Origin: Eubacteriales bacterium
GTDB lineage: Bacteria; Bacillota; Clostridia; Oscillospirales; CAG-272
DNA: 58,057 nucleotides
Direction: 5' to 3'
NCBI GenBank assembly: GCA_045594305.1
Contig: JAZNYH010000049.1
Span: 1-58,057, forward strand
Under the pieces are notes generated by a model that saw only the letters and a list, made by a program, of their open reading frames with translations, had not been told where the DNA came from and searched no databases. This document shows positions 1 through 58,057 of the stretch, one piece after another (positions within the stretch are counted from its first letter, which is position 1; every line of letters begins with the position of its first letter). Both the position numbers and the translations under genes were made by a program.

Positions 1-41
1 TACTGAACCACGCGACTATCGCGTGGTATTCTTTTTACAAG

Positions 42-71
42 AAAAAGCACCGACTATGTGTCGGTGCTTTT
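42..71 (-). terminator. Intrinsic terminator downstream of tpiA
   Basis: AAAAAGCACCGAC-tatgt-GTCGGTGCTTTT hairpin with A/T tracts, just past the tpiA stop. Confidence 0.8.
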
Positions 72-86
72 GTGCTTTTGTATTTA

Positions 87-842
87 TTATTGAGCTGCCT
101 CTACGATGATTGAGAAGTCCTTAGCCTTAAGTGATGCGCCACCGATAAGACCACCGTCAACATTCTCCTTTGAAAGAAGCTCTGCTGCGTTTGCAGCGTT
201 CATAGAACCACCATATTGAATTGTGATTTTCTCTGCTGCTTCCTTTGAGTAGATTTGAGCGATTGTATCACGAATTACGCCACAGGTTTCATCTGCCTGC
301 TCAGGAGTTGCAGTAAGACCTGTACCAATTGCCCATACTGGCTCGTATGCTATGATAACCTTTGCAAGCTGTTCCTCGGTAACACCAAGAAGGTCGAGCT
401 TTGTCTGCATTGCAACGATCTCGTTTGTAATTCCGTTTACTCTTTCCTCCTTAACCTCGCCAAGGCAAAGAATAACGGTAAGACCTGCTTCAAGAGCTGC
501 CTTTGTTCTAAGATTTACAGTTTCATCAGTTTCGCCAAAGTATTGTCTTCTCTCGCTATGACCGATAATTACATACTCTACGCCACACTCTTTGAGCATT
601 TCAGCAGAGATTTCGCCTGTGTATGCGCCCTTAGGAGCAAAATGTACATTCTCCGCACCAATCTTTATGTTTGAGCCCTTTGCAGCCTCTTGAGCAGCGT
701 AAATGTCAACAAATGGTACGCAGAAGATTATATCACAATTGTCCTTGCCAGCAACAAGTGGCTTTGTTTCCTCGATAAGAGCCTTAGCCTGCGAGGGAGT
801 CATATTCATTTTCCAGTTTCCTGCAATTACTTTTCTTCTCAT
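87..842 (-). CDS. tpiA: Triosephosphate isomerase
   Basis: AGNWKMN, GHSERR, AYEPVWAIGTG, YGGS and GGASL motifs. Confidence 0.98.
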   Translation of the reverse strand: MRRKVIAGNWKMNMTPSQAKALIEETKPLVAGKDNCDIIFCVPFVDIYAAQEAAKGSNIKIGAENVHFAPKGAYTGEISAEMLKECGVEYVIIGHSERRQYFGETDETVNLRTKAALEAGLTVILCLGEVKEERVNGITNEIVAMQTKLDLLGVTEEQLAKVIIAYEPVWAIGTGLTATPEQADETCGVIRDTIAQIYSKEAAEKITIQYGGSMNAANAAELLSKENVDGGLIGGASLKAKDFSIIVEAAQ

Positions 843-926
843 TTTTGTATCCTCTTTTTAAGTTTTATTATGCAACTTGCGTTTGTGCACGGGGGCACAA
901 ACGCAAGCATGTGTCGATTATTTGGA

Positions 927-2231
927 TTATTCCTTGTCCATAAGGCAAGCAATACCAGGAAGCTCAAGTCCCTCAAGGAACTCAAGTGAAGCTCCACCAC
1001 CTGTTGAGATGTGTGTCATCTTGTCAGCGTAGCCAAGCTTTTCAACAGCGGCAGCAGAGTCACCACCACCAATGATTGAGATAGCACCGCTATTAGCAAC
1101 AGCCTCAGCAACTGCCTCTGTTCCACTTGCGAAGTTCTTCCACTCTGAAACGCCCATAGGTCCGTTCCATACTACTGTGCCAGCGCCCTTGATTGCGTCA
1201 GCGAAGATCTTTTGTGTCTTAGGACCGATATCAAGTCCCATCCAGCCCTCTGGGAATGCATTTGAGTCGCAGAACATTGAGTCTGTGTTCTCATCGTACT
1301 CCTTACCGAGCTTGTTATCAACAGGGAGAAGAAGCTTAACGCCCTTAGCCTCTGCCTTTGCCATCATTTCCTTTGCAAGCTCAACCTTGTCATCCTCGCA
1401 AAGTGATGTTCCTACATCGTAGCCCATAGCCTTGAAGAAGGTGTATGCCATACCACCACCGATGATGAGGGTATCAACCTTTTCAAGAAGGTTATTGATA
1501 ACGCCAATCTTGTCAGAAACCTTTGCTCCGCCAAGAATTGCAACGAATGGACGAGCAGGATCAGCCAATGCCTTACCCATTACGCCGATTTCCTTTTGAA
1601 TGAGGTATCCACATACTGCAGGAAGGTAATCTGCAACACCTGCTGTTGTAGCGTGTGCACGGTGTGCTGTACCAAATGCATCGTTTACATAAAGCTCTGC
1701 GTAGTCAGCAAGCTCCTTTGCAAACTCTGGGTTGTTCTTTGTTTCTCTTGCATCAAAGCGAACATTTTCAAGAAGAACTGCCTTGCCAGCCTCAAGAGCT
1801 GCAACCTTAGCCTTTGCGTCAGGACCTGTGATGTCCTCTGCAAATGTAACTGTTCCCTCGCCAAGAAGCTCGTTAAGTCTTACTGCAACTGGCTTAAGTG
1901 TAAGCTTTTTCTTATCATCAACAAGAGCCTTGTCAAGAAGCTTCTTTGTTTCTGCTGCTCTTTCTGCCTCTGGAAGCTCCTCTACCTTTTTCTTTTCCTT
2001 CTTTGTAAGTCCAAAGCCCTCTGTGAGAATGCTATGTGGCTTACCCATGTGTGAGCAAAGGATAACCTTTGCACCATTGTCGAGAAGATACTTGATTGTT
2101 GGAAGCGCACCGATAATTCTCTTGTCAGAGGTGATTACGCCATCCTTGAGTGGTACATTGAAGTCGCATCTTACAAGAACGCTCTTGCCAGCAACTGCAA
2201 CATCTTCAATTGTTTTCTTGTTGTAAGTCAT
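927..2231 (-). CDS. pgk: Phosphoglycerate kinase
   Basis: [31 protein letters not shown] and [13 protein letters not shown] motifs. Confidence 0.98.
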
Positions 2232-2319
2232 TTTTGTTACTCCTATTTTTTATTTTAAATTTTTTCCACAAATAATATAACACACTTTTCTAAATTATGC
2301 AATAGTTTTTTATTAATTT

Positions 2320-3177
2320 TTAAAGATATTTCACGAGTGCGTATATTATGAGAATTACACCGATTGCAATTCGATACCAGCCAAACGCCTCAAAGCTATG
2401 TCGCTTTACAAAGCTCATTAAGAATTTAACAACCACAAGGGAGACCAAAAAGGCGGTGAGTGTGCCTACAATTAAGACAACAAGCTCTGTTGAGGTTATT
2501 GAAATTTTGTCGAGAATAAACGCCTTAGCACACTTTAAAAGTGACGCTCCGAGCATAACGGGAATGGCAAGAAAGAATGAAAATTCAGCGGCTGCCTCTC
2601 TTGAAACACCAACGAGCGATGCACCAAGGATTGTAGAGCCTGAGCGTGATGTGCCAGGGACTACTGATAAGGATTGGAAGCAACCTATTTTAAGTGCCGT
2701 TAGGTAGTCGATTTCGTACACATCCTCGTACTTTTTTATCTTATTCTTGTTTAGCCTTTCAATTATTATGAACAAAATTCCGTAGATTATAAGGGTTGAG
2801 CAAATAAGGAGCACGGTTGCAAATGCACTCTCTCCAAAGAAATGCTCTATAAGCAAATCCAAGGGCACGCCGATTATGGCGGTTGGGAGCATTGCCACAA
2901 TTACCTTTAACCAAAGACGCCATATTTTGCCTCTTTGGTCGGGGGATTTCTTTTTTGATATTGGGTTTAGCTTGTCGAAGAAAAGCACGAGCACGGCAAG
3001 GATTGAGCCGAGCTGAATTACAACCTCGAAAAGCTCCCAAAACTCGGGACTTACTCTAAGTGGCAGAAAATCGTTTACGATTATCATATGTCCTGTGCTT
3101 GACACAGGAAGCCACTCGGTTATGCCTTGGACTATACCAATGAGTATAGCCTTTAAAATTTCTATAAATGTTTCCAT
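2320..3177 (-). CDS. uppP: Undecaprenyl-diphosphate phosphatase (BacA/UppP)
   Basis: GITEWLPVSSTGH and PGTSRSGST motifs; start moved to the ATG at 3177, which follows GAGAGG. Confidence 0.95.
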   Translation of the reverse strand: METFIEILKAILIGIVQGITEWLPVSSTGHMIIVNDFLPLRVSPEFWELFEVVIQLGSILAVLVLFFDKLNPISKKKSPDQRGKIWRLWLKVIVAMLPTAIIGVPLDLLIEHFFGESAFATVLLICSTLIIYGILFIIIERLNKNKIKKYEDVYEIDYLTALKIGCFQSLSVVPGTSRSGSTILGASLVGVSREAAAEFSFFLAIPVMLGASLLKCAKAFILDKISITSTELVVLIVGTLTAFLVSLVVVKFLMSFVKRHSFEAFGWYRIAIGVILIIYALVKYL

Positions 3178-3178
3178 A

Positions 3179-4417
3179 TTACCTCTCACTTGAACGCAGA
3201 ATATCGCCTGCGTGAACCTCGAAGGGCACCTTTATTTTGAAAAGCATTGAGGGGTGTGGTGCACTTTCAAGAGGATTGCCGTCAGTGGTGAGCATCTGCT
3301 CAACGACAAACGGCTGTCCACACTTACCTGGGGTGATAAGCTCAACGCTATCGCCAAGCACAAGCTTATTCTTCTGCATAAAGGTTGCGTAGCCCTGCTC
3401 ATCTCTTTCGCTTTGAGCGACACAGAGGTACGCCTTTTCACGAAGATAGCCTGTATTTATTACTGTTTGAGCGTTGTCCATTGGGTTGTCGAAATAGAAG
3501 CCTGTTGCGTAGTCACGATGGCTTACGCTATTTAGCTCTCTTAGCCAACGCTCATCATATTTATATTCGGTGGGGGCTTTGAGATATGCGTCCATTGCCA
3601 TTCTATATGTGTTGGCACAAATGGCGGTATAGTACGCACTCTTCATTCTTCCCTCTATCTTGAAGCTATCAATTCCACTCTCCATAAGCTCGGGAATGTG
3701 CTCTATCATACACATATCCTTAGAGGACATAATGAAGCTACCCTCCTTATATTCCTCTATTGAAAGTGGATGGTCAAGACGCTTTTCCTCTGCGAAGGAG
3801 ATAGGGGTTGAATTTGTGTAATTCCAGCGACAGGGCTGGGCACACGCACCACGATTGGCGTCTCTGCCTGTATAGTAATTAGAGAGCAGGCACCTGCCAC
3901 TATATGATATACACATTGAGCCGTGAATAAAGCATTCAAGCTCCAAGGATTTGGGCGTATTTTCTCTTATTTCGTTTATTTCGTTAAGGGATAGCTCTCT
4001 TGCGAGAACAACTCGCTTTGCTCCCATTTTGTGCCACACTGTGGCTGTATATGCCGATACGGTGCTTGCCTGAGTTGAGATATGAAGCTCCATTTTTGGA
4101 ATTATCTCACGAGCAAGGGTGAACACGCCAAGATCCGATATTATAAGTGCATCTACGCCTATTTTATCAAGTGCTAAAAGATATTTTTTAAGTCTTTCAT
4201 ACTCGCAGGTGTGAGGCATTGTGTTCACAGTTACATACAATTTTACTCCACGGGCGTGTGCGTATTCGGTTGCCTCGGCAAGCTCATCAAGCGTAAAGTT
4301 ATCTGCCTGAGCACGCATACCAAACATATCCGAGGCGAGGTATACAGCATCTGCTCCGTAAAGGATTGCCGACCTCATTTTTTCAAAATTGCCCGCAGGG
4401 CATAAAAGCTCTTTCAT
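3179..4417 (-). CDS. U32 family protein (TrhP-like, probable tRNA hydroxylation)
   Basis: ELLCPAG, GADAVY, HGSMCISYSGRCLLS, CAQPCRW and KIEGRMK motifs. Confidence 0.9.
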   Translation of the reverse strand: MKELLCPAGNFEKMRSAILYGADAVYLASDMFGMRAQADNFTLDELAEATEYAHARGVKLYVTVNTMPHTCEYERLKKYLLALDKIGVDALIISDLGVFTLAREIIPKMELHISTQASTVSAYTATVWHKMGAKRVVLARELSLNEINEIRENTPKSLELECFIHGSMCISYSGRCLLSNYYTGRDANRGACAQPCRWNYTNSTPISFAEEKRLDHPLSIEEYKEGSFIMSSKDMCMIEHIPELMESGIDSFKIEGRMKSAYYTAICANTYRMAMDAYLKAPTEYKYDERWLRELNSVSHRDYATGFYFDNPMDNAQTVINTGYLREKAYLCVAQSERDEQGYATFMQKNKLVLGDSVELITPGKCGQPFVVEQMLTTDGNPLESAPHPSMLFKIKVPFEVHAGDILRSSER

Positions 4418-4431
4418 TAGTTACCTCTTTT

Positions 4432-6039
4432 TTAGTGCTTGAGCTGGGCAAAGCGTGTCGCTCCACCCTTTGAAAAGTAGTTTTCTATAATTATACATAT
4501 GATTGCATTTAGTGCTGTTATTATCGCTCCTGATATCCAAAAATCAATGCTAAGCACTGCAAAAACCATACACACCATAAATAGCACAAGTGACCAAAGC
4601 ATTGTGCCGAGCATTGTGCCAAACACAGCAAAGCCCTGCTTTACTGCTACTGTTTCGTTTTGCCAATCGAATTTTGGGAATTTAAGTCCAAGAAGCAAGC
4701 CAAAGTAGGCTGTGAGAGCTACGGTTGTTGCTCCTACAAGGATACAGAATATAAAGTTAAGCACGCTGAACTTAAATGCCACGGAAACAATAATTGCGCC
4801 GATTAGGGTGCATGGCAGGCAAATTGCCATATGGGCAAGAAGCTTTGCTCTTAAAATCCTTTTTGGCTCTATTGGTGCGGATTGAAGCACCCATAGGGAT
4901 TTATCCTCAAGGGAGATTGAAGGTGCACTCACAAGATTCATTGATGACATAAACATTACAATCATTGAGCCTATTGCGGGGATAAAGTTAGCAATCATTG
5001 GCTCTTGTGCTGCAAGCAGGTTGATTTCCGGACTTGCAAGTGCAATTAAAACGGCAAAGATTATTGTCATAATGTTTCCAATTCCTGCATTTAGAACATA
5101 TGCTGAGGAGCTGAAAAACCTCTTTATTTCCTTTTTGAAAAGTGCTGTCTGTACTGTGCTTACCTTTTCCTTGCCTGCTACATATTTTATAGTCTTAGCG
5201 CCTGTCTTTATGGTTATGATTTTTATAAAGCTACGGTCCAAGAGGAAATATGCAAGGATTGCAGGGAGTATTGTGCAAAGAGCTACCCAAAGGAAGGATA
5301 GCAAATCAGCCTCTGCCATTGCTCTGCCCATCCAATAGAATAGGGCGGTTGATTTAAGACCTGAAAAGTCTATAACAGTGTTCTCATCTGTCGAGCCTAT
5401 AAAGCCGCCAAATGCTCCACACGCAAATAGATATATTGCCATAAAGAGCACGGTAAAGATAACGCTTATCGCAGTTTTATTTTTAAGTCTTGCAGAGATT
5501 ATTGAAATTAGCCAAGCAAGAAGCACGGAGATTGTTATTGTAAATAGTGGAAGGAGCAAAAATACAAAAAGGGTAAGGATTGCTCCAAGGAGTGAGTAGC
5601 CAACCATAACGGCGTGAACGCCTATTACGGGGAGTAAAACTATTGATTCAAGACCATAGTTTACAATAAGAAGCATTATAATTCTGCTAAGGAAAATGTA
5701 TTTTGGTGGGATTGGCATAGCGAGCAAGAGCTCGTTATCCTTGCTCTCAAAGATTTGAGTTTTTGCAGTAAATACGCTTCCAAATACGCAAAGAGCTGAG
5801 GCTATGAGGGTTGCCAATGTTTGAGATACCCATAAATCTCCCGTTTGCGTTGCTGATATTGTCATTCCCACAGCCATCATTCCAAATGCCATCATAAGAT
5901 AGCCGATAAGAACGACAAACAATATAATCAAAAGAACCTTTGCCACAGGGGATTGTGGCTTCTTTCTCTTGCTTGCTCCTGCTCCCGAGAATGACGCAAG
6001 GAATGCAGAAAGCTTTGATTTTAAAAGTATTTTAAGCAT
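4432..6039 (-). CDS. ABC exporter permease (multi-TM)
   Basis: Many hydrophobic helices; overlaps the ABC ATPase stop; ATG at 6039 follows GGAGG. Confidence 0.85.
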   Translation of the reverse strand: MLKILLKSKLSAFLASFSGAGASKRKKPQSPVAKVLLIILFVVLIGYLMMAFGMMAVGMTISATQTGDLWVSQTLATLIASALCVFGSVFTAKTQIFESKDNELLLAMPIPPKYIFLSRIIMLLIVNYGLESIVLLPVIGVHAVMVGYSLLGAILTLFVFLLLPLFTITISVLLAWLISIISARLKNKTAISVIFTVLFMAIYLFACGAFGGFIGSTDENTVIDFSGLKSTALFYWMGRAMAEADLLSFLWVALCTILPAILAYFLLDRSFIKIITIKTGAKTIKYVAGKEKVSTVQTALFKKEIKRFFSSSAYVLNAGIGNIMTIIFAVLIALASPEINLLAAQEPMIANFIPAIGSMIVMFMSSMNLVSAPSISLEDKSLWVLQSAPIEPKRILRAKLLAHMAICLPCTLIGAIIVSVAFKFSVLNFIFCILVGATTVALTAYFGLLLGLKFPKFDWQNETVAVKQGFAVFGTMLGTMLWSLVLFMVCMVFAVLSIDFWISGAIITALNAIICIIIENYFSKGGATRFAQLKH

Positions 6040-6745
6040 CTGCGTCCTCCAATTCAAGGAATACGCTTTCAAGGCTCTCATCGCCCTTGATTTCACTCAT
6101 AGAGCCACTTCTTACGAGCTTTCCTGCCTTAATTATTGCGATTTTATCACAAATCTTCTCTGCCACATCAAGCACATGAGTTGAGAAGAAAATTGCTCCG
6201 CCATTTTCGCAAATACGCTTCATTTCCTCTTTGAGAAGGAATGCTGCCTTTGGATCAAGTCCTACAAATGGCTCATCCATTATAAGGAGCTTTGGATCGT
6301 GAATAAGTGCTGAAATGATAGCAAGCTTTTGCTTCATTCCGTGAGAATACGAGGAGATTGGCTGTGCAAGGCTTGGTGTGATTTCAAGCATATCGCCATA
6401 TTTCTTTATTCTATTCTCTCTATCCTGCTTTGAAACGCCGTAAATATCAGCGATAAAGGTGAGATATTTAATTCCACTCATAAACTCGTAAAGGTCAGGG
6501 TTATCGGGCAAGTACGCAATTCTTTTCTTGCACTCGATTGGATTTTCCTTTATAGAGTATCCGTCGATAAAAATCTCTCCCTCATCAAAGTCAAGAAGTC
6601 CACAGCACGATTTTATGGTTGTGGTTTTTCCTGCTCCGTTATGTCCTATAAAGGCGTACATCTCGCCTGCCTCTATGTGCAAGGAAAGATTGTCTACTGC
6701 CTTCTTTTCTCCATAGGTTTTTGTAAGTCCTTCTATTCTAAGCAT
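6032..6745 (-). CDS. ABC transporter ATP-binding protein
   Basis: Walker A GHNGAGKTT, signature YSHGM, Walker B LLIMDEP. Confidence 0.95.
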   Translation of the reverse strand: MLRIEGLTKTYGEKKAVDNLSLHIEAGEMYAFIGHNGAGKTTTIKSCCGLLDFDEGEIFIDGYSIKENPIECKKRIAYLPDNPDLYEFMSGIKYLTFIADIYGVSKQDRENRIKKYGDMLEITPSLAQPISSYSHGMKQKLAIISALIHDPKLLIMDEPFVGLDPKAAFLLKEEMKRICENGGAIFFSTHVLDVAEKICDKIAIIKAGKLVRSGSMSEIKGDESLESVFLELEDADA

Positions 6746-6809
6746 AAGCTACCTCCAAATTTTTTCTTCCTTATTATTTTAACACGCATATTATATATTG
6801 TCAATAAAA

Positions 6810-6849
6810 ACAAAAAAAACTGCGTCGCAAATGCGACGCAGTTAGCTTT
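6810..6849 (-). terminator. Intrinsic terminator of the small-protein gene
   Basis: AACTGCGTCGCA-aa-TGCGACGCAGTT hairpin followed by a U-tract on the minus strand. Confidence 0.8.
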
Positions 6850-6853
6850 CTTA

Positions 6854-7045
6854 TTAACCGAAGAAGTCCGCTCCAATGTTGATGTTTGCTCCTGTTGAGC
6901 CGTCCTCTTCTGTGCTTTCTGTGATAGATGGACCACTTGAGCCCGCATTACCACTATTTACAATTATGTTGAATGAATCGCTTGCTGCCATAATGTCTTC
7001 AACTTGAACAGCATTTATTTCTATTTCAGGTGTGATATATCTCAT
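6854..7045 (-). CDS. 63-aa acidic small protein with a YxxPEIEI...EDI..S N-terminus
   Basis: GGAGG RBS, own TTGACA-N17-TATACT promoter and own terminator. Confidence 0.75.
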   Translation of the reverse strand: MRYITPEIEINAVQVEDIMAASDSFNIIVNSGNAGSSGPSITESTEEDGSTGANINIGADFFG

Positions 7046-7125
7046 TATACTTTTTCCTCCATACGGACTAAATCGAGAAAGTCAAATAACGGGCATAGAA
7101 CGCCCATACATTTCTTTACACGATT

Positions 7126-7154
7126 AGTATACCACATACTTTTCGGTTTGTCAA
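7126..7154 (-). promoter_or_regulatory. Sigma70/SigA promoter of the small-protein gene
   Basis: TTGACA-N17-TATACT on the minus strand. Confidence 0.75.
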
Positions 7155-7215
7155 CAATTTTAAAAAAGTTTTTTATATTTTTCTCCTTTATTATATATAA
7201 GCCTCAAATAAATAG

Positions 7216-7248
7216 AAAAATCCCCCGATTGCTCGGGGGACTTTTTTT
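7216..7248 (-). terminator. PFOR terminator
   Basis: TCCCCCGA-ttgc-TCGGGGGA hairpin flanked by A/T tracts. Confidence 0.8.
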
Positions 7249-7251
7249 ATA

Positions 7252-10200
7252 TTAGTCGTTATAAAGCTCTGTGAACTTTGTAAGTCTCTTATACTTAGCC
7301 TTTGCAGCCTCCTCAGCCTTAGCAAAGAGTGCCTCTGCTCTTTCTGGGAATTGCTGTGCAAGACGGCTGTAACGAGTCTCGCTTGTGATAAAGCTCTTAT
7401 AATCGCCTGTTGGCTCCTTAGAGTCGAGTGAGAATGGATTCTTACCCTCTGCCTTGAGAGCTGGGTTGAATCTAAACATCTGCCAGTAGCCTGCCTCAAC
7501 TGCCTTCTTCATCTCGCCCTGGCAGTTAGTCATACCGCCCTTAAGTCCGTGCATTTCGCATGGAGCGTAGCCGATGATGAGTGAAGGTCCTGGATATGCC
7601 TCAGCCTCTGCCATAGCCTTGATGGTTTGTGCAGGGTCAGCACCCATAGCGATTTGTGCTACATATACATAGCCGTAGGACATAGCAATCTCTGCAAGGT
7701 TCTTCTTGCCAATTGCCTTACCTGCTGCTGCGAACTGAGCAACCTGACCGATGTTAGAAGCCTTAGAAGCCTGTCCACCGGTGTTAGAGTAAACCTCAGT
7801 GTCGAATACCATTACATTTACATCCTCACCAGATGCGAGAACATGGTCAAGACCACCAAAGCCGATATCGTATGCCCAACCGTCTCCACCGAAGATCCAT
7901 ACAGACTTCTTTGAGAGGTAATCCTTCTCTGCGAGGATTTCCTTAGCAACTGGGCAACCCTGTGCCTCTGCCTTTTCAAGCTCAACAACGAGAGCCTTTG
8001 TAGCCTCTGTGTTTGCCTTGCCGTTATCCTTAGTATCAAGGAATGCTTGTGCAGCAGCCTTGAACTCATCGCTTGCCTTGTCGCTCTCCATCATCTTCAT
8101 AACCTTGCCGATGAGCTTCTCACGAATGGTCTTTTGACCGAGGTACATACCAAGACCGTGCTCAGCGTTGTCCTCGAAGAGTGAGTTAGCCCAAGCTGGT
8201 CCGCATCCGCTATCCTTATTTACTGTGTAAGGAGTTGAAGGAGCTGAGCCACCCCAAATTGATGAGCATCCTGTTGCGTTAGAGATGTACATTCTCTCAC
8301 CAAAGAGCTGAGTGATAAGACGAGCGTATGATGTTTCAGCACAGCCTGCGCATGAGCCTGAGAACTCGAGAAGTGGCTGGTTGAACTGGCTTCCCTTTAC
8401 AGAGAACTCTGCGAAAGGAAGATCCTTCTTAGATACATTTGCAACTGCGTAGTCGAATGCTGCCTGTTGGTCAGCCTGTGTAGCCTGTGGAACCATTCTA
8501 ATAGCGGTCTTTTCAGGTGTGCCGTTTGCCTTAGCCTTGATAGCAACTGGACAAACATTTACGCAGAGTCCGCAACCCATACAATCAAGTGGGCTGATTG
8601 CGATTGTGAACTTGTAGTCCTCGCAGCCCTTACCGATCATCTTAGCTGTGAACTTTGTTGACTTAGGAGCCTTCTTTGCCTCTGCTGCGTTCATTGCGTA
8701 AGGACGAATGGTAGCATGAGGACAAACATATGAGCAGTTATTACATTGGATACAGTTTTCAGGAATCCACTCAGGAACTGTTACTGCAACACCACGCTTC
8801 TCGTAAGCTGCAGCACCCTGTGGGAATGTACCGTCTGCGTAATCAACGAATGCAGATACAGGAAGCTTGTCTCCGTCCATCTTTGATACAGGGAGAAGAA
8901 CATTCTCAACATACTTAACAAGCTCTGGACGAGTTCCTGTAACCTTTTCCTTCTTCTTTGAAACCTTGAGGTCCTTCCAAGAAGCAGGAACATCAACCTT
9001 AACGATTGCGTCCTTACCAGCGTCGATTGCCTTGTAGTTCATTTCAACCACAGCCTCGCCCTTCTTGAGGTAGGACTTCTTAGCCATGTACTTCATCTTC
9101 TCGATTGCTACATCGATTGGCATGATCTTAGCAAGTGTGAAGAATGCGCTTTGGAGAATTGTATTGGTTCTCTTACCCATACCAATCTCGATAGCCTTAT
9201 CAATAGCGTTAACAACATAGAAGTTGATGTTGTTATCAGCGATATATTTCTTAACCTCTGCTGGGAGATTTGCTTCAAGCTCCTCTACTGTCCATTGGCA
9301 GTTAAGAAGGAATGTTCCACCAGGCTTAACATCGTTTACGATCTTGTAGCCCTTGAGCATGTATGATGGGTTGTGGCAAGCTACGAAGTCAGCCTTTGTG
9401 ATGTAGTAAGGGCTCTTAATCTGCTTGTCACCGAAGCGAAGGTGAGAAATTGTAACTCCACCTGTCTTCTTTGAGTCATACTGGAAGTAAGCTTGAATAA
9501 ACTTGTCGGTGTTATCACCGATGATCTTGATTGAGTTCTTATTAGCTCCAACAGTACCGTCACCACCAAGGCCCCAGAACTTGCAAGAGATTGTACCCTC
9601 TGCGCTTGTGTCAGGAGCAACCTTTTCAGGAAGTGAAAGACCTGTTACATCGTCTACGATACCGATTGTGAAGTTTGCCTTTGGCTCTCTCTTCTTGAGG
9701 TTCTCGTATACTGCGAAGATAGAAGCAGGAGTTGTATCCTTTGAGCCAAGACCATAACGACCACCAACTACCTTTGCCTTTGAGCCCTTAATAGCAAGAG
9801 CTGAAACAACATCGAGGTAGAGAGGCTCACCAAGAGAGCCAGGCTCCTTGGTTCTGTCAAGAACTGCAATCTTCTTTGCTGTTGCAGGAATAGCCTCGAA
9901 GAGCTTGTCTGCAACGAATGGACGATAAAGTCTTACCTTAACAAGACCTACCTTCTCGCCCTTTGCCATAAGGTAGTCGATAACCTCCTCACAAACATCA
10001 CAAATAGAGCCCATTGCAACGATAACTCTGTCTGCGTCCTCAGCACCGTAGTAGTTGAAGAGCTTGTAGTTTGTGCCGATCTTCTCGTTTACCTTGTCCA
10101 TATATTCCTCTACGATTGCAGGAAGTGCATCGTAGTAGCTATTACATGCCTCTCTGTGCTGGAAGAAGATATCTCCATTCTCAGCAGAGCCACGAAGAAC

Positions 10201-10842
10201 AGGATGCTCAGGATTGATTGCTCTCTTACGGAATTCAGCAATAGCGTCCTTGTCAACCATCTCAGCGAGATCGTCGTAATCCCAAACCTCGATCTTTTGG
10301 ATCTCGTGTGAGGTACGGAAGCCATCGAAGAAGTTGAGGAATGGAACTCTACCCTTGATTGTTGAAAGGTGTGCAACTGCACCAAGGTCCATAACCTCCT
10401 GTGGGTTGGTGTTTGCCATCATAGCATAACCAGTTTGACGGCAAGCGTAAACATCGGAGTGATCTCCAAAAATGTTAAGAGCGTGTGATGCTACGCAACG
10501 AGCAGATACATGGATTACATTAGGAAGCAATTCACCTGCAATCTTGTACATGTTAGGAATCATCAAAAGAAGTCCCTGTGATGCTGTGTAGGTTGTGGTG
10601 AGAGCACCTGCTGCGAGTGAGCCGTGTACAGTTCCTGCAGCGCCTGCCTCGGACTGCATTTCTGTAACTCTTACCTTTTCGCCAAAAATGTTACGGAGGC
10701 CGGTTGCTGACCATGAGTCAGTAAGCTCTGCCATTACACTTGACGGGGTGATGGGGTAAATTGCTGCAACCTCAGTAAACGCATAGCTGACTGTAGCGGC
10801 GGCGGTATTACCGTCCATCGACTGTTTCTTTCTTGTTACCAT
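7252..10842 (-). CDS. nifJ: Pyruvate:ferredoxin (flavodoxin) oxidoreductase
   Basis: YPITPSS, EMQSEAGAAG, two CxxCxxCxxxCP clusters, GSCAGC and GGDGWAYDIG motifs. Confidence 0.97.
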   Translation of the reverse strand: MVTRKKQSMDGNTAAATVSYAFTEVAAIYPITPSSVMAELTDSWSATGLRNIFGEKVRVTEMQSEAGAAGTVHGSLAAGALTTTYTASQGLLLMIPNMYKIAGELLPNVIHVSARCVASHALNIFGDHSDVYACRQTGYAMMANTNPQEVMDLGAVAHLSTIKGRVPFLNFFDGFRTSHEIQKIEVWDYDDLAEMVDKDAIAEFRKRAINPEHPVLRGSAENGDIFFQHREACNSYYDALPAIVEEYMDKVNEKIGTNYKLFNYYGAEDADRVIVAMGSICDVCEEVIDYLMAKGEKVGLVKVRLYRPFVADKLFEAIPATAKKIAVLDRTKEPGSLGEPLYLDVVSALAIKGSKAKVVGGRYGLGSKDTTPASIFAVYENLKKREPKANFTIGIVDDVTGLSLPEKVAPDTSAEGTISCKFWGLGGDGTVGANKNSIKIIGDNTDKFIQAYFQYDSKKTGGVTISHLRFGDKQIKSPYYITKADFVACHNPSYMLKGYKIVNDVKPGGTFLLNCQWTVEELEANLPAEVKKYIADNNINFYVVNAIDKAIEIGMGKRTNTILQSAFFTLAKIMPIDVAIEKMKYMAKKSYLKKGEAVVEMNYKAIDAGKDAIVKVDVPASWKDLKVSKKKEKVTGTRPELVKYVENVLLPVSKMDGDKLPVSAFVDYADGTFPQGAAAYEKRGVAVTVPEWIPENCIQCNNCSYVCPHATIRPYAMNAAEAKKAPKSTKFTAKMIGKGCEDYKFTIAISPLDCMGCGLCVNVCPVAIKAKANGTPEKTAIRMVPQATQADQQAAFDYAVANVSKKDLPFAEFSVKGSQFNQPLLEFSGSCAGCAETSYARLITQLFGERMYISNATGCSSIWGGSAPSTPYTVNKDSGCGPAWANSLFEDNAEHGLGMYLGQKTIREKLIGKVMKMMESDKASDEFKAAAQAFLDTKDNGKANTEATKALVVELEKAEAQGCPVAKEILAEKDYLSKKSVWIFGGDGWAYDIGFGGLDHVLASGEDVNVMVFDTEVYSNTGGQASKASNIGQVAQFAAAGKAIGKKNLAEIAMSYGYVYVAQIAMGADPAQTIKAMAEAEAYPGPSLIIGYAPCEMHGLKGGMTNCQGEMKKAVEAGYWQMFRFNPALKAEGKNPFSLDSKEPTGDYKSFITSETRYSRLAQQFPERAEALFAKAEEAAKAKYKRLTKFTELYND

Positions 10843-11003
10843 AAGAAAAAACCTCCTGAAAAATTTATTAAAAATTTAATATAATATTTATCGTGGGTGT
10901 GCAAGCGCACCCTATTAATAATATCACTTTTTTATTCTAAATTCAATAGGTATTGAATAAATTTTATATTTTTGGTTAAAATATATAAGTTTCTTGCACA
11001 TTT

Positions 11004-11207
11004 TTATTCGCAAATCTCAAATTCGTCAAGATTTATGCTTGATGTATCCTTTATGTTTCCCTTTGTTCTCTCAAAATAGGATATTTTTTGTCTTGACAAA
11101 AAGACCAAAAGCTTCTCAACGCTCATTCCCTCGCTCCTTGCTACATATGCAAGCTTCTTGGCATCTGCCTCGTTAAATCTAACCTTTATTGTTGCACTCT
11201 TTTTCAT
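11004..11207 (-). CDS. Small ribbon-helix-helix/Arc-like DNA-binding protein
   Basis: N-terminal beta strand (TIKVRF) then two helices (AKKLAYVARSEGMS..); AGGAG RBS. Confidence 0.55.
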   Translation of the reverse strand: MKKSATIKVRFNEADAKKLAYVARSEGMSVEKLLVFLSRQKISYFERTKGNIKDTSSINLDEFEICE

Positions 11208-11326
11208 GATTTTCTCCTTGTTTTTTGTTCTTTTAATTATATTAACACATTTTACCTCGTTTGTCTTGCTATTTCGACTTTTTTGTGGTAAAATTTTTAC
11301 AACGAGATTTTTATAGGTGGTATATT

Positions 11327-12880
11327 ATGTTAAGCTGTGTATATAGTGCAGGCATATCTGGAATTGACGGCTTTTTAGTGACAGTTGAGTGCAACTGCAC
11401 AAAAAGGCTTTCGTGCTTTGAGATTGTTGGCTTGCCAGACAATGCTATAAAGGAAGCAAAGGAAAGGGTTCGCTCCGCATCGCTAAACTCGGGCTTTGGC
11501 TTTCCCGACCTTGAAATAATTGTAAACCTTGCCCCTGCTGACATAAAGAAGGAGGGCTCTGCCTTTGACCTTGCTATTCTTATCAGCCTTCTTCAAGCCT
11601 CTGGAAAGCTCAAAAACGAATACGGAGAGGTAGACCTTAGCGATTGCTGTTTTATCGGCGAGCTATCCCTCTCGGGTGATATTCGCCCCGTTCGTGGTGC
11701 TTTATCTATGGCTATTTCTGCTCAGCGTGCTGGCAAGAAAAGGATTTTTGTTCCTTTGGAAAATGCCAAGGAGGCATCTGTTGTTGACGGCATAGAGGTT
11801 TATGCGATAAAGAGCGTAAAGCAGCTGACAAACTTCCTTTTGAACATTCATTCTCTCGAAAGATACATCTATGTACCAAGTGAAGAGGAAATCGCTCCCA
11901 CTTGCCCTGATTTTGCAGATGTAAGAGGACAAGCGAGGGTTAAGCGTGCTGTTGAAATTGCGGCAGCAGGTGGGCATAACATTCTTCTTATAGGTCCTCC
12001 TGGCACTGGTAAATCAATGATTGCAAAGCGTATTCCGTCCATTCTTCCCGAGATGACCTTTGAGGAAAGCATCGAAACGACAAAGGTACACTCTATTTCG
12101 GGCATTTTGCCAAGTGATGTGTCGCTTATTCGCACCCGTCCCTTCCGTTCTCCTCACCACACTATGTCTGCTCCTGCCTTGGTTGGAGGTGGCAGAATCC
12201 CGGCTCCTGGTGAGGTTTCGCTCGCTAACAATGGCGTTTTATTCCTTGATGAATTTCCCGAGTTTAGCAAGAGTGTAACCGAGGCGTTAAGACAGCCACT
12301 TGAGGATGGTGCTGTAACTATAACTCGTGCGTCAGGCAGAATAAAATATCCCTGCTCCTTTATGCTTGTTTGTGCTATGAATCCGTGTAGGTGTGGCTAT
12401 TATGGTCACCCAACTCACGAATGCACCTGCAAGGAGGGAGATCGTAAAAAGTACATAAGCAAGATAAGTGGCCCCTTGCTTGACAGAATAGATATTCAAA
12501 TTGAGGTGCCCTCTCTTCCCTATAATGAGCTATCAAGCTCCGAGCGTAAGGAGGAGCCATCAAGCGAGATAAGAAAGCGTGTTAACTCTGCGAGAAAAAT
12601 CGCTCAGGAGCGTTTTAAGGGTGAGAAAACGGATAATGGCATGCCCATTACCTGTAATGCTCAAATGGAGGCTCGCCATATTCGCATCTTTTGTCAGCTT
12701 GATGATGCATCTAAGCGTCTTATGGAGCGTGCGTATGATACGCTTGGTCTGTCTGCTCGTGGACATGATAGAATTTTGCGACTTGCTCGTACAATTGCCG
12801 ACCTTGCCGGCTCAGAGGCTATTTTGCCTATCCACCTTGCAGAGGCAGTTCAGCTCCGCTCTCTCGACAAAAATCTTTAA
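11327..12880 (+). CDS. comM: YifB/ComM family Mg-chelatase-like AAA+ ATPase
   Basis: IVGLPD, NLAPAD, GPPGTGKS, RPFRSPHH and GPLLDRID motifs; ATG at 11327 follows AGGTGG. Confidence 0.93.
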   Translation: MLSCVYSAGISGIDGFLVTVECNCTKRLSCFEIVGLPDNAIKEAKERVRSASLNSGFGFPDLEIIVNLAPADIKKEGSAFDLAILISLLQASGKLKNEYGEVDLSDCCFIGELSLSGDIRPVRGALSMAISAQRAGKKRIFVPLENAKEASVVDGIEVYAIKSVKQLTNFLLNIHSLERYIYVPSEEEIAPTCPDFADVRGQARVKRAVEIAAAGGHNILLIGPPGTGKSMIAKRIPSILPEMTFEESIETTKVHSISGILPSDVSLIRTRPFRSPHHTMSAPALVGGGRIPAPGEVSLANNGVLFLDEFPEFSKSVTEALRQPLEDGAVTITRASGRIKYPCSFMLVCAMNPCRCGYYGHPTHECTCKEGDRKKYISKISGPLLDRIDIQIEVPSLPYNELSSSERKEEPSSEIRKRVNSARKIAQERFKGEKTDNGMPITCNAQMEARHIRIFCQLDDASKRLMERAYDTLGLSARGHDRILRLARTIADLAGSEAILPIHLAEAVQLRSLDKNL

Positions 12881-12994
12881 TTCAAGAGGGGATTTCTCAA
12901 TGAAATTCCCTTTTTATTTTCCTTTTAAAAATTTTGCAAAAAGGTATTGCAATTTCAAAAAACATATGATATACTATAATCCGCACAAACAAAT

Positions 12995-13070
12995 AGGGGT
13001 GTAGTTCAGTTGGTAGAACGGCAGTCTCCAAAACTGCATGTCCAGAGTTCGAGTCTTTGCGCCCCTGCCA
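12995..13070 (+). tRNA. tRNA-Trp (CCA)
   Basis: 76 nt; acceptor stem AGGGGTG/CGCCCCT, anticodon arm GCAGT-ctCCAaa-ACTGC, GTTCGAG T-loop, encoded CCA end; TTGCAA-N17-TATACT promoter upstream. Confidence 0.97.
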
Positions 13071-13192
13071 AAAAATTCGACAAGTTTCGACAGAAGCTTG
13101 TCGATTTTTACTTCTTCACTCTTCACTCTTCACTTTTCACTAAAATTCCTTGTCGATTTTTGGCAAGTAATAAGTAATAGTGAATAGTGAAA
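13071..13192. repeat. Composite palindromic and tandem heptamer repeat directly after the tRNA
   Basis: TCGACAAG..CTTGTCGA hairpin, then four (C/T)TTCACT units, then mirrored AGTAAT/AGTGAA units. Confidence 0.7.
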
Positions 13193-13289
13193 AGGTGCTG
13201 ATGTAGCTTTTCTCCTTTTAGTCGAAAAGTATTTAGCAAAAATATTACTTATCAAAAAAGCCAAGTCGCTTTGACTTGGCTTTTTGTTT

Positions 13290-14054
13290 TTATGGTGCTT
13301 TAAATTCGATAAGGCGTTTGAGCCAAGCACAGCTTGCCTCGTAGTGGGCGTCATCTGTGCCTACGGTTTTAACGACACAGGCTATTGTGTCCTTTGGTAG
13401 CTCACTAAGCTCGGGGAAGTATTTTACAATGTCGGTCCTTGAAAGGTCGAGTGCGTATTCGTTACCCTCGTAAAGCAATGCTTGGTCGGGGGCATAGCCT
13501 ATTGCGTCCTCGATTTTCACAAGTGCATCTGGTGCAAAGGTTTCATAAAGTGCTGGGTCTATAAAGAACACGACAACTGCTCCGCCCATTGCTTGTGTTT
13601 GAAATTGCTCAAGGGCTGAGTTGTTATCCTTTGCCATTAGAACCTTACTTGGGTCCTCCTTGGCAAGTATTTCCATTTGCTCGGGCGTTTGATAAACAAG
13701 TGTTGAGAAAAGTAGCCTTGCCTCTCCATCTCCGTCATAGTCCTCGCACACGCCTTGTAGCCTTTCGCCTATAACTCCTGCATTTGATGCCATATACTTT
13801 GGACCAACATACATAATTTTAACATCGTATTTTTCCCTGCCACAAAGGGTGAGGGAAAGAAGCAAGACAATAACAAGTGCTATTGCAAGCATTATAATCG
13901 CCCATTTATGTCTATACCAAATATTACCCCAAAAGCTACCCTTAACCTCTTTGTCGCTTTCGAGATGAATATCCTCACTCGTGCTATCGCCAAGCATTTT
14001 AAGACGCTTAGCCGAGTTTGATTCATTTATGCTTTCGCTATTTTTATTTTCCAT
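13290..14054 (-). CDS. Hypothetical single-TM membrane-anchored protein
   Basis: One hydrophobic helix (WAIIMLAIALVIVLLLSL) then a soluble domain; GGGAG RBS. Confidence 0.7.
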   Translation of the reverse strand: MENKNSESINESNSAKRLKMLGDSTSEDIHLESDKEVKGSFWGNIWYRHKWAIIMLAIALVIVLLLSLTLCGREKYDVKIMYVGPKYMASNAGVIGERLQGVCEDYDGDGEARLLFSTLVYQTPEQMEILAKEDPSKVLMAKDNNSALEQFQTQAMGGAVVVFFIDPALYETFAPDALVKIEDAIGYAPDQALLYEGNEYALDLSRTDIVKYFPELSELPKDTIACVVKTVGTDDAHYEASCAWLKRLIEFKAP

Positions 14055-14198
14055 TTTAGCTCCCTGCTAACATATTTTTTTATATTCTATCATATTTGCG
14101 TGGCTATGTCAAGTTCTCACTTATTTTCTAAAAGCCTATTGACACGCCCATTTTAAAGGGGGTATAATTAATTATACTTTGCTTTTTAGAGGTGGAAA

Positions 14199-15149
14199 AT
14201 GGCAAATATAGCACTTTTGAACAGATGCAATCTTAAATGTCCCTATTGCTTTGCCGAGAATTATCGTGGTGAGGAGGCTAAGGATATATCCTTAGAGGCT
14301 TTTTCGGAGCTTCTTAGCTTTTGTGCCGAGGAGGACACGCTTGGTCTTATCGGTGGAGAGCCATTCTTACATAAGAGTATAAATGAAATTCTTTCGCTAC
14401 TTATAGAGGATAGGCGTTTTAGAGAGGTCACAGTATTTACAAACGGAATTTATATTGACAAATCCCTTGACCTGCTTAGCCACTACAAATTCAAGCTTTT
14501 GGTAAATGTAAATTCAAGCGGGGATATTGGCTCTGTTAATTTCGAAAAAATGAGGTCAAATCTAAAAGAGGCCTTTTCTGCTATGAGAGGCAGAGTTGAC
14601 CTCGGGCTAAATATATACAAGGAAAGCCAAGATTTTAGCGAGTTTTTAACTCTTGCAGATGAGCTTGGCGTTAGGCGTGTGAGAATAAGCGTCGTTATTC
14701 CTCAAAAAAGAGTTGAGAGTGGGATTGAATATTTTAAGCGTATGAAGCCGACTCTGCTTTCGCTTTATCGTGAGCTATCAAGCCGTCACATATCGCCCTG
14801 CTATGATTGTAACGCCATTCCCGAGTGCGTTTTCACAGAGGATGAGCTATCGTTTTTATCGACACTCCCCTTTAACAATGGCTTTGAAAGAAGTATTTTT
14901 CTTGGTCAACGCTCTGTTTGCTCCCCCGTTATTGACCTTTATCCCGATCTTACTGCAACAAGATGCTTTGGGGTGGACGGGGTGCGTGTGCCGATTTCGG
15001 AGTTTAGGTGTCTTAGCGACCTTAGAAATTTCTTTTTCAAGGTGATAGATTGCTCTCTTGTAAACAAGCCTGCCTCCCCCGAGTGTGAGCAGTGCTATAA
15101 GTACAAGACCTTTTCCTGCTTTGGCGGTTGCCTTTGCTATAAAAAATAA
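14199..15149 (+). CDS. Radical SAM protein with a C-terminal SPASM-like Cys cluster
   Basis: CNLKCPYC, GGEP, and C-terminal CEQC..CFGGCLC. Confidence 0.88.
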   Translation: MANIALLNRCNLKCPYCFAENYRGEEAKDISLEAFSELLSFCAEEDTLGLIGGEPFLHKSINEILSLLIEDRRFREVTVFTNGIYIDKSLDLLSHYKFKLLVNVNSSGDIGSVNFEKMRSNLKEAFSAMRGRVDLGLNIYKESQDFSEFLTLADELGVRRVRISVVIPQKRVESGIEYFKRMKPTLLSLYRELSSRHISPCYDCNAIPECVFTEDELSFLSTLPFNNGFERSIFLGQRSVCSPVIDLYPDLTATRCFGVDGVRVPISEFRCLSDLRNFFFKVIDCSLVNKPASPECEQCYKYKTFSCFGGCLCYKK

Positions 15150-15184
15150 TAAAAGCCCGTTGCATTTTCGCAACGGGCTATTTT

Positions 15185-15847
15185 TTAATCTTTTATAAGT
15201 GTGTATCTGCCACTTTTCAAAATCTCTACGAGCTGAGGCATTGAGGTTATTTTTTCATCGGTCATAATTCCTGCATTGGTTGGAACATCGTGGTAGTGGA
15301 AGTCCGTACCAGAGGTCTTTATAAGTCCGTACTTATCTGCCCACTCATCTGCGATTTCGTTTCTTGAATCGTGTCCCTTGTGTCCGTTAAATGCCTCTAC
15401 TCCATCAAGAAGATATGGTGATGTGATTGTCATATTATCACGGAAGGGGTGTGCCTGAATGAACAAAAGTCCGTTTTCCTTGGCAAAGCGACTAAATTTC
15501 TCAGCGTTCATCTCAAAGAGGTTCTCATTAGCTCTTAAAAGCTCCTCGGTGATGCCAAAAACGAGATAGTCGTTTATGTTACAATTAAAGCGTATTTCCA
15601 TTCCAAGAAGCACCTCTAATTTATCGCCCGCGCGCTCTTTAAGCTTGGTGTAGCCGTACATATATTTGTCTACCCAATCCTGCCAGCTCTCAGCCTTGAC
15701 AAAATCATATGTGCCACTATTAAAGTGGTTTGTTAGAACAAGGGTTGAATAACCACCTCTTGTATATTTATCAACTATTGTATCCACATCAACTCTTGCA
15801 CATTGACTAACATCGCACGAGTGACAGTGAAGCTCTGCTTTAAACAT
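15185..15847 (-). CDS. PHP-domain phosphoesterase
   Basis: ELHCHS, LTNH, QAHPFR and SGTDFH motifs; start at the ATG of MFKAELH. Confidence 0.88.
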   Translation of the reverse strand: MFKAELHCHSCDVSQCARVDVDTIVDKYTRGGYSTLVLTNHFNSGTYDFVKAESWQDWVDKYMYGYTKLKERAGDKLEVLLGMEIRFNCNINDYLVFGITEELLRANENLFEMNAEKFSRFAKENGLLFIQAHPFRDNMTITSPYLLDGVEAFNGHKGHDSRNEIADEWADKYGLIKTSGTDFHYHDVPTNAGIMTDEKITSMPQLVEILKSGRYTLIKD

Positions 15848-15905
15848 TTCATATACCTCTTTTTTCTTTATCCACAACATATTATACACCCAAAAATTAT
15901 ACAGG

Positions 15906-16247
15906 TCAAGCGTTTTTTCCAAACAATTTTATAATTGCACAGCACGCACGCATAGTGTCCGTAGCAGTCACATATGGGCGAAGAATTGCCTCGTTAGTGC
16001 TTGGGCAATATTCAAGCAAAATCGCACACTCGTAAAATAGCCTCAAAAAATTCTTTTTTGCATTTTTTATGTACACTCCGTCGCTTTTCACCTCATAATC
16101 AAGGATTGTTTTTGAGAGTGCGTTTTTTAAAATATCGAGGCTTAGCTCTAAGTATTCTCCACCATATTTTTCATCTATTTTATTTAGATATAGTATGTGC
16201 CTTTTTGGATATTTTCTTCTAAATTTTGCAATAAGCTCATTTTCCAT
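15906..16247 (-). CDS. Hypothetical protein
   Basis: Open frame with GAGGTG RBS before the ATG at 16247; no recognised motif. Confidence 0.55.
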   Translation of the reverse strand: MENELIAKFRRKYPKRHILYLNKIDEKYGGEYLELSLDILKNALSKTILDYEVKSDGVYIKNAKKNFLRLFYECAILLEYCPSTNEAILRPYVTATDTMRACCAIIKLFGKNA

Positions 16248-16298
16248 AAAATCACCTCTATATATAATATGCAAGGGGCGGACAAAAGTCCGTCCCCT

Positions 16299-17597
16299 TT
16301 AAAGTGCTTTTATGATTAGTGGCTTTTTTGTAGGCTTATTGCTTGATAGCTCTATTGCATTATCAAGAGCGACTGTTGCTCCCTTTATAAGCGTATCATT
16401 TGAGGTGTAGAGGGTTGCGATTGTGTCGCCCTCTCTTACATAATCTCCCACCTTAGCGTGGAGCATAATGCCCGAGAGGTGGTCGATTGTATCACCTTTT
16501 TTTGCTCTGCCTGCACCAAGAAGCATTGACGCCTCGCCAACGCTCTGCGCTCTCATTTTAGTTATATAGCCCGAGGTTGTCGCCTTATATTCAGCCCTGT
16601 GCCTTGCACAAAGAAGCGTATCTGGATTGTCGATTACAGACACATCACCGCCCTGAGCCCCTATCCATTCCTTCATTTTGGAGAGTGCCTTGCCCGAGGC
16701 TATGGCATCTCTTACCCTATCTTGTGCTATGTCAAGGTCAACTGAAAGAGCCATAGAAAGCATATTTGAGGCAAGGGCAATACAAAGCTCACAAAGCTCG
16801 CTATCTCCTTTGCCACTTAGCACCTCTATCGCCTCGTAAACCTCGAGTGAGTTTCCAATTGCAACACCGAGAGGTGTGTCCATATTTGTAACCAATGCAC
16901 GCACATTTCTGCCAAAGGCTGTGCCTATTTTTATCATTTGCGAGGCAAGGGAAATAGCTCCCTGCTCATCCTTCATAAATGCTCCGTCGCCACACTTGAC
17001 ATCGAGAACTATCGAGCTTGCTCCCGAGGCAAGCTTTTTTGACATTATGCTCGATGCGATAAGAGGGATTGAGTCAACCGTCGCTGTAACATCTCTTAGG
17101 GCATATAGCTTTTTATCAGCGGGAACAAGATTTCCGCTTTGTCCTATTACGGCAACTCCTACCCTTTCAACCTGCTCAAAGAATGCCTCACCCGTAAGCT
17201 CGGTGGAAAAGCCACTTACGCTTTCAAGCTTATCTATTGTGCCACCCGTAAAGCCGAGTCCTCTGCCCGACATCTTTGCAACCCTTGCACCAAGGCAAGC
17301 AACAATTGGAGCGATAATAAGAGTTGTCTTATCGCCTACTCCACCCGTGCTATGCTTATCGACACATAGTCCGTTAAATTTATCAAGGCAGACAATATCT
17401 CCCGAGCGCATCATAGCATCGGTAAGATAGAAGGTTTCCTCATCGCTCATACCATTTAGGCATATTGCCATTGCAAGGGCAGACATTTGGTAGTCTGCAA
17501 CCTCGCCATTAACAAAGCCCTCAATAGCGAAGTCTATCTCCTGCCTTGAAAGGGGCATATTCATTCTCTTTTTATAGATTATATCGTATATTCTCAT
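16299..17597 (-). CDS. pdp: Pyrimidine-nucleoside phosphorylase
   Basis: DKHSTGGVGDK, KMSGRGLG and SIMSKKLA motifs. Confidence 0.96.
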   Translation of the reverse strand: MRIYDIIYKKRMNMPLSRQEIDFAIEGFVNGEVADYQMSALAMAICLNGMSDEETFYLTDAMMRSGDIVCLDKFNGLCVDKHSTGGVGDKTTLIIAPIVACLGARVAKMSGRGLGFTGGTIDKLESVSGFSTELTGEAFFEQVERVGVAVIGQSGNLVPADKKLYALRDVTATVDSIPLIASSIMSKKLASGASSIVLDVKCGDGAFMKDEQGAISLASQMIKIGTAFGRNVRALVTNMDTPLGVAIGNSLEVYEAIEVLSGKGDSELCELCIALASNMLSMALSVDLDIAQDRVRDAIASGKALSKMKEWIGAQGGDVSVIDNPDTLLCARHRAEYKATTSGYITKMRAQSVGEASMLLGAGRAKKGDTIDHLSGIMLHAKVGDYVREGDTIATLYTSNDTLIKGATVALDNAIELSSNKPTKKPLIIKAL

Positions 17598-17989
17598 AGC
17601 TTAAACCCGTTTGGAAATAGCTTACTAAGTGTGTGTATTTTTGGCTTTTTGCCATCGAAAAGAACTATTTCAAGCGTGCCCTGACAAAGCTCAGAAAGCA
17701 CCTGTCTGCAAATTCCACAGGGGAAAACATACTCGCTTATGCTCATATTTTTTCCACCCACTATTGCAATGGCAACAAAATCACGCTTGCCGTCTGCTAT
17801 TGCCGAGGCGAGTGCTGAACGCTCTGCACAAATTGTAGCTCCATATGATGAGCTTTCGACATTGCACCCTGTGTAGATGCTTCCATCTGCGCAAAGGATT
17901 GCCGAGCCAACATTAAAGCCCGAATATGGGGCGTACGAGCTTTTCATTACCTCGCTCGCCCTTTCTATCAAGAGGGTGTAATCCTTCAT
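17594..17989 (-). CDS. cdd: Cytidine deaminase
   Basis: YAPYSGF, CAER and PCGICRQ zinc motifs. Confidence 0.96.
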   Translation of the reverse strand: MKDYTLLIERASEVMKSSYAPYSGFNVGSAILCADGSIYTGCNVESSSYGATICAERSALASAIADGKRDFVAIAIVGGKNMSISEYVFPCGICRQVLSELCQGTLEIVLFDGKKPKIHTLSKLFPNGFKL

Positions 17990-17993
17990 TTTA

Positions 17994-19160
17994 TCACCTC
18001 AAAATATCGTTTTTAAAGCTCTTTCCTGCTCCGTCATACTCCACTCCCAAAAGCTCGCATATTGTTTTACCAATATCGGCATAGGCTTGGCGAGTGCCAA
18101 GGTCCTTTGGCAAAATCTCTTTGCCGTATACAAGGATTGGAATATATTCTCTTGTGTGGTCCGTGCTGATATCACCAGGATCGCATCCGTGATCAGCAGT
18201 TATTATAAGCACATCCTCATCGTTTAGCGAGGACATAATTTGTGGCAAAGCGTTATCGAACTCTGCGATTGCCTTGGCATAGCCGTCTATATCGTTTCTG
18301 TGTCCGTATAGCATATCAAAATCGACAAGGTTTGTAAAGCAAAGTCCTTCAAAATCGCACTCGTTAATGATTTCAAGCGTTTTTGAAATGCCATCGGTGT
18401 TTGATTTTGTGTGATAGCTCTCATCAATGCCTCTGCCCGCAAAAATGTCGTAGATTTTTCCTATTGAGATTACTCTCTTACCTGCCTCGCTTATTGCATC
18501 GAGGATTGTTTTTTGAGGTGGTTCAAGTGAAAAATCGTGACGGTTTGATGTTCTTTTAAAGTTAGGGTACTCGCCAACAAAGGGGCGTGCGATTACTCTG
18601 CCAACGCCATTTTTACCTGTTAGCATTTTTCTTGCTATCACGCAGTAGCGATAAAGCTCGGATATGCTCACAAGCTCCTCGTGAGAGGCGATTTGAAACA
18701 CGCTATCTGCCGAGGTGTATACAATAAGCTTGCCCGTTTCAAGATGCTCTTTTCCGTAATCGTGTATAACCTGTGTTCCTGAATATGGCTTGTTGCAAAG
18801 CACTCCTCTGCCTGTTAGACGCTCAAACTCATCAATTATCTCAGCATCAAAGCCGTTTGGGTAGGTGGGAAGTGGCTCGCTTGATATAACGCCTGCTATT
18901 TCCCAATGGCCTACGGTTGTGTCCTTGCCACGAGAAAGCTCGGCACTTCTGCCATATGCTCCAAGAGGACTATTACAGCCCAAAATTCGAGTGCCCTCTA
19001 TGCATCCAAGCCCAAGCCTTACCATATTGTCAGCCTTGAAGTATGGTGATTTAGCGATACTTCCAAGGGTGTTTGCACCCTCATCACCAAAATCGCACGC
19101 ATCGGGCAATGCCCCTATTCCAAAGCTATCAAGAACAATTAAAAATACTCTTTTTATCAT
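17994..19160 (-). CDS. deoB: Phosphopentomutase
   Basis: LDSFGIG, GKDTTVGHWE, GRVIARPF and ADHGCDP motifs. Confidence 0.96.
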   Translation of the reverse strand: MIKRVFLIVLDSFGIGALPDACDFGDEGANTLGSIAKSPYFKADNMVRLGLGCIEGTRILGCNSPLGAYGRSAELSRGKDTTVGHWEIAGVISSEPLPTYPNGFDAEIIDEFERLTGRGVLCNKPYSGTQVIHDYGKEHLETGKLIVYTSADSVFQIASHEELVSISELYRYCVIARKMLTGKNGVGRVIARPFVGEYPNFKRTSNRHDFSLEPPQKTILDAISEAGKRVISIGKIYDIFAGRGIDESYHTKSNTDGISKTLEIINECDFEGLCFTNLVDFDMLYGHRNDIDGYAKAIAEFDNALPQIMSSLNDEDVLIITADHGCDPGDISTDHTREYIPILVYGKEILPKDLGTRQAYADIGKTICELLGVEYDGAGKSFKNDILR

Positions 19161-19894
19161 AATCTTATTGCAGTTTCAAGTGCGAGCGTCATCATTTGTG
19201 TAAAGCTATTTTGACGCTCATCAGCGTTTGTTGCCTCGCCTGTTATAATGTGGTCAGAGATTGTGCATATTGCAAGTGCGTTCTTTCCAAGGCGTGCTGC
19301 GTTCATATATAGAGCTGCTGCCTCCATTTCAACTGCCATAACGCCCATCTTCTTCCATTTTGCACTCGATGTGTCATCAGCACTCACGCCCTCAAAATCG
19401 CCATAAAAGACATCAGAGGACACAAGGTTTCCTACATGGTAGGTAAGTCCAAGCCTTTCTGCCTCCTCTGCGCAGGTCTTTAAGAGCTTATAGCTTGCAA
19501 TTGGTGCAAAGGTGCCACTAAGACGGAAGGTGTGTGCGTAATTTGAGTCGGTGCACGCTCCTTGTCCTAAGACAATATCCCTTACCTTAATATTCTCCTG
19601 TAATGCTCCTGCCGAGCCTACACGGATAATATTTTCAACTCCAAATACAGTAAATAGCTCGTGCGAGTAAATGCCTATTGATGGCATTCCCATACCACTT
19701 GCCATTACTGACACCAAAACGCCCTTATACTCTCCTGTATAGCCCTGCACGCCTCTTACATTGTTGACAAGACGAGGGTTTTCAAGAAAGTTTTCTGCTA
19801 TAAACTTAGCACGCAAGGGATCTCCTGGCATAAGCACGGTTTTAGCAAAGTCCTCAGGGGTTGCCTTTATATGAGGGGTTGGATATGCTGGCAT
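19157..19894 (-). CDS. deoD: Purine-nucleoside phosphorylase
   Basis: PTPHI, PGDPLRA, GMGMPS and EMEAAALY motifs. Confidence 0.96.
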   Translation of the reverse strand: MPAYPTPHIKATPEDFAKTVLMPGDPLRAKFIAENFLENPRLVNNVRGVQGYTGEYKGVLVSVMASGMGMPSIGIYSHELFTVFGVENIIRVGSAGALQENIKVRDIVLGQGACTDSNYAHTFRLSGTFAPIASYKLLKTCAEEAERLGLTYHVGNLVSSDVFYGDFEGVSADDTSSAKWKKMGVMAVEMEAAALYMNAARLGKNALAICTISDHIITGEATNADERQNSFTQMMTLALETAIRL

Positions 19895-20559
19895 TAATAG
19901 CCACCTCCCTTTTCATCCTTCAAAATTTTAATTAGCCTTGATGTTCCAAGGCGTGACGCACCAAGGGCAATAAAATCTCTTGCGTCATCAAAGCTTGATA
20001 TTCCACCTGCTGCCTTTATCTTAACATTGTCGCCTACATACTTATTAAAGAGGGCAATATCCTCTCTTGTAGCTCCACCCGTTGAAAAGCCTGTCGAGGT
20101 CTTGATAAAATCTGCCTTTGCCTCGGTAACGATTTCGCACATACGCTTTTTTTCGTAATCGGTGAGCAGGCAGGTTTCAATTATAACCTTCAAAACATTG
20201 TTACGGCAAGTATATCTTTGAGCCTTTAATTCGTCAAGGATTTTATCAAATCTGCCGTCTTTAAGGTCGCCTATATTTATAACTGTGTCGATTTCATCGG
20301 CTCCGTTTTCAATTGCATCCTTTATTTCAAGGCACTTAACCTTCTCGGTTGAATAGCCATTTGGAAAGCCTACAACTGTGCATATTCTCATTCTGCTATC
20401 GCAGTATTCCCTTGCACTTTCTACAAATGATGGTGGAATACAAACAGAGGCTGTATTATAATAAATTGCCTCATCACAGGTTGTCTTGATGCTGTCCCAG
20501 CGGGCATCCTGCTTTAAATTAGTATGGTCTACCATTGAAAGTATTTCTTTAATGTCCAT
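19894..20559 (-). CDS. deoC: Deoxyribose-phosphate aldolase
   Basis: DHTNL, KVIIET, FIKTSTGF and KAAGGI motifs. Confidence 0.96.
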   Translation of the reverse strand: MDIKEILSMVDHTNLKQDARWDSIKTTCDEAIYYNTASVCIPPSFVESAREYCDSRMRICTVVGFPNGYSTEKVKCLEIKDAIENGADEIDTVINIGDLKDGRFDKILDELKAQRYTCRNNVLKVIIETCLLTDYEKKRMCEIVTEAKADFIKTSTGFSTGGATREDIALFNKYVGDNVKIKAAGGISSFDDARDFIALGASRLGTSRLIKILKDEKGGGY

Positions 20560-20772
20560 TGTTATATTCTCCCTTAGTGATTATTTTCTATTTATATTTT
20601 ATCATATATATATTAAAAAATCAACTTTTCACTCGCATTTTTACGCTGGTGAATATATTTCGACAAAAAGTTTCAAAAAAGTATTTATTTTTCCACAAAT
20701 GTATGGTAAAATGAAATTAATCATTGTTGACAAATCAACAAGTTGACGAAATCAACGAAAGAGGAATCCTTT

Positions 20773-21726
20773 ATGACTACCACACTCGCATCGCCAACTA
20801 AGAAGGAGCTAAAAGCCCAAAGAAAGGCTGAAAGGCTCGAAAAAAAGCGTAAGAAAAAAGAGGTCAAGGAGCGTGAGAGGGACAAATTTAGACGCCTTCG
20901 CACGATCGAGCCATACACGAGAATTGTTCCGTACATTATGGAAAATAGAATTGGCTCTCAAAACTTTATCTTTGATAAGATAAATATGGCTCCTATTGAT
21001 GCATATATCAAGGAAAAGCAGGAAAGCGGACTTTCTCACTTTAACCTTATGCATATACTTATTGCCTCTTATGTTCGCACCTGCTCACAAAGACCTGCCA
21101 TAAACAGATTTATTCGTGGTCAAAAGATATATTCACGAAAAAAGGTAGAGGTTGCAATGGTTGTTAAGAAGGAGATGTCGCTTGAATCTCCCGACACCGT
21201 TATTAAGGTGACCTTTGACCCAAGGACTACTACTGCCGAAACTGTTTACCACCTGCTCAACGAAAAGATTGAGGAATACAGAAAGCATCCAAACAGTAGC
21301 TTTGATAAGCTTGCTAAGGTGCTCAATTTCATTCCCGGTATTCTTTTACGCTGGACTGTTAGGTTTCTTAGGTTTTTGGATTATTTTGGACTTTTGCCAA
21401 GAGCTCTTACAAGGCTAAGTCCGTTCCACGCATCGTTCTTTATTACATCAATGGGCTCACTTGGTATTCCGCCAATTGTTCACCATTTGTACGATTTTGG
21501 AACGCTTCCTGTATTTTGTGCATTTGGCTCACGCCAAAGGGAGCTTTCTATAAATGCTGACGGAGGTGTGGTTAAATCAAGCTTTGTAGATGTTACATTT
21601 AATCTTGATGAGCGTATTTGTGATGGCTTCTACTATGCATCTGCACTCAAGCTTATGAAAACTCATTTCAAAAAGCCTCATATGCTTGACGCTCTACCCG
21701 AAAAGGTTTACGAGGATATAAAATAA
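20773..21726 (+). CDS. Stand-alone 2-oxoacid dehydrogenase E2-like acyltransferase domain
   Basis: RPAINRFI, FITSMGSLG and LDERICDG (canonical DHRxxDG); no lipoyl domain. Confidence 0.75.
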   Translation: MTTTLASPTKKELKAQRKAERLEKKRKKKEVKERERDKFRRLRTIEPYTRIVPYIMENRIGSQNFIFDKINMAPIDAYIKEKQESGLSHFNLMHILIASYVRTCSQRPAINRFIRGQKIYSRKKVEVAMVVKKEMSLESPDTVIKVTFDPRTTTAETVYHLLNEKIEEYRKHPNSSFDKLAKVLNFIPGILLRWTVRFLRFLDYFGLLPRALTRLSPFHASFFITSMGSLGIPPIVHHLYDFGTLPVFCAFGSRQRELSINADGGVVKSSFVDVTFNLDERICDGFYYASALKLMKTHFKKPHMLDALPEKVYEDIK

Positions 21727-21836
21727 TAAAAGGCTCGGCTTATGCTGAGCCTTTATAGTATTTTTGAGCTATTTAAGTTGAAAAGCGTGAGGGGTTATGG
21801 TATAATTGTGGTAGTTATCAAATTCAGGGGGCAGAT

Positions 21837-22625
21837 ATGATTTTAGTTACTGGTGCAAGTGGCTTTGTGGGTAGCAGAATAATTAAGGATTGTAAAAATG
21901 TTATTGCGTGTCCTTCTCTTAAAGGACTTAGCGAGGACGATATTAGGCGTATTGTCGAAAGCAACGACATTGATGCGATTGTGCATACTGCGGCAATATC
22001 CGATATTGGTGAGTGTGAGAAAAATCCCGAGGCATCATATATTGCAAATGTTCAAATTCCTATTTGGCTTTCAAGAGCATCTAAGGGCATAAAGCTTGTG
22101 TGCTTTAGCTCTGATCAGGTGTATAGTGGTACTGAGGCTGACTGCCCGTTTACCGAGGATATGGTAAAGCCGAGCAACACCTACGCAAGGCACAAGCTCG
22201 AAATGGAGCAAAGGGTGCTTGACATAAATCCCGATGCAGTTATGCTCCGTGCCGAGTGGATGTATGACTACTATCTTAAAAAGTCAAATTACTTTATGGG
22301 GATTTTAAATGCGACGGACTCTGTGTCTTATAGCTCACAGCAATACAGGGGTGTAACCTATGTCAAGGAGGTTGCCGAGAATATCAAAAATGTGATTGCC
22401 CTGCCCGGTGGCTCATATAATTTTGGCAGTGAAAGTGCAAAATCCATGTATGAGATAACAAAGGATTTTCTATTAGCAATTGGCAAGGACATAAGGGTTG
22501 AGGATGCACCCTCACGCCACAACCTGTGGATGAATTGCGACAAGGCGAGGAAGCGTGGCGTGATTTTTAGCAGTGTCGAGGACGGCTTGATTAAATGTGC
22601 CAAGGATTACGGCTTAATAAAATAA
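21837..22625 (+). CDS. RmlD-like NAD(P)-dependent sugar nucleotide oxidoreductase (extended SDR)
   Basis: TGASGFVG, HTAA, SSDQVY and YARHK motifs. Confidence 0.85.
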   Translation: MILVTGASGFVGSRIIKDCKNVIACPSLKGLSEDDIRRIVESNDIDAIVHTAAISDIGECEKNPEASYIANVQIPIWLSRASKGIKLVCFSSDQVYSGTEADCPFTEDMVKPSNTYARHKLEMEQRVLDINPDAVMLRAEWMYDYYLKKSNYFMGILNATDSVSYSSQQYRGVTYVKEVAENIKNVIALPGGSYNFGSESAKSMYEITKDFLLAIGKDIRVEDAPSRHNLWMNCDKARKRGVIFSSVEDGLIKCAKDYGLIK

Positions 22626-22635
22626 GGAGAGCTTT

Positions 22636-23328
22636 ATGTGGAACGGAAGAAAAAAGGCAGTTACATTCAGCTTTGATGATGGTGTAACGCAGGATATAAG
22701 ATTAATCGAAATTTTGAACAAATATGGCTTGAAGGCTACATTCAATTTAAACTCTGAGTTTTTAGGTCTTGATGGCACTCTTGACCGAAATGGAAGAACG
22801 GTTCGCCACGACAAAATAAGCCCCGATAAAATAAAGGAGATTTACACAGGTCACGAGGTTGCGGGACATACTCTAACGCACCCGTTTTTGCCCGATTGCT
22901 CCGACGAGGAAATTATAAGGCAGGTTGAAAGGGATAGAGAAAATCTTTCAAGGCTTTGTGGCTACGAGGTTGTGAGCATGGCGTACCCCTGCGGTGGTGA
23001 AAACAACAACGACCGTGTGGCTGAAATCATAAGAAGCAACACCAAAATTAAGCTTGCAAGAACCATCACCTCAACATATAGCTTTGATTTGCAAAGCAAC
23101 CTTTTAAGATTTAATCCTACTGTGTACTATGTTGATGATAGGCTTGATGAGATTGTCGATGAATTTTTGGCATTGGAGCCTACCTCTGAGGCTCTGCTCT
23201 ATATTTGGGGACACTCATACGAAATGGACGCAGAATATATCACCTGGGAGAAATTCGAGCAGGTTTGCAAAAGGCTTGCAAATCACGATGATATCTTCTA
23301 CGGGACAAACAAAGAGGTTTTACTATAA
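22636..23328 (+). CDS. Polysaccharide deacetylase (CE4/NodB)
   Basis: TFSFDDG, GHEVAGHTLTHP, AYPCG and WGHSYE motifs. Confidence 0.9.
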   Translation: MWNGRKKAVTFSFDDGVTQDIRLIEILNKYGLKATFNLNSEFLGLDGTLDRNGRTVRHDKISPDKIKEIYTGHEVAGHTLTHPFLPDCSDEEIIRQVERDRENLSRLCGYEVVSMAYPCGGENNNDRVAEIIRSNTKIKLARTITSTYSFDLQSNLLRFNPTVYYVDDRLDEIVDEFLALEPTSEALLYIWGHSYEMDAEYITWEKFEQVCKRLANHDDIFYGTNKEVLL

Positions 23329-23332
23329 AGCA

Positions 23333-23362
23333 AAAGCCACAGGGCGTACCCTGTGGCTTTTT
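23333..23362. terminator. Bidirectional terminator
   Basis: AAAAGCCACAGGG-cgta-CCCTGTGGCTTTT between convergent genes. Confidence 0.8.
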
Positions 23363-23370
23363 ATTTGATT

Positions 23371-23865
23371 TTATTCATCATCGCCTGTTTGAACAGGGGT
23401 TGCTTGTGGAACAAGTGCACTCATTCCATGGCCTACTCTTACCTGATTAAAGGTGATGGCGTTGAGTGACATATCGCTATATGTCTTTGTTGTTGCATAT
23501 TTATCTGCATTTATGTACTGAGCAACCTTGACATTGCCCTCTGCGTCGGTTGCGTAAATTCCAACCACAAGGTTAAGGGAATCTGCAATCTCTGCACTAA
23601 ATGAGGAAATGTCTACATTCAAGGTTACATATTTCAAATCATCAACTGGAATCATTACACCCTTTGCAGATGTATTGAGTGAGCCGTCTACAAAGAATGC
23701 TTGATTTGACGCTACTGTGCCTGCATTTGCCATAACTATACCAAATGTGAAGCTTGGATAAAGCTCCTTGTATTTGGTAAGAGCCTCCTTGTTTACAGTA
23801 AAGCCTGCTTTAAGTGAATAGCCGTCAGGTCCTACCGAGTAGCCCTTTGCCTCAAACATTGGATC
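23371..23865 (-). repeat. Conserved 3' module, copy 1
   Basis: 21 mismatches in 495 nt against 25130-25624 by manual alignment (~96%). Confidence 0.95.
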
Positions 23866-24915
23866 TGCAACAGCTTCCTTATCGCTTATTGTACAGCCAT
23901 CATTTGTGCAATCGGTAATAATCTTGCCTTCTACTGCATAACCATCTGCGTAAATTATTTTAGTTGCGAATACATGCACCAAGGCAGTTGTGGTTTCAGC
24001 TCCACATCTTGAACAGGTATCTGCTGTTTCACAGCTTGTGTCTGGATCCTCGTGAATGTTGTCGAAATAATATTCACAGTGATTTGCATATACAACCTTT
24101 GATACCCAGCTTGAGGCATCAGTGGTTAGGTCTGCTATAAAAGCAGAGTCCGCTGTACCTGTAAAGATGATTTTTTCAACGCTACAGTTATCAAGAGAAT
24201 ATCTACTGTTAACACCTGTACAGCCCTTTGGAATTATGTAGGTTACGGGTGTTGTTGTCTTGCCATTTGTGATTTTACGAAAATCCTGTGGGATAATACT
24301 ATTATATCCCTCTGGGAATTTAATCACAGAAAGCTTATTACAGTTTTTGAATGCATTTGCTCCAAACGAGGTTACTGTGTTTGGGATTTCAATGCTTTCA
24401 AGTGATATGCAATCATTAAAGCATTCATTTGGAATTTGTGTTATTCCTGTGCTTGGCAATTTAATGCTAACAAGAGATGAGCATCCTGTAAATGATGCAT
24501 AGTGAAAGAATGTGCCCTCGGGTAGATAGACATCTATCAAGGATGAACAATCTTGATATGTCCAGTTTAGCCTTGCGTTTTTAAATACCTCTACTCTTAT
24601 CAATGATGCATTTGTATAGCTCTCTCCGGTTTTTTCGTTTAGCTTGGTGAACGAAAGCCTCATATCCGTACCCGAAGAGCCATTGTAGATGTAGTATGCA
24701 GGATAGGTTGTATAGGTGCCGTCAGCGTTTTTAAGCACCGCTCTTGATGTGGTATCATAGTCATTCACCTCGGCAATGCCATCAACATATTTAACATCGC
24801 CATACTCATTTGATGCCGAGCCAGTTACTGCTGCACTTGTAGTAATAGCAAATACTGAAGCTATTACAGCTATCACAGTAGCTACAAGCAAAGTGGTTAG
24901 AAATTTCTTTTTCAT
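23371..24915 (-). CDS. Secreted BspA-type LRR protein, paralog 1
   Basis: Signal peptide, LRR_5 repeats (CFNDCISLESIEIPNTVTSFGANAFKNC), Cys/His linker, conserved C-terminal module. Confidence 0.88.
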   Translation of the reverse strand: MKKKFLTTLLVATVIAVIASVFAITTSAAVTGSASNEYGDVKYVDGIAEVNDYDTTSRAVLKNADGTYTTYPAYYIYNGSSGTDMRLSFTKLNEKTGESYTNASLIRVEVFKNARLNWTYQDCSSLIDVYLPEGTFFHYASFTGCSSLVSIKLPSTGITQIPNECFNDCISLESIEIPNTVTSFGANAFKNCNKLSVIKFPEGYNSIIPQDFRKITNGKTTTPVTYIIPKGCTGVNSRYSLDNCSVEKIIFTGTADSAFIADLTTDASSWVSKVVYANHCEYYFDNIHEDPDTSCETADTCSRCGAETTTALVHVFATKIIYADGYAVEGKIITDCTNDGCTISDKEAVADPMFEAKGYSVGPDGYSLKAGFTVNKEALTKYKELYPSFTFGIVMANAGTVASNQAFFVDGSLNTSAKGVMIPVDDLKYVTLNVDISSFSAEIADSLNLVVGIYATDAEGNVKVAQYINADKYATTKTYSDMSLNAITFNQVRVGHGMSALVPQATPVQTGDDE

Positions 24916-24962
24916 AATTTTCTCCTCTTATGGTAATATATACAAAATACTTTTACAGCATA

Positions 24963-24991
24963 ATTATATCATATATAAATATACTTGTCAA
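24963..24991 (-). promoter_or_regulatory. Consensus promoter of LRR paralog 1
   Basis: TTGACA-N17-TATAAT on the minus strand. Confidence 0.8.
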
Positions 24992-25129
24992 TATTGTAAT
25001 ATACAAAATTTTCGAGCCTCGTGCTTTTTACAACAATACATAAAATTTCCCTTGTCGTTTTTGCAAAATAAAAATCCACTTGCCATTAAGGGTCGAGTGG
25101 ATTTTTATTTAATTATTTTCTAACGAGGA

Positions 25130-25624
25130 TTATTCCTCATCGCCTGTTTGAACAGGAGCTGCTTGTGGAACAAGTGCGCTCATTCCATGGCCTACTCTTA
25201 CCTGATTAAAGGTGATGGCGTTGAGTGACATATCGCTATATGTCTTTGTTGTTGCATACTTATCTGCATTTATGTACTGAGCAACCTTGACATTGCCCTC
25301 TGCGTCGGTTGCGTAAATTCCAACCACAAGGTTAAGGGAATCTGCAATCTCTGCGGTAAATGAAGAAATATCTACATTCAAGGTTATGTATTTCAAATCA
25401 TCAACCTCAATCATTACACCCTTTGCTGATGTATTGAGTGAGCCGTCTACAAAGAACGCTTGATTTGATGCTACTGTGCCTGCATTTGCCATAACTATAC
25501 CAAAGGTAAAGCTTGGATAAAGCTCCTTGTATTTGGTAAGAGCCTCCTTGTTTACAGTAAAGCCTGCTTTAAGTGAATAGCCGTCAGGTCCTACCGAATA
25601 GCCCTTTGCCACAAACATTGGATC
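25130..25624 (-). repeat. Conserved 3' module, copy 2
   Basis: Direct repeat of 23371-23865. Confidence 0.95.
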
Positions 25625-26956
25625 CATTGACTTGTTTACAATGTCGTATTTTGTACAGCCCTCATTTGAGCAACCGTAGTTATATACACCGTTTGAATCG
25701 AAGCTTACATATACAAGGGTTTCGTAAAGCTCGTGTCCCTGTGTGCCTGCAACATTATGACCACATTCGCCACATATTACGCCATCCATACAGTCGCCTG
25801 TGCCCTCATAATCATGGATTCCGTTATAGAACACGCTACATGGATTAACATTAAATGTAACTCTGCTATTTGCCTTTGCAGTTACAATATTCTCGCCAGA
25901 GTCGGTACCTGTTGCACCATTTTTGCCCTCTGAAATTTTCTCGATAAGAGTATCCCATTGTTCCTCTGTTCCACAATAATAGAACTGTATATTTGGACAG
26001 TTGGTAAAGTATTGGTGAGCTGAGCTTACATCAACATTGTCAGCAGTAAATGTAGCTGGGAAATATACCTTTACATTTGCTGCACCTCTTACATAGAAGT
26101 TATCACCTGTTACGCCCTTAAAGCCCTTGAAGTTAGCTCCAAATACGAGCTTTTCAAGCTTGCCCTCTGTGCCAAACATACTAAATTGAAGTGCTCTATA
26201 ATGTACTTCCTCAACTGTGTTTGGAAAAACAAGCTCTTTTAGATTTTTACACATATAGAAGCATCTATAAGGGATAACTTTTATCTGCGAGCCTTCCTCA
26301 AAGGTGATTTTTTCAAGCTGAGTATCTTGGAAAACTCCAAGGTCATCATGCTCTATAAAGCTGGGGATTCCCTTTGGTACAAAAAACTCCTTTAAGTTAC
26401 TTTGAGCTACTGCGTGAAGGCCCATATAAGTAATTGGGGTGCCTGGCTCAATATCAGCAATTATCAATTGAGTATTTTGGAACATTCTATCAATAATTTC
26501 AGTTGCCGTTTTTGGAAAATAAAAATATTGAATAGGTACATTTCTATTAGCACCATAATAGCCGAATTGGAAGCTTGAATCAAACTTTTCAATTCCCGAT
26601 ATACCGTCATTTACAAAATCATCTCTTAGGTTAACTACAACAACTCCCTTTTGCTGTGAGCCTCCATAAAATTTTGACACATCGTTAAAGCTTGCCTTTT
26701 TGTCAGTAACGGTAATAAGATTAACCGCTCTGTCGCTAACAAGCTTGTTGTCGGTGTTAATATACCAAACAAGAGCGTAGCCCTCTGTATCATAAAGATT
26801 TACTACGGGATTACTAACGCTTGCGTCTCCTACTGTAAAGCTTCCGCTAAGAGTAACGGTAGTGTCCTTGTTGATAGTAGTTGCGCTTACTGAAACTGCG
26901 AAAACGCACATTATCGCTACCAAAACAAGCATAAACAAAATAAACCTTTTTTTCAT
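25130..26956 (-). CDS. Secreted BspA-type LRR protein, paralog 2
   Basis: ATG of MKKRFIL follows AAGGAG; signal peptide, LRR_5-like repeats, same C-terminal module. Confidence 0.88.
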   Translation of the reverse strand: MKKRFILFMLVLVAIMCVFAVSVSATTINKDTTVTLSGSFTVGDASVSNPVVNLYDTEGYALVWYINTDNKLVSDRAVNLITVTDKKASFNDVSKFYGGSQQKGVVVVNLRDDFVNDGISGIEKFDSSFQFGYYGANRNVPIQYFYFPKTATEIIDRMFQNTQLIIADIEPGTPITYMGLHAVAQSNLKEFFVPKGIPSFIEHDDLGVFQDTQLEKITFEEGSQIKVIPYRCFYMCKNLKELVFPNTVEEVHYRALQFSMFGTEGKLEKLVFGANFKGFKGVTGDNFYVRGAANVKVYFPATFTADNVDVSSAHQYFTNCPNIQFYYCGTEEQWDTLIEKISEGKNGATGTDSGENIVTAKANSRVTFNVNPCSVFYNGIHDYEGTGDCMDGVICGECGHNVAGTQGHELYETLVYVSFDSNGVYNYGCSNEGCTKYDIVNKSMDPMFVAKGYSVGPDGYSLKAGFTVNKEALTKYKELYPSFTFGIVMANAGTVASNQAFFVDGSLNTSAKGVMIEVDDLKYITLNVDISSFTAEIADSLNLVVGIYATDAEGNVKVAQYINADKYATTKTYSDMSLNAITFNQVRVGHGMSALVPQAAPVQTGDEE

Positions 26957-27016
26957 TGTTTTCTCCTTATAATTTTTGTAGTTTTTATCGAGCATTTGTG
27001 AAAATAAGAAATAATA

Positions 27017-27045
27017 TTGACAACTCTACACATTTATTTTATAAT
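27017..27045 (+). promoter_or_regulatory. Consensus promoter of the AraC gene
   Basis: TTGACA-N17-TATAAT. Confidence 0.75.
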
Positions 27046-27119
27046 GATTGTAGGTAATTGTAAATAGATTATTTTATTGAATATTTGTATTATTTTATTA
27101 TTGATTATCAAAAAGGAGG

Positions 27120-27974
27120 GTGAAAAAATTGAAGCTACATCGTTATAGAAATGTTGAAATCTTGAATCTAAAAAGCAAAAAATCATCCGATGCACCATTG
27201 ATTATAAACCTTGCAAACGACTGCTTTACTTATTTTGAGCCCTTTGCATACGACACATATAACGATCAAGGACGAGATGATTATTTCTTGATCTATGTGA
27301 CAGACGGAATTTTCAACACTAACATAGATGGCACTGCCTTTCACTTAGGAAAGGGCTCAGTGATTTTATATCCTCCCAAATACAAATATCACTATTGGGG
27401 AGAGCCACCGTCAAAATATCTTTGTGTGCATTTTACCGGATCACATGTAGAAACGCTTTTAGCGGATTTAGGCTTTCCAACATTAAAGCCTTATACATTA
27501 GAAATTGAATTTTCCCCTAAAATCAAATCCTTGTTTGATAAAATAATTGAGCAAGATATGACAAATGCTCCTTTTTTGAAATATTCATTAGCTTGTCTTT
27601 TGGAGGAAATTTTACTTACCATTGCCACAAACAGAGTGAGGAGTGATGGTTATCGCACATTCAAAAAATCAATCAAATACATTCACGAGAATTATACAGA
27701 AAAAATACAAATTCCCTATCTTGCAAAATTAGAGGGCTTAAGCAATTCAAGATACATTACTCTTTTTTCTAAGGAAATGAAAAAAACGCCAAGCACTTAT
27801 ATACTTGACCTAAGGCTTGGCAGAGCCTGCGAGCTTCTTTTGACAACGGATATGGAAATTAGCTTGGTTGGTGCTTCATCTGGGTACAAGGACCAGTATT
27901 TTTTCAGCAAAATATTCAAAAAGCATATAGGAATATCACCTCAGGAATATAGAAAAAGGAACAAGGAAAGCTAA
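27120..27974 (+). CDS. AraC family transcriptional regulator
   Basis: Cupin-like N-terminus; C-terminal double HTH (GYKDQYFFSKIFKKHIGISPQEYR); AGGAGG RBS with GTG start. Confidence 0.92.
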   Translation: MKKLKLHRYRNVEILNLKSKKSSDAPLIINLANDCFTYFEPFAYDTYNDQGRDDYFLIYVTDGIFNTNIDGTAFHLGKGSVILYPPKYKYHYWGEPPSKYLCVHFTGSHVETLLADLGFPTLKPYTLEIEFSPKIKSLFDKIIEQDMTNAPFLKYSLACLLEEILLTIATNRVRSDGYRTFKKSIKYIHENYTEKIQIPYLAKLEGLSNSRYITLFSKEMKKTPSTYILDLRLGRACELLLTTDMEISLVGASSGYKDQYFFSKIFKKHIGISPQEYRKRNKES

Positions 27975-28026
27975 AAGGGTTTTCAGCATTGGATAAAGAA
28001 AAGGGCACAAAATGTGCCCTTTGTTT

Positions 28027-28500
28027 TTATTTATCATCGCCTGTTTGAACAGGAGCTGCTTGTGGAACAAGTGCGCTCATGCCGTGGCCTACTCTTACCT
28101 GATTAAGGGTTACGGCGTTGAGTGACATATCGCTATATGTCTTTGTTGTTGCATATTTATCTGCGTCTATGTACTGAGCAACCTTGACATTGCCCTCTGC
28201 GTCGGTTGTGTAAATTCCAACCACAAGGTTAAGAGAATCTGCAATCTCTGCGGTAAATGAAGAAATATCTACATTCAAGGTTACATATTTCAAATCATCA
28301 ACCTCAATCATTACACCCTTTGCTGATGTATTGAGTGAGCCGTCTACAAAGAAGCTATTGCCTGATGCTACTGTATTTGCGTTTGCCATAACTATACCGA
28401 AGCTGAAGCTTGGGTAAAATCCCTTATATTCTTCGAGAGCAGTGATATTTACCTTGTATCCAGCCTTAAGTGAATAGCCGTCGGGTCCTATCGAATAGCC
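28027..28500 (-). repeat. Conserved 3' module, copy 3
   Basis: Near-identical to copies 1 and 2 to about 28347, more diverged beyond. Confidence 0.9.
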
Positions 28501-30018
28501 GAGGCAATTAAAGAGTGCAGGCGCTTCATCTGTGATATCCTCAGCACCGCATTTTGCACACTTAAGAGTTTTGCAGCCCGCCTTACTAAAATCAGTATAA
28601 GCAATATTAATTACTGTTGCATTTTCTAAATCGTGCACGCCACCGTTATTGGAGTTTGGTATTTCAACCTCACCCATACTTGCTCCACAGAAGCAATATG
28701 TATTTCCCCATGCATTATCTACACAGGTAGGCTCTTTTGTTATAACAGCTTTTCTTACATCCTCTAAATGAACAAAGCCGTCAGTAGTAAAGTTTAAATT
28801 CTTAGCGAGTGGAGAACAAGTTCCCTCCTTGCACTTATAGATATATGCTCCCGTGTTAGTGTAGTTATTATAACCACTTATAGTGAAATTAATATCGCCC
28901 TGGTTCGGATTTGCAAAAACTACTGAAACATAATTCATCTCGCTGGAAAAGGCAAATTCAGTCATATTTCCCAAGAACACAACGGTTATTGCTGTTTCCG
29001 GTGTTCTTGCAATGCCCTCAGCGTTAGTTGCAAACATCCAGCTGCCTGTTATTTTAGTAACATTTTCGCCAAACACCAAATATTTGTTAATGCTATTACA
29101 GTTTTTAAACGCTTCATATTCAACGGTCTTCAAGTTTTCTGGAAAATAGTAAACCTCAGGTCTTGTAAGCTCATTTGGATTATTTACAAAGTATAATGAT
29201 GTACATTTTACAAAGGCTCCTTCGTTTGAAGAGCTTTGACCGGTAATAGTTAAAATGCTATCCGGCAAATAAAATGCTTCAAGAGAGGTACAAGCAAAAA
29301 AGCTCTTTGCTTTTATTGTTTGAAGATTTGAGCTTTCAGAAATAACTACTCTTTTAAGGCTACTACATTCATCAAATGCCCAACCACCTATTTCAATAAC
29401 ACTGTCGGCAAGTTTAACATACTCAAGAGCATAGCAGTTGCCAAATGCCTCGTGCTGAGCTGTAGCATCAAGTCTTGTTAGTGTTGTACAGGTTGTCATA
29501 TCAACAAACTTTAGAGATGTTGAATCTCTTAATCCGGACATATATGATTGACACTCTGTCCTTGTACATCCGCCATCAATTACCTTGTAGCCATCAGGGA
29601 TTTCAATAGCTATAACGCTATTTTTGTCATAGGTGGCTTTACATGGATTCTTTTCGTTAATATCATCAAAGCTTATATTAAATATTTCGTTTGCATATAA
29701 TGTGCCGAGGTCGTGACCCCAATATGTATCAGCTTCATAAAACTTTGTGATATAATAGGTTGGATAAACGTGTGTGCTTCCGCAAGAGCAGCTTAATTCA
29801 ACTCTTGCATTTACTACGGTGCTTGCGTAGCTTGCATAAATTTTAGGGGTAATATGCTCACTTGCTTCAATTTCGACAATGGTCTCCACAGTCTTTCTGT
29901 TAAAATATCCCTCATAGGTATTAACGGACTCTTGTAGTGTAAGAGCGCTTGTCGATAGCGCCAAAGCGAAAATCACACTAACGAGCATCAAAACGGTTAT
30001 TAAAATCTTCTTTTTCAT
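28027..30018 (-). CDS. Secreted BspA-type LRR protein, paralog 3
   Basis: Signal peptide, LRR_5 repeats, HxxxxCxxxG..C.CG linker, same C-terminal module. Confidence 0.88.
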   Translation of the reverse strand: MKKKILITVLMLVSVIFALALSTSALTLQESVNTYEGYFNRKTVETIVEIEASEHITPKIYASYASTVVNARVELSCSCGSTHVYPTYYITKFYEADTYWGHDLGTLYANEIFNISFDDINEKNPCKATYDKNSVIAIEIPDGYKVIDGGCTRTECQSYMSGLRDSTSLKFVDMTTCTTLTRLDATAQHEAFGNCYALEYVKLADSVIEIGGWAFDECSSLKRVVISESSNLQTIKAKSFFACTSLEAFYLPDSILTITGQSSSNEGAFVKCTSLYFVNNPNELTRPEVYYFPENLKTVEYEAFKNCNSINKYLVFGENVTKITGSWMFATNAEGIARTPETAITVVFLGNMTEFAFSSEMNYVSVVFANPNQGDINFTISGYNNYTNTGAYIYKCKEGTCSPLAKNLNFTTDGFVHLEDVRKAVITKEPTCVDNAWGNTYCFCGASMGEVEIPNSNNGGVHDLENATVINIAYTDFSKAGCKTLKCAKCGAEDITDEAPALFNCLGYSIGPDGYSLKAGYKVNITALEEYKGFYPSFSFGIVMANANTVASGNSFFVDGSLNTSAKGVMIEVDDLKYVTLNVDISSFTAEIADSLNLVVGIYTTDAEGNVKVAQYIDADKYATTKTYSDMSLNAVTLNQVRVGHGMSALVPQAAPVQTGDDK

Positions 30019-30104
30019 GTTTTTCTCCTTTTGATTTGAAATAGCTTTCTTTTCATAAATTTTCTCTTTTTGATTTGAATTTTGTATTAAAGTATCTTAA
30101 ATAG

Positions 30105-30135
30105 AGTATAAACTATGACCTTAGGTTAAGGTCAA
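30105..30135 (-). promoter_or_regulatory. MerR-type promoter/operator of LRR paralog 3
   Basis: TTGACC-N19-TATACT; spacer contains the dyad ACCT-N-AGGT; 18/19 identical to the spacer at 33146-33164. Confidence 0.8.
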
Positions 30136-30170
30136 TAGGTTTTTAAAAATTATTTATTAAAAATTTTAAG

Positions 30171-31376
30171 CTAAAGCTCCTCGAAAACGAGCATACCGTT
30201 TTCCTTCGCCCTTGCCGCCTTAAAGGTCATTGAGCCTGCATAGCCGTCTATTACCTTAAAGCCTGTAAACACAAGTCGCCCGTTCCATTCTGCACACTTT
30301 GGCACGCCTGCACAGGGAATGAGTGTATCATCTATTGCCTCAAAGTCCTCAAAGGGCTTACTTGACACAAGATATCTTGCCCTACCACGAAGGCTAAATA
30401 CGAGATAGTATTTTCCGTTATACTTGAAATAGTCGGGGCATTCGGGGTGGTCGCTATTTGGAGCCTTATAGATTGGCTCATCGCACTCATCCCATTTTTC
30501 CAAATCCTTCGACACATAGTGAGCCAAAGCACCCTTATTCTCCTCGACAAGAACTGTTGTCAGAAGCATATGATAGGTCCCGTCCTCTGCCATTATAACC
30601 TTTGGATCTCTTGCGACCTGACTATTATATTTTGAAGAAACGAAAAAGCCAAAGCTCTCATCCTTTTCGAAGTGGTAGCCGTCTGAGGAAACGCTTCTGC
30701 TAATTATTGCAGGCAAGCCGTTTGCACGCCTAATTGTGTAGAAAAGATACTCCTTGTCACCATTTCGTATCCAAGACCCTGTGCATATAGAACCCTCTTC
30801 CTTGCTCGTTATAGGCACTGCCATAGGGTGAGAGCTCCACACCTTAAAATCCTTAGTTGAGATATGCTCCCATTGGTGAGCGCCCATTCCCCATTTGCTT
30901 TTGTGGTGATGTCTGTCTTTAAGATACAAAACATGATATTCGCCATCCTTCACATATGGCATACAATCGCCTACAAATACTCCGTTTCCGGGATACCAGC
31001 CCTCTGCATTTTCAAATGTCGATATAACGCTTGGTGTTGGCTTTTCCTCCTTTATGTATTCGCCCAGATGTATGTCCGCCCTTGTGTCGATGGTATCGCC
31101 TAAATCAAAAAGCCTTTCGCCATAGGGCCACTCCTCATCCATTATCACGCCATTTACATATAGCTCTATTCTATAATCAAGGAATATAGCCTCTACCCTG
31201 TCGCCTATTTCCACCCTGCTTGTTAGAGTGAGAGGTCTTTCGTTATAGTCGTAGAGGACCGATATTGTAAGGGTATTGTCAAGTGCTAATATTTCAAGCG
31301 TTTTTTGCCCGTTTTTTTGAGCAAACGCACACAGGGGAAGCTCTTTTATTTCAAATGCTATTTTAATATCACTCAT
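30171..31376 (-). CDS. Glycoside hydrolase family 32-like protein
   Basis: GDCMPY (nucleophile variant), WEHISTKD, RDP and ECPD motifs. Confidence 0.85.
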   Translation of the reverse strand: MSDIKIAFEIKELPLCAFAQKNGQKTLEILALDNTLTISVLYDYNERPLTLTSRVEIGDRVEAIFLDYRIELYVNGVIMDEEWPYGERLFDLGDTIDTRADIHLGEYIKEEKPTPSVISTFENAEGWYPGNGVFVGDCMPYVKDGEYHVLYLKDRHHHKSKWGMGAHQWEHISTKDFKVWSSHPMAVPITSKEEGSICTGSWIRNGDKEYLFYTIRRANGLPAIISRSVSSDGYHFEKDESFGFFVSSKYNSQVARDPKVIMAEDGTYHMLLTTVLVEENKGALAHYVSKDLEKWDECDEPIYKAPNSDHPECPDYFKYNGKYYLVFSLRGRARYLVSSKPFEDFEAIDDTLIPCAGVPKCAEWNGRLVFTGFKVIDGYAGSMTFKAARAKENGMLVFEEL

Positions 31377-33106
31377 ATTTGTTTTTCTCCTATGTATTCG
31401 CCAAAGCCATTATTATAGCTTATTTTACCTATTGCAAGTGCCGAGAAAAGCGACGCTCCTGTTGCTGCCTCCTCTTCTATTTTGCTGGTTGTAACAGATG
31501 CATTAAAGCGTTTCGCTATTATGGCTTTTAAAATCTCAGTTCTTTTGACAGCTCCGCCCGAGGCAACAATGTGCGTTTTTTTGTCGGGCACGCTTTCATA
31601 AAGCTCGTAAAGCTCATTACACATTCCGTTGAGCACTCCAAGGACAAGAGCCGACGGGGTAAAGCCGTATCTATCAATCTCTTTTATAGAGCCTCTTAGG
31701 TTAGGGTTGCTTCTCTTGCCACAAAAATAAGCGTCGACCAAAAGCCCACTCTCGCCATTTTCAAACGCCTGTGTAGCGAGCTTATCCATTACGCTATATT
31801 GCGATTTTTCCTGTATTCCTAAGCTAATGGTATAGCTTCTAAAAAACTCCTCGAGCATCGAATAAGCAAATCCACCACAAAGGGCAGAGCCACAAACAAG
31901 ATACTTGCCCTCGACAAATGGTCTTAGCTCCAATTCCTTGTCAACATCCAAGTATTTATCGCTAACATATGAAATTTGGGACCCTGTGCCTATATTTAAC
32001 AGCATAGTGTCCTCGTTTTTATCAACCGAGCCCAAAAAGCTCGCTTGATTATCTCCAATTGGCACACAAACAGGGATTTCTCTGTATTTGCCAATCACGA
32101 GGCTCTTTTCTGTTACCTCGGGCAAAATGCTTATGTCAATACCAAGTAGCGATAGCTTTTCTGCCTTGAAGCAGTTACTCTTCATATCAAGCATTCCAAG
32201 GCTTGCGCCTACTGATGTGTGAGTAATTGGCCTTTTATTTTTGCAGATTTCCATAGCAAACAAATCCATTATGGTACAAATTCCCACAGCCTCGCTTGGT
32301 ACATTTTTGTTTAGCATATTGTAATAATGAGTTGCTATGCCATAGCCAGTTGAGATACGCTCCTTTGTTATGTCATAAATTAGCTTACAGGTGCTTTTTT
32401 CGCCATTTATAGACACATCTGCACGCTTATCCTGCCAGTTAATAAGGTCTGATACGGCTTTTCCGTTTTCATCTATGTACACTATTCCGTGCATTTGACC
32501 AGTTATTCCAATGCTGACTATATTTTCATAGGTGTCAATTATATGGTTAAGTAGTCTTTTAGCCTTCTCTATGATTATAGAAGCACTTTGCTCGGAAAAT
32601 GTGCCCGTTTTGGTATAGGAGCTATGTGGAAGGCTATACGCCTCAGCCTGCTCCTTGTTGTCAATATCGTACACAACTGCACTAATGGTTGTTGTGCCAA
32701 TATCTATTCCTACACAAAGCGTGCCGTAGCTCTTAGAGGTTGCCCGCTCGCTCTCGATAAAGTCACTATCGCTTTTAGATAGCTCATCAATAGAGGTCTT
32801 GCTCAAAATGCTCTCACAAATGCGATACTTCTCCGAGTTTTTGCCACTTTCCTTTAAGATTTCAGCCTTTCGCTTCTCCATCAGCTCATCTATACTCATA
32901 ACGCCAAACAAGTACAGCTTTATGTCGGATATGGCTATTCCTACGCTTCTAAAAAGCTTTATTTCCTTTAAGGTGGCAACATCACTATCGGTATAGCTAC
33001 GATAGCCGTTTTCCTCTCTTAAAACCTTAATAAGCCCCTTGCTTTCATATAGACGGATTGCCTTTGCAGTAAGCCCCGTTATTTTTTCAACATCATTTAT
33101 CTTCAT
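31373..33106 (-). CDS. MerR HTH fused to an FGGY (sedoheptulokinase-like) carbohydrate kinase
   Basis: MerR N-terminus (IRLYESKGLI..RSYT); kinase motifs GIDIGTTT, TGQMHG, WQD, GDNQAS and NIGTGSQ. Confidence 0.88.
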   Translation of the reverse strand: MKINDVEKITGLTAKAIRLYESKGLIKVLREENGYRSYTDSDVATLKEIKLFRSVGIAISDIKLYLFGVMSIDELMEKRKAEILKESGKNSEKYRICESILSKTSIDELSKSDSDFIESERATSKSYGTLCVGIDIGTTTISAVVYDIDNKEQAEAYSLPHSSYTKTGTFSEQSASIIIEKAKRLLNHIIDTYENIVSIGITGQMHGIVYIDENGKAVSDLINWQDKRADVSINGEKSTCKLIYDITKERISTGYGIATHYYNMLNKNVPSEAVGICTIMDLFAMEICKNKRPITHTSVGASLGMLDMKSNCFKAEKLSLLGIDISILPEVTEKSLVIGKYREIPVCVPIGDNQASFLGSVDKNEDTMLLNIGTGSQISYVSDKYLDVDKELELRPFVEGKYLVCGSALCGGFAYSMLEEFFRSYTISLGIQEKSQYSVMDKLATQAFENGESGLLVDAYFCGKRSNPNLRGSIKEIDRYGFTPSALVLGVLNGMCNELYELYESVPDKKTHIVASGGAVKRTEILKAIIAKRFNASVTTSKIEEEAATGASLFSALAIGKISYNNGFGEYIGEKQI

Positions 33107-33139
33107 AGATTTACCTCTCAGGGATAATACTCTATTATT

Positions 33140-33170
33140 ATTTTAAACCATGACCTTAGGTTAATGTCAA
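33140..33170 (-). promoter_or_regulatory. MerR-type promoter/operator of the MerR-kinase/GH32 operon
   Basis: TTGACA-N19-TAAAAT with the same dyad-containing spacer. Confidence 0.82.
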
Positions 33171-33321
33171 GTGCTTTTCGCTTTTTTCCATATACGGGTA
33201 ATAAGTATCAAATCTCCACGGATATTTTGAGATATAATATTGACCACGCAAGGGGTGTTATGATAAAATAGAGGTAGTTAAATAAACGGCGTAAGCCTTC
33301 GGTGCTGAAAAGGATATTTGT

Positions 33322-34197
33322 ATGAAAAAGGTAGCAGTATTTATGATTTTTGGGCAATCTAATGCCACAGGTCACGCAATGCCAATGAAGGAGGAGGACT
33401 ACATCTTAGAGCCTCTTAAAAATGTGTATGGCTTAAATCGAGAGCCAAATCAATCCTTTGATATTGACCATTTGGAGTTTAGTGGATATACAAGCTTTGG
33501 TATGAACCTTGCTGAAACGCAGGATAACACCTACTCTGTTCCAAATCAGCTTGCAAAGGCGTGGCAGTTGAAAATTGATGAGGGTGAGAGCTTGCCTGAC
33601 TTATACATAGTTCAAATTTCTATTGGCTCGCAGGGGCTTTACGATATGTGGAATATGGAAATGGGAAGAAAGCTAAAGCCTGGTATTTTAGGAGAGGTGG
33701 AAATTTCTCTTTTCCCATTTACCGTTCATATTCTTACTCTGCTTAATAAATATTTTAAGGATAACGATATTGAGCCTGACTTTGTGGGAATGCATTGGCG
33801 TGGTGGTGAGCAGGAAACAAGACGCCCGTTTGCTTCGCTTATGGAAGGCAGACTGAAAAACGACTACAAGAAATTCTTTGGCTCGCTAAGAGAGGCTCTT
33901 GGCTATGACGCTCCTATTGTATTGCACAAAATGCCCTTCGTTGAGGTCTTTGCAAGAGAGGACACAACAGGTGGTCACTTGGGCGCTATGACCTACATCA
34001 ACTATGTTTTTGAGCAATTAACACACGAGCTTGGGGATACTACCATCTTCGACCCAACAAAATGTCCGTTCTACAATCCTGCCATTTGGGATAGTGGAAT
34101 TTATCGTTGGGATTTAATCCACTACACAGGAGAAATGAACGCCTGGGTAGCCGAGGAAATTTTAAAGGACTATATAGGCAAAAGACTTGGAAAATAA
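33322..34197 (+). CDS. SASA/SGNH-type carbohydrate acetylesterase-like protein
   Basis: GQSNATG, WRGGEQE and DLIH motifs. Confidence 0.75.
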   Translation: MKKVAVFMIFGQSNATGHAMPMKEEDYILEPLKNVYGLNREPNQSFDIDHLEFSGYTSFGMNLAETQDNTYSVPNQLAKAWQLKIDEGESLPDLYIVQISIGSQGLYDMWNMEMGRKLKPGILGEVEISLFPFTVHILTLLNKYFKDNDIEPDFVGMHWRGGEQETRRPFASLMEGRLKNDYKKFFGSLREALGYDAPIVLHKMPFVEVFAREDTTGGHLGAMTYINYVFEQLTHELGDTTIFDPTKCPFYNPAIWDSGIYRWDLIHYTGEMNAWVAEEILKDYIGKRLGK

Positions 34198-34246
34198 GAA
34201 AAAGCCTTGCGATGCAAGGCTTTTTTAATTGTCGCAGGCTTAGACC

Positions 34247-35359
34247 TTAATCCAAGTATTTTTTTGATAGCTCGGCGATTTTTTTCGACAAGCGACGGTC
34301 TATTATTAAGTGGTCGTATTTTTCAATATAGCGTTTTAATGCTTGCTTATTGATTGGCTTAGGCGTTTTTCCAAGCTTTCTTAAAAGATTATCGGAAAAG
34401 ATTTTTTGCACTACCTCTTGTGGTAAAGCAAGTCCTTTTAAGAGTGTATCATCAAAGGACATAATGGTATGGTCTGTTGCCATATAGCGATAAACCCTGT
34501 CGCAGAGCCATATGCCTGCCTCGATGAAGGTGGGAAAATCCATATCCGTTCCAAAAATCATTCTGTCCTGATATTTTGTGAAAAATTCCTTATAATATTC
34601 AGGTCTTTTATTAAAGCCTAAATACATCTCTCCACCTGGTGTTAAATCAAAGCAGAGCTTTGGGTATTTTGCCATCATTTCTTCAAGCCTTTCTGGGTTT
34701 TCTGAGCAGAAGAAAAAGTGAGCTAAGCAAAGATTAAGTGACGGATGCTTTTGGAGCACATTGTCTATTTGACGGTAAATTTCCTTGTTGCTTGGGTAGA
34801 TACTGTCATCCCCATAGAACCACTTTTTCTTTATCATTTCGGGTGTAGGGTGTGTCCAAAAGGTCTCAGGGTCAACGGCGTGCATAAGAAGATATGTTCC
34901 GTCCCTCTCCATTTTCTCAAACACTCCGTCAAAGAAATCGCTATCAAGAGGATTGTTTACCTTTATATATAGATTAGGCTTGCCCTCCAACATTTTAATA
35001 CCATCAAAGCCTATTTCCATAAGCTCATCGTATTGGGCTTCCAAGGACATATTTTCCATATTTTCCCGTGTGGCAGGATATTCGGGATATGTAAAGCCAC
35101 CATAGGAAAAGGTGTTTTCGTTGAGCATTTTATAAAAAGCACAAATAATATTGTTGCTCACATCTCTTGCAACAGGAGTGGGGTTTCCCGACGGCAAGGG
35201 TGCTAAGGCAATATACTTTAAATTACATTGGCGTCTATACTCCTCAAATCCGTGAATAAATTCCTCGCCCGTTTCCTCATCAATCCATCTATGAATATGG
35301 ATATGACCGTCAAACGCATCCTTTACATTTGGAAATTGCTTTTCTAAATATTTGCTCAT
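34247..35359 (-). CDS. Amidohydrolase family protein
   Basis: DGHIHIH, GIKML, LAH and FGTD metal-binding motifs. Confidence 0.82.
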   Translation of the reverse strand: MSKYLEKQFPNVKDAFDGHIHIHRWIDEETGEEFIHGFEEYRRQCNLKYIALAPLPSGNPTPVARDVSNNIICAFYKMLNENTFSYGGFTYPEYPATRENMENMSLEAQYDELMEIGFDGIKMLEGKPNLYIKVNNPLDSDFFDGVFEKMERDGTYLLMHAVDPETFWTHPTPEMIKKKWFYGDDSIYPSNKEIYRQIDNVLQKHPSLNLCLAHFFFCSENPERLEEMMAKYPKLCFDLTPGGEMYLGFNKRPEYYKEFFTKYQDRMIFGTDMDFPTFIEAGIWLCDRVYRYMATDHTIMSFDDTLLKGLALPQEVVQKIFSDNLLRKLGKTPKPINKQALKRYIEKYDHLIIDRRLSKKIAELSKKYLD

Positions 35360-35500
35360 TTCAAAGCCTCCTTAAAATTCTATTTTCATTTTATCAAAGT
35401 GTATACAAAAAATCAAGATTTAAGAGCAAAAAACTCACACACATAGCTAAGCTTTTCCTTACGGGCAGAAAAAGCCCTGCCGTGCATTAGCATTTACCAC

Positions 35501-35537
35501 AAACAACCCATACGATTAGGTCGTATGGGTTGTTTTT
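35501..35537. terminator. Hairpin terminator related to those at 38121 and 50305
   Basis: AAACAACCCATACGA-ttagg-TCGTATGGGTTGTTT. Confidence 0.75.
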
Positions 35538-35574
35538 TATTGATTTGTGTCTTCACTTCGATTTTGTACACCTT

Positions 35575-35625
35575 TTGGCATACGGTTACAGCATTTTGGC
35601 ATACTAATTGGCATACTTGGCGCAC
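35575..35625. repeat. Clustered 9-bp direct repeats
   Basis: TTGGCATAC at 35575, 35596 and 35608; TTGGCGCAC at 35617. Confidence 0.75.
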
Positions 35626-36263
35626 TAGGTGTTTTTGCTTATAAATCTTAAAAGTTCATCAGCTAGAGGTGTAGTTCTTTTTGCAACCATACCACTACCA
35701 CTCATTGATATATTAGGGTTATCAAGAGTGATCATACCGTCAATATACAAATCTTTATAGATTTTATTAAACAGTTTGTTGTTTAATTCAGGATAAACAT
35801 CAAACAATGGAGTTGTTGGCGAACCCATATAGTAAGAAGAAGCATCAACGAACGCTCTTGGATTAAAGAAGAAATGAATTATTTTTATATGTGATACTGT
35901 ATACTTATCTATTAAATCCAAAAAAACAATAAGTTTTTCTTCCTCGATATTACTCTCAGCAGAATTTAAAACCGCATTAGCTAAATATATTCTTTTTTCT
36001 TCAGATGCTGTTTTCATAGCAATTTCTGTTGCTTTAATTAAAACCGTTGTAAAATTTTCACTATTACCAACATCATCAAGCGTTTTTTCTAGTGTTGATA
36101 ATCTTGACTCAATCTCGTCTTGCCATTTGATTCGGCGCTTATCCAAACATCCACCTTTGACAGCATCATATATATTAGTTAATAAAGCACCTCCCGGTAT
36201 TGTGCTTAATACAGTTTTGGCGGACACCTCCACCGTTGAAATAGCGATTTCCTTAATAGACAT
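35625..36263 (-). CDS. Hypothetical protein, Abi-alpha/DUF4393-like (tentative)
   Basis: AGGAGG RBS; helical pattern EKRIYLANAVLNS..FLDLIDKYT..HIKII resembles that family from memory. Confidence 0.5.
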   Translation of the reverse strand: MSIKEIAISTVEVSAKTVLSTIPGGALLTNIYDAVKGGCLDKRRIKWQDEIESRLSTLEKTLDDVGNSENFTTVLIKATEIAMKTASEEKRIYLANAVLNSAESNIEEEKLIVFLDLIDKYTVSHIKIIHFFFNPRAFVDASSYYMGSPTTPLFDVYPELNNKLFNKIYKDLYIDGMITLDNPNISMSGSGMVAKRTTPLADELLRFISKNT

Positions 36264-36433
36264 AAAGGGACCTCCTTTTATAAGATTTTCATACAATAAT
36301 TATACCATAATAAAATATAACTTATCAAGAAAAGTTTTACAAAATTATCAATTAAAATAACCATATAGCTTTTGGTCTATATGTTTTTTAATTTTAAATT
36401 TTGCATCCTTGAATAAATTGTTCCCTTTGTTTG

Positions 36434-36643
36434 TTATTCTTCAACTATCTCAAATAAATCCTTGCTATATAGATAGCCCTCGCCGCTTTCATCTATGAGG
36501 CGGTACATTTTACCCGTCTTTGATATTTCTATCACCTCATAAACCTTATCTTCTAGAATGTCGCTCGTGGAAAATACATGTCGCTCGCCATCCATATATA
36601 ATATCCAACTGTTTCGGTTGCTTTCAATTATTTTAACTTTCAT
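36434..36643 (-). CDS. Small hypothetical protein (SH3-like beta pattern)
   Basis: AGGAG RBS; YEVIEI..YRLIDESGEGYLY..FEIVE. Confidence 0.6.
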   Translation of the reverse strand: MKVKIIESNRNSWILYMDGERHVFSTSDILEDKVYEVIEISKTGKMYRLIDESGEGYLYSKDLFEIVEE

Positions 36644-36687
36644 AGAAATGCTCCTATCTGACGGAGCTGTCAATAATATTTAATTAG

Positions 36688-37989
36688 TTAATTTTTTGTC
36701 AGTTCCAAAGTACGTATCACAGAACCGTCGTAAGAAATTTTAATTGTCCAATATTCTTTATGCTCTTCTTTTTCATAACACAACTGTATTTCAGCAGTAT
36801 CACTTTCTTTTTTTAGAATATCGCAGTTCACTTTTTCTTTCTCACAATGTACTCGCTTTGCCCCAACATTCTCGATATACTCGATTATTTTCCATTTCCC
36901 AATCAACTTTAAGTTTTCACAGATTAAAACAGACTCGTCATCAAGTACGTTGTAAAGAAAATAAGTGTATCCACCTTCGAAAGCATTATAAACGAACTCC
37001 ACTACTCGATCAAAAGAATATGTTTCGCTCTGTTGTTTTGCTAATCGAAATTGTTGTTCGCAAAGCATTAGACAGTTTCCCCACCAGCCGCATGATCCTT
37101 TACCTTTGATTTTTCCTGTCATCAGCAAACGATGAATCATTTCCAATACCATATCAAAGTTAATTTGAAGGAAAATATCTTTTTTCGCTTTCTTATAAAC
37201 CTTTGAATATATGCATAAAGAATTTTGATATTTGTTATTTATACATCCTAACACATAATCCTCAAGCTTGCTTATTTCCCAAGGCTCTACGCGCTGCGAA
37301 TTTCCCACGATACACTCTGATTGCCAACCTTGTATTTCTTTGAACCTATTTGACATATCATAAAGATCTTGCTTTGACAATTTCTCTTTGTTTTTAAGCG
37401 CATCAACCATAGAAAACTTTATTCCGTCAAAACTTTTTTCTGTGTGTTTCCACCTTACAAGAAAGACGTTTTCAAAGCGCTTGAACTTATCGGCGAAATA
37501 AAGCATATTTAACAACGCATTTTGGTCATCGTTATCACTAACCCAAAAATATACAGATGTGTTATTTGGTATTTCACTAATCTTTTCAAACTGATTTTTT
37601 ATAAATCGTTCTGCGTTTTCAGCAGAGCTATAGTTGTGCGCATAATAATTTGCATTTGAGTAAGGCGGATTGGAAATATCTCCAATCCATAATCCATAAT
37701 TCAAAATCAAAAGATGATAATCAACTCCTACATAATGCTTTTTCTCGGTTCTGCCTAAAACATCTTTTAAATATTCATTTGATAAAAAATGGCGAAGTCC
37801 GTTCTCGTGCATATCAGAAAAAAGCACATGCACTTCTTTAATATCGACATTCACTGTGTTTTTACCACAGTAAGGACATGTGTGGGTTGGCCCCCATTCT
37901 CCAAGTTTTAACAATTGACCGCAATTTACGCACTTTTCTTTGAAGCGCATTTCTTCAATTTTATCACTCATAAAAATATCCTTTCGCAC
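36688..37989 (-). CDS. Zn-ribbon plus DUF1835-like hypothetical protein
   Basis: CVNC..CPYC N-terminus; HVLFS, IGDI and YFWVSDN pattern; family call tentative. Confidence 0.55.
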   Translation of the reverse strand: MRKDIFMSDKIEEMRFKEKCVNCGQLLKLGEWGPTHTCPYCGKNTVNVDIKEVHVLFSDMHENGLRHFLSNEYLKDVLGRTEKKHYVGVDYHLLILNYGLWIGDISNPPYSNANYYAHNYSSAENAERFIKNQFEKISEIPNNTSVYFWVSDNDDQNALLNMLYFADKFKRFENVFLVRWKHTEKSFDGIKFSMVDALKNKEKLSKQDLYDMSNRFKEIQGWQSECIVGNSQRVEPWEISKLEDYVLGCINNKYQNSLCIYSKVYKKAKKDIFLQINFDMVLEMIHRLLMTGKIKGKGSCGWWGNCLMLCEQQFRLAKQQSETYSFDRVVEFVYNAFEGGYTYFLYNVLDDESVLICENLKLIGKWKIIEYIENVGAKRVHCEKEKVNCDILKKESDTAEIQLCYEKEEHKEYWTIKISYDGSVIRTLELTKN

Positions 37990-38206
37990 CTTCTCAAACC
38001 CAACAATTACATCTTCTTTGTCATTGAGTTCTCTTTTGTTTTCTGTCCTTATTATATCAAATCTTTTTTATTTTGTAAAGCTTTAGATGTCCTGAAAACA
38101 CGACATCTTAAATTGCATAAAAATAAGCCTCTACGATTTGGTCGTAAAGGCTTGATTTATATTGAATTTTTTCTGCGTTTTTGCCTGCAAACTGGTATAC
38201 AGCATA

Positions 38207-38238
38207 AGAAAAAGCCGACACTTGGTCGGCTTTTTGGT
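38207..38238 (-). terminator. Probable pre-integration lysS terminator
   Basis: AAAAGCCGAC-acttg-GTCGGCTTTT directly after the displaced lysS 3' end. Confidence 0.75.
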
Positions 38239-38270
38239 TTAGTTATCGCTAAGTGGCTTCATCGTTGGGA
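38239..38270 (-). repeat. att site: displaced lysS 3' end (encodes PTMKPLSDN*)
   Basis: 25/32 identical to 50461-50492; shared GTTGGGA core. Confidence 0.85.
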
Positions 38271-38385
38271 TTGGAAGATGAATACATTACAATTCTCTTT
38301 AAATCTTCACAAAACCCTTTATTTACAAGGCTTTTCGGATTTCGAACCTTACACAACTCTACAAAACTCTACAATCAATATTGAC

Positions 38386-38409
38386 AAAGTTGTGTAAAAA
38401 GTTGTGTAA
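38386..38409. repeat. Integrase arm-type sites, left end
   Basis: AAAGTTGTGTAA x2 in tandem; inverted copy at 38349-38360. Confidence 0.75.
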
Positions 38410-38436
38410 TTTTTTCGAGTCATTTCAAATGGTATT

Positions 38437-39645
38437 TTATACTGTAACGGTTCTATAATCTAAGCAAACATTTACTAAGTCATAATTCAGTTTATTCTTA
38501 GTAACTTTTGTGTAAATATCCATTGTTATATTGAAGCTACTATGACCCATTAAGGTTTGTACTACCTTCACATTTACACCCTCTTCAAATAGTCGAGTGC
38601 AATATGTATGTCTCAGCATATGGCAAGAAATATGTGGTAACTTCGTTTGATTACTCTCATTGGAATTATACTCCTTGACAATTCTGTCAAGAGCTTTGTT
38701 TAATGTTCTATCGTGATGAGGTCTGCCAATCTTATTGACAAATACAAAATCCGTATAGCCATCAACACTTATGTTGCATTTAATTCCAAGATTTTTTTGA
38801 TATTCCCTCTCCGTCAGTAATGCTTCTTTAACGAACGGAAGTAACGGAAGTTGTCTGCAACCAGCCTTGGTCTTGGTAGAATTTACAATATAATGCAAGT
38901 CTGAATCATCTCGTTTTATATATACTAAGGTGTGATTGACATTTATTATATTATTTTCGAAATCAATATCACTCCACCTCAATCCCGATATTTCTCCAGC
39001 TCTCATACCAGTTCCAAGCATTACAGTAAACACGGGAGCCCAATGATTATACTGACTATTATTGCTTAAAAAATCCACAAATGCAGTCTGCTCTTCCACC
39101 TCTAAAGGTGGAACTTCTTTTTCTTTCAACTCATTAGCAATGGTTAGTCCTCTTAACTTATTATGGGCTACATTAACTTGAATGATTTCATCCTCTATAG
39201 CATAATCAAATACTTGGAATAACACATTATGTATTCTTTCAAGAGTAGATTTTTTCATTATACCCTCGTCTAATATAGAATTATAGAATTGAGTTATATC
39301 CGTTCCCTTGACAGAAGCGATTTTGAGCTTGCCAAAAGTGGGACGAACATTCCTATCAAACATATCTATATAGTTTGCACGGGTATTAAGTTTTATTCCT
39401 CTCTTGTTTTTTATCCATTTGTCAAAAACATCATTAATGGTAACAGACTTATTTTTCACACTACTGCCTTGATATATTTCTACAGTAAGTTTCTTTTCTT
39501 TTTCTCGCAATTCATCAAGAGTCTTAGCTCTTATTTCATAAGGCTTTCCCTTTACTTGTATTCTATAAGTATAACTGCCATCCTTTCTCTGACATTCTCC
39601 TCTTTTCAAGGTACAACCTCGTCTATCTCGTCTTTTTTTGTTCAT
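38437..39645 (-). CDS. int: Tyrosine integrase (Tn916-like)
   Basis: TGMRAGE (R), HMLRHTYCT (HxxR), MGHSS and terminal IYT; N-terminal arm-binding domain. Confidence 0.95.
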   Translation of the reverse strand: MNKKRRDRRGCTLKRGECQRKDGSYTYRIQVKGKPYEIRAKTLDELREKEKKLTVEIYQGSSVKNKSVTINDVFDKWIKNKRGIKLNTRANYIDMFDRNVRPTFGKLKIASVKGTDITQFYNSILDEGIMKKSTLERIHNVLFQVFDYAIEDEIIQVNVAHNKLRGLTIANELKEKEVPPLEVEEQTAFVDFLSNNSQYNHWAPVFTVMLGTGMRAGEISGLRWSDIDFENNIINVNHTLVYIKRDDSDLHYIVNSTKTKAGCRQLPLLPFVKEALLTEREYQKNLGIKCNISVDGYTDFVFVNKIGRPHHDRTLNKALDRIVKEYNSNESNQTKLPHISCHMLRHTYCTRLFEEGVNVKVVQTLMGHSSFNITMDIYTKVTKNKLNYDLVNVCLDYRTVTV

Positions 39646-39767
39646 CTATAGTTTCTCCTTCTAATTTTCATTTAATCTATATTAAAAATCAAGAAGAGCC
39701 TATCTACGACACGACTAATTATAGCATAATTATCTGTTCTCTTCAAGCTCTTCTTAATTATTATCTT

Positions 39768-39968
39768 TTAAGCAGAATATGCTGCAGTGAGATATTCTTC
39801 AAAGGCTTTTCTTTTTATAAGCCTTTTGTTGCCAGACCAAATTACGAAATCACATCCGTCTTGATTGGTAATATCTCTGAGACGATTAATTCCTATATTA
39901 AAATAAAGCGCTGCTTCTTTCAATGTTAATAGAAATTTTTCGTTAATACGAATATTTTCTTCCATCAA
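39768..39968 (-). CDS. xis: Excisionase (Tn916 Xis-like)
   Basis: LTLKEAALYFNIGINRLR..GNKRLIKRKAFEEYL, upstream of the integrase. Confidence 0.9.
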   Translation of the reverse strand: MMEENIRINEKFLLTLKEAALYFNIGINRLRDITNQDGCDFVIWSGNKRLIKRKAFEEYLTAAYSA

Positions 39969-40133
39969 ATTCCTCCTTATTACAAGTATTTTTTAGATAG
40001 GGTGTTCAGAAAATCTTGTGATAAAAATCCCCTATAAACCCTTATTGTCACTGAATTCATCATAATTAGAAGAACTACAGTAACATTTATATTAGCTATA
40101 TACTATCGTATACTATTATATATTATCCAATTA

Positions 40134-40865
40134 TTAGGATGCTTTTGCTTCATATCTTTTAACACTACCTTTAAAGTATGTCATCTGGTATTCGCTTAAC
40201 AATTTATTATCATCAGTGATTAGTTTACCGAATATATCCTCATCAGTTAGATAATTTATGTTTGGAATATAGAATTTGTCAAGTTCTGAAAATAGTTTTT
40301 TATTGTTATTAATGGAACTACTACTTTCCCTTATTAATGTACAAGCTACAAGTCCTTGCAAGCCCAAATCGGATAAATTTCCAAGTTCTAAATATCTACA
40401 TTTAGTGCCTTGCAGAACAGTGTAATTTGCTCTGTTCACCAAATATAGTTTTTTATCACAACTTTTTTTATTGTTGCAATCTTTTTTATTTTTTAACTCT
40501 TTCTTACCGATATCTTCTTTAAAGGTTATTCCCTTTTTTGCGAGATAACCTTCTAATAATTTCATCAATGTTTGATAAGGATTCATTATCAGTATCATAT
40601 GTAGATGAGGACGCCTTTTTGAACTCTCATCTTTATTAGTAAATATCTTCTTGCCATATTTATTAGTTACTATTCTACCATTGTCAAAGTTTTCGCCAGT
40701 GGAATGTTCACTTATGCTAATTACACCATAGCAACTATATTTACTATTATTACAACGGTATCTTAGAAATTCTTTTATTTCATTGGCAAGATTTAATGCC
40801 TCCTCGAATGTAATGATTTCTTCTGTGTCAATATCAAAAGCAACTGTATGCGTCCTTCTTTCTAT
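40134..40865 (-). CDS. HUH endonuclease-like Rep/relaxase with a non-canonical start (ATA or CTT)
   Basis: Frame stays open 89 codons upstream of the tracked ATG, up to an AGGAGGTG RBS; the extension contains RPHLHMIL. Confidence 0.62.
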   Translation of the reverse strand: MERRTHTVAFDIDTEEIITFEEALNLANEIKEFLRYRCNNSKYSCYGVISISEHSTGENFDNGRIVTNKYGKKIFTNKDESSKRRPHLHMILIMNPYQTLMKLLEGYLAKKGITFKEDIGKKELKNKKDCNNKKSCDKKLYLVNRANYTVLQGTKCRYLELGNLSDLGLQGLVACTLIRESSSSINNNKKLFSELDKFYIPNINYLTDEDIFGKLITDDNKLLSEYQMTYFKGSVKRYEAKAS

Positions 40866-41288
40866 AAGTTTTCACCTCCTTTAATTTAGTATTTATATAA
40901 TTTTCGAAAATTAATTTATTTGGAGGGTTTCGACCAAAAATCCTTTTGTTCTCTCAACCCTCTATATATATTATACAACATTTTTTTGAAAAACGATTTG
41001 GGCTGCCGTCCAGGTGTAATAGTTACATCACTTTTTGATTGAATTTTTGTGGTTTTTGTTTAACCCCTCTATATAGTCTTATACAACAAAATTTTCGACA
41101 TATTGCAAATCTTCGAAAAATAGTTGAAAAAATCTTCAAAAAAGTGCTTAATTGTACATTTTTTCGTACTTTTTAGTACCAAATCAATCCTTTTTCAGAA
41201 AAATACCAAAAAGTGTCCATCTGTAGTTGACTTTTTGAAATTTCATAGTGTAAAATGGGGTACAAAACAAAGGAAGGTTAGATTTGGT

Positions 41289-41963
41289 ATGATTTATGGT
41301 TATTGCAGATGCTCTACTCAAAAGCAAAAGGAAAGCCGACAAATAGAAAATATTTTGAGAGCTTATCCCTCTGCTAAGATTTTTAGTGAATCATTCACGG
41401 GTAGAAAAATTGACAGACCTGTTTGGTCAAAAATAAAAAACTCCCTACGAGAGGGAGATACAGTTGTATTTGATGAGGTTTCAAGAATGAGCCGTAATGC
41501 TGAGGATGGTTTTGCTCATTATGAGGAGTTATATAATTCTGGCATTGAATTGGTGTTTTTGAAGGAGCCTCACATTAATACCTCTGTTTATAGGACTGCT
41601 TTACAAAATACTGTTAAGGAAACTGGAACAGCAGTTGACTATATCATTAAGGGCATAAATGAGTACCTTATGGTTTTAGTCAAGGAGCAAATTCGTTTAG
41701 CATTTGTACAAGCCCAAAAAGAGGTTGATTTTTTGAGTATGCGTACTTCTGAGGGAATGAAAAAAGCAATGGAAATCGGTCATATTCCAGGTCATAAGGT
41801 GGGTTCCACTTATGAAACTAAAAAGGCAAAGCTCTGCAAGGAAATTATATTAAAGCATTCGGTTTCCTTTGGTGGCTCTTTAGCAGATAACGATGTTATT
41901 ACCCTTTGTGGTTGTTCAAGAAATTCATATTACAAATACAAGTCAGAATTATCGGTTGTGTGA
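41289..41963 (+). CDS. Serine recombinase (resolvase/invertase family)
   Basis: MIYGYCRCST, DRP and VSRMSR motifs; start at ATG 41289. Confidence 0.9.
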   Translation: MIYGYCRCSTQKQKESRQIENILRAYPSAKIFSESFTGRKIDRPVWSKIKNSLREGDTVVFDEVSRMSRNAEDGFAHYEELYNSGIELVFLKEPHINTSVYRTALQNTVKETGTAVDYIIKGINEYLMVLVKEQIRLAFVQAQKEVDFLSMRTSEGMKKAMEIGHIPGHKVGSTYETKKAKLCKEIILKHSVSFGGSLADNDVITLCGCSRNSYYKYKSELSVV

Positions 41964-42094
41964 CAAAGGCGATTTAAGGGCTGTTTTTGAAGAGATGTTT
42001 TGAATTGGTATTCGTCTCCTTAAAAGTCATCAAATCACCCAGAAAGTGCCTTGTCTCAGGTCTGTCACGCAATCCAAATTTGGAGGTATAAAAA

Positions 42095-42574
42095 ATGGTC
42101 ACAAGAAGCTTGGTTATTGACTTTATCAGATATTTAAGAAACAAAGAAAATGTCATAATTGACCCCTATATAACAAGAACCATGTTTAAGTCCAATGTCG
42201 ATAGGACTGACACGGTTATAGAACTACTTAACAAAATAAAAAAAGCAGATGACGAATTTGTGGCTTACGGAATAATAGCTCGCAGCATATGTCATTCTGC
42301 TAATACAAATTGGAAACTCTGCCCTAATATCTCATATCACGAGGATTTATATGAGTATCTTTTGGAAATAGGTTATGAGGATGAGGAAGCCACTTTCTAC
42401 ACTAAGGTTGTGGCTGGTGGTAATTACAAGGACTATATTAGGCAAAAAGCAAAGTCCTCTTGGTTTAATGGGGACCTACATAACTTTGCACTATCTTGCA
42501 AATGCCTTCCTCGCAGAGAAACATTTGTAGGCAAATTTCCTACTGAATATCAGAATTTCAAAAACTTAATATAG
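42095..42574 (+). CDS. Hypothetical protein
   Basis: GGAGG RBS and a downstream terminator hairpin; no motif recognised. Confidence 0.6.
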   Translation: MVTRSLVIDFIRYLRNKENVIIDPYITRTMFKSNVDRTDTVIELLNKIKKADDEFVAYGIIARSICHSANTNWKLCPNISYHEDLYEYLLEIGYEDEEATFYTKVVAGGNYKDYIRQKAKSSWFNGDLHNFALSCKCLPRRETFVGKFPTEYQNFKNLI

Positions 42575-42789
42575 CAAAAAGACACGGTCACTCATTTTTG
42601 AGCTTAGACCGTGCTTTTTCTTTCAAATTCTCATAAGGGTATAGCTCGCCCCTTTGTACAAAATTGGTCAAATTTTTGATTTTTTGGCACTTAGGTATAG
42701 TTTTGCCTTACATTACAATTTAGCATAAAATTTTTTCAAAAAAATTCAAACTTTTATTTTGATTCTCCAGAAAGTCATTTTTAGTGTGA

Positions 42790-44079
42790 TTAGAACGGAA
42801 AATCATCATCGCTATTGTGGAAATTTGCTTTTTTAGTGTTATTCAGCACTTCTTGTGACTGATTACTTATTTTCAATATTTGTTCAGAATATGGAGACTT
42901 TAGTGTAAATTCCTTTACATTACCATATGATGTAAAGTTTGATGGTTCTAATATTCCTTTTGCATTAAGTATTCTTAAAGCTACATTGTAATTTCGTGAA
43001 AGTTTATCATTCACATCATTGCTCGTTTGCCAAGCGATTATATTATTGATAGTACCATCAGCCATCCACCTATCTCCCAAAGTTATAGTTGCTGTATCAT
43101 ACATAAACGCTATTAACAACGCTTCCAACTCTCTTATGTCTGGATTTAAGATGTAATCATCCATTACATTTTTAGTTGTATCTTCTGTCTTAATTACAAC
43201 AATGTTTTTTCTGTATTTTGACTTTACCATTTCAACGTATTCTGTTCCTTTGGAACCAAGAGAAATCAAATCGCTAAAACTATCTATTTCTATTTCACAA
43301 TACTCATATTCTTCTTGTATAGGGTTTCCGTTTTCGTCTGCATCCCACCCTGTTTCATATTGAAGTTCTATATAGCCCCTTTTGCTTAATAGTGATAATG
43401 CCGAATTGAAATCAAAATCTCCGTATTCTTTTACATACTTAGCAAACGTTTCATTATTCGAAGTTGCAAACTCTGAATTTTGTATACATATAAAATAATT
43501 GAGCAATAGAATTTCTTTATCGGTAAATCTTTTATTTAGAATATCTTCTTCTAAGCCAGACAATTCATTGCTCTGCTCGATATATTGAGTTGAATAAGCC
43601 GATAGTCGATTTGCCTCAACGACAAAATCATTAAATATTTGCTCAAGTGTCTTTTGAGTGTTTCTTGATTTTATATAATCATTCAATTTTCTCAACAACA
43701 TAAATTCTTCACCAGTTTTAGGTTTGAAAGCTATGTAATGTGAATCTATAAAACCTTTCATATCACTGGGCGATAAATTGTCTAACAAAATGGGAAGAAT
43801 ATTTTTATCCAGCACCCAGGCAGCTCCCATTTCATTCAAACACGCAGCACTCTTATAAAAATTTCTTGTGAGTAGAAAAATCACGATGTCACAACCTTTT
43901 ATTTGTTCTTTTATTACGGTGTGAAAATCGTTTCCTAACTCCACGCCAGTATGATATTTTGAGGAGAAAAATATTATATTTTGCTCTATTCCCAATTCAA
44001 CTAAGGCATCAACAAATTTTTCACCAATTTGAGTGTCAAGCGAGGAATGGCTTATAAAGATTTTCTTTTGTTCCATCAA
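42790..44079 (-). CDS. TIR-domain protein with a C-terminal duplicated domain
   Basis: KIFISHSSLD, FLLTRNFYKSAACLNEMGAAW (catalytic Glu retained). Confidence 0.87.
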   Translation of the reverse strand: MMEQKKIFISHSSLDTQIGEKFVDALVELGIEQNIIFFSSKYHTGVELGNDFHTVIKEQIKGCDIVIFLLTRNFYKSAACLNEMGAAWVLDKNILPILLDNLSPSDMKGFIDSHYIAFKPKTGEEFMLLRKLNDYIKSRNTQKTLEQIFNDFVVEANRLSAYSTQYIEQSNELSGLEEDILNKRFTDKEILLLNYFICIQNSEFATSNNETFAKYVKEYGDFDFNSALSLLSKRGYIELQYETGWDADENGNPIQEEYEYCEIEIDSFSDLISLGSKGTEYVEMVKSKYRKNIVVIKTEDTTKNVMDDYILNPDIRELEALLIAFMYDTATITLGDRWMADGTINNIIAWQTSNDVNDKLSRNYNVALRILNAKGILEPSNFTSYGNVKEFTLKSPYSEQILKISNQSQEVLNNTKKANFHNSDDDFPF

Positions 44080-44789
44080 ATTTTTCTTTTTCCTCCTTCC
44101 TCTATATTGTTGACTATTCCAACAAGGCTAACAATAGCAATCACTAAGGAATTCATCCTTTGATAATCTTCCATTTTCATATGAGTGACTGTTTCTGCCA
44201 AAGCAACTGCTTCTTGCACATACTTTTTCAGTTTATCATTTTGAGAATGATAGGTCAAATAGGCACCCAACATTCCCTTTGCATCTGTATCGCTAACGTT
44301 TTTTGCACTAAACTCTTTGTGTATGTCGGGATTATATACCTTTTTTGCAAGAAGTATATATGTTTCTCTGCAAGTGACACCAACTTGATTAAAATCCAAT
44401 CTATCTTTTGCACAAGAAGCATCCTTTAAAATTTTCTCCATTGATTGGTTAATATCATCCCAAGGGGTATTAATATATCTTGCAAAATTACAAATGAAAT
44501 CCGTTGACCTAAGATAGCTAATTATAGTTCTTAGCGAGCCAAATCTAAACGAATTTATCGCTATAAATCCATTTGTGTTATGTATAAAAAGATTGTTCCT
44601 TACATCAGTAAGATTTGTAGAGAGATTATCAGAGTATGGTTTTACTTGCACTATAAGTTTATCAAGCAAAGTGCAAATTTTCTTTTCGTCACTATAAGCA
44701 ACAGAAAAAGGCGTTCCACTATTTATCAATGTCGCATAATGGTTTGTAATATCTCTTAACTGTTCAACCATCTTTTGCAATTCTTTCAT
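44076..44789 (-). CDS. Hypothetical helical protein in the putative defence operon
   Basis: Overlaps the TIR start; C-terminal QVGVTCRE..DAKGML..ETVTH pattern, function unknown. Confidence 0.65.
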   Translation of the reverse strand: MKELQKMVEQLRDITNHYATLINSGTPFSVAYSDEKKICTLLDKLIVQVKPYSDNLSTNLTDVRNNLFIHNTNGFIAINSFRFGSLRTIISYLRSTDFICNFARYINTPWDDINQSMEKILKDASCAKDRLDFNQVGVTCRETYILLAKKVYNPDIHKEFSAKNVSDTDAKGMLGAYLTYHSQNDKLKKYVQEAVALAETVTHMKMEDYQRMNSLVIAIVSLVGIVNNIEEGGKRKI

Positions 44790-44805
44790 TTAATCACCCC
44801 TGTTT

Positions 44806-45708
44806 CTAACATTGTATTCGATACATTATTTCCCCTGTTTCTGATGCGTGTTTTCTTTTCAATTTTATCATTTCTGGCAATGCTATTCTGTTGTCTAAAA
44901 TTTGCAACAAATCCATACTATCCATTAAAATCATATCATTGAATTTAACATCTCCATTTACAATTGTTTCGACATAACCATTTACCGAAATAAACAAACC
45001 AAGAGTAGTTTTTAATTTTCTGCCTATCTTGGCACTAAATATATCCAAATCTGCTCTTTTTGCTTGATGGTTTTGCCATTTGGCTTCAATTAAATAGTCT
45101 GTGCCTTCGTGAGAAAACGAACCATCTATTTGCTCCCCGTCAATTTTAAATGACCCTCTAGGGTCTAAGTCAAAAAACATAAAAAGTTCTTTTAAAAACT
45201 TCTCAAATAAATATCCTCTTGAATTTACATTGCTAGACATTGATAAATCTATATATTGTTGCTTGAACTCTAACAATCGTTGTTGGTGGTCTTGTGATTT
45301 TTTAATTGATAAATTGTAATTCTCTTTGACTTTGTTCTGAGTATCCTTTTCGTTTCGAGAATCAAACCAGCCTTTACAACTTTTCCTCAATTCTAGAACA
45401 GCTTTTATAGCATTATCTTTCATTTCTAATGAATTTGGAAATTTATCAAAATGACTGAATGTATTAAAATTACAAACTTGTTCCATCAAAGACAACAAGT
45501 CATCTTGGAATCTTCCTTCGTTTTTTACCATTGAGTCCACAAGAAAAGACACACAGTTTATTTTAGTGTCATTCCAATTAATGTACGATATTATAGCCTT
45601 ATTCTTTATGGTTGCATTTAAAAAGCTTTTTAGGTCGTTTTTATACCAATATATATTCGACAATGCGTGTTTCAAAGCCACAATTGCAGCCGAATTGATT
45701 TTTTTCAT
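44806..45708 (-). CDS. Mrr-like PD-(D/E)xK restriction endonuclease with an N-terminal extension
   Basis: RGYLFEKFL, EQIDG, YLIEAKW and LFISVNG motifs. Confidence 0.85.
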   Translation of the reverse strand: MKKINSAAIVALKHALSNIYWYKNDLKSFLNATIKNKAIISYINWNDTKINCVSFLVDSMVKNEGRFQDDLLSLMEQVCNFNTFSHFDKFPNSLEMKDNAIKAVLELRKSCKGWFDSRNEKDTQNKVKENYNLSIKKSQDHQQRLLEFKQQYIDLSMSSNVNSRGYLFEKFLKELFMFFDLDPRGSFKIDGEQIDGSFSHEGTDYLIEAKWQNHQAKRADLDIFSAKIGRKLKTTLGLFISVNGYVETIVNGDVKFNDMILMDSMDLLQILDNRIALPEMIKLKRKHASETGEIMYRIQC

Positions 45709-45713
45709 ATTGC

Positions 45714-46127
45714 TTAGTCCTTTTTCTGTCTATAAATTTCTTTTAGGTCTTCGATTGCGATTTCTGGGGCGAGGGTATGAAACATCATATAGTTGCGTTT
45801 CATTGTTTCTGCTGGGGCTTGTTTGTATATTTTGTGGCTTTCCTCTTCTGTCATAAAGTGCCAATAACGATACAGGTAGCCAGTCCAATAAAGGATGTCC
45901 TTTGAGAATAATTCTCCACCCTTTGTAAGTTCTTCGGTGCTGGCAAGCTCATCAAGCAAATATTCCTCTCCAGCCCATTGCATTCTATTATATTTCGAGT
46001 CCAAATTCTTGGCGATTTCCGAATTCATAAAGGCTTTTATAAAGTCCACGCTGTCATATCCATTGTCATATGACAGTTCAAAAAGTCTGCCTTGAATATC
46101 ACATAATTTTATTTGTAATTCATCCAT
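45714..46127 (-). CDS. Small acidic partner protein (putative antitoxin)
   Basis: Two related halves (..QWAGEEYLL / ..YWTGYLYRYW); 2 nt downstream of the DUF3990-like gene. Confidence 0.6.
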   Translation of the reverse strand: MDELQIKLCDIQGRLFELSYDNGYDSVDFIKAFMNSEIAKNLDSKYNRMQWAGEEYLLDELASTEELTKGGELFSKDILYWTGYLYRYWHFMTEEESHKIYKQAPAETMKRNYMMFHTLAPEIAIEDLKEIYRQKKD

Positions 46128-46129
46128 AA

Positions 46130-46993
46130 TTATTTTGCCTCATCAAGTATTTCATCAAAGAATTTGCCTTCTCTACGATAGTTCTTACAAATATCGTTAG
46201 CCAAGCGAACGCCCTTTGCTCTGTTTTCCTCACTTCTGTCTTGCAAAAATCTGCGTTCCATATAGGAAATTTCTATTTCCTTTTCAATTCTGATTTCATC
46301 GCAAGCTTTTTCTGTTACTGCAACATACTGCTCACCAAGTTGTAATGCAGACAAGCTTTTAACAAGTGCTAAATCCGTAATGTTACCAAGGAAAAAGTTA
46401 TCAAGTACATAGAACATTTTATCATTTGCTATGCTTCCAACAATAACATCCTTGTCAGCATCCATTTTTCTATACTTATCATAGAATTCTGTGGTATTAA
46501 TTCTTTCCATTCTGCCTCTATGATATGCAACAAGCATTGCCCAATCAATATCGGCTGGAACCTTGAGCATTTTCAATTCATTTGTTTTAATTGATACCAC
46601 ATAAAATGTGGACTTTTCAAAGTCGCAAATCAAGGTAAGTGGTTGTGCTGGGTCTGTTCCCATATAAAAGCCCTTTCCAAAGTCACATTTATCACGGCTT
46701 ATAGGTGCAATTTTGCCTACAATACCCTTTTTGGAGCCGTGATACAATAGAACTCTATCATTTGTAATATTAAGCTCTTTGGCTTCCTTATTCACTCTTG
46801 CTATTGTCATATCATATACTGGAACTTCTTTTTCTTTGCAAAACTCATATAGCTTAATTTGAGCCAATTTATTGGGTACAACTCTTCCATTTTCCCATCT
46901 ATTTACAGTAGCAAATGTAACTCCCAATTTATCAGCAAATTCTGCTTGGCTAAGCCCTAAATATGCTCTTATTTCCTTAATTATCTCTTGCAT
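46130..46993 (-). CDS. XRE HTH fused to a DUF3990-like (ADP-ribosyltransferase-like) domain
   Basis: HTH (LSQAEFADKLGVTFATVNRWENG); LYHGS, DFGKGFY and QYVAVTEKA; GGAGG RBS before ATG 46993. Confidence 0.8.
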   Translation of the reverse strand: MQEIIKEIRAYLGLSQAEFADKLGVTFATVNRWENGRVVPNKLAQIKLYEFCKEKEVPVYDMTIARVNKEAKELNITNDRVLLYHGSKKGIVGKIAPISRDKCDFGKGFYMGTDPAQPLTLICDFEKSTFYVVSIKTNELKMLKVPADIDWAMLVAYHRGRMERINTTEFYDKYRKMDADKDVIVGSIANDKMFYVLDNFFLGNITDLALVKSLSALQLGEQYVAVTEKACDEIRIEKEIEISYMERRFLQDRSEENRAKGVRLANDICKNYRREGKFFDEILDEAK

Positions 46994-47010
46994 ACTAACC
47001 TCCGATTTCA

Positions 47011-47061
47011 TATAACATTGTTTATCAATTTTATTATAGACTATGTTATATTAAATGTCAA
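47011..47061 (-). promoter_or_regulatory. Promoter and inverted-repeat operator of the five-gene operon
   Basis: TTGACA-N17-TATAAT (47061-47033); TATAACAT/ATGTTATA inverted pair at 47011-18 and 47043-50. Confidence 0.72.
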
Positions 47062-47096
47062 TGGGTTTTGAATAATTGTACTAATAAATTATAAAC

Positions 47097-47134
47097 AAAA
47101 TAGCCATAGGTTTTTGTTCCTATGGCTATTTTTA
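47097..47134 (-). terminator. Terminator of the LRR lipoprotein gene
   Basis: AAAATAGCCATAGG..CCTATGGCTATTTT hairpin. Confidence 0.8.
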
Positions 47135-47141
47135 TTGAATA

Positions 47142-49955
47142 TTAATCACTAATATTTGTCCAAGTTAATCTATAATATTGAGACGTTAAAAGCTCCACGT
47201 TTAAAGATTGGTCCGTGACATCTATACTAATTGCATCGCCATTATAATCAGTGCCAGTCCAACCCTCAGACTTATAAAACGCAATTGTTTCTAAAGAAGT
47301 GCATCCATAAAATGCTCTTGCATAAATTGTAGTAACTTCTTCTGGTACTTCGAATATAGAATTTGTCTTTCCGATAGCATATCTAATCAATGTTTTTCCA
47401 TCTTTAGTATACAAATTTTTATCAATGGCTTTATATGATTGATTGTTTTCGCTAACCAAGAATTCTTCAATTGGTGCTTCGTCTAACATACCGCCCCAAG
47501 CAAAAACATATATTTCTGTCAGACTAGCTGGTATGCTTATGCTCTTTAACGATGTGCAACCAGAAAAGTTAGGCATAGATATTGTTCCCTCGGGCAATAT
47601 AATTTTGTCAACGCTTGAACAACCTCCGAAAACACTGGTACTTATTACATCAACTTCCTTCGGCAAGCGAATAGTCATAGCAGAAGAACAATTTCCAAAT
47701 GCAAAATGATTTATTTCTCTCACATTATCTGTCAATAAGATTGCTTTAAGTGAACTACAACCATAAAAAGCATATTCTTTTATAGTGGTTACACTGCTAG
47801 GAATTTCAATTTCTTGTAAATATGTATTTTCAAAGAAAGCACTCTCACCGATTGTTTCTACACCATCTGATATTGAAAAGGATGTTTCATTGCCTTTTTG
47901 AACGTATCTTGCAAAGACTGTTCCATCTTTAGAATACAAATGACCATTTAATAATTTGAAGTTTTGATTTTCTGTATCAACTAATATTTCTGTAAGCTTT
48001 ACATCCTTATTGTTTCCTATAAAGTTATTTACAGACTTAGAGAGAGTGATGCTTTTAAGCGAAGTGCATCCAACAAGTTGAGAAATATCAACTTCTGTTA
48101 TTCCATTCGGTAGTTGAAGGCTAACAAGTGACGAGCAACCTGAAAATGCATTTAAAGGCATTGTTCCAATATCACTCGGCAATTCAATATTTTCTAACGA
48201 TATACAATTACAAAAAGCAAGCTCACCTATTTCTAAAACATCTTGACTAATTATCACTCTCTTTATAGATTTGCAACCATAAAAAGCGTAATTGTTTATT
48301 TTTTCGACACCATTTGGAATAACAACTTCTGTAAGCAATTTATTGTCAACATAGAGGTTTACACCAGTGAAAAGAGGGTTTATTGTTTTGTGTGCAAAGT
48401 TAAAGTCTAGCCATTGTTTTACACTACCCACATATACATTTTCAAGTTGTTGTATAAAGGTTGCATTGATAACTTTAAGACTACTTGGTAGCACTAAATC
48501 GCCTACTGTGGTTGTAAAGCTATTTGCAATACCTAAAGTCCCCTCTCTTATGATAATTCTAGAAGCGTCAGAGTCTTCTATTCCTACTGCCCAGTTGCCA
48601 AAATATTCTACTCCATTCTCTATATCAACAGGCTCTGCTCCATAAAGAAATTCAACATTAAGAGTTTTTAAACTGTTTGGTAAAACTACTTCACTTGGTG
48701 TGCTATCATCATAAAAAATGCAAAAATCAGCATTAATTATACCCTCTGGCACAACAATGGAGCTTATTTTCTCTGTGTATGTAGAAAATGTTAAATCAAT
48801 AGATGTAACCTTTTCTCCATTATAATTTGACGGAAATACTATGTGTGGTATCGTTTTTGATATGCTAACAATTTCATATGTTCCGTCTGTCAGTTCTTTA
48901 AAACCAAAAACATCCGAAGAAGTTGACCATTTTGCATACAAATCAACTGTTCCGATTTTTCCAGTAAGTTGTGTAACAGGCTCCTCAAACGCACTATCAA
49001 AATACCATCCCTCAAAGACAATGTACTCGTTAGTTACTGGTGATAAATCTATTACGCTCTCTATGGTGTGTTTCGTAGGATTATCATTGGTATAGTCATA
49101 ACAATTATGATAAATTATATCGTATTCTACGGCTTTCCACTCTGCTGTCAAAGTAATGCTTGAAGATACTGAATACCCTTCAAAAAACCATTTTTCTCCA
49201 TTTAGGTACCAGCCAACAAGTTCATATCCTTCTTTTGTTGGAGTGCTTGGCTTAAGAACATTTGACCCCTTTTCCACCGACTGCGTTGGCACTTCGCTTC
49301 CACCGTTTGAATTAAATGTAACTGTTATCATATTTGGGTTTTCTTCCCATTTTGCATAAAGAATTTTATCCCCAACAGTTCCCACAGATATATTTGATAT
49401 TGGATTATTTAGATTTTCATCAGTAAACCAACCTTTAAAAATGTATCCTTGTTGAGTGGGGTTTAAAAATGTAAAACTCGTTGTAATATTGTAGGACAGA
49501 ATATTGTCACTGTGATTGATTCCACCATTCAAAACATATTCCACTTTGTAATTTATAGGGGTTTTTATCGCAATTACAGTCATATTTCCTTGAATGTCAG
49601 TTAAATCTTTGTCTTCCCAAACGACATCATATCCAGCAATCTTTTTTGGTGTAGGAATATCTGTCAAATCTCTTCCTTTTTCCACTTCTCTTGTCACATC
49701 TGGATAACCATCACCTTGAGAAAAGGTTATTATGTATTTTTCATTTGTTGATGGTATATCGGTATTATCTTGATTGCCACCATTTGTATTGCTATTGCCA
49801 TTTCCTTCATTGGTATCAGTTGTAGAAGAGCCACCATTAGAGCCTTCTATGCTTGAATTATCAGTGTTTCCCGTATTCGCAGCACAAGATATTAATAGCA
49901 TCATTGTGAGAAAGCACAGTACCAATAGCAAAACATTTAAAGTTGTTTTTTTCAT
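47142..49955 (-). CDS. Lipoprotein with InlB B-like repeats and BspA-type LRRs
   Basis: Lipobox-like LLISC; N/S/T/G linker; TFNSNGGS..PTKEGYELVGWY repeats; LRR_5 repeats. Confidence 0.88.
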   Translation of the reverse strand: MKKTTLNVLLLVLCFLTMMLLISCAANTGNTDNSSIEGSNGGSSTTDTNEGNGNSNTNGGNQDNTDIPSTNEKYIITFSQGDGYPDVTREVEKGRDLTDIPTPKKIAGYDVVWEDKDLTDIQGNMTVIAIKTPINYKVEYVLNGGINHSDNILSYNITTSFTFLNPTQQGYIFKGWFTDENLNNPISNISVGTVGDKILYAKWEENPNMITVTFNSNGGSEVPTQSVEKGSNVLKPSTPTKEGYELVGWYLNGEKWFFEGYSVSSSITLTAEWKAVEYDIIYHNCYDYTNDNPTKHTIESVIDLSPVTNEYIVFEGWYFDSAFEEPVTQLTGKIGTVDLYAKWSTSSDVFGFKELTDGTYEIVSISKTIPHIVFPSNYNGEKVTSIDLTFSTYTEKISSIVVPEGIINADFCIFYDDSTPSEVVLPNSLKTLNVEFLYGAEPVDIENGVEYFGNWAVGIEDSDASRIIIREGTLGIANSFTTTVGDLVLPSSLKVINATFIQQLENVYVGSVKQWLDFNFAHKTINPLFTGVNLYVDNKLLTEVVIPNGVEKINNYAFYGCKSIKRVIISQDVLEIGELAFCNCISLENIELPSDIGTMPLNAFSGCSSLVSLQLPNGITEVDISQLVGCTSLKSITLSKSVNNFIGNNKDVKLTEILVDTENQNFKLLNGHLYSKDGTVFARYVQKGNETSFSISDGVETIGESAFFENTYLQEIEIPSSVTTIKEYAFYGCSSLKAILLTDNVREINHFAFGNCSSAMTIRLPKEVDVISTSVFGGCSSVDKIILPEGTISMPNFSGCTSLKSISIPASLTEIYVFAWGGMLDEAPIEEFLVSENNQSYKAIDKNLYTKDGKTLIRYAIGKTNSIFEVPEEVTTIYARAFYGCTSLETIAFYKSEGWTGTDYNGDAISIDVTDQSLNVELLTSQYYRLTWTNISD

Positions 49956-49971
49956 CTTAGCCTCCGTTAAT

Positions 49972-50187
49972 AAAAAAGTGCGTCAACCGAAGTCAACGCA
50001 CCGAAAAATGCAAACCCCGATTGCTGCTACACAAACTGAAACAGAAGAGGGATATACATCCTTTATAATCCTATCCAGTGGAATCTGCACTTTTACCAAA
50101 AGCTCTATTGGATAGGATATGCCAAAAAAGGGTATAATATACCCTATAAAGGAAAATCCGTTCTTTTTATTCAGTTTGTGTAGCAAT
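49972..50187 (-). ncRNA. Predicted structured RNA or leader ending in an intrinsic terminator
   Basis: Nested perfect stems of 16, 9, 10 and 6 bp; upstream TTTACA-N17-TATAAT; cUUCGg terminator plus U6. Confidence 0.6.
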
Positions 50188-50190
50188 GTA

Positions 50191-50219
50191 ATTATAACAT
50201 ACCAAACAAGGTTTGTAAA
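50191..50219 (-). promoter_or_regulatory. Promoter of the structured RNA/lipoprotein
   Basis: TTTACA-N17-TATAAT with a TG element upstream of the -10. Confidence 0.75.
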
Positions 50220-50376
50220 TCCATTTTTAAAAAATGATTTGTCTAATTTTCAATATTATACAGTGTTTTGATGTTAATTTACGCTTTTTAATTAGATAAA
50301 AAGAAAACCCATACGATGAATTTCGTATGGGTTATTCTTGTCGTAATAGGTTCTTCTCTTTTGCACAATTTTTGTA

Positions 50377-50400
50377 AAAGTTGTGTAAAAGTTGTGACAA
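50377..50400. repeat. Integrase arm-type sites, right end
   Basis: AAAGTTGTGTAA plus AAGTTGTGACAA, matching the left-end repeats. Confidence 0.75.
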
Positions 50401-50460
50401 CCTGATTTTTTATCAATTTGTAAAATGCTCTAAACCCTTATGCCATAAGGCTTCGTGGGA

Positions 50461-51987
50461 TTAGTTATCTGCGAGGGGTTTCATTGTTGGGAACAAGAGG
50501 ACATCACGGATGGATGCGCTATCGGTGAGGAGCATTACGAGACGGTCGATGCCGAAGCCGAGGCCTCCTGTTGGGGGCATTGCGTATTCAAGGGCGGTTA
50601 CATAGTCGTAATCTACCTCTGCCTTACTATCTGGCTCCTCTGCAAGCTTTTGTGCTACCTGCTTCTCAAAGCGTTCCTTTTGGTCGATTGGGTCATTAAG
50701 CTCACTAAATGCGTTTCCAAACTCGGTTGCGTTTATAAAGTACTCAAAGCGCTCGGTAAACGCTGGCTCGCTTGGCTTTCTCTTTGCAAGTGGGCTATTC
50801 TCAACTGGGTAGTCGTAAATAAAGGTTGGCTGAATGAGCTTTTCCTCTACATATGCGTCAAAGAGCTCAATAAGAACTCTTCCCTTTGTTGCATCCGCTG
50901 CTACCTCTACATGGAGCTCCTTTGCTACTTGTCTTGCCTCAGCGTCGTCTGCCCAAGCGTAGTAGTCTGCGCCACTATACTTCTTTACAGCCTCTGCCAT
51001 AGTAAGTCTTTCCCAATTGCCCATATCAATCTCTATGCCCTGATAGGTAATCTTTTCAGAGCCACAGATTTTAACTGCAAGAAGCTTATAAAGCTCCTCT
51101 ACAAGGTCCATCATTCCCTTATAATCGGTGAATGCTTGATAAAGCTCAATTGTTGTAAACTCGGGATTATGCTTTGTATCCATTCCCTCGTTTCTAAATA
51201 TTCTACCTACCTCGTAAACTCTATGCATACCACCAACAATAAGACGCTTCAAATAAAGCTCTGTTTCGATACGAAGGTACATATCCATATCGAGGGTGTT
51301 ATGGTGAGTTACGAATGGTCTTGCACTTGCTCCAATTTCAAGTGGAACAAGGATAGGTGTATCTACTTCAAGGAAGCCCTTACCATCAAGGTATGCTCTT
51401 ATCTCTTTAAGAATGAGAGATCTCTTAACGAAGGTGTCCTTAACCTCAGGGTTTACGATAAGGTCAACATATCTTTGTCTATATCTTGTTTCGAGGTCCT
51501 TTAAGCCGTGGAACTTCTCAGGGAGTGGAATGAGTGACTTTGCAAGAAGGGTTGCCTTCTTTACATGGATAGAAATTTCGCCTGTTCTTGTACGGAATAC
51601 TATTCCCTCTACGCCGATAATATCGCCGATATCCCACTTCTTGAATGATGCATAATCATCATCGCCAAGGTCATTTCTCGACACATATAGCTGGATTTGT
51701 CCCTTTTCATCCATAAGATGAGCGAATGACGCCTTACCCATTATACGACGGCTCATCATTCTACCTGCGACGCTTACTACCATTTCCTCGCCACTCTCGG
51801 CAAGCTCACCCTCACGGGCCTCAAACTCCTTGATAGCGTCTGCACTAAGAGCAGTTACATCATACTTTGTAATTTCAAAGGGGTTAGCTCCACTCTCGCA
51901 GAGTGCGCTGAGCTTATCTCGTCTTATTTGCAAAAGCTCGCTAAGCTCTACCTCATTTTCTACATTTGGGTTGTTATTCTCTTGCAT
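50461..51987 (-). CDS. lysS: Lysine-tRNA ligase (class II)
   Basis: VAGR, YRQRYVDL, FRNEG..HNPEFT and GFGIDRL..DVLLFP motifs. Confidence 0.98.
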   Translation of the reverse strand: MQENNNPNVENEVELSELLQIRRDKLSALCESGANPFEITKYDVTALSADAIKEFEAREGELAESGEEMVVSVAGRMMSRRIMGKASFAHLMDEKGQIQLYVSRNDLGDDDYASFKKWDIGDIIGVEGIVFRTRTGEISIHVKKATLLAKSLIPLPEKFHGLKDLETRYRQRYVDLIVNPEVKDTFVKRSLILKEIRAYLDGKGFLEVDTPILVPLEIGASARPFVTHHNTLDMDMYLRIETELYLKRLIVGGMHRVYEVGRIFRNEGMDTKHNPEFTTIELYQAFTDYKGMMDLVEELYKLLAVKICGSEKITYQGIEIDMGNWERLTMAEAVKKYSGADYYAWADDAEARQVAKELHVEVAADATKGRVLIELFDAYVEEKLIQPTFIYDYPVENSPLAKRKPSEPAFTERFEYFINATEFGNAFSELNDPIDQKERFEKQVAQKLAEEPDSKAEVDYDYVTALEYAMPPTGGLGFGIDRLVMLLTDSASIRDVLLFPTMKPLADN

Positions 51988-51997
51988 TGATTTCTCC

Positions 51998-52480
51998 TTA
52001 TTTTGTCTTGAAGAAGTTCAAGATCTTTGCTTCCTTTTCTCCGTTAGGGGTTTCGATAGTAACGGTTGCTCCCTTCTTGCTTCCTACAACTGCTCTACCA
52101 ATTGGTGATTGGTCGGAGATCTTCTTGTTAAGTGGATCAACCTCGTTTGAGCCTACGATGTGGTAGGTAACCTCTTTTCCGTCTGCGTATTTGAGTACAA
52201 CAGATGTTCCAAGAGCAACTACATTCTTGATTGTATCGGTATCTACTACCTCTGCGTTCTTGATGAGGTATTCAAGCTCAGCAATTCTTGCCTCTACCTT
52301 TGCCTGTTGATCTCTTGCCTCGTCGTATTCGCTGTTTTCTGAAAGGTCACCAAAGCTTCTTGCAACCTTCAACTGCTCCTTTACCTCTTGACGACGGACA
52401 TTTTTAAGGTATTCGTATTCCTCTTGAAGCTTAGCAAAGCCCTCTTTTGTATATTTAGTCTTTTGTTCCATTTTGTTCAC
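51998..52480 (-). CDS. greA: Transcription elongation factor GreA
   Basis: ARSFGDLSENSEY and SPIGRA motifs. Confidence 0.97.
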   Translation of the reverse strand: MNKMEQKTKYTKEGFAKLQEEYEYLKNVRRQEVKEQLKVARSFGDLSENSEYDEARDQQAKVEARIAELEYLIKNAEVVDTDTIKNVVALGTSVVLKYADGKEVTYHIVGSNEVDPLNKKISDQSPIGRAVVGSKKGATVTIETPNGEKEAKILNFFKTK

Positions 52481-52505
52481 CTAAGCGTATTTACGCCCTT
52501 TCCTT

Positions 52506-53801
52506 TTAATTATTATATCCAAGCTCACGGCAAGCCTCAAGGAGCTGATTGTCCTCGCTATCCGTTAGCTTGAAAAGATTTTTGTCCTTTACTGCCTCGT
52601 CAAGCTCTACCTGCTTGTGAGGTGATACACCCTCTTTATCGTAATTAACATCACAGGGTGGGTTGTAATAGTTTGTTGAAAGCTTAATTCCTGCACCGTC
52701 AGGGAGCATATAGGTTGTTTGCATTGTACCCTTTCCAAAGGTTGTTACTCCTACGAGGGTTGCACGATTATAATCTCTTAGTGCTGATGCAAATAGCTCT
52801 GCTGCTGAGGCGGTGTTTTCGTTTATAAGAACTGCAAGCTTAATGCTTGGATCAAGACAGGTTGAATCTGAGGTGTGAGTTTGCACAAGCTCGCCCTTAC
52901 CATTTCTTATGTGGCATATGCTTCCCTCGGGAAGAAGAAAATCAAGTGAGCCTACAACTCCATCAAGTGTTCCACCTGGATTGTTTCTTACATCGAATAC
53001 TATTGAGGTACAACCGTCCTCGACAAGTGCGTTAACGGCTTGCTTTAATTGGTCGGTTGTGGTGTTGTTAAATTCTGTGATTTTAACCACACCTATTGAT
53101 TGGTCAAGACTGTATTTTCTATATGTGACGGTGACAATCTTTATCTCGTCACGAATTGCGGTAATGGTAATTTGCTCCGTGCCTCTTAGCACGCCAAGGC
53201 TTACACCTGTTCCCTTTTCGCCCTTAACCATATTTATTGCAGTATAGTAATTTGCGCTTGTCGCTCTTGTGCCATCGACGCTAAGGATTATATCTCCTGC
53301 GACAATGCCTGCCCTCTCGGCTGGGGAGTCCTCAATAACTGAGATAACCTCAATTGCATCGTGCTCGGAATTATAGGTTACATTAACGCCTATTCCGTAC
53401 ATTTTGCCCTCTGCCTCGTTGAAAAGGCTTTCAAGGTCGTTTGCCGTGTAATACTCGCCATAGGCATCACCGACGCCTTGAATATAGCCGTTCATTACAT
53501 AGTAAACCAAACGCTCCTCATCAATTTGTCCTGCGTACAGGGTGCGATAGTAGGTGTCAACATAAGAGAGCTTTGTAAACAGCTCCGTTGTCCTTAGCTC
53601 CTCTGGCAAGGAATTATACATTTCGTTTATTGAGTTAAAGCGCTCTTCAAGCTGATTTACATAACTTTCGTACGATTGAGCGAGCCTTTGCTCGTTCTTT
53701 TTTGAGTTGCTCGTAACGAAAATAAAGGTCAGCTCAAAGGTTATTAGCACCGCAATTAGGCAAATGATTACAGTCCAAAGAATGCTTATTTTCTTTTGCA
53801 T
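52506..53801 (-). CDS. S41 C-terminal processing protease (CtpA-like)
   Basis: TM anchor, PDZ (GIGV), DVRNNPGG, TASAAE and TFGKG motifs. Confidence 0.93.
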   Translation of the reverse strand: MQKKISILWTVIICLIAVLITFELTFIFVTSNSKKNEQRLAQSYESYVNQLEERFNSINEMYNSLPEELRTTELFTKLSYVDTYYRTLYAGQIDEERLVYYVMNGYIQGVGDAYGEYYTANDLESLFNEAEGKMYGIGVNVTYNSEHDAIEVISVIEDSPAERAGIVAGDIILSVDGTRATSANYYTAINMVKGEKGTGVSLGVLRGTEQITITAIRDEIKIVTVTYRKYSLDQSIGVVKITEFNNTTTDQLKQAVNALVEDGCTSIVFDVRNNPGGTLDGVVGSLDFLLPEGSICHIRNGKGELVQTHTSDSTCLDPSIKLAVLINENTASAAELFASALRDYNRATLVGVTTFGKGTMQTTYMLPDGAGIKLSTNYYNPPCDVNYDKEGVSPHKQVELDEAVKDKNLFKLTDSEDNQLLEACRELGYNN

Positions 53802-53865
53802 AATTTCGCCCTTCGGTTGTTATAAACGCCACAAAAACTCCTATATAGGAGTTTTTGCGTATTTT

Positions 53866-54951
53866 TTAGAATTTAATTGGCTTCGCAGTCAAGTAGCGTC
53901 TTACCATAAGAGCTACCTTGAAGGTGATTGCGTGGTCGAACTCACGAAGGTCAAGTCCTGTGAGCTTCTTAATCTTTTCAAGTCTATATACAAGTGTATT
54001 TCTATGCACAAAGAGCTTTCTTGATGTTTCAGACACATTAAGGTTATTCTCAAAGAATATTTGAATTGTTTGGAGAGTTTCCTTATCAAGTGTTTCAAGA
54101 GAGCCGTGCTTAAAGATTTCAGAGAGATAAATCTCGCAAAGGGTGGTTGGAAGCTGATATATAAGTCTACCAATTCCAAGGTTTTCGTAGCTTATAATTT
54201 CCTTCTCGCTCTCAAATACCTTTCCTACCTCTATTGCTATTTGTGCCTCCTTGTAGGAGCGTGCAAGGTCCTTAATGTTGTTTACAACTGTACCTATACC
54301 AATACCTACACGGCAGTAAAATTCTGTATTAAGTGTGTCGGAGATGCTCTGAGCAACCTGCTCAATTGCAGAGATGCTGGTATCAGCTACAAGCTCCTTA
54401 ACAATTACGATATCCTGCTCGCCAACAGCAATTACATAGTCCTTTGTCTTATCAGGGAACATATTTTGAATGATGTCGAAGGGGAGAATATCTGTTCTTG
54501 AATAAAATCTCACCAAAAGAACTACTCTTGACTCGTTACCGTCAAAATGAAGCTCTCTGCTCTTTGCGTAAATATCGCTTGGGAGAATGTTATCCATTAT
54601 GATATTTTTAATAAATGAGCTCTTGTCAAATTTTTCGTCGTAGTAATTTTTTATGTTTGCAAGAGAAATTGCAAGGATTGATGAATATCTTTCAGCAACC
54701 TTATCCTCGCCCTCTACAAACAAGATAAACTCGGAGCTTGCAGTATTACCGATGTGCTTATAGGTATAGCCATCGATTGCTACCATCTCCGTAGTAAGAG
54801 CCATTTCCTCGCTTACATGGGATCTGTTTTCGCCTATTTTGGAAAGCTCACTACATGCAATTACAAGACCTGCGTTATCCAAAACGCCTATAACACGGTC
54901 AACAGAATCATGCATTTGGTGAATAATTCCTTGAAATAATCTGTTAGACAT
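53866..54951 (-). CDS. CdaR/PucR family transcriptional regulator
   Basis: C-terminal HTH NLNVSETSRKLFVHRNTLVYRL. Confidence 0.9.
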   Translation of the reverse strand: MSNRLFQGIIHQMHDSVDRVIGVLDNAGLVIACSELSKIGENRSHVSEEMALTTEMVAIDGYTYKHIGNTASSEFILFVEGEDKVAERYSSILAISLANIKNYYDEKFDKSSFIKNIIMDNILPSDIYAKSRELHFDGNESRVVLLVRFYSRTDILPFDIIQNMFPDKTKDYVIAVGEQDIVIVKELVADTSISAIEQVAQSISDTLNTEFYCRVGIGIGTVVNNIKDLARSYKEAQIAIEVGKVFESEKEIISYENLGIGRLIYQLPTTLCEIYLSEIFKHGSLETLDKETLQTIQIFFENNLNVSETSRKLFVHRNTLVYRLEKIKKLTGLDLREFDHAITFKVALMVRRYLTAKPIKF

Positions 54952-55090
54952 ACTTTTCCTCCATAAAGTGGTTTTTGTGCAATTTGTGCATTCGGTATAT
55001 CTATATTACACTATTTTGTTGCCTTTTTCAATAGGTTTTTTGATATTTTTTTGTGAATTTTGTACATTTTTTCGCCATTTTGAACAAAAA

Positions 55091-55837
55091 TCACAATTCT
55101 GTTTCGTACACAATGCACGAAAGAGCGAAGGTTGGTGCGGTTTCGCATCTTAAAATTCGTTTTCCAAGTCCTGCGATTTTCAAGCCCGCCTCTTTTGCTA
55201 TCTCTACCTCTTTTTGGCTAAATCCACCCTCAGAGCCAATAACTATTGATATTGTCTTGGCGTTTTTTGTGCCTTGTAAAATTTCTTTGAGGCTTTGGGT
55301 ATTATCTCCCTCATAGCACATAATGGCAAGCTCTGCCCCAGAGGCACGACGGATTGCGTCCTTATAGGACATAGCCTCTAAAACCTCGGGGATAATGCCA
55401 CGGCCACTCTGCTTTGCTGCACTTTCTGCTATCTTATTATGGCGTTGTGCCTTTTTTGGTGCGTCCTTTTTGTCTATTTTTGCAATGCAACGCTCCGAGG
55501 CAAAGGGGATTATCTCGCATGCTCCACACTCAATTGATTTTTGAATAATGGTTTCGAGCTTGTCGCCCTTAGGGATTGCCTGATAAAGGCTTATAAATAC
55601 GGGTGGCTCGGTATCGCTTTGAGATATGCTATCTACGCTTGCGTATACTGTGGTATCGGTAATAGATGCTATTTTGCACTCGTATATGTTCTTTTGCATA
55701 TCGCATATTGTTAACGCCTCGCCCACTCTCATTCTTAGGGAGCGTGATATATGGTGAGCATCATCGCCTACTATAACAGCTACCTTGCCGTTCTCTGTTT
55801 CCTCGATTTGGTCAGCCCTGATAAAAAATCTTGGCAT
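55091..55837 (-). CDS. rsmE: 16S rRNA m3U1498 methyltransferase
   Basis: HHISRSLR, EAAKQ-like SAAKQSGR, IGSEGGF and LGKRILRCETA motifs. Confidence 0.95.
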   Translation of the reverse strand: MPRFFIRADQIEETENGKVAVIVGDDAHHISRSLRMRVGEALTICDMQKNIYECKIASITDTTVYASVDSISQSDTEPPVFISLYQAIPKGDKLETIIQKSIECGACEIIPFASERCIAKIDKKDAPKKAQRHNKIAESAAKQSGRGIIPEVLEAMSYKDAIRRASGAELAIMCYEGDNTQSLKEILQGTKNAKTISIVIGSEGGFSQKEVEIAKEAGLKIAGLGKRILRCETAPTFALSCIVYETEL

Positions 55838-55942
55838 AATCTCTCCTTGTAATATTTACATTATTTAGTAATATATGTATTTTATCACTACATATACAAT
55901 TTGTCAAGAAAAAGCACCGATTGCTCGGTGCTTTTTGATTTG

Positions 55943-57877
55943 TTATTGCTTTGAGAGGTAAACTCTATCAGCGGTGATTGTATTGAATACTGTTCCGCTT
56001 GTTGTTTGTACCTGTGTATCTACTGCTTCATCACCAATTGCGTCTTGGAGATACTCTATATCGTCGCCTGTCTTAACAAAGATTGCTGATACGAGTGAGA
56101 GCTTGTAGTAGTTACTCTCTGCTGTGGACTTATCAAAGCCCTTGATCTGTATGCTGATGTCCTCATAGTTAAGAGATACCATTGTTACGCTGAAGCCTCT
56201 TACATTTGCAACAAGCTCTGCATCTGCGTCGATAAGGTCTGCTACAATTCCTACATCGGCAGCATTAACCATAAGAAGTCCTACGGTTACCTTTTCTCCA
56301 CTTAGTGACTCGTACAAGGTAAGAAGGTCAGTATCAATCTTATAGCCTGCGTTAATTCCAAAATAGCTTGCAAGCTCGGGAACTGAGTAGCCCTTGAAGG
56401 CTATGATTGGATTTGTTGGCTCATCTAATGCGTAGCCCTCAATAGCTGTGCAATAGCCAGCATTTACACAGATACAGTTATATCCGCCTGCCTTGTCAAA
56501 GCCGTTTGCGTATACAAGAGTTTTAGATATGCTATGTCCTTCAAAATCGGGAGCAACTGAGAATCCACACTCTCTGTCACAGCTTGCAGCAGCCATACAG
56601 CTGTTTACATCTCCGAGGTCGTGATTTTTATCATAGAATGCGTCACAGGAGTTGTAGCCACAAATTACATAGCGTCCTGTTGCATAATTGTCAGGGTTTG
56701 CCAAATATTCAGCATAAGTAACAATGGTTGCATTAATAAATGCACCGTTATTTGAGGTTGCACTTGTTTGAGTCAAGAAGTTTGCCTTTGCAGTTGCAAA
56801 CTCTTCGGTTGTTCCACAATAGAAGAACTTACAGTTTGCACTTGCACCATGGAAGGCATATGAAACCTGATAGGTTGTAGTTGGCTTAGTTGCATAGAAG
56901 GTCTTTGGAATGTAAATTTCCGAAACGCCTCCTGTTGAGTATGTAAAGGAGTTATCGCCTGTGTTGTTGAAGTACGCAAATGACGCTCCCATTCTAATAA
57001 TCTTTAAACTTGAACACCAAGCGAAGGTGTGATTTGCAATTGTTACAAGGGAGTTTGGAAGGCTAATTTCCGTAAGTGCAACACACGATGCAAAGCAGTA
57101 ATTACCAATTGTGGTAACGGAATCTGGTAAGTCAATAGATGATAAGCTCTTGCATCCATTGAAGCAAGAATTCTTAATTTCTTTAAGATTTTCATTTGAC
57201 GCAAAGGTCACCTTGGTAAGAGAGTGATTGTTGTAAAATGGTGCACCATTTTGACCACTACTTCCGTTAATCGTCTCAACAGATGCAGGAATGTTTATTT
57301 CTGTTAGGTTTCTCGCCTCATGAGCAAAGTTTTGAGGAATTTGTGTAATTGGGGTTTCATCATCAAGCTCAACAACAATTACAGGTGTTTCTTGAAATGG
57401 GTTGTTTGCAAATGTGGTTAGAGTGTTAGGACAATATACGAACAAAATTCGATTGTTAGCTCTTGAGCCATATCCACCAAACGAATTAAATGCCCATGAC
57501 TTAATGCCAGCATCGTCTGGGAAATTAACGCTTACTGTATTTTTATTTGTAACTGGACTTGTAAAGGTGTAGGCACCACTTCCATTGATGCTTCCTGCCT
57601 CGCCAAGGGTTATAAGGCTTGCAACGGTATGAACTGTGTCGCTACCCTCTGTTGCTGTTGCTGTAATGTACCAGGTTAGGGCGTTTCCCTGAGCATCAGT
57701 TTTTGCAAAGCCCTCTCCCTGCTTGTTTGAAATTAGGAAGGTTGAGGTGTCATAATCATAGCTATAAAGCGTGTTGCCCTCTGCATCCTTATAAATTGTT
57801 GCGGCACCTGCTGAAATTGCAAATACGGCAATCAACGCTACTACTAATACTGTCAAAAATAAAAGTCTTTTTTTCAT
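55943..57877 (-). CDS. Secreted BspA-type LRR protein with a diverged copy of the same C-terminal module
   Basis: ATG of MKKRLL follows AAGGAG; LRR_5 repeats; Cys/His linker; KGYS..INAGY..VGLLMVNA..NTITADRV. Confidence 0.88.
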   Translation of the reverse strand: MKKRLLFLTVLVVALIAVFAISAGAATIYKDAEGNTLYSYDYDTSTFLISNKQGEGFAKTDAQGNALTWYITATATEGSDTVHTVASLITLGEAGSINGSGAYTFTSPVTNKNTVSVNFPDDAGIKSWAFNSFGGYGSRANNRILFVYCPNTLTTFANNPFQETPVIVVELDDETPITQIPQNFAHEARNLTEINIPASVETINGSSGQNGAPFYNNHSLTKVTFASNENLKEIKNSCFNGCKSLSSIDLPDSVTTIGNYCFASCVALTEISLPNSLVTIANHTFAWCSSLKIIRMGASFAYFNNTGDNSFTYSTGGVSEIYIPKTFYATKPTTTYQVSYAFHGASANCKFFYCGTTEEFATAKANFLTQTSATSNNGAFINATIVTYAEYLANPDNYATGRYVICGYNSCDAFYDKNHDLGDVNSCMAAASCDRECGFSVAPDFEGHSISKTLVYANGFDKAGGYNCICVNAGYCTAIEGYALDEPTNPIIAFKGYSVPELASYFGINAGYKIDTDLLTLYESLSGEKVTVGLLMVNAADVGIVADLIDADAELVANVRGFSVTMVSLNYEDISIQIKGFDKSTAESNYYKLSLVSAIFVKTGDDIEYLQDAIGDEAVDTQVQTTSGTVFNTITADRVYLSKQ

Positions 57878-57981
57878 AATTTTTCTCCTTGTGGGTAAGC
57901 CCTCACGGGCATATAAAATATTTTTACAATATAATTGTACCACACAAGAGGTATTTTTGTCAATATGCACAATAAACAAAT

Positions 57982-57991
57982 CCCCCCCCCC
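57982..57991. repeat. C10/G10 homopolymer upstream of the LRR gene promoter
   Basis: Ten consecutive C in an AT-rich intergenic region. Confidence 0.9.
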
Positions 57992-58057
57992 GTTTTTTGC
58001 GCAAATTGCACAAAATTGCACTTCCTACCACCTTTACCGAGTCCTTCGTTGCGAGGT

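Follow-up and report, generated by a model that had tools for sequence, protein, structure and literature searches.

A MerR-type head fused to a sugar kinase and two matching 19-bp-spacer promoters point to a mini-regulon that includes a secreted LRR protein

Introduction

The signals known for regulators of the MerR family are metals, drugs, redox stress, light and nitrogen status, and the members of the MerR/ZntR/SoxR class act as activators at promoters with spacers of 19-20 bp. Several of these regulators, namely TipAL, BmrR and Mta, carry large ligand-binding bodies and activate their own expression. In the control of carbohydrate metabolism, the sugar-kinase fold serves as the sensing module of the ROK regulators (NagC, Mlc, Bacillus XylR), which repress or activate ordinary promoters in the classical way and have generally lost the catalytic function. 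Our full-text search of the literature found no published description of a regulator in which a MerR head is fused to an FGGY kinase, and we regard the system described here as a new form of MerR-type control. It is encoded in the window that we analysed, a stretch of 58,057 nucleotides from an Eubacteriales bacterium of the CAG-272 lineage, a gut member of the Clostridia (contig JAZNYH010000049.1).

Results

Two promoters on the minus strand of the window share a spacer of exactly 19 bp, and 18 of the 19 spacer bases are identical between them (Table 1). The sequence-only reading of this DNA, which had described both promoters together with their central dyad, proved correct to the base. The dyad has the form T(A/G)ACC-N3-GGT(C/T)A in both spacers, with spacer base 8 as its centre; when 44 distinct sites are compared, 65% of the paired positions are complementary around this base, compared with 19-48% for shifted centres. 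Site A is located 33 nt upstream of the MerR-FGGY gene and site B 86 nt upstream of the LRR_5 gene, which agrees with the earlier assignment of one promoter to the MerR-kinase/GH32 operon and of the other to the LRR gene. The similarity between the two regions is confined to the 31-nt promoter block, and since it ends at the edges of this block, a recent segmental duplication can be excluded. A scan limited to spacers of 16-18 bp revealed no competing minus-strand promoter with a score of at least 10/12 in either intergenic region, and the LRR paralogs 1 and 2 have ordinary promoters with 17-bp spacers. No terminator was found between the GH32-like gene and site B, so that transcription from site A could also continue into the LRR gene.

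The two sites are unique in the genome. When up to three mismatches were allowed, a search of the whole genome (1.85 Mb, 95% complete) returned sites A and B only, which extends to the genome the earlier statement that no further copy is seen by eye in the window. In a weight-matrix scan of the genome, sites A and B scored 47.0 and 44.8 bits, respectively, and nothing else scored at least 14 bits, and the site pattern was not matched in any of 100 shuffled versions of the window.

Table 1 Features of the locus, with coordinates given as positions of the window.
Feature	Position	Strand	Sequence or basis
Site A, MerR-type promoter ahead of the regulator operon	33140..33170	-	TTGACA / TTAACCTAAGGTCATGGTT / TAAAAT
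Site A, -35 element	33170..33165	-	TTGACA
Site A, 19-bp spacer	33164..33146	-	
Site A, -10 element	33145..33140	-	TAAAAT
Site A, operator dyad	about 33167..33147	-	ACnnT(r)ACC-N3-GGT(y)AnnGT
Site A, predicted transcription start	near 33133	-	
MerR-FGGY fusion gene, 577 aa	31373..33106	-	Pfam, NCBIfam and PDB sequence matches, motifs, AF2 model
GH32-like five-bladed propeller hydrolase, 401 aa, cytoplasmic	30171..31376	-	Pfam, motifs
Site B, second MerR-type promoter	30105..30135	-	TTGACC / TTAACCTAAGGTCATAGTT / TATACT
Site B, -35 element	30135..30130	-	TTGACC
Site B, 19-bp spacer	30129..30111	-	
Site B, -10 element	30110..30105	-	TATACT
Site B, predicted transcription start	near 30098	-	
Upstream ORF in the LRR leader, 13 codons, MKRKLFQIKRRKT	30015..30056	-	Sequence and orthologous leaders
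BspA-type LRR_5 protein, secreted, 663 aa	28027..30018	-	PF13306, signal peptide
Terminator-like hairpin, bidirectional, 10-bp stem, closing the LRR transcription unit	28000..28022	.	Terminator scan

The fusion protein encoded downstream of site A combines two modules. Its residues 1-66 represent a MerR winged helix-turn-helix, which is closest to that of CueR (PF13411, 58.2 bits, cut-off 21.6; PF00376, 38.3 bits, cut-off 28.2), and the AF2 model predicts a helix-turn-helix, a beta wing and two more helices for this head. The presumed dimerisation helix (residues 72-101) is modelled in the monomer as two helices, 72-86 and 92-101, with a break at residues 87-91. Residues 130-577 constitute a complete FGGY carbohydrate-kinase fold (PF00370, 77.2 bits, cut-off 28.8; most listed homologues carry a PF02782 annotation), and the model (pLDDT 86.6) matched the kinase 3ll3 in a Foldseek search (TM 0.77, E 5e-28). 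The kinase motifs DxGTT, WQDxR, GDNQA, GTGS and SGG are invariant in 33 sequences; this applies to D135, G137, T138, T139, W224, Q225, D226, R228, G351, D352, N353, Q354, A355, G373, T374, G375, S376, S516, G517 and G518. The fusion falls into none of the named FGGY substrate classes, with scores of 114 for XylB (cut-off 380), 91 for GntK (cut-off 649) and 71 for GlpK (cut-off 590). No second MerR-family (PF13411) protein is encoded in the genome. More than 3,600 matches were obtained in a database search for homologues of the fusion, of which the best 120 are all two-domain proteins and all originate from gut or rumen Clostridia. Pairs of a kinase without the MerR head and a GH32-like protein nest among the fusions in the tree, from which we conclude that the kinase serves an independent function. 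The kinase part of the fusion is most likely still enzymatically active, and the protein would then qualify as a "trigger enzyme".

The fusion gene and the GH32-like gene overlap by 4 nt (ATGA), and an FGGY gene followed by a GH32-like gene is the order found in nearly all loci examined. The GH32-like protein matches PF00251 (84.9 bits, cut-off 22.1), and in an alignment with the GH32 chain 8a9y its GDCMP motif, which includes the nucleophile Asp, corresponds to FVGDPMP, whereas the motifs RDP and ECP are shared by both chains. It carries a 125-aa N-terminal extension without family assignment, and the chain stops shortly past the propeller, with no match to the GH32C beta-sandwich (PF08244). 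No signal peptide was found in this protein.

In the LRR protein, a signal peptide is followed by an LRR region (PF13306, 61.7 bits, cut-off 27.7), a linker rich in Cys and, at the C-terminus, a conserved module of about 190 aa to which no family could be assigned. Display at the surface, as the sequence-only reading had proposed, is supported as far as secretion is concerned, since the N-terminus MKKKILITVLMLVSVIFALALSTSA resembles a signal peptide, but a surface anchor was not recognised: the Pfam-based scan returned no sortase signal, lipobox, SLH domain or cell-wall-binding repeat, and the C-terminus ...PVQTGDDK has no hydrophobic tail. The AF2 model of this protein, which was built on an alignment of 15 sequences, was poor (pLDDT 60.6) and was left out of fold searching. 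In the leader of the gene, the stop codon of the upstream ORF overlaps the LRR start codon (ATGA), and the ORF looks like a leftover of an older start codon beside a duplicated ribosome-binding block.

The same promoter is located 17-74 nt upstream of the fusion gene in all of the 46 fusion loci examined (MerR-head identity 41-88%), where the pattern TTGAC(a)-N19-TAnAAT has a chance expectation of 0.016 per 160 nt, and in none of the 37 kinase loci without a MerR head. In one of these head-less loci (L076) the promoter skeleton is kept and the dyad core is eroded. The same strict co-occurrence with the MerR head is apparent among 41 related genomes: the 12 with a full fusion all have the site, and the remaining 29 all lack it. 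One genome contains three copies of the site (G037), two of them at contig ends, and these were not counted as separate targets. The spacer comprises exactly 19 bp in each of the 46 autoregulatory sites as well as in all of the second sites, and the half-sites change in concert across the family (TGACC/GGTTA, TCACC/GGTGA, TCCCC/GGGGA), with statistics that ignore kinship. Taken together, the distribution of the sites provides comparative support for the MerR-type mini-regulon suggested earlier.

Every one of the nine members of the clade to which the window belongs (support 100/100) has site B ahead of a gene for a secreted LRR-type protein, and the site also occurs in three other lineages. 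It forms a conserved block with diverging flanks in an intergenic alignment of nine species, while the proteins encoded downstream of it in the clade are only 20-36% identical; the conservation in relatives that had been put forward as a check is thus found for the whole clade. Site B is absent in many more distant fusion loci, and in one of these (L010) an LRR gene lies behind an ordinary promoter, from which we conclude that the link to LRR proteins is limited to some clades. The number of sites per genome, which is two here, varies between one and seven in relatives, and their extra sites precede GH4, GH36, GH29-like and GH38 genes as well as a lipoprotein gene. Since the extra sites are found ahead of glycoside hydrolase genes, the regulon appears to be a carbohydrate regulon. 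It mixes alpha-galactosidase, fucosidase-like and mannosidase families in the relatives, and no single sugar stands out. The neighbours of the head-less kinase orthologues gave no consistent answer regarding the substrate, with one such locus adjoining a 2293-aa secreted GH32 and another adjoining an aldose epimerase and a second FGGY kinase.

With regard to transcripts, a gut metatranscriptome (X20) contains five short contigs with 90-99% identity to the regulator and GH32-like genes, one of which spans their junction. Two digester metatranscriptomes (X23, X24) yielded LRR-gene contigs, which derive from another organism because they are only 90-97% identical over the LRR gene. No transcription start could be located from the contigs of these three metatranscriptomes, which are sparse and come from other strains.

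Discussion

Based on the matching promoters and their distribution, we consider it likely that the fusion is a one-component MerR-type regulator, which controls both its own operon and the LRR gene via the dyads in the 19-bp spacers and uses a sugar kinase as its effector module. As a dimer, the CueR-like head would probably bind the pseudo-palindrome ACnnT(r)ACC-N3-GGT(y)AnnGT, which lies within the over-long spacers of two sigma-70-type promoters. The promoter at site A would direct expression of the regulator and the cytoplasmic GH32-like hydrolase, i.e. positive autoregulation, and the promoter at site B that of the next gene, encoding the secreted BspA-type LRR protein. If the fusion works as MerR, CueR and BmrR do, it would keep both promoters inactive in its unliganded state, and binding of a sugar, possibly together with ATP, in the kinase cleft could close the lobes and thereby rotate the heads on the DNA. 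This would under-twist and kink the spacer and so align the -35 and -10 elements for RNA polymerase.

Sensing of a sugar by the fusion, which had also been suggested earlier, is likely in view of the intact kinase motifs and of a regulon made up of glycoside hydrolases. The effector is probably a ketose or an oligosaccharide derived from fructan, sucrose or raffinose; phosphorylation of fructose is, however, not known for FGGY kinases. According to a more speculative version of this mechanism, which we regard as rather unlikely, the protein would be a flux sensor, in which each lobe closure upon binding of sugar and ATP twists the MerR heads and the promoter, so that the output would follow the rate at which the fructan- or raffinose-derived sugar is phosphorylated and not occupancy alone, and the same signal would induce the secreted LRR protein, which would tether the cell to its food.

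The effector might also be something other than the free sugar, if the kinase body reported the ATP/ADP ratio, the sugar phosphate product or phosphorylation by the phosphotransferase system, and the promoters would then follow energy or carbon flux. Glycerol kinase of Firmicutes is indeed phosphorylated by a protein of the phosphotransferase system, the ATP-binding motifs of the fusion family are conserved as well as the sugar-binding ones, and a general carbon signal would fit equally well with a regulon that covers several unrelated glycoside hydrolase families in the relatives. However, the substrate and catalytic motifs WQDxR and GDNQA are invariant, and in nearly all loci the kinase is paired with the same GH32-like hydrolase, suggesting a defined substrate; we consider an effector of this kind unlikely.

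It is quite improbable that the fusion acts as a repressor only, which would block RNA polymerase from its position in the spacer and be released by the sugar, without activation by DNA distortion. Some MerR-family proteins, namely HspR, TnrA/GlnR and CarH, do act as repressors, and the operator shares bases with both the -35 element and the spacer, but the invariant 19-bp spacer is poor for unaided sigma-70 and is a hallmark of MerR-type activation, whereas the neighbouring LRR paralogs have spacers of 17 bp. A purely repressed promoter would gain nothing by keeping a spacer of such a crippling length. We attribute a very small probability to the explanation that site B is a passive promoter copy without regulatory role, or that the sites are bound by another protein: promoters can travel with the recombining heads of LRR genes and the leader bears a recombination scar, but site B is kept throughout the clade despite the divergence of its flanks and of the downstream protein, the sites were never found without the MerR head, and the genome offers no other MerR-family protein that could bind them. 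Finally, the perfect 8-bp palindrome at site B (TGACCTTA-ACC-TAAGGTCA), which a scan flagged as terminator-like, can be dismissed with near certainty as an RNA hairpin or terminator of the upstream operon, because it contains only three G-C pairs, its tail TAGTTTATAC has no T-run, the relatives lose the extended palindrome and keep only the TrACC-N3-GGTyA dyad, and the same sequence occurs upstream of the regulator, where a terminator would serve no purpose.

If activation of both promoters by the fusion holds true, a large family of proteins with an intact sugar-kinase sensor would bring carbohydrate sensing to the MerR mechanism and add a novel type of protein to the trigger enzymes. The regulon is tiny and sharply bounded and therefore unusually easy to test, as it involves one protein, two 31-bp sites and a few sugars. 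Because the link to LRR proteins is conserved, uncultured gut fermenters may couple the production of an adhesin-like protein to the presence of a particular dietary sugar, and it is a testable idea that such bacteria use this sugar to time their attachment to plant particles or mucus.

Among the known systems, CueR has the winged helix-turn-helix that is closest to the head of the fusion (MKINDVEKITGLTAKAIRLYESKGL), and the likeness extends to the E. coli promoter PcopA, which has the -35 element TTGACC, a 19-bp spacer and a dyad that starts from the AC of the -35 element and is centred on base 14 of the 31-mer. We confirmed PcopA as TTGACC-TTCCCCTTGCTGGAAGGTT-TAACCT, located 31 nt upstream of copA, and some members of the fusion family have nearly the same half-sites, e.g. 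TTCCCCTAAGGGGAT. However, the fusion lacks a metal-binding loop, and a 450-aa FGGY kinase takes the place of the small C-terminal effector segment of CueR. Against the CueR equivalog TIGR02044 the fusion scores 55 bits (cut-off 147.4) with only residues 1-65 aligning, and beyond residue 110 it consists of the linker and the kinase, in which the two-cysteine loop of CueR is not found. The predicted targets differ as well, being carbohydrate genes and the gene of a secreted LRR protein in place of metal efflux genes. With TipAL, BmrR and Mta the fusion shares the combination of a MerR head and a sizeable C-terminal sensor and, like TipAL, it has a MerR-type promoter of its own, but its sensor is an ASKHA/FGGY enzyme fold with intact motifs, whereas theirs are GyrI-like or TipAS drug-binding domains. 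The ROK regulators differ from the fusion in belonging to another kinase family and in having another DNA-binding head, and the fusion keeps the invariant catalytic motifs. As in trigger enzymes such as BirA, PutA and NadR, an enzyme and a DNA-binding regulator of what appears to be the same pathway would be joined in one chain. The occurrence of head-less orthologues together with the same hydrolase points to a retained enzyme function in the fusion family, which is set apart from BirA, PutA and NadR by both its DNA-binding class (MerR) and its enzyme class (FGGY).

Two matching promoters and the genes behind them

The two minus-strand promoters, site A and site B, both have a 19-bp spacer, with 18 of the 19 bases identical, and the spacer strings quoted in the sequence-only reading are the exact plus-strand reading of both. 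A search of the window with the 19-nt palindromic core matched these two places alone, as had been judged by eye, and 100 shuffles gave no match. When up to three mismatches were allowed, the genome-wide scan that had been proposed likewise returned sites A and B only in the 1.85-Mb, 95%-complete genome. Using a weight matrix trained on 32 sites from the genus, site A scored 47.0 bits and site B 44.8 bits, and no other site in the genome reached 14 bits. The similarity between the two regions does not extend past the 31-nt promoter block, from which we conclude that the pair is not a recent copy of a larger segment.

Domain searches and coordinates agree with the original assignment of site A to the MerR-kinase/GH32-like pair and of site B to the LRR gene (see table). 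The fusion protein joins a MerR winged helix-turn-helix (residues 1-66) to an FGGY carbohydrate-kinase body (residues 130-577), and the GH32-like protein retains the nucleophile Asp as well as the RDP and EC motifs. Site B begins 35 nt after the stop codon of the GH32-like gene, with no terminator in between, and a strong hairpin terminator is located 3' of the LRR gene. The other two LRR paralogs, just downstream on the same strand (23371..26995), have ordinary 17-bp-spacer promoters; the 19-bp MerR-type promoter is therefore particular to paralog 3 and no general habit of the genome.

Positions of the promoters and genes of the MerR-FGGY locus and of the neighbouring LRR paralog promoters.
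Feature	Position	Strand	Details
Site A	33170..33140	minus	TTGACA-TTAACCTAAGGTCATGGTT-TAAAAT
MerR-FGGY fusion, 577 aa	33106..31373	minus	site A 33 nt upstream
GH32-like propeller, 401 aa, cytoplasmic	31376..30171	minus	4-nt overlap with fusion gene
Site B	30135..30105	minus	TTGACC-TTAACCTAAGGTCATAGTT-TATACT
Upstream ORF, 13 codons, MKRKLFQIKRRKT	30015-30056	minus	TGA overlaps LRR start codon (ATGA)
LRR protein (paralog 3), 663 aa, BspA-type LRR_5 repeats and signal peptide	30018..28027	minus	site B 86 nt upstream
LRR paralog 1 promoter	24960-25000	minus	TTGACA-17-TATAAT
LRR paralog 2 promoter	27040-27070	minus	TTTACA-17-TAAAAT

Co-occurrence of the sites with the MerR head

We compared 46 distinct full-fusion loci taken from other species (MerR-head identity 41-88%). 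The pattern TTGAC(a)-19 bp-TAnAAT was found 17-74 nt 5' of the fusion gene in all 46, the background rate of the generic promoter pattern in the same DNA being 0.016 per 160 nt, and the conservation in relatives that had been suggested as a check is thus universal for the fusion's own promoter. In contrast, the operator was present in none of the 37 loci with a kinase lacking the MerR head; in one of these, L076, the promoter skeleton TTGACATT...GTTATGTTTTATAAT and the 19-bp spacing are kept and the dyad core is replaced by TTTAAAAA. Among 41 genomes of the genus and order, all 12 with a full fusion carry the site, compared to none of the 29 without, which include one whose kinase has lost its head (G021); a reversed control pattern gave two matches in total over the genome set. 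Furthermore, a six-frame search of the window's genome identified the fusion as the sole MerR-family protein. According to four independent comparisons, sites A and B thus appear to belong to the fusion protein, and the fusion versus head-less counts speak for the mini-regulon that the sequence-only reading had placed under it.

The putative operator, ACnnT(r)ACC-N3-GGT(y)AnnGT, is a pseudo-palindrome of 21 bp; its centre falls on spacer base 8, where dyad symmetry is clearly highest. Its half-sites change in pairs across the family, with TGACC/GGTTA found within the genus and TCACC/GGTGA or TCCCC/GGGGA in more distant members, and shuffle statistics, which ignore phylogeny, are supportive of covariation.

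Kinase body and loss of the DNA-binding head

The kinase body has every motif required for sugar and ATP binding and for transfer catalysis, with DxGTT, WQDxR, GDNQA, GTGS and SGG invariant in 33 of 33 sequences; its model shows a complete FGGY fold with good confidence (pLDDT 86.6, TM 0.77 to the kinase 3ll3). In the tree, head-less kinase and GH32-like pairs (L022, L076-L079, L090) branch from within the fusions, an arrangement that implies repeated loss of the DNA-binding head. Given this placement and the continued pairing with the same GH32-like gene, the kinase probably has a function in its own right, which makes a trigger enzyme the best description of the fusion.

In the related genome G014 the fusion frame is broken (C49:73933-75641; two pieces, one TAG) and both operator sites persist, and two RUG MAGs (L083/L084, near 5646 and 217) have in-frame stops after head residue 48; these interruptions could represent pseudogenes or assembly errors. 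Two Lachnospiraceae loci (L025:5923-7335, L026:5995-7332) encode a MerR head 63-64% identical to that of the window's fusion, joined to a different, non-FGGY C-terminal body of ~380 aa; the same head appears to have been combined with other sensor modules.

The LRR link and the predicted wider regulon

In the kinase-body tree the window falls inside a clade of nine sequences (support 100/100). Site B lies directly 3' of the GH32-like gene in all nine and, where the contig continues, precedes a secreted protein with LRR_5 repeats or a shared C-terminal module; it also occurs in three lineages outside the clade (L021, L061, L093). The conserved block of the intergenic alignment corresponds exactly to the promoter and ribosome-binding site, and the site B-driven proteins of relatives share 20-36% identity with the window's LRR protein. 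In fusion loci further away in the tree, no site B occurs within 7 kb; the LRR link is therefore a feature of the window's clade and a few other lineages, whereas the autoregulatory site is universal. One such distant locus, L010, has an LRR gene with an ordinary promoter.

Extra sites in relatives are located ahead of genes for GH4 (two genomes), a GH36 alpha-galactosidase, a GH29-like protein, GH38 and a lipoprotein; one of the two GH4 genes has its site ~291 kb away from the regulator and is followed by GH3 and MFS transporter genes. From these target genes we conclude that the predicted regulon is small, with 1-7 sites per genome, and comprises carbohydrate-active enzymes and secreted LRR-type proteins. 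In G037, a genome of another family (regulator 48% identical), identical operator promoters stand inverted at the end of a contig, with 35 nt between them (C12:34640-34735), and the same promoter recurs at the start of another contig (C1:37-67). The arrangement represents either two divergent promoters or an artefact of assembly.

The LRR protein had been described as a surface protein. Its signal peptide predicts secretion, but no surface anchor was recognised. The secreted LRR proteins of the window (23371-30018) and of relatives have in common a Cys-rich linker and, C-terminally, a conserved module of ~190 aa (ALFxCLGYS...GFTVN...YGxFA). This module closes with LVPQ..P..TGD(D/E)x in both L004 proteins and in the paralogs of the window, has no Pfam match and gave a poor structure model. 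In the related genome G015, a non-LRR secreted protein has the same module and an identical site B ahead. In the LRR leader, the ribosome-binding block TTCAAATCAAAArGAGAAAA is present twice, and the upstream ORF opens with residues that match those at which the orthologous LRR genes of L003 and L004 begin. The leader looks like a scar from an exchange of the LRR gene's N-terminus, and the overlap may couple translation of the ORF to that of the LRR gene.

Proposed mechanism and comparison with known systems

By analogy with MerR, CueR and BmrR, a fusion dimer would sit on the spacer, and ligand binding would under-twist and kink the DNA, making the mis-phased -35 and -10 elements usable. In FGGY kinases the two lobes close when substrate binds, and this motion could plausibly be what turns the heads. 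Since the 19-bp spacer is invariant, we infer activation as the direction of regulation; metatranscriptome contigs for the locus were sparse or from other organisms. Three features point to a fructan-, sucrose- or raffinose-type sugar as effector, namely the GH32-like protein as obligatory partner, the alpha-galactosidases of the regulon and a giant secreted GH32 encoded next to one of the head-less pairs; the GH29-like and GH38 members fit this less neatly. The secreted GH32 (2293 aa; GH32N, GH32C and 3-keto-disaccharide hydrolase-like domains) is encoded directly upstream of the head-less pair in a Tyzzerella MAG (L115:18-6899), a hint that the pair may act on products of fructan breakdown. 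By family model scores, the fusion fits none of the named FGGY substrate classes.

Full-text literature searches turned up no account of an FGGY kinase with a MerR head or of the regulon of such a protein, and the homologues listed are named 'MerR family transcriptional regulator', nothing more specific. Regulators on sugar-kinase folds (the ROK family) and trigger enzymes are already known. The closest match of the head is CueR, and the E. coli copA promoter on which CueR acts (TTGACC-TTCCCCTTGCTGGAAGGTT-TAACCT, 31 nt before copA in 5,417 of 5,426 E. coli genomes) resembles the sites described here in its -35 element, 19-bp spacer, dyad starting from the AC of the -35 and dyad centre. Unlike CueR, the fusion has no metal loop, and it scores 55 bits with the CueR model, against a cut-off of 147. 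The system is cheap to test, and its mechanism is likely to be the known MerR one, acting through a CueR-like head and operator.

Follow-up and report, generated by a model that had tools for sequence, protein, structure and literature searches.

Human and ruminant gut communities contain Oscillospirales-type Clostridia in abundance, most of them uncultured, and to our knowledge almost nothing has been described about the control of surface and accessory proteins in these bacteria. In other Firmicutes, leader RNAs such as the S-box (SAM-I) riboswitch and the PyrR-controlled pyr attenuators serve as platforms of terminator, antiterminator and anti-antiterminator helices. In the fluoride (crcB), ZTP (pfl) and preQ1 riboswitches, a pseudoknot next to the terminator decides termination. 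Clostridioides difficile employs c-di-GMP riboswitches and the invertible leader of cwpV. The leader RNA described here lies in a 58,057-nucleotide stretch of DNA that was analysed as a whole (hereafter, the window). It would work like these attenuator and pseudoknot platforms but belongs to none of them, every Rfam model having failed on it.

The comparison with each system is instructive. With the SAM-I and pyr leaders, the RNA shares a chain of mutually exclusive helices, the last being an intrinsic terminator shortly before the regulated gene, and an upstream structure that would sequester the antiterminator strand. It differs in that its putative anti-antiterminator is a long-range pseudoknot between a loop and a linker instead of a nested aptamer helix, and in that its antiterminator would pair with the loop and the 3' strand of the terminator, not with the 5' strand. 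It also lacks the SAM-I and PyrR-site consensus, matches no Rfam model, and appears to control accessory surface genes. With the crcB, pfl and preQ1 riboswitches, it shares a long-range pseudoknot involving the segment immediately 5' of the terminator, whose docking or undocking would set termination. However, this pseudoknot is far longer (15-16 bp), sequence and architecture are different, no Rfam match is credible, and 5-13 copies per genome stand before unrelated genes. The C. difficile systems are likewise terminator-bearing leader RNAs that control surface-protein genes in Clostridia, but the leader has neither a GEMM-I nor a GEMM-II match and displays no sign of DNA inversion. The preliminary description of the window, made from the sequence alone, had also called the layout loosely 6S-like. 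Both RNAs are indeed about 200 nt long and closed by a long helix, but none of the 6S models matches, the inside consists of a three-way junction (in short relatives, a plain hairpin) instead of a central bubble resembling an open promoter, and the relatives are multi-copy and physically coupled to downstream ORFs.

The flagged stretch is a real folded leader RNA, about 213 nt long, that has a promoter and a terminator of its own (Table 1). Its promoter (TTTACA-17-TATAAT with TG, 50219-50191 on the minus strand) has 11/12 consensus matches in the promoter scan, and transcription probably starts at about 50184 (G). Upstream lies lysS, which encodes a class II lysyl-tRNA synthetase and has its own terminator, and this terminator insulates the leader's own promoter. 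Downstream, 16 nt separate the last U of the leader's terminator from the ATG of a lipoprotein gene at 49955; the lipoprotein matches the Pfam families LRR_5 (E = 8e-62) and Flg_new (E = 2e-34). The preliminary description had outlined much of this anatomy correctly. RNAfold places each of its helices on the minus strand at exactly the coordinates it had given, a promoter and a cUUCGg/U6 terminator do flank the structured RNA, and the G-U pairs that it noted in the terminator exist and make the plus-strand hairpin weaker. The minimum free energy of the leader is -79.4 kcal/mol (z = -6.9), and an equal fold arose in 0/200 shuffles of the minus strand.

Table 1. Features of the leader and its surroundings, listed in the direction of transcription (positions of the window).
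Feature	Position	Strand	Detail
lysS terminator	50306..50333	-	upstream lysS gene at 50461-51987
-35 hexamer TTTACA	50214..50219	-	promoter scan
Extended -10 TGTTATAAT	50191..50199	-	promoter scan
P1, 5' strand UGCUACACAAACUGAA	50170..50185	-	predicted extreme 5' end of the transcript
P2, 5' strand (UCCUUUAUA)	50145..50153	-	9-bp stem with 50067-50059
Pa hairpin GGGUAU-AUU-AUACCC	50130..50144	-	6-bp arm, 50144-50139/50135-50130
P3, 5' strand (AUCCUAUCCA)	50109..50118	-	10-bp arm with 50077-50068
Pseudoknot, apical-loop strand AAAAGUGCAGAUUCC	50080..50094	-	within apical loop 50108-50078
P3, 3' strand	50068..50077	-	RNAfold and pairing of the strands in the family
P2, 3' strand	50059..50067	-	RNAfold and pairing of the strands in the family
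P1, 3' strand UUCAGUUUGUGUAGCA	50025..50040	-	pairs with 50185-50170, 16 perfect bp
Putative antiterminator, 5' strand GCAGCAAUCGGGG	50015..50027	-	covers the pivot and the final three bases of P1
Pseudoknot, linker strand GGGGUUUGCAUUUUU	50004..50018	-	pairs with 50094-50080
Intrinsic terminator	49972..50002	-	stem 50002-49992/49987-49977, UUCG loop 49991-49988, U6 49977-49972
Shine-Dalgarno GGAGG	49961..49965	-	sequence; belongs to the downstream gene
Predicted controlled gene, 937-aa lipoprotein	47142..49955	-	signal peptide ending LISC; BspA-type LRR and Listeria-Bacteroides repeats

The surroundings hold several minor features. Between the lysS stop codon and the leader promoter, a stretch rich in hairpins contains a tandem ACAACUUUUAC repeat and is followed by the lysS terminator. 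A match to the Rfam trpB motif at 50295-50391 (-) was rejected, since its 34.5 bits (E = 0.006) fall short of the gathering score of 59 and the lysS terminator contributes most of its score. The gene that follows the lipoprotein gene (46130-47011, minus strand) encodes a 293-aa protein with HTH_3 and DUF3990 domains.

The leader is one member of an RNA family that is widespread among uncultured Clostridia of the gut and rumen and has no entry in Rfam. When the whole window was scanned with Rfam 15 (4227 models) at gathering thresholds, only a tRNA was found and no family was assigned to the leader; a scan of 49800-50500 at E up to 10 returned nothing credible on it, and a scan of 18 other family members at E up to 0.01 returned nothing on the element. 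The preliminary description, which named an Rfam match as the result that would speak against novelty, had recognised no T-box or riboswitch consensus, and neither the T-box nor the riboswitch models matched. A T-box leader can be rejected in particular: RF00230 does not match, the downstream genes are of the surface and accessory kind, and lysS lies upstream, not downstream. A full-text literature search retrieved no description of the family, which may yet be an unnamed cluster in one of the large catalogues.

In many genomes BLAST recovered full-length relatives, frequently more than one in the same genome; identity was 66-75% over query positions 32-262, and conservation was strongest in the 3' part. 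From 19 members, the window copy included, the covariance model R1 was built, so that the 177 bits scored by the window copy follow by construction. R1 matched 151/401 sampled genomes of the same order (69/179 genera) and 107/399 sampled genomes of the same class (53/217 genera), the latter in many families beyond the order. An exact-pattern scan of species-representative genomes gave at least 120 stretches with the family pattern. All of the matches listed come from uncultured metagenome-assembled genomes of deer, goat, sheep, yak, cattle, rabbit and human guts, labelled Oscillospiraceae, Acutalibacteraceae, Ruminococcus sp., Faecousia or 'Clostridia/Eubacteriales bacterium'. Under thorough scoring, eleven other genomes carry 5-13 copies each and the window's genome carries one, in agreement with the single copy found in its 1.85-Mb assembly. 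A pattern scan of this genome for a second linker or loop sequence gave only chance-like matches in coding DNA. A short repeated motif of the same genome, ..UUAGCGAAAAnCCG..AAAU..AGCGACACAAAC.., at C3:~11020-11033 (-) and C8:~3590 (+), is unrelated to the leader.

Underneath a variable interior, the members share one anatomy. A -35 element with at least 4/6 matches stands at the same spacing in 155/195 members, a -10 element with at least 5/6 matches occurs in 172/195, and its TG extension in 171/195. In 164/195 members exactly 5 nt separate the -10 hexamer from the first P1 base, and the RNA should therefore begin with P1. The sequence of P1 itself is conserved (GCCAAACAAA or GCUACACAAA) and is followed by an AAUAA-type bulge. 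Two types of interior are found. Members of the long type (about 190-230 nt), to which the window copy belongs, contain P2, the module GGGAUAnnUAUACCC-U6 and P3; in the window this module corresponds to Pa, with the conserved U6 next to it at 50129-50124. Members of the short type (155-170 nt) have one long hairpin in place of this interior, with neither the three-way junction nor the Pa module. The apex is always UUUGGUAAAAAYGCAAAUUCC or a variant of it. After P1 follow the linker GACAAUCGGRGUUUGCGUUUUU, where conservation in the family is highest, and a terminator whose loop reads CUUCGG. A Shine-Dalgarno sequence and a start codon in the same direction lie within 250 nt of the U-tract in 167/200 members, at a median distance of 26 nt, too short for a second promoter.

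The genes behind these leaders are heterogeneous, accessory or surface-related, and have no common metabolic, transporter or enzyme theme. Among 144 downstream proteins scanned, Pfam identified zinc ribbons (13), BspA-type LRRs (5), collagen repeats (4), trypsin-like proteases (3), GLUG (3) and SHOCT (3), and the majority had no Pfam match. By a crude test, about 69% of 167 downstream proteins have a signal peptide, lipobox or membrane segment; the remainder include small Cys-rich peptides and XRE-type regulators.

Covariation among homologs, which the preliminary description had named as a check on its reading, is strong. It was assessed on a model-based alignment of 104 members (A3) that had been picked without use of the linker pattern. 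The 11-pair core of P1 is paired in 98.9% of alignment cells, with compensatory changes at 8/11 pairs, and the terminator in 98.5%, with changes at 9/10 pairs. The pseudoknot falls into an A-run half (98.1% paired, compensatory changes at 1/7 pairs) and a second half (94.7%, 7/8 pairs). Taken jointly, P1, pseudoknot and terminator are 96.9% paired, compared with 36-51% in slid controls, and 0/500 shuffles reach the observed value. P2 and P3 are too variable for sequence alignment, with a strand identity of only 33-38% (33% for P3). Cognate strands of P2 nevertheless have a median pairing energy of -15.5 kcal/mol versus -7.1 for non-cognate strands, and those of P3 -16.7 versus -6.1 kcal/mol, an advantage of about 9-10 kcal/mol. 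Furthermore, the z-score of the interior fold is below -2 in 104/104 members (median -5.5, mononucleotide shuffles).

The pseudoknot and the antiterminator deserve separate attention. The consensus of the pseudoknot pairs CGCAAAUUCC with GGRGUUUGCG, and covariants pair GUAGUGCCCC with GGGGUUCUAC, CGCGGCUCC with GGAGUCUCGCG and CAAGUUCC with GGAGCUUG; the pair 152-315, which is GC in 34 members and AU in 27, lengthens it further. In the window all 15/15 bp form between 50094-50080 and 50018-50004, with a duplex energy of -16.3 kcal/mol (family median -16.2). The antiterminator is paired in 82% of A3 cells in its 5' half (compensatory changes at 3/8 pairs) and 97% in its 3' half (3/5 pairs). Its two main subfamilies pair ACAAUCGG with CGGUUGG or ACUAUCGG with CGGUAGC, and in each the 5' strand of the terminator changes in step. 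Exchanges of AU to UA and of GC to AU are matched in both partner strands; for example, the pair 293-341 is AU in 51 members and UA in 36. This covariation follows two or three subfamilies, and because several positions change together with subfamily identity (mutual information), it represents few independent events. In the window, the antiterminator joins 50027-50015 to the loop and 3' strand of the terminator (49992-49980), with 11/13 positions paired and two mismatches. The two helices overlap by only 4 nt, the first four bases of the linker strand (GGGG, 50018-50015), which are the pivot common to both. This GGRG of the family is needed by both helices: in the pseudoknot it pairs with UUCC of the apical loop, in the antiterminator with CUUC of the terminator loop. 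The pseudoknot is therefore read as an anti-antiterminator.

The leader of the BspA-type lipoprotein mRNA is therefore likely to be a cis-acting transcription attenuator in which the pseudoknot plays that part. The novel attenuator proposed in the preliminary description accords with the absence of an Rfam family, a terminator directly before the Shine-Dalgarno sequence, covariation among homologs and a conserved cis arrangement with the downstream gene, but that proposal was incomplete, since the multi-copy family, the 15-bp pseudoknot and the competing antiterminator had been missed. The attenuator may operate as follows. A strong sigma-A-type promoter would start the RNA at the first base of P1, and the folded RNA would consist of P1, P2 and a junction from which the Pa hairpin and P3 branch, P3 presenting the conserved apical loop. 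The conserved linker would emerge after P1, followed by the stable terminator just before the Shine-Dalgarno sequence, and would have the choice of two partners through its common GGGG. In the OFF state, the linker would be held by the apical loop in the 15-bp pseudoknot, the terminator would form, and a terminated RNA of about 213 nt would be released. In the ON state, the linker would instead pair with the terminator loop (CUUC) and 3' strand, and polymerase would read into the gene. The antiterminator could nucleate on the terminator loop before the terminator's 3' strand has been made: the loop is transcribed ahead of the 3' strand, so that a free GGRG could nucleate the antiterminator early and a pseudoknot-locked GGRG could not. 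Access to the apical loop would thus set the outcome, and its controller, if there is one, could be a ligand, an ion, a protein, an RNA or transcription speed.

The energies bear on the resting state of this switch. Family medians are -16.8 kcal/mol for the terminator and -10.9 for the antiterminator; in the window copy the values are -15.3 and about -8 (-8.2) kcal/mol, respectively. The window's terminator is thus about 7 kcal/mol more stable than its antiterminator, which in addition is mismatched, and this copy may therefore terminate constitutively unless a factor helps. The default state is probably OFF.

What, then, might tip the balance? A tentative answer within the attenuator reading is a protein or trans-acting RNA that acts across a multi-gene regulon by binding P1 with its AAUAA bulge, the apical loop or the 5' strand of the terminator. 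Such a factor would explain why P1 and the loop are conserved in sequence even though P1 is paired, why many copies per genome precede unrelated genes, and how an antiterminator that is weaker than the terminator on its own could prevail. Against it, no protein or RNA emerged as a candidate, none of the neighbouring genes is consistently a regulator, and neither the linker nor the loop sequence recurred when the genome of the window was scanned. A true riboswitch, in which the P1-P2-Pa-P3 junction binds a small molecule or ion and so sets first the pseudoknot and then the terminator, is unlikely. It would fit the conserved unpaired bases at the junction of long-type members (AAUAA, GGGAUAnnUAUACCC, U6), the layout of a pseudoknot next to a terminator as in known riboswitches, and the near balance of terminator and antiterminator in many members. 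However, the short relatives retain loop, linker and terminator without the junction, which argues against a common aptamer, and the controlled genes are a mixed set of accessory and surface genes in which neither transporters nor enzymes form a theme. The missing junction and the mixed gene content speak against a classical metabolite aptamer and leave control by an ion, a protein, an RNA or kinetics. A leader peptide was also considered, but the mini-ORF that begins with GUG in the terminator's 5' strand is not conserved between subtypes.

It is conceivable, if speculative, that the family is a hitherto undescribed kind of RNA switch that responds to a global cellular signal, whether as an orphan riboswitch or as a kinetic pseudoknot switch complete in itself. 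If so, the signal might be an ion, a nucleotide second messenger or transcription speed, and a portable cassette of promoter plus leader would bring accessory genes, most of them for the cell surface and as many as a dozen or more in one genome, under common control in several orders of gut and rumen Clostridia. A single RNA family stands before BspA-type LRR proteins, lipoproteins, zinc-ribbon membrane proteins and small Cys-rich peptides, and its presence in about a quarter to a third of the sampled genomes points to a large, unstudied regulon. Discovery of the trigger would show which signal serves as a global one in these bacteria. Because pseudoknot and antiterminator compete for one GGRG, the three-helix logic is directly testable in vitro, and the leader could serve as a compact regulatory part.

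Transcript data address the possibility that the element is an independent sRNA gene, whose terminated RNA of about 213 nt acts in trans and whose downstream gene is a neighbour expressed by leak-through. The window's organism was found in no RNA run searched, and one metatranscriptome contained only the conserved 3' domains of paralogs. The leader of a relative (L012:1356-1564) is expressed: metatranscriptome contigs (Logan) from three runs cover the leader alone, with neither flanks nor downstream ORF. These contigs fit a short terminated RNA, but their ends coincide with words common to paralogs and are therefore no proof of a 3' end at the U-tract. The leader-only contigs of the relative, a stable terminator and the bounding of the element by promoter and terminator are what an sRNA gene would have in its favour. 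It is nevertheless improbable, given the same-direction ribosome-binding site and start codon that so regularly follow the family's members at short distance and a conserved antiterminator pairing that would have no obvious use in a stand-alone sRNA.

The inner helices of the leader are perfect palindromes, so that its plus strand yields an equally good fold (z = -9.6), and folding alone therefore fixes neither the strand nor the RNA nature of the element. The family settles this point: G-U pairs make up 8-17% of helix cells and A-C at most 1%, which fixes the strand and excludes a DNA palindrome. The window locus is present almost unchanged in contigs of four independent gut metagenomes, where the differences inside the leader are confined to one hairpin-loop base and one extra U in the U-tract. 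A DNA-level element, that is, a MITE or an invertible (phase-variation) segment with the 16-bp inverted repeats as its boundaries, is accordingly very improbable and largely refuted: perfect repeats do flank about 130 bp, both strands fold and the family is multi-copy in other genomes, but pairing is strand-specific with G-U common and A-C nearly absent, the helices covary among unrelated sequences rather than near-identical copies, orientation is fixed relative to promoter, terminator and gene, no aligned member has its interior in reverse orientation, the four metagenomes contain no strand-switch joints, and the element is single-copy in its own genome.

Several observations on individual members complete the picture of the family. 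A 7.7-kb contig classed as viral (IMGVR_UViG_3300010346_002427) carries a member at L252:3653-3857 (-) with 92 bits, and the cassette thus occurs on phage-like DNA too. In L056, L065, L100, L124, L193 and L186, two leader cassettes stand in tandem or a few kb apart, each before its own small gene. A fluoride riboswitch (RF01734, 46 bits) at L247:1781-1867 (+) lies about 125 nt from a short-type member, on the opposite strand. In addition, the leaders L021, L130, L173, L186, L195 and L099 are followed by a conserved small Cys-rich protein of 56-140 aa that has no Pfam match and carries the motif ..TGIELTPGxPxxCLGNGEQGFECCCDECDY...
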